Shown: positions 1 through 64,000 of the stretch, piece by piece | Numbering within the stretch: the stretch's first letter is position 1 | Layout of the letters: each line of letters starts with the position of its first letter | Source of the DNA: Sphagnum compactum | Taxonomy: Eukaryota | Assembly (NCBI GenBank): GCA_965153455.1 | Contig: OZ234493.1 | Span: 13,568,213 to 13,632,212, forward strand | Length of the DNA: 64,000 nucleotides | Reading direction: 5' to 3' | Program-made: the position numbers and the translations under genes | Notes under the pieces: model-generated | Told to the model about the DNA's origin: nothing | Databases searched by the model: none | What the model saw: the letters and a program-made list of their open reading frames with translations, nothing else

Positions 1-1625
1 TGCATTCATTACCTAGTGATATTCTTCTAAGGCTTTGTCAAGGGTTCTCCAAGAATTGGAGGATACACATAACACGATGTTTTGCAAATTAACATTGACT
101 TGTTGTTAATTGTTTAATGGCTAACATTATTGAGACTTACAAATAATTTGTTTGTCATCACCTTAGTACTTAACTTGTTGACAAACTTGGGCCACATTTA
201 TTGTTTTCGTGAACTAAACTTAAATGGAGGTTTTTTTAATGAAGTATGGTTTACTATTGTTCCTATTGGTTGGAATCACTTGCAACTTAGTGTGGACAAA
301 TTCATTGTTGATTTTTCAAATTTGATTAATAAGGTTTTATCCAATAAAATTAGCCGGGGTGTTAGAACCACCCAAATAGAAGAGTCGCTTGTACCTTGGG
401 AATATGGGACAAAAATAATGAGGCATTGAGATCCAATTTCTTATGGAAATAAATTTTGTAACTTATTATTATTATTATTATTTATGATTATATGATTTTT
501 TTTTCATTTTCGTTTTAGTTGTCTATGGATTTTTCTTTGTGTAAGTATAACTAAATAAATAAACATTTTTGAAATTAATTGACGTGGTGGATTTTTAATG
601 ACGAATTGGAATCTAGTCAATTATTGCATTATGGAAAGGCATTCACTAAGAAAAATTATGCTTATGAGAACCAAAATAATTATTTCCATTTTATTTTTGA
701 GGTGTTGTTGTTGATTGACAAGAACTTAATCCCATTTTTATAACTTATGTTGGTGAAACTTGCATATAGACATCAAAACTACTTGTAGCATGTCCAAATG
801 CTATTACAAATACCTTTCAACCTAATACCAAAGGAAAGGAAGAAGCACATGAAGATTTTATTTCAAAATCTTCTATTTTATAGTTTCAAATTTGATAAAT
901 TTTTTGTCATTATTTTGATTTGGATTTTAGGTTTTATAAGTTTTTGTCTTTCATTTTTAGTAATTTGTTTCTTATGCAGGATGATTTTCATTTTGGAAAA
1001 GATATAGTTGTTGACAGAACTAATGATGTTACCTTTGTTGTTGTTTCCATTGTTGCGAGAATTGGTGTTCATCCTACCCATGATGGCTTTGCTATTGTTG
1101 TGTTGAGTTTTTGAGTTCTTAGTAGCGGATCATTGAACTTGAAGAAAGTTTTTGGGATAACATGTTTGATAAAGAGCTTCCCAACTATAAAAATAGGTTG
1201 GATGCCATCTTTTCTCGGCTACCACTTCAAACTATCAATGTCAACACAACTTTTGACTATGTTTTTAACAACCTTCACAATTGTCTTATAAGCATCACAT
1301 AGCTTGTTGATCCAAAATCAATTCATACCTTGACACTACCATGCATAGTTGATAGGTCTTGATTGGTTTTCTAGTTTCATTTTCATTTTATAGACTACAA
1401 GTTTTCTAGGATCTTCATTTTTTCTGTTGGTGCTGCAAGTAGATGGACAATTGCTAGGCTTAGTTTATTGAGTCAATTTTTTGGTTCAACAAGAATCTCT
1501 TTGTTAAACACATACATAATGAAGGTTTTAAGGGAAGAACGTGGATAGGATGATAAAATGAAGGAAGATTTGGATTTCATGAGGATGCTCATATGGGATT
1601 GAGGATGTTGTTGTTTCTAAGTTGT

Positions 1626-2574
1626 TGTCGCAACCCTAGCCTTGGCTCGCGACCAAGGCAAGGGGGTCGCAAGTGTGCGGGCCTATAAGTAGACCCGGGA
1701 GTCATATCACATGCTCCCGGGAGTGCAAAGAGTGTGAGGGAGTGAACCCTCACACTCCCAAGTGAACTCCCATGTTGGGAGTTGGTGAGAGTGGAGTCCC
1801 AAAAGGACTCCCGAAACTTCAGAGAGCATTTTGAGGGGTCAAAACTCAATGGCTTGTTGCGCTCTTTACATCAATGGAAAGCTCTTGAAGTGTAGATGTC
1901 TATAATGGGCTCGCATTGCTCATTTGAACATCTGAAACACGAGTTATGGCCAAAAGAAGGCCCGGGAGTCGAACTCCCGGGAGTCCGCCAGTTTTGACTC
2001 CCGACCACTAAAAGTCGGGAATCGACCCGAAATACTTGGCTGCAGAAAACGTGCGACATACCGTTGGAAAGGTCTCGACGAGACCTACAACTTTGCTTTA
2101 GACGGCGAGTCGATCGGAGGTCTGCTCCGATAGTTACGAAGCTTCAAAGTCGCGGGAGTCCCGAAAATGCGCGATTTCGGGACTCCCACGCGGGAGTCCC
2201 GGGAGTCCCGGGACAAAATGGCCATTTGGATGCCACCCCCGCGACGAGTCACAGAGTATACTATAGGGAGTAAGGTGGTGGCTTACTCCCGAGCCCGGGG
2301 TGTGGTGTGTCAAGTGAGTCCGAGTTCACCCGTGGCTGTCCCAACACCAAAAGGACCCAGAATGAGTTCTAACCACTTTGTGTGGTTTCATGCAGGCCCG
2401 TGTGAGTGAGTAAAGCTTGTCAATTCTTCCTAGTCTATCCCGGGACTTCTAGCACACCCCTCTCACCCCCCTCTAGTGCTAGAAGTCGGGAGCGTGCTCC
2501 AAGTTCCAACTCCTTCCGCATTGCCCCATACTTGGACCCTCAAGTGGGTCCACGAGGAACTTGGGAGTGCGTCA
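1626..2574. mobile_element. Solo LTR of an LTR retrotransposon (949 bp)
   Basis: Begins TGTCGCA and ends TGCGTCA (TG...CA, imperfect terminal inverted repeat). Flanked by an identical 5-bp TSD GTTGT (1621-1625 and 2575-2579). Sharply more GC-rich than the flanks, with internal GGGAGTCCC repeats. No gag/pol ORF. Confidence 0.88.
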
Positions 2575-4619
2575 GTTGTGATGAATGATTTGAAATCATC
2601 AAGTTCTTCAGGTTCATATGCAAGTCCATTACTTTGAAATTTAGGAATCTATTGAGAGTATGTTTTTACTAAGAAGATTTTTTTATTTTTTGTTTTTGAG
2701 TTGAGATGAGTGAGTTTGAAAGCATTTGTTTTGGGAGTTCATTTGTATGCATTGGTTTGAACTTTTTGAGGTTTTGGAGTTGGGATGAATGAAATTCAGG
2801 ATTTGAGTATTGTCATATTTCCTTTTATGATTTTACGACTCTTTGATTTGTTTTTGGGGGTGTTGGAGTTGGGATGAATGAAATCGAGGACTTGGGAATT
2901 GTTGTATCCTAAAAGGACCTTGATTTGTTGCTGGGGTGTTGGGGTTTTGAAGTTGGGATTCGTGAAATCCAGACAATTGAACATTGAGAGGTCTGACCCA
3001 CACTTCTTCTCAGAAGAATCCAATTTGTGCATGCGAATAAAAAAAGAGCTCCTTAGTTTTTACTATATTTATAGATTTTATCATTTTTTAAAAATAAAAA
3101 TGTTTGTTTCATTTTCTGATTTTTGAATTTTGTGATGCAATCTAGTAGACAAACATATGTTTCATCTCCATTTATGGAAAGTTTATACTTATAATTTTTA
3201 CCATTTTTTGAATAATAATAAAAAATTGGGAATTTTGTCATGCACGAGACAACAGATGTTTTATCTCTAGTCCAAAGAAACAAAAAAAAAAAGAGAGAAG
3301 AAAATGGAAAGAAAAAGTTTATTTTCCAGGCTGTTCATGAACCAGGTTTTCGTGGGTCAGGTGAGGGACCCAAAAATACAAAGGGAAAAAAAAGTTGCTG
3401 TGCTCTACGTGTTCATAATATCTAAGAAACTAGGGTGGAAACTCACATAGGTACCTCCCCAATTTCATGGACTTTTATAAAAGTGAGGTTTTGTTGCTTA
3501 TCCGCACTTTCCAAATATCAAAAGATCTCACCCCAAATGTCTCACAAATTCATACCCAACATTCGCCTACACCCTCCAAAATAACCAATGTTTTCTTCTT
3601 GCCCAAATTTTTTATTATTATTATTATTTTCCCATTTTTGGTGGGATTTTGTCACCATGTATAGAGAGTCTGGGGGTTAAGCAATGTCCGCGTCTTTTCC
3701 ATCTGTGCTTCTCGTTCCGCATTTGATTTCCACCATTGAAAAGCGGGTATTTCCTTCCTTTCTTGGAAGGTATGCATTCCACCGAGTGAGATGAAGCATT
3801 TCCCATATTGCTTCTATTTTGATCAAAATTCAAATCTCCTTGAGTTTTCATTTTATTTTAACCTAAATTTGTCGAATATGCCTCACCTTTTCTCCCCTTA
3901 TTTTTCCCTTTGAAAAACCTTTGTGTGATGAGCTAGCCAATCCATAACACTCTACGTGCAAATTGTTTATTGGGGTCTCCATGTGACTCTAGAGGACGAA
4001 ACAATGTAGTTTTCATTTGATCCCACTTTTTTGGCCCGGGTTATGACGAAACAAACAATGCATTGTGTAATGCCCAAGGAGCAGGGTATTGCCCCCAAAG
4101 AAACCAAGAGTAGTAGGGCCATGCCCAAGGAGCAAAGTGTTCCCAAAAGGAAGCGCTCACCCGGGGCAGAGCTAAGGGGATTGCTTATTTTGGGAACACC
4201 ATGCTCGGGGGTTTTTTGGGGAACTTGATGGAACATAAACTTTTATAACTGTTGTTGGTTTGAACTTGCCATAAGAAGTAGAGCCGTGAGGCAATGAGAT
4301 GAGCAGCTTGAGCTTTTCTGCATGTGTGCAATTTTTCCTCCTCTTCTCTTGTCGTTGTTGTGTCCAGAGAGAACGATACAGACACAGAGACAGAAGCCAA
4401 GAGATCCACAGAAAGACAGACAGACAGACAGAGAGATAGAAGCCAAGAGACACAGAAACAGACAGACAGACAGACACGAGAGACGAGAGATTTGGAACTT
4501 GCTTGAGAATTGGTGAGAAGAGTATTTCTGTACTTGCTTGAGAATAGGTGAGAATATTACAGTGTTTGTGTGGGTTGGAGTCTTCGAGAATTGATTGACG
4601 AGAGGTGCTGGTGACAGAA

Positions 4620-5891
4620 ATGGAGATGAGATCGGACTGGGAGGGCTTGGCGCCGGAGATTCTGACTCTGGTGTTACAACGAGTACAAGCAGGGAGTAGA
4701 GACAGAGGGGAAGGGAGACGCATTGTAGCGGTAGCTGGAGTTTGCAGCAGTTGGCGTCAATTGGTGCTGCAGCAACAGGAGGAAGAAGAAGCAGCAATAG
4801 CGCAATCCCTTGTGTTGTCTAGTACTAGTACTCATACTAGTACTAGTACTTGTTCTTCTCCGCAGCACTTGATTCGTTTTCCTGCTGCCATCCGGAGAGA
4901 AGCCGCGGTGGATTTCCCGCTGCAATGCTTGCTGAAGAAGAAAGGAAACTCCTTCTTCCTCTTCCAAACGTTCCAGAACTTGCAGGGCGTGAACGAGGAG
5001 TATCTTCTTCTCGGAGCTCGTAAGCATTACCTGCCTTCTTGCTCCTTCCAATTGAGCACCGATATCAGAAACTTGGTGAAGGAAAGAGCTTCGTCGTCGT
5101 CGTCGTCGTCTTCTTCTTCTTTTTCTTCTGCTGTGGCGTCTGTGAAGTCTAACTTCTCGAGATCGGAATTCGTGCTCGCCGATCACCAAAACTCGGCGCC
5201 GGAGAGATCTGGACTGTGTGTCAAGTATAGCGAAGAGATTGTTGCCGGCGTGCGCCAGCGCAAGCTCTGTTGCGGATTTCAACCAGCTTCATCATCGTCG
5301 CCCGGAAGAAGCTTGCAAACGTCTCGTCGTCGTGCTGCAGAAGGAGCTCCTCCTCTGGCGGCGCGAGCAATCGCTGCAACGACGACCGGATTCAGGTCCT
5401 TCATCGCATGGAGCTTCTTTCTGAGAATGGGACGACAAACCAGACGCGTGCACAGCACTCTGGAAGACGAGGAACAAAAGGAACAAGACGGACACGGCGT
5501 TGGCGTTGTGCATCCAAAGCGGATCGTAGTCGGAGATGGTGCATCTGATGAGGGAGCTAAGTCTCGTGCAGAAGAAGAAGCTCTTCCCGGTCCAAGGCTG
5601 ATGTCGTTGAAGAGCAAGACGCCGGAATGGAACCACGAACGAGGCTGTTGGTCGCTGGACTTCAAAGGCCGGGCCACAATGGCGTCAATCCACAACTTCC
5701 AGCTGGTCTCCTCCTCGAGTTCATCCGGCTCCCGGTCGGATGCAGCGAGTGCGGAAGAGAGAGTAGTGTTGCAGATGGGGAAAGTGGGGAAGGAGGAATA
5801 CATCGTGGATTTTTGCTCGCCGCTCTCTGCCCTCCAGGCTTTCTCCATCTGCCTTACCAGCTTTGCAACCAACACAGGACTGGAGCCTTGA
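4620..5891 (+). CDS. Tubby-like F-box protein (TLP family), intronless and divergent
   Basis: ORF 4605..5891; first ATG at 4620. N-terminal F-box-like segment (WEGLAPEILTLVLQRV...VAVAGVCSSWR). C-terminal Tubby signatures LKSKTPEWNHERGCWSLDFKGRATMASIHNFQLV and VVLQMGKVGKEEYIVDFCSPLSALQAFSICLTSF. Confidence 0.9.
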   Translation: MEMRSDWEGLAPEILTLVLQRVQAGSRDRGEGRRIVAVAGVCSSWRQLVLQQQEEEEAAIAQSLVLSSTSTHTSTSTCSSPQHLIRFPAAIRREAAVDFPLQCLLKKKGNSFFLFQTFQNLQGVNEEYLLLGARKHYLPSCSFQLSTDIRNLVKERASSSSSSSSSSFSSAVASVKSNFSRSEFVLADHQNSAPERSGLCVKYSEEIVAGVRQRKLCCGFQPASSSSPGRSLQTSRRRAAEGAPPLAARAIAATTTGFRSFIAWSFFLRMGRQTRRVHSTLEDEEQKEQDGHGVGVVHPKRIVVGDGASDEGAKSRAEEEALPGPRLMSLKSKTPEWNHERGCWSLDFKGRATMASIHNFQLVSSSSSSGSRSDAASAEERVVLQMGKVGKEEYIVDFCSPLSALQAFSICLTSFATNTGLEP

Positions 5892-6084
5892 TCACAAAAC
5901 AAGCTTCGAAACTTCTTCACCCGAATTGAGTGAGTTCTCTCCATTACCAAACCAACCCTTCTGCCACATTCTATTTCCTCCTCTGCAACGGAGATTCCCT
6001 TAACCCTAGAACCCAGCTCTCTGAGCTTCTGATACTGAGCTTGTAGATTGGCTAAAAATCTCAGCAGATTAGATAGGACTGGGT

Positions 6085-6390
6085 GAAACCTTGTGTATGA
6101 CTGCGTGATCAGAAGAGCCACAGAATTCTTCACGGAGATTCTTCAGACAGGAATCCGTCAAGATCTGCATGACTACCGGACCAAAGAAGAGCTACAGAAT
6201 TCTTCACAGGAGACAGAAATCCTTGAAGATTTGTATGACTACGCAATTGAATAGCTACCGAATTCTTCACACCAATTCTTCACAGGAGACTGGAAGTCCT
6301 TGAAGATCTGCATGGATGACTTTGTGATCAAAGAGTTACAAAATTCTTCACAGAAAATCTTCACAAGAGACAGAAATTGCATGACTACAA
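6085..6390 (+). repeat. Degenerate ~55-70 bp tandem repeats downstream of the Tubby-like gene
   Basis: Recurrent motif ...GCATGACTAC...AGAGCTACAGAATTCTTCACAGGAGAC...TCCTTGAAGAT in about 4-5 imperfect copies. Confidence 0.55.
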
Positions 6391-9300
6391 GCAAGTTTTC
6401 CAATTCCAGAATCTTGAATATGTATATTGTTACAGTAACATTCATTGCCAGACAATTATTTTTGTCTGTGGACTCCATAATCTTACCAGTTGTGGTATTT
6501 TTTCCTGAATTCTTGTCGGGTTCAAAGGTTTTGTGTCTGGGTGCTTGAATTCTTTGAGAGATTGGAAAGACAGTTAGCTGACAGAATTTTGTCAGCAAAC
6601 TAACACCACATTGCACTTGGCTGATCCTGTCAAATACTTCCCCATGCATCATCTTCAATGCTTCCACACCCAGGAAGACAATTATCAATAAAATTTATTT
6701 CTTGTACCCAAGAAAAAACCATCTGATATGCAACTGTGAGCATTTTGTTCATGAGCTTGCCTGCCTTCTTGACCAACAAATTTGCCATGAGCATTCCTGC
6801 AATGACCAACACATGCCATTCATCAACCCTCCAAAAAGGCAACTGCCTCATGACTGCTTTACATTGCACATGTCTTGAACTAGATCCCTCAAATGCCCAC
6901 TGCCTTTCTCCATTGCATTTCTGGAACTAGATCTAAATGCCCTCTGCCTTTCTCTACAAATTTCATTTCATTCCACATTCCACATTGTCCAAAATCATCT
7001 TGGTTCAAGCAACTTCATTGCATTTGGGTATCTACCCGATTTCTGGATTTACATGCCCTCTTCAAGTGCTCATAAACTAGCACATAGATTGAGCAACTCA
7101 AACAAAAAATTAACCTGCCCAAGGATCATGCCGTCTTCTGCTTGCATCCACTCCAAAAAAACCGCTTTCATCATCTCACATTCCCCGACCTTGACATTCC
7201 TTGCAAGCTTAGTATAATCTATCTATGAAGGAAGGCTGTTTCTTTGTTCTGTTTGTCACATTGAGATCTCCCTAACCACAGCCCCTCTTGCTGTGCTCTT
7301 AGTACCATCGGAAACCCTCAATGAGTCGGTTTCATAATGTCAGTGAAGTGCATATGGTATGTTGCTTGTGGTCTTCTTGCACAAAAGATTGATTTATTGT
7401 CTTGGACATTTAGTTGCAAACTCCCCCTCACCTTGCCTTTTACAAGGCTATTATATCAATCCTGGGTATATCCATTTTAGCTAAACTAAGTTCAACTATT
7501 TAATTTTTCACATGGAATTTCATTGTTTTTGGGTGTTTTTTACACATGCAAACCAATGGAGACCGTTTTTCCAATTAGCCTAATTTAAACATGAAATTTG
7601 TGAATTGTCATGTTGTCATATGTTGGAGTACTAGTGAGGTAGGCTTGGTTAATGGACTTATTGTTCCTCTATTGTGTGTGTTGGAACAAATGAGAGGGGA
7701 TGAGGTATGGTTACTAAATCCCAACTAAAAGTCTATTGCTAATCACACTAGCAAATGTAGGATACAAAGTATGGATCACCGCTATTTTTGGAAATACTCC
7801 ATTTCTGAAAAAATTGAAGGTTAGTTTGTTGTCTTCTTCATATTTCTCATAGACTCCTTTAATAACCATTGCACTAAATTCTGCATCTTCACCTCCTACT
7901 CATTGTTCTTCTTTGTGTGCATTTTTCCACAAACAATGTGATGAACAACTTTTTCCTTTCAGCCCCAACTCTTGTTTTTGTCAAATAAATTAATTGGCTA
8001 AAGTTCAACTACATTTGTTTTTGCACAAGTCTTGCATCATTCTCAAATTGTTCACTCCTTCAAACTATATTGTGGTAAATTGTCTTTGTTTTGATTACAT
8101 TAGCTATTGTGCAACAAATCAACTATGTTTTATTCTACTTCACCAACTTGATTGCTTTCTATTCAAATGAAAGAATTCTTACAACTATTTGGGTACGAAT
8201 ATATTTGTAAATACATTCTTACACAACCATATCGTCATCTTTTTCTAGTACTAGTAAATTTATGTTATTTATAGACCTATGAAATGGGCATTCCATCATT
8301 TGTTGATCCATGATTTTGCATGTTAATGAATTGTGGGATTTTTTTTAGATGGGGTGTCTAGGGTGGCAATGGTAATGGCATGCTGTTTTGTTGTAGTTGC
8401 AAGTTTTATATTGTGAATCTCAAAAACTTAAAGGCTATAATTAAGAATGCTAGGGGTGATTTCTTGACAAGTGTGTTTTATAAGTGAAAAGTTAAATCTA
8501 AATTATGTGCATAGGTTCTTAAATGACCATAATTTGTATGATAAAATAGTAGTGGTGATTGCTACAAATACATTATCACATACTAAGAACAAATTCGGTA
8601 AAAAATGTTTATGGGCTACCTTCATTGAACATGATTATTAGTTACCATCAAACGTGCAAACCACTTGACAATTACACTACAATTGAACTATAGTTGAGTT
8701 TTCCTTTACGTGTGTTGCACATTCAAATCCAAGCCACTTCCTTTCTCTTTTGGTCCATGCAAGAAAAAACTTGATATGTTTTTAGGGAAAAAAATTACAA
8801 CCAAATACAAATTATAACAAGTCATGGAAATGGCCCTCTTAAGCTTGAGTTAATGGTATGACACAAAATTAGATTGCAATTGTAGTGCTTGTGATGATTC
8901 ATGAAAGTTTTATAATTGCTAATGTCTAGAATTGAACGCTATAATATACTTGGGAAACTTTGGCACATGCATGTCATTTAAACTAATTAATTGAATTAAA
9001 GATTCCATAGCACAAAAAAAAAACCCTTGAATATCTCAAAAGATTATTTATTTTCTTTTTAAAATATTGAATTTTGACATTTCTACAAATAATATGATGG
9101 GTGGATGCATATTATAGTGGCCCACTTTTTGTGTCCCATTATGGTTTTCTATACGGTGTACTAATTTGACATGCCATTAACATTCCACAACAAACCATAT
9201 ACATGACAAATTTACAATATGTTGAAGATCATCAACATCAACAAAAGAAAAATTATGCAATTTTTCCATGATAAATGTGCACCCACTATGTTGTACAATG

Positions 9301-10454
9301 AATACATATGGAGCATCCCCATGTTTTACATTTCCACAGACATCCAATTTTCAATTTTCAACTTTTTATTCAAAATATTTTATAGGGATTCATGAATATT
9401 TGATACCTACATGATAGAAAAACAAACATACATTTGAAGACTTTACTACAAAAACCTTAACCAAAATATAGTTATGGACTTTTGAATGATTATATCTTGA
9501 CCTTATTTTCAAAATTCTTTATATTAGTAGGTATTTTTTTTCCCTTCTAATTTGTATGTCAAAAAGATGAATAGTTGGGCTTTTGTTCATATGAATTTAA
9601 TTAACTCATTAATCACCTCATACTCCCCATTTCAACCAATTTAACATTCAAAAATTGATTTTTAGGGAGCGTTTTATTCATAAAAAATGAACCAATATAA
9701 CTTGCATTTACCCTAATCAATGTTGAAACTACTAATGTAATATGGTATTCCACGTTCATGAGCTTTGTCTTTCTTGTTTTCAAATTTTATGGCCTATTTT
9801 CAAGACTATGGCATATATTGACCAAATACCTAATGTCATGATTTTTATTTATGGAAGAATAACAACATATTCCTAGGTTCTCCAAGGAAATTCCCTATAT
9901 AGAAAAGTGATTAGTTTTGTGACTAAACTTTGAAATTATTGTCCATATATGTAGAATCCTTGAATGCTTACATTAATTGAAAAATGTCATTATGTTACAA
10001 TATTTGATTCATGAATTACCCCAAGAAGTGCACCCAAGAAAGTGGGTGGGTTTTTTAATGCCATGGATCCTAATATTCCCTTAAGCTTAATTTGAGATTT
10101 TTTTTCCATTAACTAGTTTTTTTCTCACACATCTTTGATTGATAATGATGTAAATGTGTGAAGCCTACATTTATTTTCCAAAAAACAAATCTTCAAAATT
10201 TTAATCTTCAAATGAAAAATAATTAAAAAAACATATGTGGTAAATATTCAAAACATGTATCAAAATGATGTTTACATTACAAGTTTTTTGATCTACTAAC
10301 AACTCTTTTACTAGCAGTTCTAACAAATCTTCTACCTACAAATTTTGATTAGATTATTGCTGGTATTGATTTTTTTTTTAAAAGCCTAGATACCCTAACC
10401 TGGCTGACATATTTTCTGATTATTTTTTTCATTAACACTTCCTTGCTTGATATA

Positions 10455-10970
10455 TAAAGACAGATAGAGTATAAGAGGTAGGGTGTTCTTAGGAAGGGCT
10501 ATTAGTTCATGCCCAAAAAAGTGGCAGCCCCTTTCACCTATAAAGGTGGGCCAAAGGGGGAGGAACTCTATACTTCAAAATAGAACCTTTTAATTTGAGG
10601 AGCCTCCATGGTTTTTTTTTTTTTTTGAGTGATGAGCCAATCAAATAGGCTCATTGCAACCCCAAAAAAATTAAAATTTTAAAAATTGAATTTTGGAGGC
10701 ACCTGATCTATAGAGTATAAAAACAGATAGAGTATAATAGGAAGGGTGTTCTTGGGAAGGGCTATTAGTCCATGCCAAAAATAGTGGCGGCTCCTTTCAC
10801 CTATATAGGTGAGCCAAAAGGGGAGGAACTCTATACTTCAAAAATAAAACCTTTCATTTTGAGGAGCCTTCATATTTTCATTTTTTTTGGAGTGATGGGC
10901 CAATCAAATTGACTCATTGCAAAAAAAAAGAAAAAGAAAAAATAGAATAAAATAGAACTTGGGAGGCACC
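10455..10970 (+). repeat. Two diverged tandem copies of a ~265-bp dispersed-repeat unit
   Basis: ACAGATAGAGTATAA..GGGTGTTCTT.GGAAGGGCTATTAGT.CATGCC...CCTTTCACCTATA.AGGTG.GCCAAA.GGGGAGGAACTCTATACTTCAAAA occurs at ~10460 and ~10723. Confidence 0.75.
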
Positions 10971-11666
10971 TTGGGAAGCATAATAATAGGTGTCTAATAT
11001 ACACACACAACAACACTCCCATTTTGGTGAAGAATCAAAGATAAGAATGGATGCATGACCATCCCCTAAAAAAAGCACCAAAGATCGATGAAGCCCCAGA
11101 AAGAAGAAGCACACTATGGAAGCGAAGCGAAAGCCGCCCCCCCCCCCCCCCCCCAAATAAATAAATAAATCGGTCACTTGTCACTTCCGGCGGCAAAAAC
11201 AAAAAAAAACAAATCAGAAAAAAGGCCAAAACAATTCAAACAAAGAAAGTCGCGGTTTTCGAAAGTCCCAAAACGCTCGCTCTCCAAGTCCTCGCATGCA
11301 TTTGTGGAAGTCGGAAGTTTTTTCGAATCTTCAAACGGTCCGTTTTTAGACCTACTCTTTCTTTCTTTCTTTCTTGTGTTACGTTTTCTGCTGAGGAAGA
11401 AGAAAGAGATTTGAAGTTTACATGGTTTCCAATTTCGTCTTCCTTGTGGTCGTGTGTCCCAGCACGCCAAAAAAAAAAAACCAAACAAACAAACGAACAA
11501 GCACAGAAACAAATTCTGAGCTTCTACTTCTTCTCCCACTAACTACTGACTGCTGCACCCAAAACCCACAACTTTCCTCTTGCAACCCAAGGATTTAGAA
11601 GGAATTAGAACTCTCTCATACAGTTTTTTTGTTGTTTATTGTTGATGATCTGTTGGGTGATGGTGG

Positions 11667-13013
11667 TTTTTTTCGCTGGAATTGTTTGCTTGTTTGCTGT
11701 GTGATCGATTATCCATCTGTTGGTAGCAATAGCACTACACTTTCTGTTGTAACCAAAGCAAACAATCGTGGAGGTGAGTTTAGGTGTTTAGTTTTTCTTT
11801 TTGGGGTGTGCGGGAACGTGTTGTGTAGATCCAAGTTTGGAGCTTGTCTTGTTTGGAGATCGAAGCGTTGAAGCTTTGGACATTTTGTTGTGGACATTTG
11901 ATCAAAGTTTGGAGCCTTTTTTTTTTGGTTTGGTTTGGTTTGGTGTGCTACGTGTTTTGTTTAGTGCAAAAATGCTCTTGTTTTGCGCGGAGGATCGAGC
12001 GCAAGGTTGTAATTTTGTTGGAGAAGCGATGATGATGAGAAGAGCAAGGAACTAACGCAGGAGGAGGAGAAGCCGGAGCTTTCTTAGATGCTCCTGCGTG
12101 TTGGACTCGCAGTCATTTTTTTCGCTGGAATTGTTTGCTTGTTTGCTGTGTGATCGATTATCCATCTGTTGGTAGCAATAGCACTACACTTTCTGTTGTA
12201 ACCAAAGCAAACAATCGTGGAGGTGAGTTTAGGTGTTTAGTTTTTCTTTTTGGGGTGTGCGGGAACGTGTTGTGTAGATCCAAGTTTGGAGCTTGTCTTG
12301 TTTGGAGATCGAAGCGTTGAAGCTTTGGACATTTTGTTGTGGACATTTGATCAAAGTTTGGAGCCTTTTTTTTTTGGTTTGGTTTGGTTTGGTGTGCTAC
12401 GTGTTTTGTTTAGTGCAAAAATGCTCTTGTTTTGCGCGGAGGATCGAGCGCAAGGTTGTAATTTTGTTGGAGAAGCGATGATGATGAGAAGAGCAAGGAA
12501 CTAACGCAGGAGGAGGAGAAGCCGGAGCTTTCTTAGATGCTCCTGCGTGTTGGACTCGCAGTCATTTTTTTCGCTGGAATTGTTTGCTTGTTTGCTGTGT
12601 GATCGATTATCCATCTGTTGGTAGCAATAGCACTACACTTTCTGTTGTAACCAAAGCAAACAATCGTGGAGGTGAGTTTAGGTGTTTAGTTTTTCTTTTT
12701 GGGGTGTGCGGGAACGTGTTGTGTAGATCCAAGTTTGGAGCTTGTCTTGTTTGGAGATCGAAGCGTTGAAGCTTTGGACATTTTGTTGTGGACATTTGAT
12801 CAAAGTTTGGAGCCTTTTTTTTTTGGTTTGGTTTGGTTTGGTGTGCTACGTGTTTTGTTTAGTGCAAAAATGCTCTTGTTTTGCGCGGAGGATCGAGCGC
12901 AAGGTTGTAATTTTGTTGGAGAAGCGATGATGATGAGAAGAGCAAGGAACTAACGCAGGAGGAGGAGAAGCCGGAGCTTTCTTAGATGCTCCTGCGTGTT
13001 GGACTCGCAGTCA
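11667..13013 (+). repeat. Perfect tandem triplication, 3 x 449 bp, covering the CHUP1 5' leader and start codon
   Basis: Units start at 11667, 12116 and 12565. The ORF track shows identical translations at 449-bp offsets. Each unit ends in ...TTAGATGCTCCTGCGTGTTGGACTCGCAGTCA. Confidence 0.97.
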
Positions 13014-16000
13014 CTTGCTCAGTGGTTGCATTCACCGTCTCGGTCCTCAAAAACAACAACAGCAACAACAACAACCGTTCTGCTCTTGCAGGTTTGTGAC
13101 CATTTTTTTTCCCTCCCTCTCTCTCTCTGTCTCTCTTCTCGCCAACAGCTTTTGGCTTGTGTATAGTTCCTCCTCGGTTTGTTGTTGTGGAGCTCGTCAC
13201 GAAGCTCGCTCTTTTACTCGAGATGGGTTTTCTGAACTGTTGATGTTTGCAGAAGAGAAAGGGCCATCAGGTAACGAGGAGGAAGAGGCGGCTCAACATG
13301 TTGAGGAGGGATTCAGCTCTGCGTATGGTGCTCTTCATGATTCAACACAGCAAGAAACCCTGGTACCCATTTATTTGTTCAAGAGCCAGCAGTTGCTTTT
13401 TTTTAATCCTTCCTGCTATTGCAACACCATTGTTGCAGAAGATCAAGACTCAGAAATCAAGCTTTGCCCTCAATCAATCCAGAGTTTTAGGCTCCTCCTC
13501 CTCCTGGAGCTTGCAATCAGCAGTCTATGTCACAGAAGGACAGATGGTTAATTGAGCCAGAAACAAAATAGAGGCAGAAATATCATCATGAATGCAAACA
13601 TTTCTTCTATGCTTTCCTTGATACTCATTCTATAGCAAGAGGAGGTGTGTTTTGTTGACTGATCGATCATCATTAGGATTACATCTGGAGCTGAACATCT
13701 GTGGATGTGTGCATTTGTGCTTGTGCAGGAGGAGGAAGTGAAGCGAGTCATCCCGGATTCACCAGCACGTACTAGTGTTCAAAGTGCGAGTGACTATGGC
13801 AGTCATGATTTGTTGCTGCCTGAATTTGAGGACCTTCTTTCTGCTGGGGAGCTTACTTCTGATTTCAGTCAGGAGTTTAGTGATGGTGCAGATCACAACA
13901 GCAGGGGCCATCATCATGATGATGCAGAGTGTGAACAAGAGGAAGGCTTGGCTGACAACAGGCATGCATGCCCTATAAAGAGAAGAAAAGTTAGGGATGC
14001 AAATGGTTCTGAGACAGGAGATGACGAGAGTGCAGGCACAAGGGATGACGATGGAGGAGACTACCTTATGGACAAATGTATTGATAGCCTTGCAAAGGAT
14101 GCTGATGAACTGCAACTGCTGAGAAGTATGGTGAAGGAATTAAGAGAAAGAGAATTGAGGATGGAAGGAGAGTTGCTTGAGTTCTATGCGCTCCAACTGC
14201 AAGAGAGTAATGTTGCTGAGTTGGAGAGGGGATTGCAGGACAAGACTGTTCAAAATGAGAAGCTCAGATTGCAAATCAGAGAACTAGAGTTGCAGGGGAA
14301 GAAATTGGTTGATGAGCTTGCCAGCGTCGGCAAACTCAAGAAAGACTTGGATGAAGAGCAGGCCAAGAATTGGGAGCTCCAGAAGCAAATCCATAGTCAT
14401 GCAGGAAATGCCAAAGCTGAGCTCTTGATGATGAAACAGAAGCTGCTACTGTTGGAGACAAAAGAGGAAGATGAGAGGAACAAGAGGGAATTCGATCTTG
14501 AAAGGAAGCTGCAATCCCTACGTGAGTTGGAGGTTGAGGTTGTCGAGTTACGGCGTACCAACAAGGAGCTTCAACACCAGAAAAGGGAGCTGACAATCAA
14601 AATAAATGCTGTTGAGACTGAAGTTCAGCATCTGATGAACAGAACCGAGGTGTGTGTGTGTGTTTTTCTATCTGGTCTCTGGCAGATGCTGCCATTGTAA
14701 CATTCTATTTTGAGTGTGAAGTCCATGGGTTTTCCATTTGGTGTTATGTTTGGTCACTTGTTGCAAGTTGCTAGTTTGGAAATCTTCTATGAAAATGCAT
14801 TGATCTCATCCTGAAAGCCATGGCTGCAATCTTCTCCAGAGTGATCTGGTAGCAGAAGCTGAGGCCAGAACAGCTGCTGTGCGCCATGCAAATGAGGACT
14901 TGGCTAAGCAAGTAGAGGGTTTGCAAATGGATCGATTTAGTGAAGTGGAGGAGCTTGTTTACTTGAGGTGGGTGAATGCTTGCCTTCGTTATGAGCTTCG
15001 CAACTACACAGCTCCAGCAGGAAAAACTACTGCACTCGATTTGAGCAACAATTTAAGTCCAAGATCGCAGGAAAGAGCAAAGAAGTTGATGCTCAAGTAT
15101 GCGGCTCCTGATCTCCTGGCCATCAGCACCAAAGATCAGGCTGAAAATGGCTATGAGAGTGCTTCATCTGAAACATCAAGCCGCTCTGAGGGTGGTCCCA
15201 GTGAGTATAATGACTCACCACTTGACTTGGGTCCAGGTGGCATGACCAACAAGAAACCAAGTTTAATTCGACGGCTGAAGAACTGGACAGTGAAGAAGGA
15301 TGATGGATTGGACCTTTCCAGTGCAAGATCATTGCAGGACAGAGAGAGAAGTTTCAGCAGCCTAAGTGACCCTACACATGGCAGGAAATACAGTGCATCG
15401 AAGCCACCTTTGGAAGCTTTGATCCTCAGGAATGCAAGTGATGCAGTAGAGATCACATCATACGGGGCCGAGAAACCTGACAAACAAGATCTGGGCAGTG
15501 CTTCGCCCACAATGTCAATATCAGATTCTTCATCAATCGATGGAGGCAATGCTGCTGCTGCTGCAACATCTGATACATTACCAAACTCCCAATCAAACCT
15601 CCCTCCTCTTGTTAGGAAGAAATCAGCAGGAGATGTATTCAGTGGGGTGGCGGCATCCTTCCAACTTATGTCAAAGTCAGTAGCTCCAGAGATAGCAGAG
15701 AAGTACCCAGCCTTCAAAGACCGTCGCAAAGCAGCCATTGAGAGGGAGAAAGTCATCAAAGAGAAGGCGAAGGTGGAGAGGGAGAAAGCAATCAATACAA
15801 AGCCACATGAGAGGGTTCATTTCAGGATCCAAGAGATGCCAAAGCTACAGCAAATACCTGCTCGTAAGCGGGTGGAAGCAATCAAACCGTTAACGCCTGC
15901 AGAGGTGGAGAAGAGGCCTCTTAGGGTTGCAACTCCTCCTCCCAAGCCATCTGATCCTGTGGTTGGCCTAGCCACTGGGTCTCACATTCACAGGGGTCCT

Positions 16001-17975
16001 GGGGTTACTCCACCTCCGCCTCCTCCTCCTCCTCCTCCCCCACCAAGACCTGGTGTACCTGGGGCACCTCCACTACCTCCACCACCTCCACCAATGGGGG
16101 GTGGCTTGGGAAATTTGCAGGGGAAGAACAAAGACAACATGCACAGGGCCCCAGAGGTGGTTGAGTTCTACCAGTCACTGATGAAGCGTGATGTTAAAAG
16201 CACTGGTGGTGGAATCAGTGGGAATGACATAAACCCAGATGCACGCAACAACATGATTGGCGAAATTGAGAACCGGTCTACACATCTCTTGGCTGTAAGT
16301 ATATCCGTTGCCATTTGTAGCTCTTCGCAGAAGCTTTTGATTCCACTTTACCCAGGTGTGAGGGTTAGATGTTAGGCTTTGTCTCCAGGTCCTTCCTTCA
16401 GCAAGAGCTGTCTGGGGATATCAGTAGTCATCGAAAGGGTTGGTGATCTGAAGATTTTTCATTGTTTATGGTGATACATTGAGAGACTTTACTTCCTGGC
16501 CTTTACAGATCAAGGCAGATGTTGAGACACAAGGAGAGTTTGTGCAATCACTAGCAGCTGCAGTACACACTGCTTTTTACACCAACATTGAAGATGTCAT
16601 TGCCTTTGTCACATGGCTTGATAATGAGCTTTCTTTCCTGGTATGGATACAGAACACATCACTTAACCAATTGCTAAACGCTAAACCCATTAACTCATCT
16701 TTTAGTGGATTTCTCTTCTTCCTTTCCAAATGAAAATATTAGCAGGGGTTGTTTCATCATGTTCTTGCTCCCTTTCATCATGTCATTGCTCCCAATATGA
16801 GCATGTCCATTCAGAAGCAGTTGAATCATAAACTGTCTGTACTCTGGGGAATTCGATTATGCAGGTGGATGAAAGAGCAGTGTTGAAGCACTTTGACTGG
16901 CCAGAAGGTAAAGCAGATGCCTTCCGAGAAGCTTCATTTGAGTACCAGGATTTAATGAAGCTGCATGCCGAAGTGTCATTGTTTGAAGATGATCCAGGAA
17001 TGCCTTGTGAAAAGGCTCTCCGGAGGATGTTGACCACCCTAGAGAAGTAAGTCTTACTGTTTTTAAGCTCCTCTATGAGGTTGTTGAGGCCATGGTCAAG
17101 TCGTCCAACCAACCTATCCTGTCTGTTGCTAAGAAGATACAATTTGCATGTTCATCACATACAAGTTTGTCTGTTTCCCAATTTTTTTTCTGCCTCTAGG
17201 TAGTATCCATTCTTATTAGCTCATTGGCATCTCATTGGTGAAATATTATGCATGCAGAGTGGAGCATAATATCTATGGGTTGCTGCGGACGAGGGATATG
17301 GCAATTGCTCGCTATAAAGAGTTTGGTATACCCACACAATGGATGCTTGACTCAGGAGTAGTTGGAAAGGTATTACTCATTTCTTTGAGGGTGGTGGAGC
17401 TCATGCACAGTTGGATACCTTTTATTGTCTTGTTTTGGTTTGTAAGACCGCTGATGTAAATGGGTGTTGTTGTGGGTGGGGAACCAGAGCAACTGGATTT
17501 TTAACTTACAAAATTGTGTGTTTGGATGTGGCAACAGATCAAGGTAGCATCAGTGAAGTTAGCACGTGTGTATATGACAAGAGTTGCTGCAGAGTTAGAG
17601 CATTTAGCTGGCTCTGACAGGGAGCCTGTGCGTGAGTTCCTGTTGCTGCAAGGAGTTCGATTTGCTTTCCGTGTTCACCAGGTACAGAATTGCTTTCTCT
17701 CTTTCTGAGTTATCAAATTCAAAGCGATCCAATCGAGTGCTCAACTACTAGCTTTCATAATTTCTTACTTTCTCTAGTTAGAAACTCAACAATGCCCAAT
17801 TTTTTTTGCTGAGAAATGTACTGTGTGTGCCTACCATAACTAACAAGGAGGAGCTCTTGAAACCATGCTTGTGCAGTTTGCAGGTGGATTCGACCCTGAG
17901 AGTATGAGAGCATTTGAGGCTTTAAGGGATTGTGCCCATGTTTCCAACAAAAGTGCAACGGGTGATGTGGGATGA
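12986..17975 (+). CDS. CHUP1: CHLOROPLAST UNUSUAL POSITIONING 1 (chloroplast outer-envelope actin regulator), 9 coding exons
   Basis: Inferred exons: 12986-13091, 13253-13362, 13729-14649, 14840-16294, 16509-16640, 16865-17046, 17258-17369, 17538-17681, 17877-17975; all GT-AG and phase-consistent. Hydrophobic N-terminus MLLRVGLAVTCSVVAFTVSVLK, coiled coil, QVEGLQMDRFSEVEELVYLRWVNACLRYELRNY, proline-rich region, RAPEVVEFYQSLMKRD, VDERAVLKHFDWPEGKADA, LQGVRFAFRVHQFAGGFD. Confidence 0.96.
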
Positions 17976-19916
17976 GTTCATTAAGTTTCTCCCTGCTGCA
18001 CTTTCCTGACCTAACCCAATATTCGTATTCAGTTTTCTGCCGTTTGTTAACCATGAAATGCTCGTGACCCTAAATTCTTGGTGTTTTTACAAGTGCTTGC
18101 CTGTCATTACTTGATCAACACCCAGCTTTCAATTAATTTGTAGACAAGGAGAATTCACAGGTGGATCTCAACCTTGTTAGATGGTCACAACTGGTGTAAA
18201 AAGCTACCCTTCTGTAGGCCAAATTTGGGACCCATGGAGCATTTATTGTTAACTTTCGTTCATTGGAAAAAGAGGATAGGGTTCTTCATTATTTTCTCCC
18301 TCCATAGGACCAAGGGGGCTTTATGCAAGGAGAAAGAATCTTCAGTAAGTATGTTCAGTGCCTCTGTATGATATGCTTAGGTTCGGGAAGTTGCAGCCTG
18401 CAAGTATCATGATTTTGATACTGAAAAAATCATGTGAATTCCCTGTTTCAGTACAAGAACTGAAATTGAATAAGTTTACAAACACTTTGTAAACTTTGTT
18501 TTAAGAATGTTTGGTGTCGTGCTGCATGCACAGATTCTTTTTAATCTGTGGTAGAGACAAATGTTGGGAAGGGTGAAGTGATTTTTGCCTACCCACACAG
18601 GGTATGATTTTTTTCAACATTACCCTCTGGGTACATGAATTGTGCTGGAACTTTGCCTTCAAATTAAGGACATTGTGTGTTGATTGTTGCCATCAGACTA
18701 GTGAGCATAAGGATAAAATAAGTGTAGTCAGGCTACAGGTTTTTACCCCATTGATACCCCACCCCAGGGCAGATATGAAGGATGGGGTAAATTGGTGGTA
18801 GCGCTTGAAATTGAACAAAAGCATGTTGCAATAGTGGAATTGGAATGATGGGTACCTTTCACCCTAGGGACCCATCAGGGTCTGGTTTGCAGAGTCCCTG
18901 AGTCTTCAAGCAATAAACACTGCTTCTGTTCTTCCCTGCCATCCCAAATGCAATATGTACCATAATCTGTGGATCCACACTTATTTTAGAGCTTGTATTG
19001 CAACTTAAAGCTGCAGACAAGATAAATCGTTTCAGTAGTACACATGCAAAAAGTTGTGGGTTTCTTCATTTGATGTTTGCTTTTTCACACTTACTGTCAT
19101 CTCCATTCTATATCCATCCTGTTAAAAGTTCTTGCTCTTTTGGTCTGCAACTGTCTATGTAGTACTTTTTGCTCTCAGCACACATAAATTGCTTGCTGCA
19201 AACTCAAAACCTGTGCATTGTGCATTGCATCACTGACTTTTCCTTGTGATCTCAACTACGTGGGCTGGCTGGAAAATTATACAAAGACCAATGCAACTTC
19301 AAGGAATTGTTTGATGTCTGCAAACCCTATGCCTCCTTGCACAAACTGAACTTTTGATGTAATAAAGTACAAGTTTGAAGACAACTCTCCCATCAGCAAT
19401 GCATGTGAAATTCACTCCGTACCTTCCATATTGTAGAGGGAAAATTGATCCCCCAGCTGCCATTCCAAGATAATGAAGTGCTCTGCTCCTTGTAGCTCCA
19501 AGTTGTACAGGAATAAAAGAAACTGGAGATGATGGTCACAAAAACACTCCTCCCAATTCTGTGTACAGGCATCTTTTGTCTCTTTGCTAACCAGGCTTCT
19601 TCACTTGGCTGACCCCTTACAACACAGTGAACGACTGGCTAAACTGGACTCCATGACTTCCAAAGAACCCTGAATCATAAAGACCTACTGAGAATGGTTA
19701 AGTCAGGAGCAAGGGCAAAAAGCAGCTGGTATGCATGCATGTATTTAGCTGCAGCTTATTTCAATATGAAAAAACTCATTACACCTCAAGATCCCGAATT
19801 CACTTCTGACCCAAATCCTAAACCCTAAACCTTCAATCTTCAACCCTGAACTGTAATTTAACCTTGTGTCAAAATGAGAAGAATTGTGGTACATCACTCA
19901 CAAATCAGGCACATTA

Positions 19917-21323
19917 CTATCTGCCACCATTCACAGCTCGTTTCCAAACAATCACCACGCCTTCACAATCTGAGGACACCAATAAATTTTCACCATGATT
20001 CCATGCCACCCCGACCACTGGCACTCTATGTCCCTGCAGCTTGTTTACACAAGGATGCTTTGGACGGGTAAAATCATAGAAGTAAACATTCGCATCCTCA
20101 TGCCCTGACACAATAAATTCCCCATGTTGCAATGAGAGAAGAGGGCAAAAAGAGGCCCGGATATTCCTTGCCCTGGGAGGGAGCTGGAGGGAGCACCTCA
20201 GCGAAAGATAACCCTCAATACGCAATGCAATACCAAAGAAGCGAATCAGGCCATCTTGACTTGCAACCAATAAGACTGGCCCCGCAGCTAAACGTGAAAA
20301 GGTCCGAAACTGGACAGTAGTGGTGGATGACTTATGTACACCAGTCATTCCTGTCTTGTGCGAATGCCGCATAACAAAATCACCATTGTGCATTTGCAAG
20401 CTTACACTGTGTATGCAACCCTTTGCATCTCCTGCAAACAGAATGTGACCCGAGTGATCAATGTCCATGGCTGTGACATTGCTATCAAGAGACAGTTTCT
20501 GTATGATCCGGCCCGTGCTGAAGTTGAACACACTAATCTCCTTACTCCCATTTCCAACTAGAAGAAAGTTGTTGTTGACAGGATGGAAGTGAACACAAAG
20601 CTGAGGAGCAGAACCATAAATCACACGCAGACAGTCACCCTTCTTCACATCCCACACTCGCACACTTTTGTCCATTGATGCCGAGCTCAAGTAATGGTTG
20701 CTTAAAGAGAAGTCCAAATCCGTAACTTCTTTAGTGTGTCCTTTCAAGTGATGGAGAATACGGGGAGGCTGGCTGACGTTACAGAGCATTATGAGACCAT
20801 TTGAGGCAGCAAATGACAATAAATCGGAGCTCATGTGCCCAAACTTGACAACATTCACCGAGGCTTTACAATCATCGAAAATGCAATGCATGCCAACAAA
20901 CGAATATCCTGGTTCAGCAGGGATCTCTGAACCACCAGATTCACTTACAGTGCTTCCTCCTCTGCTAGAACTCCAGCTTCCTCTCTCATAAGCAGTCCAT
21001 GGTCCACGATCAGAAGCCCCTTGTCCACTCACTGGACTTGATGGTTGAGATTTATCCAAGACCTTGAGATGCTGCATGTATTTGTGGAAAGCAACATATC
21101 CCCTCCCATTCAATTCCCATCCTTGCCGTAAGAGGTTGCCCCCAAGAGCCTTCCGGTAAAGGAGAAGGCGACGCATGGCAACTCGAGGGTGGTTGGCACC
21201 ATTTCCAGGTTCCAGAAGTGCTGCATAGACCATTGCCGCATGGTTGGGCTTTATGCTCATTGTGCTTGTGGATGGTAATGATGAAGTCTCACTATACAAT
21301 TCCAAATTCTTCTCTGAATCCAT
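19917..21323 (-). CDS. WD40-repeat protein, WDR13-like; coding region intronless
   Basis: ORF 19917..21326 (GTG start in the track; first ATG at 21323). YSFVGMHCIFDDCKASVNVVKFGHMSSDLL, GHTKEVTDLDFS..SASMDKSVRVWD, IRASFCPLLSL..GEFIVSGHEDANVYFYDFTRPKHPCVNKLQGH..VIVWKR match the WDR13 family as I recall it. Confidence 0.85.
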   Translation of the reverse strand: MDSEKNLELYSETSSLPSTSTMSIKPNHAAMVYAALLEPGNGANHPRVAMRRLLLYRKALGGNLLRQGWELNGRGYVAFHKYMQHLKVLDKSQPSSPVSGQGASDRGPWTAYERGSWSSSRGGSTVSESGGSEIPAEPGYSFVGMHCIFDDCKASVNVVKFGHMSSDLLSFAASNGLIMLCNVSQPPRILHHLKGHTKEVTDLDFSLSNHYLSSASMDKSVRVWDVKKGDCLRVIYGSAPQLCVHFHPVNNNFLLVGNGSKEISVFNFSTGRIIQKLSLDSNVTAMDIDHSGHILFAGDAKGCIHSVSLQMHNGDFVMRHSHKTGMTGVHKSSTTTVQFRTFSRLAAGPVLLVASQDGLIRFFGIALRIEGYLSLRCSLQLPPRARNIRASFCPLLSLQHGEFIVSGHEDANVYFYDFTRPKHPCVNKLQGHRVPVVGVAWNHGENLLVSSDCEGVVIVWKRAVNGGR

Positions 21324-21814
21324 CACCAGAGAGAGTTTCTTACTGGTTCAATCTGGCTCTGATCTTGTCTCGCTTCACAACTGCTTCATCTGCAAAAGGA
21401 GGAGATCATAAATTAAGAGAAACTATGACTGCTAATTCCTCTTCCATGCGACCAAGATGCTCAAGAATCTGAGAAAGAACTTCATATTTGGATCATTCTA
21501 TCTCGAGCAATTTTTGCCTCCCTCTTTGCTATTCATCTGCTGCATCTATAATGAGCCTTCCCTTATGAGATTCTTTCAACACACTCAGCAATTCTGGTTT
21601 CCAGATATATCAGAAGCAAAGATGCTGGGAGCTTCTTAAGCTCTCTTGAGCACAAGCTAAAGTTGAAAAACTCTCCAAAATTCTAAGGAAAACTGCATGT
21701 CACATTTCTCAGACATTGGAAACTGGACCTCTTTCCTCTGATATGCAAACACAAACAGCAGCAGCAGAGGCAAAACATCACAAGAGAGAAGAAACACTAC
21801 TAACAAACTAGGTA

Positions 21815-22438
21815 TGTACTCTGAGACCCAATTGCTACAAACTCTTCTTGACCTAATCTGCACAGTTTCTGCACAAGAAGAAATGATTTGATTCTGAGAA
21901 TGATTTGATGTTCACAATGAAAGACTGGTTGCATGAACTACATAATCACCAAGCTAAGATTTAGTACTCTGAGGACCGAGTCGGACCCAATTGCTACATA
22001 CTCTTCTTGACCTAATCTGCATAGTTTCTGCACAAGAAGAATGTTTTGATTCTGAGAATGATTGGATCTTTACAGTGAAAAACTGGTTGCACGAACTACA
22101 ACATGATCACCAAGCTAAGATTTACTACTCTGAGGACTGAGTTAGAACCAATTGCTACATACTCTTCTTAACCTAATCCGCATAGTTTCTGCACAAGAAG
22201 AGCGGATTTGATTCTGAGAATGATTCGATCTTCACAATGAAGAACTGGCTGCATGAACTACAACATGATCACCAAGCTAAGATTTAGTACTCTGAGATCC
22301 AATTGCTACATTACTCTTCTTGACCTAACCCGCATAGTGTCTGCACAAGAAGAATGGATTTGATTCCGAGAATGATTGGATCTTCACAATGAAAAAGTGG
22401 TTGCATGAACTACAACATGATCACCCAAGCTAAGATTT
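21815..22438. repeat. Tandem repeat, 4 x ~155-160 bp, upstream of the WDR13-like CDS (probably in a 5'UTR intron)
   Basis: CCAATTGCTACA.ACTCTTCTTGACCTAATC.GCA.AGTTTCTGCACAAGAAGA...GAACTACA..ATCACCAAGCTAAGATTT repeats at ~21828, ~21987, ~22148 and ~22299. Confidence 0.9.
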
Positions 22439-25201
22439 GCTGCTATCATGATTTCGGATGTTGTGAAGAAAGATCCAGCTTACAGAGAACCAGAGGATGG
22501 AGAAAGCCAAGATCTGCCGATCAGTATGAGAATCGTGACCGAGAGTAGCAACCCCAATAATGGGTGGCAGCGGCTTTCATCGTAACTCATCATCAAAAAA
22601 TCTCGCTCTCGACTTTCTCGAGCCGCAACATAAACACCCACACCCACCACCCGAGCTACCCAGATTCTTCCAAACTACTTCAAGCAAAGTTAAGTTCCGT
22701 TCCGCCGCTCAAACTCTCTTAAGAGGAAAGAAAAAATCCGCAGTTGCTTGCACTACCCACAGGATGTTTTCTATACACAAAAAATGCTCGGAGCCATGAA
22801 ACCATTATTGCAATAAAATTCTCGATCGGCTTCTTCTTCTTCTTGTTTTTCTTCAGCTTCTTCTTGTTCTTGATCTTATTCCGGCTTCTTCTTCTGCTTC
22901 CACAAAACAGAGATTGTGCACAGAGAATAAACCACTCTGTTCTATGGAATCGTCACAAAATCTTACAAACAACAGATTGTTCTCGGAATTCTTTTTCTGC
23001 AAAGAAGAAAACACTGGATAGTCTTTACCACTGTTGGGCGGTTCTCTCTCTCTCTCATAATAGCAGTCCCTGGCTATTATTGCACAGTAGGCTACCTCAG
23101 GATTTTGCTCTTTCTGTACTAACGATGTTTCGCACATCTTGTGTGGAATGAGTGCACTGCTTAGATGAAACAGTGATGGCACATTTTGTGTAGAATGAGT
23201 GCACCACTTAGACTAAACATACGATGTAAAGGTTCAGCAAAAATCACCAAAAATGGAATTGTCTTGCTCTATGTTGAAGCATTCGTTACAAGTTATGTAC
23301 TTAAACCATCTGAACACATGTTACTGACAAGAGATGAAGCGAGCCTAGCTCCACACATCAAGTTTGGTAAACTCATGGAATGGATATATGGTATACTATA
23401 TGATATGGAATATATCAAGTTGGTAAACCATGGAATCGATAGCCATATGTAGTCATGCATAATCAGGCTAGGCAGTACGGGAATTAAAAGTGTTCAAACT
23501 TGATGAAGAAGATGGAATATCCAGAACAAAGATATCAAATCAGGAGGCTCATCATTCCAAGGTCAGAAAAACAAATGAATCGTAAAACTCATGAAGCTGC
23601 TCCTGCAGTACTTCTGAGGACAGAAAACTCTCCAACCTTCCTGAAGAAAACTGATAAGGATAGCATGACATGGATAAAGGAGTCCCAGAATGAAAGAAAG
23701 TTTCGGTTATGTTCTGAACCCATGCAGACAGGACATCTAATTCTCCTCATGGCTGAAGACTGTACGAGAGGGTTCTAGAAACCCAGGTCTAGAAACCTTC
23801 CAGAAACCCATTTCTAGACACCACTGATTTCAATCTAGAGACATGTGAGGATTAAAGATGGCATACAAAATGCTAAATGCTTTCTGAACATTTCTGAGCA
23901 ACACAAATGGCTCCATTGAAACACGTGTCTGGGTAAATAAATGAGCAATCTACTTACATGAATTGAGATGGATATCCAGCTCTCGTTTATGGCCTGCATA
24001 GAAGAACTGCTATCATCAACTGGGGAGCAGTTAACTGACAAATATGTGGTGAAATCATGGTACATTGTACAACAGTTTCCCTGACTTTGAAAGTCATTTT
24101 CTTGCCCTAGTTTTTCCAATGTTCTACTGTTTTCCAGTTGAACCTTAAAAAACAGTGGTAAACCTAGACTTGACATTTCAGTTCAACCAAAAACCCCGCA
24201 AAAAATGATTTCCTCATGTGCGCAAGGCTTGTGCAATGTTGTACTGACAACTGCAATCCAAGAAAAGCCATAGTGACAAAAAAAAGCCTGGCTTTGGAAC
24301 TAGGTGCATGATCTAATCAAGTAGTGCACTTCTGTAGACTCAGACTACAGCATTCTTTCTTCTGTCCACAGTATGTTGGGCACTGTTGACAGGCACAAAA
24401 GAACTACCAAATCCAACAATAGGATGGCACCAGGATTCCTGGCTTCTTCTTACAGGCCCAAGTTAGCTTCAGAATTTGTCACAACACAGGCTAATCTTCA
24501 AAACCAAGAATGCTCTACAGAAGAATCCAATTGTTCTCACTGCCTCGAAGCACTTGTTCAAGTCAATAATGAGGTCCATACTCCATACTTTGCAGCAAAC
24601 CTAACATAGGTTTTAAAAGGAGCCACAATACCATTGTTGTATTGTTGTTATACAAAGCACAAGGCCTTCTATGACCACCCTGCCTGTAAAAGAGCATGGT
24701 GCAAGAATCAGTAACCCTAATTTTCACCCCAACCTGGATGTCCTTACACTTCAATTATGCTCCTCCTGATAAGAAAAACATAGAGAACTCAGAACCAACA
24801 ATCACCTAATAGACCACAATTTAAGATGTTTAGAAGTCAAAGCCCCTTCAAACTTCCGACGTTTGAAAATCATGCTCTAAAGTGATAACAATGCTCAGGA
24901 ATGGGCCTACAACTGGTGATTCCATTTAGTTTGAATCTCATAAATACAGATGCATACTGGGGTGCTGATTCAGCAACTCTTGTATGCAACTGATTTATAG
25001 CTCACTATATCTGGAATCAAACATGAGTATGTCCAAATTCATCTGAAAGGTGGTGTCAGATGAATGAAGGGTAGGGTGGGTCTTCCAGTAAAATGTGAAC
25101 TAGTCCAACAACCTGTGCATGACATCATATCTATCTGGAGCTAATCATGGTAGGAGCAAGAGACAGGACAGGGTGAGAATACTGACCAAGCATGTGACAG
25201 G

Positions 25202-28200
25202 TCACACTCGTTCAAGAGCACTACGTAACTCTTTTGTCAACGAGGCAATTTCTCCACCTCTCCTGCAATTAAACAAGGATACAGGCAAGCATACAAAATG
25301 AGCCAAGGATCTCTTGGTTCAAACAGTCCTCATGAAAAGTAAACATGATTGATGTGAAACAGCTCTGAAGCTTTTGGGTTCTGACCATGTGACATTCCAA
25401 CCAGTCATGTAACCTAATCATGAATACCCAACCTGCCACCAAGAAAAGTACATCTGAATGGTTGGCAATAAACTGTTCTCAGACACTTGTCACTTTCACT
25501 TACCAGTGATAGCAAAACAATAATTAACTGCAGGTTCCAATGAAGAAAGCACTTCAATAAAGTGGACATAGAATGCCAATGTGCAGGCAAGTACCTCATG
25601 AGTGGAAGTAAACAATGGCCTACAGTTTGCAACTCATGGTAACACATAACACACCGCTCCAGCCTGCCCAACATGCTTCCACAGCTTCTTTTAACTTGCA
25701 ATTATCTTGAAAGAAATTGTAATGCCACTAATTTGCCATAGTCACATAACAAAGTCGTTGCAGGTCTAGAAACAGTTCACCCTTCTTCTATCATTGCCAT
25801 ATAATCACAATTTCATTGAATATACACCAAGAGCAACATAGAACCAATTTTTTTTGGTTATCTTGATGATGGCAAGACGTAGAGGTGAGTGCATAACTCC
25901 AATAACAATTTTACTGTCAAGTCAATCATCAGATCCTCTCCATAAGGTGATCCATCACCATAAAGCTACAATGGGTATAGCAGAGGGATCTCATGTGATA
26001 CCGTTGCTCTGCTTGGAGGTCAACACCCAATGAAGGTGCTGAAGTCCGGGTTGTATGGATGACAGGGCCAAATGTGTTTATAAGCTTCATCAAAAGAGAA
26101 AGAGCTGTCATGAGGTTCCTGTCAAGCCCACAAATATGTTTACAAGCTTCATCAAAAGAGAGTGCTGTCATGAGGTTCCTGTCAAGCCCATCTTATAACA
26201 TGAACAGCAGTTATGTGACATACTACAAACACAACAAAAAATTTGTTTGTTCATGGGGACATCAGCCCATACTAAGTTGAAACTCAAACAAAAATCCAAA
26301 CTTTTCTTCAGGAAAAAAAAAGTCCTTAGTACAGAAGAAGTCTCCATGATGACCTCAGCCTGAACTACTGGTAACACATGGGAGTTCTGCATTTACAGCC
26401 ATGTACACAGCCACAAAATTTTGAAAATCAGCTGAGATCAAGTACCTATCCTGGTCGCTGGAAAGCAAACCATTCAACAGGGGGATGAGCATGCAGCAGA
26501 TCTCCAATGTCAGAAGCTCTGTTCTCTCCATCAATACACTGAGCACATCCACTAGAACCTGGAGCACAAGTGTAGACAGCAGCCAGTTAGAATAACACAG
26601 CCCTGAAACTATGATGTTAATAATTTGGATCTGTTGATGTAGCCTAGAGAGTACATGAATCTCCTACATATGCATAAAGTGAAGTTTGCTGCAGCAAAAA
26701 ACTATTACCCTATGATGTAAGCTCCTGCGGACACAGTGGCAAAAACTAAATGGCATGCCCAGCAAAAAAAAACTGTGGAGTTGGATATTATTACAGAGTG
26801 GTCTGTCATTTTCTTCATCGCCTCCACAGCTCCTCGTGCATCATTTTTGATCCAAAATCGTCTTACAACCTGCAAGCCAAATCTGCACTCAGGCATTTGG
26901 GGAAAAACTTGACAGGTGGCACAGTCTATATCCTTGAACTATGAAGCAAAGAGCAACACTTTGCGTACCAGAATCTTTTCTAGAATTAAGAGGAGTCTGA
27001 TGAAAAAGGACATTCTGTGCTACAAAGCATTAAACAGCTTCAAACTGACATAGCTGTAGTTTTTCCTATTATCAACCTAAGTGAAAAGCATCAATGTGAC
27101 AAGTAGTGTATGCACAAGTTAAAAACATGTGAAAGCTAGTGAGGAAATGAAACACCATGTCTGGACCTGCATATTAGTAAGCCGAGACTGCATTATGCTG
27201 GCCATGGTGTGATGCTGTCGCATCAACTCCTCAATAATGCCAGTGTCATGTTTCACTGCAGACACTGTCTGCTCTGATGTTGTGCTAATACCTTTCTGCA
27301 CTTCCCCAGCAGCACACTCATATAAGCTTTTCATGACCTATAAGAACTTTGAGGAAACCAGCTTAGCTTTACTTGTGTGTATAGACAATACATCTCAAAC
27401 TTACAGACCATTGAAGAGAATAAACATGACTGCAAGCTACAATGCTCATCATGGACGCAACTAATGATCAGAAACTTGCTTATCCTCATTAGATACGAAT
27501 CCACAAGGGACTGGAAAGACCATGTGGTAATTATGGGGACTGAATGCATCCATATAAGGCTGAGCAATGGATAATCAAAGTATGTGACAGACACTAACAA
27601 TAAAGACGCTCCTGTGGTACCCACCGGAACAAACGAGTTTATATCCAGCCCAAGTGTTTTCACTCCACCACTAATGGATATAGAAGACCTTTCTGAAGAT
27701 GTATGGGATACAAAAGGCATTTCTGGGAAGCCACTGGACACACGAGGTATTTCTGGACAGCTACTGAGTACACGAGGTGCTTCTGAGAAGCTTGGCCTGT
27801 CTTTCCTCTCCCATTGTGCATGTAAAGCTCTGGTTCTTCCAGAGTCAGCTCGACCTGCCACATCAACCACAACAGAACAGTCATCTCTTGCAGGTTTTGG
27901 GTGAACAATGTCTTTGGGAAGAACCATCTATTTATTTTTACAGTCAACATTATGTGGGCTGCTACCTGTAGTGGAAGCCTCCGTCCCTGTCGTGTGTCTA
28001 ACTGATTGTACCCGAGTCATATCATCTGCACCAGGTAGGGCAACATATGAACTTAATCCATGCAAGGTTATTCACTATCTCCATGCAGGATCCAAGATCA
28101 AAAGCTCCTGTCTACTCTGTAAGAAAATTTCGACAGTCTCACACCCAATAATTCATTTTACCAGGGTCGATGACAACATCCATGGAATAACAGACATTGG

Positions 28201-31200
28201 TACGGCAACCATCATATGAACATGGTGAAGGTCACAAGTAGACAGTTCTATGGTCAAACCTGTGTAGGACTGGAAACGGCCTTGTACATGATCAGCTGGA
28301 ACTTCAAAAGATGAACTGCGCCTATAACTTCTGGACCCATTCCAGGTAACACTGCTATCCTCTCCTTCATTAGACACACGTGTCTCAGAGATAAGCTTCT
28401 CTAACTGATGAAATGAAGAGGTGTGCACACTTCTATCTGCACCATCAAAGCTTCTCTTTGCTGGGACTCCCCTCTTTCTGTGACTAGGTGAATCTATCCT
28501 AAGAGAGACTGCACCAGCATCACCTCGCAAGTTCTCTACAGTATTGTGCTCTTCTGGTTTCAAAGATGGTTTTTCCCCTGCACTTGTGGCTGGCCTGCTT
28601 TCATCTATGAGATGACAAGCACTGGCCAACTCTGTAGCAGGCCTTGGACTTAGACCAATCATGAGGTCACTGCGATTGGCAGACCGGAATACATTACTCG
28701 CTGTATGCAGTTTGGTTGTTGTCATACTACTTCTACGTGCCTGTGTAGGGGTAGGAGTGGAAACTGTTGTGGAGGTGGTGGTTGAAGCCCCTCTGCTGGA
28801 AACTGGGGTGCTTGGGCGTAGTTGTGGAGGCTCAATCTCGCCACCTGCACCCAAAAAGTTCTCAGAGGAAGCTAGAAGCTAACAAAAACAAAGATGCAAA
28901 AGTGACCACTGCATTCCATATGTATCAGAATCAAATCACATTGCTAATACTAATGCAACCAAGGACTACAAAAACACTTGGCAGCTTACTTTTCAAAGAA
29001 GAACTCAGCTTCACATTCTTCAAAGCAATTTCCACAATGTCTGTCTGATCAGTTGTGACTTTGTCAATCTTATTTGAGGTGGTGCTAACATGTTGGCCTT
29101 CTTGTGGTTGATGGTGCCCATTAGTTCCAAATTTATGAGCGAGAATGTTGTTGGCTCGCACAGGATTGCCAGGTTGGTATGGAGCAACATGCTGCACCAT
29201 ACAATCGACAAGTATGTTGGGAATTTTACTTTGCAAACAAAAGCTCATTTACTCACAAAAATCGGTTGAACAGTAAAGATTTGCTTAACATGCAGCATCT
29301 TTAAGCTTTCCCATGCTGGATGCTATCACAGGATTCAATGATGACATACCAGAAGATCAACCACCCAAACACCCACACAGCTTTGGTTGTAAGAACATCC
29401 AAGCAACTTTCCTTCATGTATGCACAAATCAGCCAACTTGTGCCATCCTACATCTACCACATCATGGCATCTGAGTGGCTCCCATGAGAAGATCTGCCAT
29501 GCCACCCAAATCACGAGCAAATTCAAAACCTAACAAGTGACTCAAACTTGATAGATGTACAAACATTGTCAGAAGTAGATTGCACAACAAGCAACAGCAG
29601 GAAAACTGTTGGACAACTTCTGCCTGGTCTCACAATCAAGCACCTATGGAATGGTTTGACTAGCCTACTAGAAGTGATATTCTCAGCCTCACACCCTGAC
29701 CCATCTGCTTTCCCCTCTCCTCCCCAATAAAATGTGGGCATGAAACTGTATGTGAGGTTTTTATTGTCTCCAAGAACAATTTTTTTGGAGACATGGATGT
29801 CAATACAAAAAGTGGATGCCATAGATAGGATTCACCTTCAGACTGTCATGCATTGCAGAAAGAATAGTTCGCCCATCTGGAGTGAAGACCATGGAGCGCA
29901 CACCGGTAGTCTGCATGCCATCATACAACAAAATGCATGTTTTTATCAAGCATTGCCCATTTATTTTCATGTGCTGGATCCACTTACACTCATCTATGGG
30001 ATATTTTCTGCAACAAAATACCTTTTCCCTTCTCTATAGCACTGATTGTGTTCGAAAGTATCCAGTCACTAACAGACAATTTGGTCGGGCTTTCTGTGGC
30101 AAGGACTATGGAGCATTTTAATAAAGTGCTTACCTCAGGACCAGCTGACCCAATAAGCTCAAAAGTCTCTAGGTCAAAAAATTTGACTGTCCTGTCTGCA
30201 GAACCTGCAGTGTGCACAACAATGAAGCGTGTTGGTGAGAAAACATTGCTACATCCTTTTAGCAGTTTCCACAATGCCAAGGATACAAGAGAAGAGGAAG
30301 ATTGGTGAGATCAAATTCACTTCAAGCTGGGAATAAGTGTTCATTTACTCCTAAGCCTCAAGCAAAACTCAAATACTCAAAATTTTGAATCAGTCATCAC
30401 CTGTGGCAAGAAGAAATTCATGGGGATGGAAGTCAAGACATTGCACTTGACCATCATGGTATTTGAAGTCGTGCATCAACTTGCCGGCTGTTAGATCCCA
30501 TAGCTGCCACACATTATGACAATGCCATCAGTGTTAAAACCTGAGTTAAGAAGACCAAAAATTCTTGTGACAGATAAGGATATCTTTCTGCTGTACTACC
30601 TGCATGAGGTCAAAATTTTGGATGTGGTGTTGCAAACAAAACTATTAATTCCTGCCCCAAAATTCAGAACAAAGTATTTCTATGAGACTCCAGAGAAAAC
30701 CTAAAACAAGACTTTGAAGGTGAAGAATGTCTATGAGATTCCAGAGAAACTCCAAAACAAGACTTTGAAGGCAGAACCTGACAATGAGTGCAGTCATAAC
30801 CTTATGAGGGTCACTCACAAAGTGCCAGACTATCATCTTCATTGTGAACAGCGGCAACTAGCTGCCATGACTCCCCACTGATGTCATGAACTCCCAACAG
30901 TGGGTGTAGATAAGAATGTACTAATCTGCACAAATTTCAGGCAAACTGCTACATGGACATCTGCATCCTGAGGTTCTTTTCCATTTCTGGAAGCAAAGGG
31001 AAGACTCAGTCATGATGTTGGCTGGCACTCAAGAGACATGTAGCTAAACAAAAAGTCAATAGTCAACTCTCAGTCAAGCTGAAACAAGCTTGTCGGATAA
31101 GCTTCATTTTCTCATAGCTTATCCCTGTAGTTGGAAAATTCCAAGACAAAGCAATGTGCTCACTTTCACTATGTTGTCCTCACCACCCGAAGCGACCCAG

Positions 31201-32737
31201 CGACCATCAGGACTGAATTTGATAGCATTGATGCCGCGAGTGTGCCCCTTGTATGTGTGAATGCATCCCTTTCTTCTAATGTCCCAGATTTTAAGATTCG
31301 TATCAAGTGATCCAGATGCAAAGAACTCTCCAAAGGGATGGTAGTCAACAGAAATACAATTTGAGCGATGACCTGTGAGAGTGCGAACAACTGCTCCCCC
31401 AACAAACAGTGTCAGAGATTCATGTCACTGTCATTCACAGATAACAACAGCATCAAGGTAGACGAAATGAAAGCCGTCTTGATAGCAGGTTACAATCTCT
31501 GCTCGGAAGAAACCAACTGATTCGACAAACCCTAGTTCAGAGACTCTCTAAGTCTAATGTGTAATAATGATGTGTGAGCCCAAAGCAGGGAAGGTTAATC
31601 TTACTCTTAGCCTCTTCAAGATCCCAGAGTTTGATAGTTCCACTTGCAGCACCTGCAACAACAAGGGCCTCGGCTGAATCGAATGTGACTGACTCCACTG
31701 CACTAGTATGCCCTGACAAGCTCTGCACAGTGCAAGAGGAAAGAACCCTATATTTTTTATCAACTGTGAAACCGTAAGAGACAATTCTCTCGTTCTCTTC
31801 AATTGGATATGTGACATGAGCCAGAGTGCATCACATACAAATGTGCTATTACATAACTTGGGTGATGAAGGCTGAAGAAACCTCAGCACCTTCATTGCAT
31901 CGATATCAAAACCTGGGGTGGGGTTTCATCCTTCTTCAAATAATTGAACCAACTGACAGGTGTGTAAAAGCTGCACTTCAGAACTAGATGGCTCTTCTAA
32001 CACTCCTACAACTGGCCAAAAATAATGCTAGAAACCTCAGTTTTTGTTGTCAGGAGCTTAAAAGCTTTTGTATGTTTTCTACCGGATGCGGCACATCACC
32101 TGTTTTTTGCCGGATAGAGATCAAAATGCTGTTGATTGTATGTGCTAAATATCAGTCGGTTTGTATGTATGGAGTTTCCAACCTCAAAAGGCATGGATTG
32201 AAACCCTAGGTGCTAATAATGGAAGAGAAAGAAAGAAAGAAAAACAAACAAAAGAGAGAAATAGGTACTGTACCAGAATGGCATTTGGCTTGCCGATGGC
32301 CCACATGTTGACCTTGTGATCTTCTCCACCCGTGACAAGCACTCTGGACGACTTCTTGCCAATTTTGAGACAATTGACATTCGATGTATGTGCCACAAAC
32401 TCCTCTGTGAAACCACCGACATAGTCAAGGAGAAGAAATCACCACCATCATCTCGTTCGATTTGCCTACTTATTACTACCTCCCAACAAACATCAAACCA
32501 CACTCTACAACAATACCACAAAACCCTAAAACACACAAAAACCGGTCACAACAAAGAATACATGAGAGAAACCATCGCGCGCGCGCGCACACACACACAC
32601 AATGTACACAACAAGAACGCAGCTTCTAGTCTAATGCTTCTTCTTCACATTCATGTTTTTTCCATCACAATCCTACAACTGCAAACTGCAATCACGTGAA
32701 CAACAAAAAGGATACGTAGCTTATAAGCTCGCTTCAT
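25202..32737 (-). CDS. KTN80: Katanin p80 WD40 regulatory subunit, 17 inferred exons; carries an apparent in-frame TAG (see findings)
   Basis: Exons (minus strand): 32737-32716, 32404-32274, 31722-31605, 31390-31164, 30503-30401, 30204-30134, 29910-29836, 29493-29350, 29191-28990, 28871-28260, 28025-27625, 27295-27167, 26869-26795, 26558-26446, 26118-26002, 25663-25595, 25262-25202. [75 protein letters not shown], and the con80 domain ending [22 protein letters not shown]. Confidence 0.93.
30780..30915. repeat. Short intronic dispersed repeat; second copy at ~51340-51490
   Basis: GAGTGCAGTCATAACCTTATGAG.GTC..TCACAAAGTG.CAGAC.ATCA.CTTCAT...GCTGCCATGACT...CAGTGGGTGT(GT)AGATAAG is shared with the PUB-gene upstream/5'UTR region. 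Confidence 0.7.
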
Positions 32738-33547
32738 ATTGCCAACTGCTCTTTTTCCCCTTCCTCCTCTCCTCTCCTCTCCTCCTAATGCTTCTAAGAT
32801 CAGAGAGCCGTTGTTTCTCCTCCCCCTCTTGTTCCGAGTGCTACCGATGTCGCCACTCGCCTTTCTCAGGAGGATAGTCGCATCTACTACTACTACTACT
32901 ACTACTGGCACCAGCAACTCTGGTATCTAACCTCCAATAATCACGAACCAGAACAGCAGCTATTGCAACCCTCCACATAGAAGACAGACTGTGAACGACG
33001 ACAACGCCGTTGCCGAAGAAGAACAGAAAAGGAAGACGAGGATGCTGCTGCTGCTGCCGCTGGTGTCCAAAACAGAAACCCATGCCATTAAGAGAACAAG
33101 AAATCTTCTTCTAGCATTGCTGCTGCTGCCGCTACAGCCGGCATCGTCGTCGTCGTCTTCGTCTTCCTACTACAACAACAACAACAAGAATAACAGAGTC
33201 CAGAACTCCAAGAGCAACAACCATCCCGCCAACGCAAAATGCAACATCGAGAAAAAAAAAAAAACACAATCGTTCGTTCGTTGCGAACTGGATCTAAAAA
33301 CACATCAAATGAAAAACCAAAAAACCAACCCCAAAACAGAAGCCAAAAAAAAAACCCCAAAACAGAAGCCAAAAAAATTGATAAAAAATTTAGAAAAAAA
33401 AAAACGACAACCCAAATTTTTTTAAAAAGGAAAAATGATGAGAAAAAAACACGACGACGATGATGATGAAGAAAGAAGATGCTGCCGACGATGCTGATGA
33501 ATGGGAGAGAGGGCTGAAGAAGAAGAAGAAGGAACTCTAGGGATGAT

Positions 33548-33579
<32 letters not shown>

Positions 33580-35309
33580 AAAACAAGCACAACAAAGGGA
33601 AGAAAAAGAAGGGAGTTGGGTTTTTACTGTAATGAGACAGCAAAAGGTTTTTAAAAAATAAAATAAAATAAAAATAAAATATTTTACTTAAAATAATCAT
33701 AATAGTAACGTTTTAAAATATAATAATAATAATAATAGTTTATTTTATTTTATTTTCCTTTTGGGGTGGGTACCCTGCCTCTATACACAAGGGGTTAATA
33801 ATTAGTGTTATTTATTACGTAGTGTATAAAATAAAATGTAGCTACAGGGTCGTCTATTTGTGGGACTAGGGTTAATGGTTTTAAGGGTGAAAAAAAGAAA
33901 AGAAAAGAAAAAAAAAGCTTACTTATTTGGCCAATCAAATTGCTAGAATAGGTGCCTTTGAATAAAAAAATTGTTTTGAGGAGTTCTCTTCAATAAACTG
34001 GCACCTTTAAAATTAAAAAATGGTAAGGCAAAGCCCTCGGTCGTAGGTCTAACCTTCCGTCCGTCCATGCATCGGGGCTTTTAAAACCTTTGATGGGCTT
34101 TTATCCGGGTTTTATTGAGCGTAATGACCATTCTAGGATTTTATTTCTTGGGGCCCCCAAACCCCCCCAGAACAAAAAAAAAAAAAAAAAAAAAACCACA
34201 AAACAAAACAATGTTGCGAGCATTTCGGAAAATGGAATGCTTGTCATTGTTGTGCCGTGTGGGCGTTTCGTTTTTCAAAATGGGCTGCTGCGAGTTTTTT
34301 TTTTTTTTTTTTTAAATGCTCCGCAATGCAACATTAGGTATGCGTGTGGTGTGCTCCGTAAATTATACTAGAAAAATTCGAGGAGATCTTTTTTTATTAT
34401 TCTCGAGACCTCCTCGAAGACTATTCGATGGAAGATTAGATGATGGACGAACAGACGGACAGACGCAACCGTGTAAGTATCTCAATGATTGATGAATTTT
34501 GAGAGAGAGAGAGAGAGTTCTTAGGGGGATTCCCGTAGGTGCAAAATTATTTCTTTTGTTCGATATGTGTTTTTGGTGTTTTTCTCACAACAATTATTAT
34601 TATTATTATTATTGGGATTCTTTTCCAAAAGCAATTTTATTATATATAAATATAAATAAATAAATAAATAAATATCCGGAAATGGAAGAACTGATTTTTG
34701 GGGTGCTTTTTGGCTGTTTTTTAAGATCCTATATATAGGTGTAAAATAAAATTAAAATAATGTGATTTCTAATTGGCGAGGGGGGCGATTTCATATTCTT
34801 ATTATTATTATTATTATTATTATGATATGCAAATCAAATGGCCCATTGCACACAAAAAAGAAAAAAACTCTCAAAACATTTGTGCTTTGTGATGCACCAT
34901 AATTAATTAATTAAATTAAATTAATTAATATGAATCACAATAAGTATGTGAGCTTTTGTAAAAGCTTAGGCCAAAAATGGTAGTGAACAAAATTAAAAAT
35001 AATTTTTTTTCATTAGTCAAATATAATGAGGTGGGGACAAAATGTGTATTCAAGATATTCGTTAAAATAGTATTTAACATAGTCCCATTTTGGTAAAAAA
35101 TGTTAATGTTTAGAAAATATCAAAATATTATGATTAACATGTACTTTAATGTTTTATATATTAGTATTTATTAGTTTAAATAGTTTAAACCTTATAGTTT
35201 ATTTATAAGTTTTATAGATTAGTATTTATTATTTAAACCTTCGATTGTGTGAAATTGAATTTCTTTTACAAATTTGAATTTTTTTTTCCTTGAATTTTTA
35301 AGAACAAAA

Positions 35310-35680
35310 ATGACTCAAAATTCAATAACCCTCACACAATAGGATGAAAAATTACAAAAATCATTTTGATGCACATGTACTCATTGAGGGCTTCCTAGTA
35401 GGGTGAAAAAAAATCGTATCCCCGAATTGCCTAAAATTTTAATTTTTAAAATTATGATTGAATTTTCAATGATAAACATATTCATAATTCAATAATTCAA
35501 TAATACATCTTCGATAGAGTATAAATCACTTCAGTGCACCCTTACTCATCGAGGGCTTGCCAATGGTACCAACAACACAATGCCAATGGTACCAAGAACA
35601 CAATGGAGGTTGTGGTTTGGGAAATCTCTCAACATGACAAAACAAACTAGACAAACAAAACTACCTTCATCAATAATGGG
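35310..35680. repeat. AT-rich dispersed repeat family; related copy at ~61310-61650
   Basis: Shared motifs ATTCAATAAC..TCAC.C.A..TAGG, AAATCAC.T.AGTGCA.C.TTA.TCATC.A.GGCTT.CCAA...TACCAA and the downstream AAAC.AGACAAAC.AAA. Confidence 0.55.
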
Positions 35681-37302
35681 GTATATAGTGTTTCACACAA
35701 CACATATAAATTTGATGACACGGGTGTAAGGTGGTGTTCAACAATTTAGGGTTTAATATTTTTGGGTCAAGTTTCCTTTAATCAAATCCTCATTTTTTTT
35801 CTTTTTTTTGCTGGAAAAAATTAAAAATTGGTCTGGGTTTCTTTTTTATGTTGTGGGTTTTTTTTTAAATCTTGTAAATTTGGTGTTTCACACAAATAGA
35901 AATACAAATCTGATGATATTATATATATATATATGTATGTTTATATATATGGTTTAGGGTTTAAGGTTTTTGACACTCAATAGGGTTGGATTTTGGGGGG
36001 GTTGATTTTCCCTTAAATAATAAGCTTTTTCTTTTTGCTTTTCTTGGTAAAACTAAAAGATTTTTGGGGTGGATTTTTTCCTCTTTTACTTTTTATGAAT
36101 CCTTAAGAAATTTCCAAATAAAAGTAAGTGAAGAAAATTCTTTGGATTTCTTTAACCATGGTTAGGTTAACTTCTCGGTCACATAAAAGTCCATTTTCAC
36201 ACTCCAGAGACATGATCAGAGTTGGGTTTTGGGGCCTTCTGCAAAGTCAGTATGGTGAAGTGGGTTGGAGAGCAGAGTTGTTAGAAGTAAGAGTCTAGAC
36301 CCCTGTTGTGCAGGTATTTGAATCGACGGTTTTGGTTAAATCCAGTCTAAGTGTAAATCCTTTACACTTACACGTCCAAATTTTTTACACTTACACTTAT
36401 CCTGTTGCAATGTATATATATATTTTTTAACACTTACATGAGGCCAGTGTAAATATTTGTCACATACACTTACACGACCCTGTGTAAATGTTTTGGGATG
36501 TTCAAGTGTAAATACTAAAATTATTTGTAAAGTCACCCTCTCTTTTGGGCCTCCTTTCACCTCAAACCCTTCTTTCAGGGGTATCCATAAAGTAAGGAAA
36601 TTGATTAGATCTGGGAATGAAATGCTGAAAATCAGCATATTTAATGCACAAGGTTCAAGACTAATTATAGTGACTTTGTTTTTCCCCCTAATACCCACAA
36701 GGTGTTCCCGGGTGTCACCGGAAAAAAACACAAGAATTAGAATTTTGAAAAAACATAATGCCCATAAATGCGGGTATTATATTTTTCAAAATGCCCGGAC
36801 TTCACACATGCAAAATTATGCATGACAATTATGCATGATAACGGGCCTTTGTCATACACTAGAAAAATACAACAAGCTCTTCATGCCCTCCCATTTGCCC
36901 CCCTTACAAGCTCCACGACAATGTGCCTAGGGTATATTGCCCCTTTGCTTTTAACCCACCTGGGCACATTAAAAAAAAATGTAACTACAATCAAAATGTC
37001 ATTGGGTTTTGAGCCCATGAGGGGTCTTTTTGATTTTGATGGGATATTGATAGAGTGTCCACTTATAACCAAAGAGAGAGAGAGAGATGGGATCATGCCC
37101 TTATCTTGAGTCATACAACAACCAAATGATTTGGCAACCAAACAAAAAGGAAAGCTTAATTGTTGACTTATTGGCCATGTTTGATTTGTGAATTTAAAAT
37201 CACTACTCCAACTACTACTACATTGTTGTTGTTGGTATGGTGTTGTTGAAAGGAATATATTATAGACTCTTATAATGATGTATGGAACAACATTTCAAGT
37301 AA

Positions 37303-38459
37303 TTATTCATACAATTTGTTTTGGTCCGCTACCATTCGTTGTGAATATCTTGTCAAGTGTAGAAGCCTAATTGTTTGGAGGAGGTAATCTTGTGTACCCT
37401 ACATCATCATCATCATCATCAAAATTGCAACAATTCAAAAAATCTCACAACTTGTCATTATGCAAGCAATAACACAAAAAAAGAAAAAACTTAGCAATCT
37501 TGTGTGCTCTTGCATCATAAAACATTGATAGTTCCAAAACCCACAAACTTGTTTCTACAAGTAATGAAAAAACACTTATTATATCATTGGTCTACGTGAT
37601 GATATCCACAACCACTCTACCCCAATCTTGGTATCGGAGTTGATGAACATTGGTGCATGCTTGAGCATACTTGGCACTATCACAAACCTACAACACTCAT
37701 TCCAACACACCCCACATCTTTGTTTGTCCATTGTGCAAATGACAAATTCCAAGCTTCTAATTTCAATCTTGAAAATCATAAGCGAAAGCAATCTTAGAGG
37801 GGAATCTTTGCGTGATTCACACACTACAACTAAAATGTGGTTATTACTTTTCCATTTGCATGAAAGAATTGTGCACAAATTCTAATTATGATTCAAAGAG
37901 TATGCATACCTCACTTTCCTTCCTCGAACGAAAAGTTGTGATAGATTACAAATCTTACGTTTCTATTCACACCCCATTTACCACAAATCCCTCATGAACC
38001 TACATTCAATTAACTTGAAGAAATTGCACATTGTTGCCTTCCTCCTCCTTACTTGTGTAGAAATGATAGTTAAACATGACACAAAAATGTTGGTGTAAGG
38101 AAAATGACAAGGGAGATGCAATTTAATAATACTTTTGTTGTTGCAGTTACGGATTCAAGTTGGCAATTCCAATTATCTTCACTTTCGACAAGATTGCCAC
38201 AATAAACATCTCCATTTTTCAATTCCATTGTGACAACATGCCCCTCAGCCTCTTGCAATAACTTCACTGGCATCTCTTGTTTTTTATTCAACTTGTCTTC
38301 ACCGTTTGCCATTGTTGCCTTCTCTCCTTCATTGTCTTCCTTTGATTCTAATGCCAACTTAATCTTCCTCATTTCTCTTGTCAACATCTCATTCCTCATC
38401 ACCGAGTTCCTCATTGTCATCATCTTGCCTTCTCTGGGGTCTAGAGAAATTGTGCCCAT
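37303..38459 (-). CDS. Divergent SmD3-like small nuclear ribonucleoprotein, 4 exons
   Basis: Exons 38459-38133, 37962-37910, 37687-37621, 37398-37303 (last exon less certain); GT-AG and in frame. Spliced core MPVKLLQEAEGHVVTMELKNGDVYCGNLVESEDNWNCQLESVTATTK|KRKICNLSQLFVRGRKVR|FVIVPSMLKHAPMF matches the SmD3 Sm1/Sm2 motifs. Confidence 0.82.
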
Positions 38460-39026
38460 CTAGCACCATGAACTTTGGAATTCTCTCATCTATATTGTTT
38501 CATGGCAAAGAAGACACAATCTTACAATTTTTTCAAACTATCAAAATTGCTTTCTCTTAAATTACACATCATGTGGGGAATCCAAATCAAAGTAATAGAA
38601 ATTACTTTTGCAGTGCCCATGGGCATTGACCATGACTAGCTTGAGGATCTCAATCTTAGCTCAAACTTCAAGCCAGTGGAATGGAAAATCATCAAGTTGA
38701 AGCTTTGCTGCCTTAATTCTCTAGGATAATTCAAAGCCATAACTACATTTCAAGAGGATCTGGTAACTGGAAACAGTGATGAATGACCATAGGAGTACCA
38801 TGGATTGGATGCCATTCATCAACATTCTATTCTTTGTAGACAATCACTGACTAAGATCTCATGATCTCTTGAGGGAACCAATCCTCCAGGTTGAGATCCA
38901 AGGGAAGTTTTGCTTTCAAATCCCCAGTTTTCAGGTTATTAGCTCATGTCATTATTTGTAGAAATTTTCTCTGAGAATTATACCTGATTTCAGCTGAAAC
39001 ATACATGGATTTTGCACAGGGGAAAA

Positions 39027-42000
39027 CTAGTTGGGCACCTGGGATGATGGAGCCATACAACAGTCAGTGTCCTTGCGTGTGGTTAGACTCCAAACTGGGG
39101 ATTCTTCTTGTTTGCAATGTGTGTGAGCATCGTTTACTGAATCTGAGTTCTGGGTGTTGGAGAACTTGTCAGCATGGTGGAGGAGGAATAGGTTATTGAG
39201 GCTTGACAATTGCGTGAACTTCACTTTCCAATCTCCTAATTCTCTCTTCAATCTTCGGTTGCTGTGCTGAAGCTGAGCCTGGCTCCTCCACAGCCAGGAA
39301 TGAACACCAAAAAAATCATGAGGTCCAACCCTCTGAAATGCAGCTCCTGAGAATAACATCAGCTTCAATTGTCATCTGTATCATCAAATTAATTAAGGAA
39401 AGTTGCAGAATTGCATACCAGCTCTGTCAGAAGCTGAGCTTTCTCTGCCCCTAGCAAAGCTCTTACCTGCAGGGAATATATGGAGCAAATAAACTCTTGA
39501 TCTAACAAAGTTGAATTATCACAAACCACCATCAGATTCTCATTCAGCACTTGAGGCAACCGGATCAGGTGTGAAGCTTACACAATACAAGAGGATTGTG
39601 AGTTCGACAGAGGACCAAACTGAGAATGACATGGCATACAATAGATATTCCTGACATGAGCTTCTTGTGCCAACAATTCAGAATTCAAATTCCTGCACAA
39701 AGCTAATCATGTTCAGGTGTACAAATGTTGACAACATCTTAACCTTGTGTAACTCATAATCATAGTGGGCTGTGGTGGTCGACATTTCTTGACCTTGAAG
39801 ACTTCTCACCTGAAATGGGGAGCAAACGAAATGGTGTTTCACATGAGCCAATTATCACAGATGTGGATTATGTAGATACAGATTGCAAGCTTTTAAAGAC
39901 TACAAATGCACTTCAAACTTGCTGTGCAAGTACATAGTAAGAGCATCTTCAGCAGTGCTCAGTATGTGACCCTGGAAAAATATTTCTCACATCCAAGTTT
40001 TTAGTTATAATTTACTTGATTTTCCAAACCCACCCATAAAACTAAAACTGGGACTGCAAATAGGTGGGAGACTACTAATAGCAACCCACCGGGACCAATC
40101 AAACTATCTAGCCAATCAACAGCAGGTGTTAGGCTTTGCTGTGCCTTTTACCATCCTCAGCAAACTGCACAAAAATGCTGGGTCAAAACCATTTTGCTTC
40201 AGGAGCTAAACTGGCATGTTTTGGCTTTTCTTCATCCAATTTTAACTTCCAGGGTCACATATTGGGCACTGGTCGAGTTGCTCTAAGAATGAGAAAACTG
40301 GGTACTACCTGTTGCTCGAAAATCTCAATCTGGAGGATCAAGTCTTTCATCTTTGATACTTCTTTTTCTAGTTTCTTCTCAGAATTCCGCATTGTGATTT
40401 TGCTGATTTCATTCACCTTCTTCAGTTCCATATTCTGACTCCCTCTCTCTTTCGCTACTGCCTGCAGTACAGGAAGATACAGAGTTTAATGGCATGTGTA
40501 CAGCAACAGTAATATTGAGCCAAAGTTTGTTCTAAGCAGCCTTGAGGTGGTGGAGATCAATATGAAGGAGGAGTTGGTTCATGGAAAAAATTCTGGAACC
40601 TTCATCATTTTGTGCTTCTTTTGCAGCAAAGCAAGTTCCGCTTGATGGATCTTCTCTGATTCTTCAAGCTTACTTGACTGCTGCTCCAGATTTTGGGTCT
40701 GAATCAATTCCACTCATGAAAAGAAGTAATTACTGTAATATCATGCCTGACGAGTGCAGGCTTATGACAAAGCATTGCTAATTCTGCATATTTTACATCC
40801 ATGATTTTAAGTGCTGTCCTAGAGGTTGAAAAAATTCAAGGTGTAAGTGACAAATATGCAGCTTTGTTTTGTATGGGCATTCTTCGCACTCACCAGTTTC
40901 TGAGATTCTGTCAAGTCTTGAATTTTTGTCCTGCTCGCCTCCTGCAGCAGCAGCAGCAAGTGCGGTGATCAATTTTTATCATTCAGTGCTTCATCCTCTT
41001 CAGTAGTATTCAACCCACAATGCATTTCATGAGATCCAAGTACCTCATAAAGCATCCGAGTCTCTGCTGTGCTTCAAGATTGAGATGCTTGATCTCTTCC
41101 CATTGTACTTTTCTTAACGCACGTGTCTCCCTCCTCACCTGTATCCAATGTTCTGAGGCTTGATAGATCCTCTTGCAATTAAAAAATAATAAAATCTAGT
41201 GTCCTCCTCAGCGTCTTAAAACCGTGACCAGTAGACATACAAAATAGACCACACAACATAACACATTTGGGTATCATCAGTTCTGACCTCACCAAGCTCC
41301 ATGGTAGCTTCCCAAGCTGCTGCAACAGCCTGTGCCGCCTGAGCAGCATGCTTCTGTACCTCTCTTGTAGCTGCTGTTGCTATCCTTCCCCTGACTACAT
41401 CCATGTTGTCGTACCCACTTTTCACAATAGATGCTGCAAGAATTCAACAGCAAAAAGAATCCACATTTATTGGTTTATTATGTAGGCTTTTTGTAGTGAA
41501 GAAATCTCTGTGGAAGAAATCTTTTTTCCAGGTAAATTGAACAAGTTCAAAATTGTGATGAAACTCATAATTTGGGAGCTGGAAATGGATTCAAGATCCT
41601 ACAACTGCAGTCCAAAGCAAAAAAAAGGGCTGAAGGGAAAAAGGGAGTAAGTATGTACACAATGTCAGTAAATGCTCCAGCTCTTGCACACATGAAAGGA
41701 GACCTGCAGCTGCAGCTTCCACATTCCCCACTTATGCACGCAAAGAATCGGTCTCTCTGTGTGCCTCTTCCCGCACCCTGGCACCATGACCCAAGGACAC
41801 TACCATAATCAAGAGAATAAGAAGCAAGGCCAAAGCTTTGCACAATACTATGACATGCACAAAAAGGGTGAATTACTACTACCATAATATCCTGCTCCTT
41901 TCTTTGCATTCCTCCACATGGGGCAAAACCTCGGCAGACCCATACATACCCGTGACAGAAGAAGGGAAGGTGGATCACACCTTTCAGATGCCCTCAATGC

Positions 42001-42744
42001 AACTTGAAACTCTGACAGTCTTTGATGAAGATCACCAGAAGAAGTGGATTGCTGATACTTCATAGCAACACAATGTTCTTCAACGAGGAGGTCTTGCTGA
42101 TCCTCATGTCTCCTCCTGGAGCTTAATATGTTGTCACCACCACAGTTCACCACTGTTGAGCCTGATGATGTATATTCACTGGAGCTTCCAGGCCAGAACT
42201 GAGGAAGAACTCCTCCTCCTGGTGATGATGGCAAGACAGAAGGCGGAGACACATCCTCCTTGATTTCTCTCTCCACATCATAAGCAATGTTGCCAGCTTT
42301 GTGGGATGATGATGGTTCTGCAACAACTTCTTCACATGAACTATGATCAAATCACACATGCAACTGAAAGATGAAGTTCATAAGGTGCCTCTTCGGGTTG
42401 TCTTCCATTTTCCTCTATATGCAGCAGCTCAGTGTTCTTGAGGTTTAAATTCCAATCTTGAAACTTTGGTCACTACGCACAAAAATCCCTTCCCCCCCCA
42501 ACCCACGAATTGTGAAAAGAGCTTGGGGGCTTGCTTTGTGCATCATGACCATGGATGCTCTGCTGCATACATATTATGTCTGAATCAAGATTGCTCAACC
42601 TTGACTTGTCGTCTATACTGGATGCAAAAGTTGGACACAGGCAGCATAGTCTTTGTAGTGTGCTACATGCACCTTCTTATTCTTTTCTTCTTCATCTTCT
42701 TATTCTTTTAAATGCTTCTGTGCATTGCTTCTATTCTTCCCCAT
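39027..42744 (-). pseudogene. Multi-exon gene for an uncharacterised coiled-coil protein, apparently disrupted
   Basis: GT-AG-bounded exons at ~41778-41704, 41432-41289, 41138-41044, ~40931-40893, 40461-40309, 39809-39744, 39466-39418 and 39331-39027 give heptad-like text (EVQKHAAQAAQAVAAAWE.., SEKKLEKEVSKMKDLILQIEIFEQQ, QLQHSNRRLKRELGDWK). In-frame TAA at 41734-41732 and several stops in the 5' region. Family not recognised. Confidence 0.5.
39941..40283. mobile_element. Tourist/PIF-Harbinger-type MITE (343 bp) in an intron
   Basis: TAA TSD at 39938-39940 and 40284-40286. ~37-bp imperfect TIRs: GAGCATCTTCAGCAGTGCTCAGTATGTGACCCTGGAA versus the reverse complement of the right end, GAGCAACTCGACCAGTGCCCAATATGTGACCCTGGAA. 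Confidence 0.88.
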
Positions 42745-43296
42745 TGCTGGACCTTGGAGCTCTTCCACAACAAGCCAACATTAGAAAATCTTGCTTTCTC
42801 TAACAAGAGGACATGAGATCAATTAGCTCCATCCATGAGCCTGTGCAGCTCACAGATGTAGTGTGGGGGGGGGGGGAGATGTACAAATTAGCTCCAGAAG
42901 AAAATCAAACCAACCCAAAACTTCAGTTTCAGCTTCTCTCTCTCAAAGACCCATTTTGCCTTGTGCTTTTTTTTCTTCATTCCCAAACTCCCATTTTTCA
43001 CAGTGTTCCAGCTTACAAATGATGATATGAGAAAGCTCAGAGAGAGAGGGAAAAAAAATCCAAGCTATCCAAAAATTTAGTCAACTTCTTTGTACACTCG
43101 TTTCTCTCAAGCTGAACGAATTTCTCATCTTCAAATTTGTTTTTTGCAGCGGCGCTTCCTGGATTTCCTTCTTGGTTGCATCTTTACAAGTCTGGCACCC
43201 TAAAAAGCTTTCAAAACAAGATCATCATCAACTCACCTCCAAATTCCAGCAGGATACAACTAGCAGCTTCTCCCCCCATCAAGATTCTTTCTTGAT

Positions 43297-43331
<35 letters not shown>

Positions 43332-44262
43332 CTCTCTCTCTCACCAAAGAAGACTTTGCATACCTCCTGCTGTAAAGTATAACAACCCATCAGCCATTTC
43401 TCTTCAGTTCTTGCACATGGAGGGGGGGAAAGTTCAAAGCTTTTATAGCAAAAGTTTTGGCCAGAAAAGACAAGAACTCTTTGGAAACAAAAACTCTTGT
43501 GCTGAAGATCAAGGAAAAATAGAAGGAAATCCTTTTGAAAAAAAGACCTTGCAAAGTTTGCTCTTCTCTCAGTAAGAAGATCATTGTGAAGAAGAACCAC
43601 CACCACCACCACCACCACCACCATCACCCACCAAAACAAAGCTCTCCTCAACTAGAATTCCAACTTTGCTCTGGAGTAGCACAAATTCCTTGATTTGGGT
43701 GGCACACAAAAACACTAAAATCTTTGCTCCAAATCTCCTGACCAAATTTTCAGGGGAATTTTTTTTGTTCCCCCTTTCTTGTTTGTTGGCCTTGCCTACT
43801 ACCAAGGCCCTTAAGGATATTGTGTTTAGGTTCATTATAGAGTAAAGTAGCTTAAGGGATTTTGACCCCCCTTAGTTAATATACTAAGGTCTATTTTTAT
43901 ATTATATGAGGATTTTTGAAACATGATCTTTTGGCTTGTGTGTTAAAACTTGAGATTAGTTATTATAGAGTTACTAGTGGGTACCCGTGACCTTCGGACA
44001 CTCTGAAGTCCCCCGGTTTCTTTAAACCGAGACACACACAAAGGCGCAAAGCAGCTAATTTTATTTTTAGTTTATTTATTTTTTGTGGTGAAAATCCATT
44101 GAAAAGTCCCCCATGAAAACATACATGGTGAAGCGAGCGTTTTCAGACTTGTTGTAGAAGACAGAGTTATAGAAACAGTGTCAAACTGGCTAAATTTACA
44201 GCAATATTCCTTCCATCAGAAGTGCTTTCCAATTTGCAATTCAAGAAATTTCTTCAATGCAC

Positions 44263-44346
44263 CTTGGCTGTAATGAGCTCACATTGCGACCCCTTTCCAG
44301 ACGCCAGAACTCCAGAAATCATAATCCTCAGGGCCTCCATTCTTGC
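44263..44346 (-). pseudogene. Captured single exon of a plastid-type adenylate kinase (P-loop exon)
   Basis: AG|GCAAGAATG...GCCAAG|GT gives 28 codons ARMEALRIMISGVLASGKGSQCELITAK, similar to the plastid ADK motif LKIMISGAPASGKGTQCELI. It is below the ORF-track length cut-off. Confidence 0.8.
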
Positions 44347-44705
44347 CTGCCGAGGCTTAAACCAATTTCGCTAAAAAAAAAAAAAAAAAAACCAATAAGT
44401 CGAAATAGAGCATGAATAATTGATGACAACATGTTATTATGATGTTGCAACAACAGCAGCGCTTTGAAATCTTGTTAACAAAAAACTCGAATTGAATTTT
44501 CTTTAAATTTTAAAAAAAAAGTGATTATGAAATGACCCACCTTTGTGATGAAGTTGTTTGGAAACACTGAAAAATCCTCACACTGAAATCCTGACAAAAG
44601 CCTCAGAACTTCAAACCTTTCATAAAGTACATGCAAAGCATGTTGAGAAAGAATTTCCAAGTTCTCTAATGGCATCTTCCAGGAATTCCAAGCAAAGATT
44701 GCCTT

Positions 44706-44870
44706 CTAGAAACAAAATAGCAAGCCTATTGTCCACATCCGGAATGTCCATACCGACAGACTCGAATCATTCGTATTGGGAACCGTTAGTCTCACTTGTT
44801 CCACTGGCGACTCGTCCACGTTCCCACCCTGTTCCAATGCTTTCAGTCCTTCCAGTCCCTCCCCCGGACT
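44706..44870 (-). pseudogene. Captured N-terminal fragment of an OPT-family oligopeptide transporter
   Basis: DESPVEQVRLTVPNTNDSSLSVWTFRMWTIGLLF matches the conserved OPT N-terminal motif SPxEEVRLTVPxTDDPxLPxxTFRMWxLG; it ends at a stop codon. Confidence 0.82.
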
Positions 44871-45024
44871 GCACAAAACCAAAACCCACATCAATCCATC
44901 TTCTTCTTCTTCTTCTTGTTTTTCTTTGTCTTCTTTGTCTTCTTCTTGGCATCCCCCACTTTCCACAACAATCACAACAAAGGTGCAAATGGGTGTGACT
45001 GGCAGCAGTCAAGGAAAGACATAC

Positions 45025-45623
45025 CCAGACTGGTAGCAGCAATGGGGTCCCGGTCAAATCGATCAAATATCACATCTACTGGTTGGCCAAGCTCTGTCTC
45101 TATGATTCTCACAACTGTCTCTGACTCAAATGGCGGCACTTGATCCTTCTCACAGGAAAAACAAACATCCAACCTTCAGCAAAAATAAAAAATTATTCCT
45201 AAATCTCTCCTCCCTGATGAAGAGGAAGAAAAAGATCATGAAAAGAAAGATCATGTGGAGCAGCTGCAAAAAGACCATGAAGAGAACAACCATGCAGAGC
45301 TGCAAAGAAGAGCCTGAAAAGAAAGATCATGCAGAGCTGCAGAAATATTGTGAAGAGAAAGATGGTCATGTAGGGAAGCAGAAAAGATCATGGAGAGAGA
45401 TCATGAGCTGCTGCTGCTGCTGCTACTGCAAAAAGATTGCAATTTGTACTATTGACCTGCAGCTCTGCCAATTCATCGACATACTCCTGAGCAAGAATGT
45501 CAACATGAGTGGAGAATTGTTGCCCAATTTTGATGAAAGTTGGCCCCAATCGCAGCAACCCTTCCTTCACCCATTTCGCAAGTCTCTTCCTCTTCTCCTT
45601 TTTGTTCAGCTCTGTCATACCAC
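45025..45623 (-). pseudogene. Captured fragment of an ABC1K8/OSA1-like atypical kinase (two exons plus intron)
   Basis: Exon 45623-45457 GGMTELNKKEKRKRLAKWVKEGLLRLGPTFIKIGQQFSTHVDILAQEYVDELAELQ and exon 45145-45025 [41 protein letters not shown]. The kinase core (from QVH onward) is absent. Confidence 0.88.
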
Positions 45624-45642
45624 CTGCAAAACAACCTACAAC

Positions 45643-45810
45643 CAAACTCTCCTCCTCCACCAATCTGCTGCTGCTGTTGCTAATCCAAACTCTCCTCCTC
45701 CACCAATCTGTCGCTGCTGTTGCTAATCCAAACTTCTCCTCCTCCACCAATCTGTTGCTGCTGTTGCTAATCCAAACTTCTCCTCCTCCTCCAATCTGCT
45801 GCTGCTGCCA
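45643..45810. repeat. ~42-bp minisatellite, about 4 copies, inside the Helitron
   Basis: CAAACT(T)CTCCTCCTCCACCAATCTG.TGCTGCTGTTGCTAATC repeated in tandem. Confidence 0.8.
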
Positions 45811-47363
45811 TTCGTCCTCCTCCTCTTCCATCATCTTCTTCTTCTTTCGGGATGAAGAACTTGGATGGATGGATGACGGGACGGATGGATGGAAAGGACG
45901 ACCACCCAAGGATATTATATAAGTAGATAATAATATCTTGAATGATTTTGGTTTTTCTTACAGGATTTCCTTAAGATTATGTTTTTAAGATTATTTGAGT
46001 TTCCATAATTCTTCTTTTGCCTTAAGATACTTCTTAATATTAGTAAATGGCAAGGCCACATGTGACACCCCCTTGTTTGCTTGTTTGTTTGTTTGTTGTG
46101 GAAATCTGATATGGAAGAAGAGTGAAAAGAGCTAAGTTAGTAGTAGTAACTAGTAAGCCTTTTCCTGTGATGAGGAAATGGGGGAAGCAAATGGGCTAAC
46201 TGAACTGAATAACAGACAGATTCCCATAATAACATTATTATTGTTATTATTATTATTATTATTAACACCTATCTACCACTCTATTGTATCTCCACAGTTC
46301 ATTTTTTCCCTACCAATTTTGTTGTTTTTGACCCAAGAAAAAAGGGGAAAATTTTGCAAAATTTGAATTTTGTTGGGGAAAAAATTGCCAAATTTTTAAT
46401 ATCACAAAAATTGAAGAAAAACCCTGATCTTCACTCCATACTAAGGGAGGGGAAACATGCAATCACTTTGTACCATAGTATTAATTAAGTACCCCCCATA
46501 ATAGTAGTAATAATTACAACTAGTGTAGCTTGTGCTGTTTGGCCTAAGTTTTAATTTTTTTAAATTTTCTAATTGTTTCTTTTTTTTGGTGGGTGAATTT
46601 TTGCCACTTGATGACCAAAAAAAAAAAAAGTTTCAGTGCAATTCATACAAAGGATTCATTTTTCATGCAAAAAAATGCACCTCAGTTGACAGATTCCAAG
46701 GAGTTTTTTTTCTTCTGAAATAGCCACATTTAGACAGTGGGTTCCAGCAAGATGCTTAAATTTGTTTAATCTCCTCTCTGACCTGTAGCCAAATTTGGCT
46801 AATTCCTCTTGTGTATGATTGCCAATGTGGGTGTGGTATATCACAAAATTGGAAAAAAAAAGAAATAAACAGAACCCAAATTACAACAATGCTCAAAAAC
46901 GCTTTCCTTCTATAATTGTATCCGAGAATTACCATTAATCCCATTGGGCGAGTAGTAGTTGTTGAATACAAACATCTCTTATTCAATCTACTAGACCATT
47001 TGACAAATTCATATTTTCGTAACAATCCTAAAGAACCAGTGGCAAAATCATTAGAGATTTTTTTTTGAAAAAAAAAGCGGTGGTGATGATGTCTAGAACA
47101 ACTTAAGGAACACATGCAAACATTACAAGAACACCACCGTAAAATTAACCATTCAGAAAGGCACATGGAATGTTAAGACACAAAAGATTACATAGTACAT
47201 GATTCTTCTAACACCCACACCCACACGATTCTTCTAACACCCACCGAGGATTTCAGAAAACAGATTAGTGGAATGGAAGATTGCTCACGCATAGAGTACA
47301 AAACTTCCATCACCCAGTTGAGACATGTCGCAGCGGCATGGCTATCACCCACTTCTCTCAACA

Positions 47364-50300
47364 TTAGGATACCGGGAGTGTAGTAGCTTTTGACTTCCAA
47401 ATGGAGGCAAGCGTAGTGCCAGAGCGAGACTTATGGATGCGTCTGCTCCCATCTTTTTTTCCCTTCTCCTCCTCCTCCTTTCTGCCATTGTTTCTCATTG
47501 CTTCCTCTAAGTCCAAGGTCTCTGCGGCAAAGGTGCTCAGAGGAGCAGAGTGCGACAATTTGGTGTCCTTTTGGCGCTGCTCCCGGAAATGCTGGAGCAG
47601 CTTTTGAGCTTTGTCCTGGCCTCTCGGATTCCCAGTCACTGAGAGTGACACAAGAGCTGGAATCACACCCTCACGCAACACTAGCTGACTATGCTGCATG
47701 CTATTAGTACAAAGTAATAGCAGGGTGGCTGCGGCATGCTCCTTCTCCTTGGTACTACTTCCTGTCTCAAGAATCTCAGCAAGCACAGCAACACCACCCT
47801 CAGTTTTTGCTATTGTGGATTGGCCTTCTTCAATGGAAGATAGATTGTATAGGAGTGCCACACATTTCTCTACAAGATCAACCTTATGGAGGCTTAGCAA
47901 ATGGACTAGAATTGGGATAGCACCCGCCCGCACAACACGGGGCCGATTACCCAAGAATATGGTCAGATTGTACAAAGTGATTAACGCATCCTTCCTCGCC
48001 TGGTTGGAGCCTGAGATTAAGAGCTGCACCAGCAGTGGGATTGCTCCTGATGAACCTATACATGATTTATTCTCGTTCAAACAGGAGAGGGTCAGCAGCG
48101 CTGCCACTGCAGCTTCTTTGGATGCACGACTCGTTTCAGCTTTCAGCAACTCTACAAACAAGGGCACTCCTCCTGCACCCACCACAGCTGCCTTGTTCCT
48201 GCACACAGTTTTGAAGCAAGAGAGAAGAAAATCAGCTTGCTACCCAATGTGTGATTTTCCCAAACACTAAGTTCTGGTGTCTTATCTGCTGATTTCATTT
48301 GTGTGGGCACGTCACATCATCCTACATGATCAGACGGATGCATCAAAGGCAGTTCCATCATATCTGTGACATCAAAGTAAACCCTAGGCCCTAAAACCTT
48401 CCTCAGCATTCTTGGGATTTTGTGTGTTCTCCAGATTTATATCCCGGGTTTTAAGAAAATGGGTTTTTTTTTACCTGTCATCATTAATAGCAACATTGAG
48501 AAGTGCGAGGGCCCCAACTTCCTGAGCACCATCATCATCTGTATTGATGGTTGTACAGAGAAAATCCACAAGTGCTGGAATGGCACCGCCATCTCCAATA
48601 TGAGCCCGTGCCTTTGCATTGTTCTTTGCTAGAACTCGGATTTCTTCTGCTGCTTGGCAGCGAAGGTGTGGAGACCCATCAGTGAGGTCTGCCACCAGTC
48701 CCTCCAAATGTTTCAACCATTGCTCATTGTTTAGCTCTGTCATCTCTGCTCCTCTCTCTACCAGCCCATATGCTGGTGCCAGTCCGGCCTCACAGACATC
48801 CCTGCTATCTCTTATATATCCAGTTCCCACCCTACAGTTGAGGTCTTGACCCGAGGGATCCAATGCCTCTGCACTTCCTTTTCCATCTGCTTCATTTTCA
48901 GCATCACCAGCAGGCAAGTGATCATTGTCCATGGCTAATCTTGCCTCCTTCAGCTGTTCTCCACTTCGCACCTTTGTGAGTTCTGAGGTCAACTTGATCT
49001 CCCACCTGCATGAAGTGACAGGGGAAGGGGGTGAAGATGGGGGTTCTGGGACACCCATTCCATGGGCCTCACACCAGCTGGCAATCAGACCCTTGACACA
49101 GTAGTTGGGAGTAAGATTGAGGTGCGACAACCTCTGCCGAGTCTTTGGACATGTGACATGGCCTTCCTGTCAAAACCCAACAATGCAAGAAACCAGTTTG
49201 ACAAATCTGTCACCTTCACCATTCATCAATAAACTGGCTCCACATGGTGGATGTACACTAGGGTTAAGGGTTTAGGGTTTAACAAGAATACCAAGGTCTG
49301 GCAGTAAGAAAAAAATAAAAATAAATCTCAATGTCGCCAGAAACTTACTTGGAACCACTTTTCAATGCAGACTCGCTCATATGTTTGGCCAGAGGCCACT
49401 ATCACAGGGTCTGACATAAGCTGTAGTGATATGGGACAGCGCAGTTCCTCTGGTGGCAAAGAGGTCCTTGGAGTTCGTGGTGAACTGGAACAACGATCTC
49501 GTTCAGCAAGATTATCCACAGATGGGGTCGACCCAAGCTCTGAACAATGGCATTCAGCACAATGGTGGGATGGGAAGGAAGGAGATGATAGACCATCTGT
49601 TTCTTCCCCAATTGAAAGCTTGCCAGACAATCCCCAGCCCCAATCAGAAACAGGCCACCTTGCAGGTTCTCCCACACCTTGCAAGACTTCCGTCTCCATG
49701 TGCAAAATGTTATTGAACTTCTTCATCAGCTGGAGTATGTGGCGCGTAACCGCCTCTTTCCGACTGTCTCCTTCATGCCGGGCTTTCTCAAGAAGCCGCT
49801 TTAGGGCATGTTTTTCGACTAGTATAGAATCTGCCGATACCAAGCCCAGCTGGATCACCACCTGACTGAAGGTCTCCTGCTCTGCTTGAGGGTTTTCATA
49901 TCGATCTCCTTTCTGTTTCTGCAATAGCAAAGAAATGATGTCTGCTCCAATCTGCTTCTCACTTGGATCCAGCTCAAATTGGGTTTGGCTCAACTCCACT
50001 TGAATCTCCAAAATCTGCACAAACATCTCAGTTGGTGAATTTCAATCTCCATCTTTGTCATTGCTTTATTTCCTCTCTTTTCTTGAGCTGCCTGGACATT
50101 CATCACTTTCTCTGTTTCATTTCCTTTTATTCAATTGTCTGCCTTGTTAACTTCTAAGAAGAGTAAGGGCATGGGAACTCTGCAGGTACAAACCTGAGCA
50201 CTGAGTTCCTGCGGAACCAGAATTGAAACCCGTCTAAGACTCAACTCCAACCCTTCTTTGACTTCCTGAAATCGTGAGAGCATGGTCTCCCCCTTGATTG

Positions 50301-51074
50301 CCTGCAAGTACTAAGCAGCTCAGCTCAAGTAATATGACTAACAAGGTGCAATCATCTAAGCCTCATGCATAAAAGAAGTGGACAAATGATTTGCCAATTC
50401 AAAAGAGAACCGTGTAAAGAACAAGAGACTCAGTGCAGTTTGAAGATCACCCATCCTATGTCCACAAAGGTCCCCTTGAAAGACTGACTGTTGGGTAGGG
50501 AAATCATGTGAACAACTCAGAGATCCATTGAGAACTGTGAAGATAGGGCACTTATGAAGTCTACCTACCAGGTAGAGCTTGCTGGAGTCTGCACAGTAGT
50601 GTAGGAGGGAACGGGCTTTATCAAGGGCCAGCTGTAGTGCACAGAGTGCTTGGACACCCGATTTCCGAAAGTGAATACATTCCACATCCAGTGCAGGTCC
50701 CAAACCTTGCAACCGCCTCACAAAAACATCCAAGACCCTACATAATCCTCCATGTAGCTGCAAGAAGTGCTCACAAACTCTTCAGTAAGACAAATTATTA
50801 TTGCCCAAGAGAAGTACAAAGGAACTCCAAGGCTACACCCATATTGTCAACATTGTAATCACACCTTCTGCATGGAAAGATATGTTGCCAAGCCAACATA
50901 CTCCCAGGTAAAACTGGAACTGGACTTCACAATAACTTCAAGTCAAAGAGCAAGACTTTGCAAAATCTCTGGTATGTTGCAGGGACAAGACAAGGAGGGA
51001 CTTATGGGTGCTACCTGGGCAGGCTTGGCAAGAGGACTCTGCTGCACCAGACTCTGTACTGTTGCAGTGTCCAT
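47364..51074 (-). CDS. U-box/ARM-repeat E3 ubiquitin ligase, PUB6/PUB7/PUB45-like (UND-U-box-ARM), 6 coding exons
   Basis: Exons 51074-51015, 50757-50569, 50301-50194, 50014-49349, 49166-48475, 48198-47364; phase-consistent. [46 protein letters not shown]-box: [72 protein letters not shown] repeats end in [36 protein letters not shown]. Confidence 0.94.
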
Positions 51075-52600
51075 CTCTCCCTGATTCAACTCACACCCTG
51101 CTTCACATAAACCCAGCAAAAGTAAAGCTTCAACAACATGGCGAGATGAGGGACCAATCATTAACATTCATTCATAGTTCTTCTTCTGCTAACACACAGC
51201 AGCAGCTTCAGCAGTTCATATTGAGGCCCTGCCTGCTCTTGTTGTCCATGATCTATACTACTGCAGAGAGAAACCCAATCATATACCTATCTATGAGATC
51301 ACAGCGACATCTCCAAAACAACAATTCAATGATAACATGACACCGAGTGCAGTCATAACCTTATGAGAGTCCGTCACAAAGTGTCAGACCCATCACCTTC
51401 ATCACAAATAGTCCATTGACAACATGCTGCCATGACTAATTACACCCAACTCAAACTTCATGAGCTCCAGACAGTGGGTGTGTAGATAAGTATTGCAGAG
51501 GGTTATAACCCAGGTAAAGATATGAAACTGTAGTATATGGTATGGGAATGGTACCAGTGGCATCTCCCATTCAGCTGAGTCAACTGGGAGACTTGTGTGC
51601 ACTGTCCAGATTCATCCTGACACCCACAAACATTGCTTCCCATATCAATAGCTGCCAATTTATGATGACAGTCCACCACAGCTTTAGGAATGGAGCTGCC
51701 GCCTCATATGCTATTGAGGACAAAAGCACTGTTTGATGAATGTGCCTTTCTTCTCAGACACCATAACAGTGGTTACAACATGGTAATACCGAACACAAAA
51801 ACTAGGTGTATACCCAAAACATGCAAGAGAGAGATTTTCTATGCGATACAAGAACAGCACCACCATACATTTCCTCTTTCTGATGTCCTCAGATGTAGCC
51901 AGAAATGACATCAGTCCTCTTCTGTCCCACTCAAAAACAAACTGTACATGAGGGATGTCCAAAATTGAGGAGGAGCAGTATTAAACTCTTTGTAGCAAAT
52001 TTGGAGAAAAACAAACTGTTGGCAATCCATCAGCCATGAAAGTGGTGAGCTTCACAATTGTGATGGGGCCAAGTGCTAGATTTGGGTGGCAAGGGTTTTT
52101 ACCTCATATCACCTCCAACACCTTCTCCATTGACAATCATGTCTTCAGCATCATCTGCCTTCAGTAGCTTTGCTTTCTCACAATTGTTTGGTTGTTCTCC
52201 CTGGGGTTTTCAGAGAAAATCTCTGGGATGACTATCTGCTTGGCTCCATTCAAGGCTGCTTCTTGCTGAACCCAACTCTCAGTAGTTTCTCCCCTTCTTC
52301 TCTTCTGATGCTCCTCTTGTTGTTGTTGCTTTCCCTTCCTCTCTCTCTCTCTCTCTCACCCCCTTTCTGCTGACTTTCTATATGCCAAGCTCCTGCAAAA
52401 CCGTCATCTCCGTCTCCTCCGTGTCCACGACGAGGATTTGAACCAAAAACTTCACGACCCAAAACCCAATTGCCTCTCTCTGTCTCCCTGTGGGGATCAA
52501 TCCTTCCGAAAGACTCAACAACTGCCGGAGGCAAATCCGGTAACTAACGGACAGAACAATCTTTCGCTACGATTTTCTTGCCACGACTAGATAGCTCTAC

Positions 52601-52646
<46 letters not shown>

Positions 52647-53249
52647 CTGTGTGCCTCCTCCTCCTCCTTCCCGGAGCTGTGCACAAACAAGAAGAGCATT
52701 CACAAACTCAAGCAATCCAAGCAAATCAAGCAACCAATCCTCGTCGACGAGCTTCAAAAACTTGAGAAAAGAGAGACAAAACCACCTCGGGAAAAAAAGA
52801 AGAAAAAGAAGCTTTCAAACAGACCCAAAATGAATTCTCCACAAAGCCAGAGACATGGAGAGAAACAAAAAACACAAACAAACAACTAGGAGAAGCAAAA
52901 TTGGAGAAGCAAACTGCGAATTAGAACAAGAACGGAAACAAACCAAAATTTGAAGAATTTTTATTTTTTTGGTTTGTATGCAGAATGAGTTGTGGGAGAT
53001 TTTTGTGGTACCTACGATTGTTTGGGATTGCTGCCGCTGCTGCTGCTGTGGAGAGGAAGAAGAAAGAGGAGGAGGAGGAGGAGGTGTTGCAGCAGACGAA
53101 GCGCGCGGTGCGCGACGTCCCAGACGCAGTGCAACGCACCAAAAGAGCGTTTGTCTGGATCCTTTCCCTTCCCTTTCCTTTCCTTTTGTGTTGGGAGGGG
53201 GTTTCCAGGCCGCTCCCAAGGCTATTTTTTTAATTAATTAATTAACTAA

Positions 53250-53692
53250 TTTTGGTCGAATTCTGGCTATTGAAAATCTTCTCCAAAAGCACTGGTCCAT
53301 TTTGTTTGTGATTATGTAGGCAACAAAGTGAGAATGATGCATCCACAGGAAGATTTAGCCAAATTTGATTAAAAGCTAAATATATAGAAAAACATCTGGC
53401 GATTTTTCTTCAACTTTGGTCGAATTCTGGCTATTGAAAATCTTCTCAAACAGCACTTGTCAATTTTGTTTGTCATGTTGGCACCCAAGTGGCAATGATC
53501 CTCCACAGGAAGATTTAGCCAAATTTGATTAAAAGCTAAATATATATAGAAGAAATCTGGCAATTTTTCTTCAACTTTGGTTGAATTCTGGCTATTGAAA
53601 ATCTTCCCAAAAAGCACTTGTCCCATTTTGTTTGTTATGTAGCCGCCAAAGTGCCGATGATCCATCCACAGGAAACATTTAGCCAAATTTGG
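53250..53692. repeat. Tandem repeat, about 2.7 x 163 bp
   Basis: TTGGTCGAATTCTGGCTATTGAAAATCTTCTC.AAA.GCACT.GTC.ATTTTGTTTGT...TCCACAGGAAGATTTAGCCAAATTTG at ~53252, ~53416 and ~53577. Confidence 0.85.
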
Positions 53693-53700
53693 TTACAAAC

Positions 53701-56700
53701 TGAATATTATATCACAAATTCCTTTTTGTAAAAGAAAAAATTTGCAAAATTTGCAAGATTTTTTAAAGGATAAATTTCAGAAATATCAAACCTCCAAAAT
53801 TAGAAAATGAACATTTTGGTCACAAATTTTGTTATCAAAAAAAGAAAAACATTTGATAAATTTTCATGAAATTGCCTTTTTGGGGAGAAATTTTCACCAC
53901 ATTTCATTCTCATAGCTTTTTAGTTTTAGGGCAAATTGTCACAAGTTCTTTATGTTGTAAAAAAATTATCAACATTTTGTTTACAAACATGTTGTCAATT
54001 AATGTTAAATCTCTTTTGGGATGATTGCTAATGATACTACATTAAAAAAACTAGAAAAAAAAGAAGGGGAAAAAAAAAAAAAACTATCTCTCATTCGAAT
54101 ATAGTTTCTAATAGTTAATATGTATTAGTTGAACTAAATATTATTTAATATTTATTCCTCAAACCTAATAGGTAATGTTTAATATTTATCAATTGAACAA
54201 AATTAAGCAATTGAAGTAGCCAAATAATTTTTAAAAATTCAGGTAAAAGGCCAAAAAAAAATATAAATAAAATAAAATTGGATGCAACCTTAAGCACACC
54301 CGACTACTTTTGTGATTTGGTTTGTGTGTTGACAATTAATCTTAAACCCAAAAAATTGATTTGTTTGTAAACATTTGTGTAAAATTTTGCACACACACCC
54401 AAATAAATAAAAAAATAAAAATTGTAATGTGTTTGTAAATGTTAACAATAACAAAAGAAGCTACATGATTATTACATCATGATGTGTTCATGTATTAACA
54501 ATAACAATAGAATTAAGCTACAAGATGATTAATAATAAGCATACTTAGGGATTTTTGTAGAAATAAAGCTTAGCATGTTTCATTTTTCTTAATTACCTAT
54601 GAATTCACATGAGAAAGAAAAACACGTTGTTTTATTATATTTCCCTTTGTTTTTTTTAAAATGCAACTTGAGCATTATTAGTTGTTTAGTATAGTATGAA
54701 TGGTGAATAAAAAATTAATTAATTACAATGATGTACAATAGTCTTTTTTGTGAGCATTATTACACAAAACACAACAAAGGGGGAAATTTTTTGAAGCCAC
54801 GAGGGAATAAAGGTCGTTGCCACTATATATATATATATATATATATATGGAGGTGCATCAATGACTAGGTACTTAAATTTTGGGTTTATTGACAATTTAA
54901 AAATATAAGCCATGCAATTTTTTTAATTGCAATATTTGAAACCCTTTCTACAAGACATCAATAAAAAAATACCAAAATAATGGAATTAAAAGTCAAATTG
55001 TGAAACAATTCATATGAAGACAAATTCATCAAAGCACAAAACCAATCAAATTGCATTGAAAAGGAAAAAATAGGGGGCAAAGGATTACAAATTCTATTTG
55101 CCCCCCCTCCCCCCATCCTCCCCAAAGGAAAAATGATTCTGGCTATTGAAAATCCTTTAAAAACTCGATTATAGCACTTTCAACTTTCTTTTAATATAGC
55201 TATTTGGCTATAATATAGGAAATAATAATTCAGTGATTATTTTTCTCACAAGTTGTGTAGTTTTTTTTCCTCCTAGTGCAAATTTTGCTAATTAAATAAG
55301 GAAAAATTAGCCAACAATGCTCAAGCTGCTCCTCTTAGATAGTGAATTTTAATTTTAATTTTTAATTTTGGGGATTGGTGAATTTTTTCCAGCATAAATT
55401 CAGTGATTTTTTTCTTTAAAATTATGTCATTTTTACTGAAAAATTTATTTTTATTTTATTTTTGACAAATGTGCTTAAAATCCAACCAGTTTTTCTATAT
55501 CTTTGGGAAATTTTAACTTAATTTGTATATCATAAAATTAGAAAAAACAAACCCCGATTTCCACCTCAAATGGAATATTCTGTCAAAAATTCTTTTTCCT
55601 AAAGAAAAAAATTTGTGAAGTTTTAGAGAGAGAGAGAGGTATATTTATTTATTTATTTATTATTTAATTTTAACAAAATTTGAACCTTAAACATCAAAAA
55701 TGAATATTATATCACAAATTCCTTTTTGTAAAAGAAAAAATTTGCAAAATTTGCAAGATTTTAAAGGATAAATTTCAGGAATATCAAACCTCCAAAATTA
55801 GAAAATGAACATTTTTGTCACAAATTTTGTTATCAAAAAAAGAAAAACATTTGATAAATTTTCATGAAATTGCCTTTTTGGGAGAAATTTTCACCACATT
55901 TCATTCTCATAGCTTTTTAGTTTTAGGGCAAATTGTCACAAGTTCTTTAATTTGTAAAAAATTATCAACATTTTGTTTACAAACATGTTGTCAATTAATG
56001 TTAAATCTCTTTTGGGATGATTGTTAATGATACTACATTAAAAAACTAGAAAAAAAAGAAGGGAAAAAAAAAAAAAAAAACTATCTCTCATTCAAATATA
56101 GTTTCTAATAGTTAATATGTATTAGTTGAACTAAATATTATCTAATATTTATTACTCAAACCTAATAGGTAATGTTTAATATTTATCAATTGAACAAAAT
56201 TAAGCAATTGAAGTAGCCAAATAATTTTTAAAAATTCAGGTAAAAGGCCAAAAAAATAAATAAATAAAATAAAATTGGATGCAACCTTAAGCACACCCGA
56301 CTACTTTTGTGATTTGGTTTGTGTGTTGACAATTAATCTTAAACCCAAATGATTTGTTTGTAAACATTTGTGTAAAATTTTGCACACACACCCAAAAAAT
56401 AAAAAATAAAAAATTGTAATGTGTTTGTAAAATGTTAACAATAACAAAAGAAGCTACATGATTATTACATCATGATGTGTTCATGTATTAACAATAACAA
56501 TAGAATTAAGCTACAAGTTGATTAATAATAAGCGTACTTAGGGATTTTTATAAAAATAAGCTTAGCATGTTTCATTTTCTTAATTACCTATGAATTCACA
56601 TGAGAAAGAAATAACACGTGTTTTATTATATTTCCCTTTGTTTTTTTTTTAATGCAACTTGAGCATTATTAGTTGTTTAGTATATAGTTTCAAAGTCAAA

Positions 56701-57142
56701 ATGGTGAATAAAAAATTAAATTACAATGATGTACAATAGTCTTTTTTTTGTGAGCATTATTACACAAAACACAACAAAGGGGGAAAAAATTTGAAGCCAC
56801 GAGGGAATAAAGGTGGTTGCCACTCTATATATATATATATATATATGGAGGTGCATCAATGACTAGGTACTTAAATTTTGGGTTTATTGACAATTTTAAA
56901 ATAAAAGCTATGCAATTTTTTTAATTGCAATATTTGAAACCCTTTCTACAAGACATCAATAAAAAAATTACCAAAATAATGGAAATTAAAAGTCAAATTG
57001 TAAAACATTCATATGAAGACAAAATCATCAAAGCACAAAACCAATCAAATTGCATTGAAAAGAAAAGAAAAAAAAGGGGGGGCGAGGATTACAAATTCTA
57101 TTTGCACCCCCTCCCCCCCTCCTCCCCAAAGGAAAAATGATT
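53701..57142 (+). repeat. Local direct duplication of ~1.44 kb (53701-55138 and 55701-57142) with a ~560-bp spacer
   Basis: Both copies start TGAATATTATATCACAAATTCCTTTTTGTAAAAG, end CCTCCCCAAAGGAAAAATGATT, and are colinear and highly similar, including an (AT)n tract. Confidence 0.92.
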
Positions 57143-57614
57143 TTTGTGGACCCCTTCAAAAGGGCCCCTCCATTAAGAGGGAACATTTCATGGGGGGAAT
57201 GTCTTAGGTTAGGTTATGTTGCATTATGGAATAGGCCCCAATAAGGGGCCCATTCTACCTAGGAACATGGCAAGCTTAGGGGCAAGCCGCCATTTTGTTA
57301 GGGTTGGTAATAGCTTATGGCAATGTGTGTGTTCCATAATGTAATTGGTTTTTTGTAATCAAATGAAGAAGTTATGATCAAATTAATACTTGCATAATTG
57401 TTTTGTGAATAATCTAATTGATTGTAAACTTTTCAACCCTATAAATCTTGAGAAATGCTAGATGAAGAAAAAAAAAAAAAAGGGCTTCACATTCATCAAG
57501 TAAAATAAAAGATGTAATATAACATTGTCAAAAAATCAACTTAAGATCCATAAAAAACAAATTCCCGAAAAATAAAGTAGTGTGTAAAAAAGCAAGAGTT
57601 GTCATCCCTCCCAA

Positions 57615-57652
<38 letters not shown>

Positions 57653-60600
57653 TATTGATATTTAAGGGAATTGAGTGCAACCACAAAGGCCAAAGTTAAC
57701 ATAGAATTTGAACATTTTAGTACCAAATCTTTTAATAATATGGGAAACTTTTGTTCCAAAATATCTAGACCTAATCTTGGAAATTGGGACCCTTAAGCTA
57801 CCTTGTGTTGAAACTTTGAAGTGGGTAAAAAACTGGGTATTGACGAGTGTTGGCTGATTATTGAGAAAATACATGGTTATTTAATAATGTTATTAATAAT
57901 TTGTCGATTGATTATTGAGTTTTTAAATTTAAAAAAAAAAAAAACTACCCACCTAGCATTCTTGTGGTAATAGAACGGGCAAGACCTTTAAGGGTTGAAT
58001 ATTAAAATTTTCAAAATTTAATAACCTACCCAAATGAAGAACATCCAAGTAAATTACGCCTTAAACCCTAAACTTATTAGACCTTAAACCCTAGACTCTA
58101 AACTTTTCAGTGTAACTATTTTATTTTGCGCCTTCTTGTTCCCATTTCTTCTTTGAATTGGAGATTTCCTTGAAAAATTTGAGTAGCTAACTTGTCTCCA
58201 CTTTGGATTGAATTGTTACACTTGTTACACTTGGTTTGTTGTAATAGTTGCCCATTACTCTCTTTTTGACTTACATCATCCTTGTGCATTTCTTGCTTTG
58301 CTACAATCATAGGAAGGAAGCACAAGGGCAATGGGGACACACACTTTTGACCTAGGTAAAAGAAAAAGAAAAAGGAAAAAAGAAAAACCTAGACCTAAAC
58401 CCTAGGTATCTACTAGCCTTCCAACTTGGACTTGCTTGAATCAAAGGTTTTTTTTGTAAACCCTACTTGGGTCCTATGCAAAAGAAGTGAACCCAAAAAA
58501 ACTTTTTGAACTAACCATCAAAGGTCTTGCATGGGACAACATACCTTAATAATATTAGGGAAGTATAGATTTTCCTATTGAATTTGTCTTCTATGTATTT
58601 ACTATCACAACTTTTTATTATAAGAAAAATCAAAGGGGTTTTTACAAGGTTTAACCTCCATCATGGTTTATACCTTTCATCTATTTAATTTCCATTTCTC
58701 CCACTTTTGTTTTGGAAACCAATGCTTTCAAGGTAGTATCCTCATTTTCACTTCTTTCTTAATCCTTACATTCATCCTATCCTAAGTTCTAACTAGGCAA
58801 CTATTCCTTTTTTGTTCATCATTTGTTTGGATAAAATGGGGGGAAATTAAACATCTAGGAGGCTACATGGTGAGCACATATGGAAAAACAATTGTACAAA
58901 AGCTTCATCAAACATAACTAGGAATGACTTAGAAAAGAGCAAGCACCAACCTTTTCATATTGGCAAAATATTTTGCTAAGAGTGAAATTAAAAATAAAAA
59001 AACTGAAAAATGAAACATATTTTGAAAGATTCCATGATTGGAAAAATGACCCCCAAAAAGAGTGAAAATTGCCATATTTCTACATTTGGTTTCTAATAAA
59101 TAGCAAGAAATAGAGAAAAATGATTAAATGTTTTTTCTTCATATTTGGTTTATAACTATATTTGGCTACATCTCCTAGGGATGGTCATCACTTTTTCTAC
59201 ATGTTCCATTTTCATTACATTAAGTAAACCAAAAATTCCTAAAAAAATCACTAGAAAACACGAAACATTATCAATGAATTAAATGCAACTTGATCTTTCA
59301 CACTAAAGCACACATGCTCATGTTAATGCCCAAGAAGAAATAATTTCCTTCAATTATTTTGTTGTACCTGAGTTACCAAAATAAGTAGGTTTAGTGTACC
59401 GAAGTTTTTGAAGTAGAGCTTGTGAAACAAGGGTTGAAACCAATGTTGGGTGGTTTTCAAGATTGTAGTGAAAACTTGTTCGATTTTTAAGCCAAATTTT
59501 TACCATGAAAATCATCGGGTATCACTAGTTTGTGATACCCAAATTTAATGAATGTTGTCCCCTTGGTTCTCACTTCAATGGAAACCTCCCATTTGAAAAC
59601 CACCTTCTTAAAGATATAAACAAAACCACCTAGGGTGATTCTTACTTATAAAGGTCTAGAGTTAAGGGGCTAGTTTAGGGGTAGGCGATAGGCAATTTAT
59701 ACTTATTAGTTGTGGATGCATCACAAAGATCAATGTTGTTTTTTCAATGGGTTGCTTTGATTTGTGCATTTTGATTGACATTATTTTTAATGCTCCCAAA
59801 CAAAAGCTTTTTCCATCAACATAGGAATGTTGAAGGTTCAATTTACAACCACATTTGAGTCACAAATGTATTGCATTTGAGAAAGAAGAAAGATGGAGTT
59901 TGCAAGGTAGCTTGGGACAAAACACCATTGGGAAAAAGCTTGGAGAAAATAGTATTCCTTATATAATAGGTCAACCAATGTTCCGTGAGGAAGATACGAC
60001 CTTTGTCAAGCAACACTAGTCAAGCATTATTACCTTTCTCACGCAACATTACTATGTTTTCCTTGAACAACTTGGCCCCACTTCCCTTGAAAGTGGAGTT
60101 ATGATTTATATGAGGAGCTCGTATAGGTACATTTTCCTAAGAAAAACATCCATTCTTGTGCAACTTGGTCCCACTTTCCTAGCCAAGTTGCCCAAGAGAA
60201 TACTAATAATTCAAGTGCAATTCCATAAGGAAAAGGGGAATTGATGTCATGCTTTTTGCATGACCTTGGCTACATTTGTAGGGACAACATGAAGGAAAGT
60301 TACAATGTTTTAGAATTTTTAAAAGGTTGTTGCACAATGGATGAATGTGTTTTCAACTTCTCATATGTAATTTTCAAATTTTCATTCACTATTCAATTTA
60401 AAAATTTCAATGTGATAACCATTGTGTTGTTTTTCATCCATTTTTTAACTTCAATTTTTAATACCATTTTGTAAATTTTATCCATTTTCAACCTTTTTGG
60501 CAAAATTTTCATCCATTTCATAACCTTAATTTCTTAACTTTTGATCAATTGCATAATTTTACTTTACGAAATTTCACCCATTGTGCAATTTTTGAAAAAA

Positions 60601-63107
60601 AATCATCCATCATGCAATACTTCATCCATCATGCATGTTTTCCCCAAATAAGTGTAGCCAAGCTCCTTGAGAAATCATGCTGCCAATTCCCCTTCTTCAA
60701 AGGGACCTTAGCCTAAATTAATTTTTTTTCCATTGACCAACTTGGCTAAGGAAGTGGGATCAAGTTGCACATGGATGGATGGTTTCCCTAGGGGTGTGTA
60801 CGCAAGCTCCTTAGGGAAAGCTTGAAAAACAACCATCCCAAACACAAGGAACACATCCCTAAAACCATCTTCTTCCTTGGATAATTTCATCCAAGCAAGC
60901 CATCCAAAAAAAAATGTTGGGAAAAAAAATTACACCCAAAATCTTGGATTCATCGACTTGATTATTAACCATTGCATCAAAAATTGTAGCTTACAAAATT
61001 GGGATATCATTGATAGTAAGACGTTTGTCATAACTTGAGTAAAGTTAATTTTTTTTAAAAAATATTATTGGGTTGGGCCCTTGTCTTGCAAGTGCGACCA
61101 CATTTAATTTGTCGTTCTTATTGAATGTGTTTGCTTTCATATTGATCCTCATGGCATTATTATTTATCCCAACATAAATTCTTAGTGTTGCTTGAATACA
61201 AGTGTGGCTTGTGCAAATAGCATGTGTGTGAACATGGTGTTGCGGATAGAACTCAATTGTAAAAATATTATTTAAAAATTTAAATTGATATTTAGTTATG
61301 AAAATTACTCAATATTCAATACCTCACCCATATTAGGTCTAAAAAAATTAATGAAATCCACTTTAAGAAATGGCATTTATTAAAAGCTTTTCAACGTACA
61401 AAGAACTAGCCTCAATTTTTCATAAAGTATTTAGATTTTTTATTTTGTTAAATTTTCTTTGATAAAGTTATTCAATATTCAATAACTATCACATGGTAGG
61501 TCTAAACATTACCAAATCACCTTAGTGCAACTTTAGTCATCAAAGGCTTACCAACAATACCAAGAGCACAATACAAGGATCATTCCATAGTCTCTCCCTC
61601 CCTTTTTACTTACATACAAATCGAGCCAACAAAATCAGACAAACCAAAAAGAGATCAAAAGAAAAAAAGACCTTTCCCAAAGGAAAACTAGTAAAAAGAA
61701 AAAAGAAACAAAACAATTGCATTGGTGACATTGCATTTGAGTTGACAAAAGAGCAATCATAGTAATAATAATATAATAATAATAATAGAGCAAATGGGTA
61801 CATCTATTTTGGCTAAAGTGGATGGTGCAAACATAAGCTTATATATTTTATAGCATGAAGTGATGATGATTCTCATTAGCCCAAGTTTTTTGTCAACTTT
61901 AATTATTGTATATATATATATATAAAGAGGCTTTTTCTCTCCCTACACTTTGCCCTAGAATTGGGGTTATATTGTCTCACTAAATTTGACTAGATTCCAA
62001 GACTTTATTAGAGTTTGGAACATTGAACCAACCCAATGAAGGCATATTCTATTCAATAATTTTCACTTTTGCAAAGGCAAAATTCTACACCCTCAAATCA
62101 AATGAAAGGCTCTTTTTTGTTGTTCTAGAAGAACTTGCTTAACTCGAGTCACATGAGAGAGTGTTTTGTGTTTCCTAGTTCTTGATTTTGAAAGGGAACC
62201 TTAATAACGGTTATTATTATCCCCTTTCATCCAAACCAAAGGATATTTGGATGGACGGTCACCCCCTGTCCCCTCTTTCAGTGGTATCCGCAAAGTAAAG
62301 ACATTTTAATAAATCTCAGTATGAAATGCTGAAACTCGGTATGAAATGCTGATACTCAGCATTCAATGGATAAGGTTCGAGACTAATTATAGTAGGAGGA
62401 GTGAAAATATATGTAGCAGCAATGGAGGCGCTCGGGAAAAAAAGGAAAGACAGGATGAAACTCAGTTTACCACCAAAATTGACGGTTTTCTTTCTGAGTT
62501 TCATCCCCCGTTGAAGGCTAATGTACTTTTTTGCAGGTTCGTTTTGAATCTCACCCTGTGTATGACCAAACTCAGGGTGGGTTCTGGTGCTGTGTTTTTC
62601 TTACTTACGGATAACTCTAATGATAGGAAGTTCAATTTGGGTGTGTATTTTTTTATTTCCCCAATTTTGAGATGTGGACAAACTTAGTGGCTATAATCTG
62701 TACAATAAATTTAGCCAAATTTGGCTATCAACTAGATATGAAAGTTAAAAACGTCAAATATCCGTCAATATTTTGGCTATCCACTAGAAAGAGAAAGAGA
62801 AAAGCCAACAACTCTTGATTTTGCACAACAACTTGGGGTTCAATGTTTTTGTGCAATTTGTGATCTCGGTGGTTGCACTAGGGTTTTTGTGCAATTTGTG
62901 CTTTTGGTGGTTGCACTAGGGTTTCGGGCACCTTTGGCCTTCCTCTCTCCCCAAGGCTCGGGGTGCCATAGATGGCAAATGTGCATTGGACAGCCCATCA
63001 TCCTACATTCATGTTATATACATCACGGTTGGATGAACCTGTACAATGGATGATGATGAATACCCATATCTTAATGCCATAGTTATTGGTGGTGTCAAGT
63101 GCCAAAC

Positions 63108-63563
63108 CAGTGCTTGCCGGTTATCTCGTTCCTCTCATAACCGGGGCTAGGTCGGTTGTAAAAAAAATAAGTTTGCAAATTTGGACCCGTTGGTTATCAA
63201 TTTCAGTGTCAAAGTAACATCCATTGGTTGTCAACTTACTTGATTTTTAAAAAAATAATAGTCGCCGGTTATGCATAGTAAGGGTCGGTTCTCAAATACC
63301 CGCCTTGAGAATTGTCGGCTATATTATTATTACCTAGTAAGGGTAGGTTATAGGGTTTTTTTTATAAAAAATTAATATTTAATATTTATTCAGCTTTTAT
63401 GTTTTTCCATCATAAACATGTTTCGGGTTTTAAGATGGATAAAAATTACTTGGGATGAATTTCCAATCATTCGAGTCGGTTATTAAAATTTGAAAAAATT
63501 CGATACTTCTTGACTCAGGTTATCTACTGGGTTTCAAAAAAGATAGATAACCGGCCAACATTG
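63108..63563. mobile_element. hAT-like MITE (~456 bp)
   Basis: Imperfect TIRs CAGTGCTTGCCGGTTATCT and AGATAACCGGCCAACATTG; many internal (C)CGGTTAT subterminal motifs; degenerate ~8-bp TSD-like flanks GTGCCAAAC and GTGTCAAC. Confidence 0.62.
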
Positions 63564-64000
63564 GTGTCAACGATTTGCACTCTCAATGAATTTGTCCATT
63601 GTTATTTCTTTCAACAAATTCTATTGGTTTTTTTTTTAACCCATAAAAATTGGGAAGATGTTGGAATCTTTAAATTTTTAGTGTAAAAATTTTGATTAAT
63701 TTTTCTAAATTTTTGAAAAAAATAGCCAAATTTTTTGTATCACAAAATTGAATAAAAATAACTTGTCGATCGATGACCCCTCAAATAATATAGAAGTTAT
63801 AGGGGCCCTTTTAGTAAATAGATTATTTCTGAAATACCCACATTTGGCCATCCAAGATGTGTCCAAAAAATCCCAATTATAGTTTAGAAAATATTAATTT
63901 TTGGGAGATCCAATGGTTGTGTGTGTTATGATCTAATGGACATAATTGAGTAAGTATACAACTTGTCACTTGGGGTTGGATGCTTGACCTTCCCATGTGA

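Follow-up and report, generated by a model that had tools for sequence, protein, structure and literature searches.

A very probable non-autonomous Helitron of an abundant moss family, carrying pieces of several host genes

Structure and cargo of the inserted segment

The window analysed here, a stretch of 64,000 nucleotides from a Sphagnum compactum contig, contains a high-copy, MITE-like repeat that is interrupted by a segment of 1,954 bp (Table 1). Read on the minus strand, this segment starts with TCTACTTATATAATATCC from 45927, preceded by an A at 45928, and runs to ...GGTCACGGGTACCCACTAG at 43974, after which comes a T at 43973. Both the TC-initial 5' end (TCTACTTATATAAT at 45927) and the CTAG at 43974, which conforms to CTRR, are features of HLE1-type Helitrons. 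Terminal inverted repeats are absent, as the two ends are dissimilar in sequence and a repeat search detected no inverted pair at them, and neither the ORF list nor Pfam revealed a RepHel ORF inside the 1,954 bp.

Table 1. Features of the inserted segment and of the repeat that surrounds it (positions in the window)
Feature	Position	Strand	Details
Probable non-autonomous Helitron, whole	43974..45927	-	1,954 bp; 5'-TC...CTAG-3', A (45928) / T (43973) on either side
3' terminal 33 nt (right terminal sequence)	43974..44006	-	ends in CTAG; joint 44006->45796/45797 in sibling copies
Stable sub-terminal hairpin	44012..44031	-	CGGTTT-aaag-AAACCG; 38 nt from 3' end
Adenylate-kinase P-loop piece	44263..44358	-	ATG 44340; homology 44337-44263; GT donor 44262-44261
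Intron-like piece	44359..44469	-	111 nt; 89% identity with L024:2318-2429 across 112 nt
Captured OPT oligopeptide transporter N-terminal piece	44712..44870	-	47/53 identical (89%) to P0124 residues 54-106
Captured ABC1K8 exon 2	45025..45145	-	GT donor follows; Pfam ABC1 E=2.2e-9
Kept ABC1K8 intron	45146..45456	-	GT..AG, 311 nt; sequence and spliced RNA
Captured ABC1K8 exon 1	45457..45623	-	AG acceptor at 45625-45624 precedes
Tandem array of a 44-nt unit (four copies)	45648..45822	-	family D17, 73-98% identity; between 5' end and ABC1K fragment
Conserved 5' terminal region (left terminal sequence)	45797..45927	-	depth 149+155 in bin 45792-45895
MITE-like high-copy host repeat, half 1	43780..43973	.	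depth 280-370 per strand
Interrupted host repeat, half 2	45928..46103	.	depth 245-270 per strand in bin 46000-46103

The interior was initially annotated as exons of three unrelated host genes, and it does contain two ABC1K8 exons with their own GT..AG intron. Exon 1 is identical at 54/59 positions to residues 134-192 of P0002, a 696-aa ABC1 kinase (Sphagnum per its source), and produced 797 ABC1-kinase matches in the protein search, while exon 2 is identical at 39/42 positions to residues 192-233, such that the two exons together match the contiguous residues 134-233 of this protein (92-93% identity). Many further matches carry the name ACTIVITY OF BC1 COMPLEX KINASE 8. Splicing of the intron is seen in 57 polyA RNA reads with 38 starts, which join 45144->45456, the ends reading CT..AC on the plus strand. 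At 45052, 45059, 45077 and 45114, all of the RNA reads (63-82 of 63-82) differ from the letters of this copy, and the RNA letters are rare among DNA reads at these positions (1/7 to 1/30). The spliced reads, with their different letters, show a separate, expressed ABC1K donor gene in the same organism.

The conserved N-terminus of an OPT transporter also stands, its full-length relative P0124 being a 790-aa OPT protein (PF03169; Sphagnum per source). This piece has a depth of 125+88, and its reading frame meets a stop at 44706. The third assignment, an adenylate-kinase P-loop exon with both splice sites, holds for the exon and its GT donor. The piece matches the maize adenylate kinase PDB 1zak (E=1.3e-4, query 12-36 against chain 4-28) and is covered by sense RNA reads of other copies. 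The AG before it, however, is probably not the kinase's own acceptor, because it lies inside the intron-like stretch 44469-44359 that matches L024. In L024, an intron-like stretch is followed by an exon with a Pfam Abhydrolase_1 match (E=8.2e-6), and on the strength of this resemblance 44359..44469 is probably a fourth captured fragment. As for the intact donor genes that were expected elsewhere, the ABC1K gene is expressed and spliced in the same organism and OPT has its full-length relative among Sphagnum-named proteins; no adenylate-kinase donor gene was identified.

Of the six ORFs submitted from the element, five had no Pfam match; these include the ORFs of the OPT piece, the adenylate-kinase piece and ABC1K exon 1, whose length falls short of what the models need. 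The 76-aa ORF at 44475-44705 had no relative among longer proteins, and Rfam returned no match at E <= 0.1 for 43000-47000. The segment combines fragments from no fewer than three or four unrelated host genes, copied at the DNA level with an intron retained. As initially proposed, all of the cargo is co-oriented, every piece reading on the minus strand.

The 3' end departs in one respect from that of other Helitrons, in which a hairpin usually lies 10-12 nt from the terminus. The only stable hairpin here is located 38 nt from the end, beyond this spacing; its DNA fold has an energy of -6.5 kcal/mol (z = -3.46, with 2/200 shuffles equally good), and among the matches listed it is present in many sibling 3' ends and missing from some subfamilies. 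Folding is weak in the terminal 33 nt (z = 0.27), and over the last 87 nt it is no better than in shuffled sequence (z = -0.57). This lack of overall folding in the 3' region, together with the shortness of the A|T, TC and CTAG motifs, would suit a chance mosaic of pseudogene debris, e.g. filler from double-strand-break repair, that acquired Helitron-like ends by accident. The same could be said of the absence of siblings from the 64-kb window, in which neither the 18-nt 5' end nor the 16-nt 3' end has a second copy at <=3 mismatches and BLAST of the ends, flanks and cargo gave low-complexity matches only.

Empty sites and a multi-copy family

The initial annotation proposed to look for an empty A|T site at the orthologous locus in relatives; empty sites exist in paralogues of the interrupted repeat. 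In these paralogues a joint 43972->45927 leaves out the 1,954 bases exactly, one base of the joint being ambiguous. The joint is carried by 59 Hi-C DNA reads (23+36, 41 starts) from the same organism and by contigs of two related organisms, three from B and one from C, and loose-end reads at 43973 continue directly into sequence resembling that past 45927. The joint has no target-site duplication, as in insertion between A and T. An uninterrupted paralogue of the repeat, with both halves continuous, is also found in L040. In organisms B and C no orthologous filled or empty site was found, as their contigs stop at the repeat and none spans it. Read depth falls to 0 past 46103. The insertion site is located ~1.4 kb downstream of a U-box/ARM gene (47364-50041).

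The surrounding repeat itself could be the mobile unit. Pack-MULEs and other transposons with terminal inverted repeats (TIRs) carry mosaics of host gene fragments that retain their introns and multiply along with the transposon, and the cargo described here resembles theirs in each of these respects. The repeat is very high-copy, has inverted GGCCTTGCC / GGCAAGGCC motifs close to its two ends (~43808 and ~46050) and is followed beyond both ends by a similar ACAAACAAG stretch, so that the fragments might have been captured between the TIRs of a Pack-MULE or 'Pack-MITE'. Such transposons end in long terminal inverted repeats and are flanked by target duplications of 9-11 bp, whereas the present element has ends that are not inverted and no flanking duplication, and its cargo segment is bounded by neither TIRs nor a target-site duplication. 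Other repeat copies, L040 included, lack precisely the 1,954 bases, and the ends of the insert recur apart from the host repeat. These exact joints, along with the independent flanks and the RepHel association described below, largely refute a TIR cargo transposon and make it extremely improbable.

Multi-copy ends provide a further line of evidence for a Helitron. The initial annotation would have been abandoned for single-copy termini; instead, the depth over the termini reaches 130-370 per strand (the top bin also includes the flanking repeat), with 133+136 in bin 44024-44127 and 149+155 in bin 45792-45895, compared with 0-7 for the unique flanks. Since Hi-C coverage of these flanks is only 0-7 and depth on a contig does not equal copy number, we read these values as rough ratios and not as copy numbers; siblings and donors in this genome were detected through read depth and joints rather than sequence. 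The last 24 nt of the 3' end have an exact match in at least 122 moss-metagenome loci. Among the matches listed, a T follows in 112/122, the downstream flanks are of 90 distinct kinds, 87/90 of them T-initial, and the last ~35 nt are common to several subfamilies that differ upstream. The 5' end TCTACTTATATAATATCCTTGG was found in 11 metagenome loci with differing upstream flanks, where the base before it, in nine distinct cases, is A (4/9) or G (5/9). Two of the five G-preceded ends are head-to-tail CTAG junctions (L010/L094 and L095), all three of these loci having the junction CTAG|TCTACTT. Siblings measure ~200-230 bp and 729 bp, and the joints listed for them in Table 1 set the inner edge of the 5' terminal region. 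Taken with the empty-site joints and the depth across both termini and cargo, these 3'-end copies and the conserved 5' end refute an accidental assembly of debris, leaving it a vanishingly small probability.

The same 3' end is associated with RepHel. An ORF with Helitron_like_N (E=2.5e-48) in L066 and ORFs with PIF1 (E=8e-54 to 8e-62) in L011, L057 and L053 lie within 2.5 kb upstream of the identical 24-nt 3' end, on the same strand, and make up 4/5 of the ORFs tested; these partners come from metagenome contigs, not from this genome. ABC1K, OPT or adenylate-kinase cargo was found in 0/122 of the metagenome loci listed, 80 of which have flanks of up to 2.5 kb and the rest shorter ones.

The exact empty-site joints and the multi-copy ends bear out the initial reading of canonical ends, A|TC...CTAG|T, around the segment, and 43974-45927 is very probably a non-autonomous canonical Helitron (HLE1-type) with pieces of several host genes, belonging to an abundant moss family. 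The bryophyte-like origin initially suggested for the genome agrees with the best protein matches, by which the family would be a Sphagnum family. In the mechanism we propose, an autonomous relative would supply RepHel in trans, RepHel would recognise the 5'-TC and 3'-CTAG ends, and rolling-circle transposition would place the element at an A|T site within the MITE-like repeat. The transposed unit would comprise a 131-nt 5' end, the cargo and a 3' end of ~150 nt, the cargo being DNA-level copies from unlinked host genes, all in the element's orientation. We infer that such trans-mobilisation brought the element here and that this copy persists today as an inert, decaying passenger.

Relation to known gene-capturing elements

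Gene capture by Helitrons has been studied mainly in maize, a few other angiosperms, bats and fungi. Full-text searches of the literature turned up no account of bryophyte Helitrons capturing fragments of host genes, and while the process is well known in maize, it is apparently undescribed in mosses. The mechanism itself is not new. This family, with its well-defined ends, numerous short members, RepHel-bearing relatives and unequally abundant cargo segments, would extend Helitron gene capture to an early-diverging, ecologically important plant lineage.

The closest counterparts are the non-autonomous gene-fragment Helitrons of maize (Barbaglia et al. 2012, cited in PMC11417382), for which PMC4683698 cites both stepwise capture (Dong et al. 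2011) and chimeric transcripts. Common to the maize elements and the present one are 5'-TC and 3'-CTRR ends, A|T insertion without duplication, DNA pieces of several unlinked genes that keep their introns and are oriented with the element, and a family with common ends and a variable interior. They differ in the host, here a moss, in the ~200-230 bp members that dominate the family and in the stable hairpin 38 nt from the end; chimeric transcripts are cited for maize Helitrons, whereas the informative RNA reads for the moss element represent other loci. Within peat mosses, PMC11417382 describes HelenSM92, an HLE2 (Helentron-type) family of Sphagnum magellanicum reported by HELIANO. Like the present element, it is a rolling-circle element of a peat-moss genome and bears captured foreign sequence, in its case a GIY-YIG domain. 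HelenSM92 has short terminal inverted repeats, inserts at TT and is an autonomous family in which the captured piece is a protein domain, while the element described here is HLE1-type (TC...CTAG, A|T, ends not inverted) and non-autonomous, with host exon/intron fragments.

Transcription, capture history and gene models

A sibling locus is annotated as the 321-aa protein P0126 (another Sphagnum species per source). P0126 contains the element-specific junction beside the OPT piece, identical at 44/48 positions, and the peptide of the element's 5' region occurs in it twice; an ABC1K match was not found in P0126, and it has no Pfam domain on record. The OPT junction without an ABC1K match, together with the unequal depth of the cargo and the fragment shared with L024, lends indirect support to a stepwise, sequential capture of the fragments. 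For annotators, the family would be good grounds for treating chimeric gene models of the P0126 kind with distrust.

Sense RNA is present over the 5' region of the family (depth 36) and over the non-donor stretch 44440-44751 (depth 20-76). Given also the co-oriented fragments with splice signals kept and the annotation of P0126, the element or a sibling might be a functional chimeric gene that is transcribed and spliced into a new protein, in which case exon shuffling would already be fixed. We consider this highly improbable: stops between and within the pieces, such as the one in the OPT frame, break the reading frames, P0126 lacks a recorded domain, and the letters of this copy are in none of the RNA reads at the informative ABC1K sites and differ from 28/28 RNA reads at 45856, within the 5' region. 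The short-read RNA summaries contain no joint linking one cargo piece to another, and the informative reads in them represent other loci.

Returning to a transposed, gene-fragment-bearing Helitron, these observations can be joined into a broader reading that we regard as speculative and on the whole unlikely. The family would have been recently active in peat mosses, leaving dozens of sense OPT/adenylate-kinase copies and a smaller ABC1K8 subset that are transcribed and feed gene models such as P0126, with Helitron-driven exon shuffling or small-RNA feedback on the donor genes in a haploid-dominant land plant. As part of the same reading, the family's target sites would carry a TATAAT motif 5-8 nt downstream of A|T that resembles the element's 5' end, which would suggest that the same RepHel contacts serve both to read the left terminus and to choose the target.

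Element boundaries and the interrupted host repeat

On the minus strand, the element runs from TCTACTTATATAATATCC at 45927, just after an A, to ...CCGAAGGTCACGGGTACCCACTAG at 43974, just before a T. We aligned Hi-C DNA reads (X21) and polyA RNA reads (X22) from the same organism, as well as contigs from two relatives, organisms B and C (X9, X11), to positions 43400-46500 at 80% likeness. A total of 23+36 Hi-C reads, with 41 start points, join 43972 to 45927, skipping 1,954 bases with 1 ambiguous base, and the same joint is found in 3 organism B contigs and 1 organism C contig. In addition, 190 loose-end reads at 43973 run on into sequence resembling that past 45927. These joints are empty sites in paralogous copies of the repeat split by the element; they place the insertion between A and T with no target-site duplication, and reproduce exactly the coordinates, 43974-45927, proposed in the initial annotation. 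The sole stable hairpin near the 3' end (44031-44012, z = -3.46 for DNA folding against shuffles) lies 38 nt from the terminus. Folding of the terminal 33 nt, and of the terminal 87 nt, is no more stable than that of shuffled sequence.

The split repeat has a DNA depth of 245-370 per strand, compared to 0-7 in unique DNA farther out, and metagenome locus L040 contains a copy (~80% identical) without interruption. With inverted motifs GGCCTTGCC and GGCAAGGCC close to its ends, it looks MITE-like. PolyA RNA reads from its plus strand reach a depth of up to 476. In five metagenome loci (L009, L028, L066, L068 and L111), Helitron-family 3' ends stand immediately before sequence resembling 43844-43782 of this repeat, and the sequences upstream are of four kinds, representing at least 4 separate elements. 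This suggests that the repeat is a recurrent target of the family.

Captured gene fragments and the ABC1K donor

The ABC1K8, OPT and adenylate kinase pieces all follow the orientation of the element. Sources assign the best protein relatives of the captured fragments to Sphagnum species. The window itself is plant-like; its plant-type ORFs include U-box/ARM, LSM and WD40.

Features of the element and of the repeat it interrupts
Feature	Position	Strand	Evidence
ABC1K8 exon 1	45623-45457	-	54/59 identical to P0002 (696-aa ABC1 kinase)
ABC1K8 exon 2	45145-45025	-	39/42 identical to P0002; Pfam ABC1 E=2.2e-9
OPT piece	44870-44712	-	47/53 identical to P0124 (790-aa OPT transporter) residues 54-106
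Adenylate kinase piece	44337-44263	-	maize adenylate kinase 1zak residues 4-28, E=1.3e-4
Four 44-nt tandem units	45648-45822		repeat search
Host repeat halves	about 43780-43973 and 45928-46103	both sides of element	read depth

The two ABC1K8 exons match contiguous residues 134-233 of P0002, retaining an AG acceptor, a GT..AG intron of 311 nt and a GT donor; many protein matches to this piece are named ACTIVITY OF BC1 COMPLEX KINASE 8. The OPT frame hits a stop at 44706, and no relative of 44475-44705 was found in the protein search. The adenylate kinase exon had been described as having both splice sites. GT follows at 44262, right after the piece, but the acceptor probably does not belong to this exon: the poly-T and AG lie in 44469-44359, a stretch 89% identical to metagenome locus L024:2318-2429. 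In L024 this stretch leads into a different exon, with an alpha/beta-hydrolase fold (Pfam E=8.2e-6). The cargo thus probably includes 44469-44359 as a fourth piece, without coding sequence, and the kinase piece would begin only after 44359.

Over 44232-45895 nearly all first mates of the polyA RNA reads lie on the plus strand, indicating minus-strand RNA, sense to the element, if the library was stranded the usual way. The splice from 45144 to 45456 is supported by 57 RNA reads (38 starts). RNA letters differ from the window copy in 82/82 reads at 45052, 71/71 at 45059, 63/63 at 45077 and 77/77 at 45114, and these letters occur in 1/30, 1/29, 1/7 and 1/7 DNA reads, respectively. Universal in RNA and rare in DNA, these letters place the source of the RNA at a separate locus, one that accounts for a minority of the DNA reads. 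This locus is a spliced, probably intact ABC1K donor gene. DNA reads indicate that element-borne ABC1K copies are several-fold more numerous than the donor, and their expression was undetectable in polyA RNA at these four positions. Sense RNA on the family's 5' region reaches a depth of 36, with 28/28 reads at 45856 unlike the window copy.

A Helitron family with unequal cargo

At the element ends, Hi-C DNA reads reach depths of 133+136 (44024-44127) and 149+155 (45792-45895). Joints from 44006 to 45796/45797 (8 reads and 3 organism B contigs) indicate siblings in which a 131-nt 5' end is joined to the last 33 nt. The last 24 nt of the element matched at least 122 loci in JGI metagenome contigs. 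Among the matches listed, the base after the 3' end is T in 112/122, A in 8 and C in 2; merging near-identical downstream flanks leaves 90 distinct ones, 87 with T first. Upstream of the common ~35 nt, the listed loci comprise several unrelated subfamilies; 11 contain the 5' end TCTACTTATATAATATCCTTGG, and the base before sibling 5' ends is A in only 4/9. Both ends were found in siblings of ~200-230 bp (L029/L077, L063, L083/L118) and 729 bp (L064). Head-to-tail junctions, CTAG followed by TCTACTT, occur in L010, L094 and L095; CTAG directly precedes the family 5' end (TCTACTTATATAAT) in these and also in L024, L036, L037 and L096, and in L010 and L024 several short Helitron units are strung into arrays.

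Four of the 5 ORFs tested are RepHel parts, located no more than 2.5 kb upstream of the common 3' end on the same strand (L066, Helitron_like_N, E=2.5e-48; L011, L057 and L053, PIF1, E=8e-54 to 8e-62). No RepHel ORF was found in the window element, which is thus non-autonomous.

Among the matches listed, downstream target flanks are AT-rich for ~12 nt, and TATAAT starts at +5 to +8 in 15/86 distinct flanks, compared to 0/84 at control positions +31 to +47 and 3.7 +/- 1.9 in shuffles (0/2000 reach 15). The window's own flank (43973-43960) has TATAAT at +7, and the motif is similar to the element's own 5' end, TCTACTTATATAAT.

Cargo DNA depth, summed over both strands and usable as ratios only, is about 213 for the OPT piece, 119 for the kinase piece, 37 for ABC1K exon 1 and 3-6 for the middle of the ABC1K intron, which fits OPT and kinase pieces being present in more family members than ABC1K. 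P0126, a 321-aa gene model from another Sphagnum species according to its source, includes the element-specific junction that precedes the OPT piece (44/48 identical). The model also has the element's 5'-region peptide twice and further unrelated sequence, with no ABC1K match, and is probably a mis-annotated transposon mosaic. The unequal depths and this OPT junction lacking ABC1K lend indirect support to stepwise gain or loss of cargo. A point against generality is that ABC1K, OPT and kinase cargo is absent from all 122 metagenome loci among the matches listed.

Interpretation and other repeats in the window

These data confirm the gene-capturing Helitron that had been observed and support its interpretation. 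Most likely, this non-autonomous element was moved by standard rolling-circle transposition with RepHel in trans; by analogy to maize, host fragments may have been gained at the DNA level via read-through or template switching, and cargo-bearing derivatives would then have amplified. The window copy differs at many sites (e.g. 43830, 44089, 44771, 45034) from almost every other read, is broken by stops and looks like an ageing passenger.

Elements of this kind are well known, yet seemingly undescribed in this lineage. Full-text searches of openly accessible papers gave no account of Helitron capture of host gene fragments in bryophytes. In Sphagnum magellanicum, excerpts of one study using HELIANO describe an HLE2 family that has captured a GIY-YIG domain (PMC11417382); its inverted ends and TT sites make it different in kind from the window element. 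Another, in excerpt, cites moss Helitrons via the Physcomitrella genome paper, as well as stepwise capture in maize (PMC4683698), and the liverwort excerpt reports abundant Helitrons with nothing further on them (PMC13182070).

Elsewhere in the window, a 449-nt unit occurs three times in perfect tandem at 11667-12864; the 300-nt cores are 100% identical, and ORFs in the units share one repeated 93-aa frame. A duplication of ~2 kb (53761-54977 and 55759-56975, 83-97% identity) in an AT-rich region (GC 25-29%) adjoins 160-nt tandem units at 53225-53715. Further tandem units of ~160 nt (families D5-D7, 65-92% identity) occupy 21778-22448, immediately downstream of a 476-aa ORF that appears WD40-repeat-like by eye.
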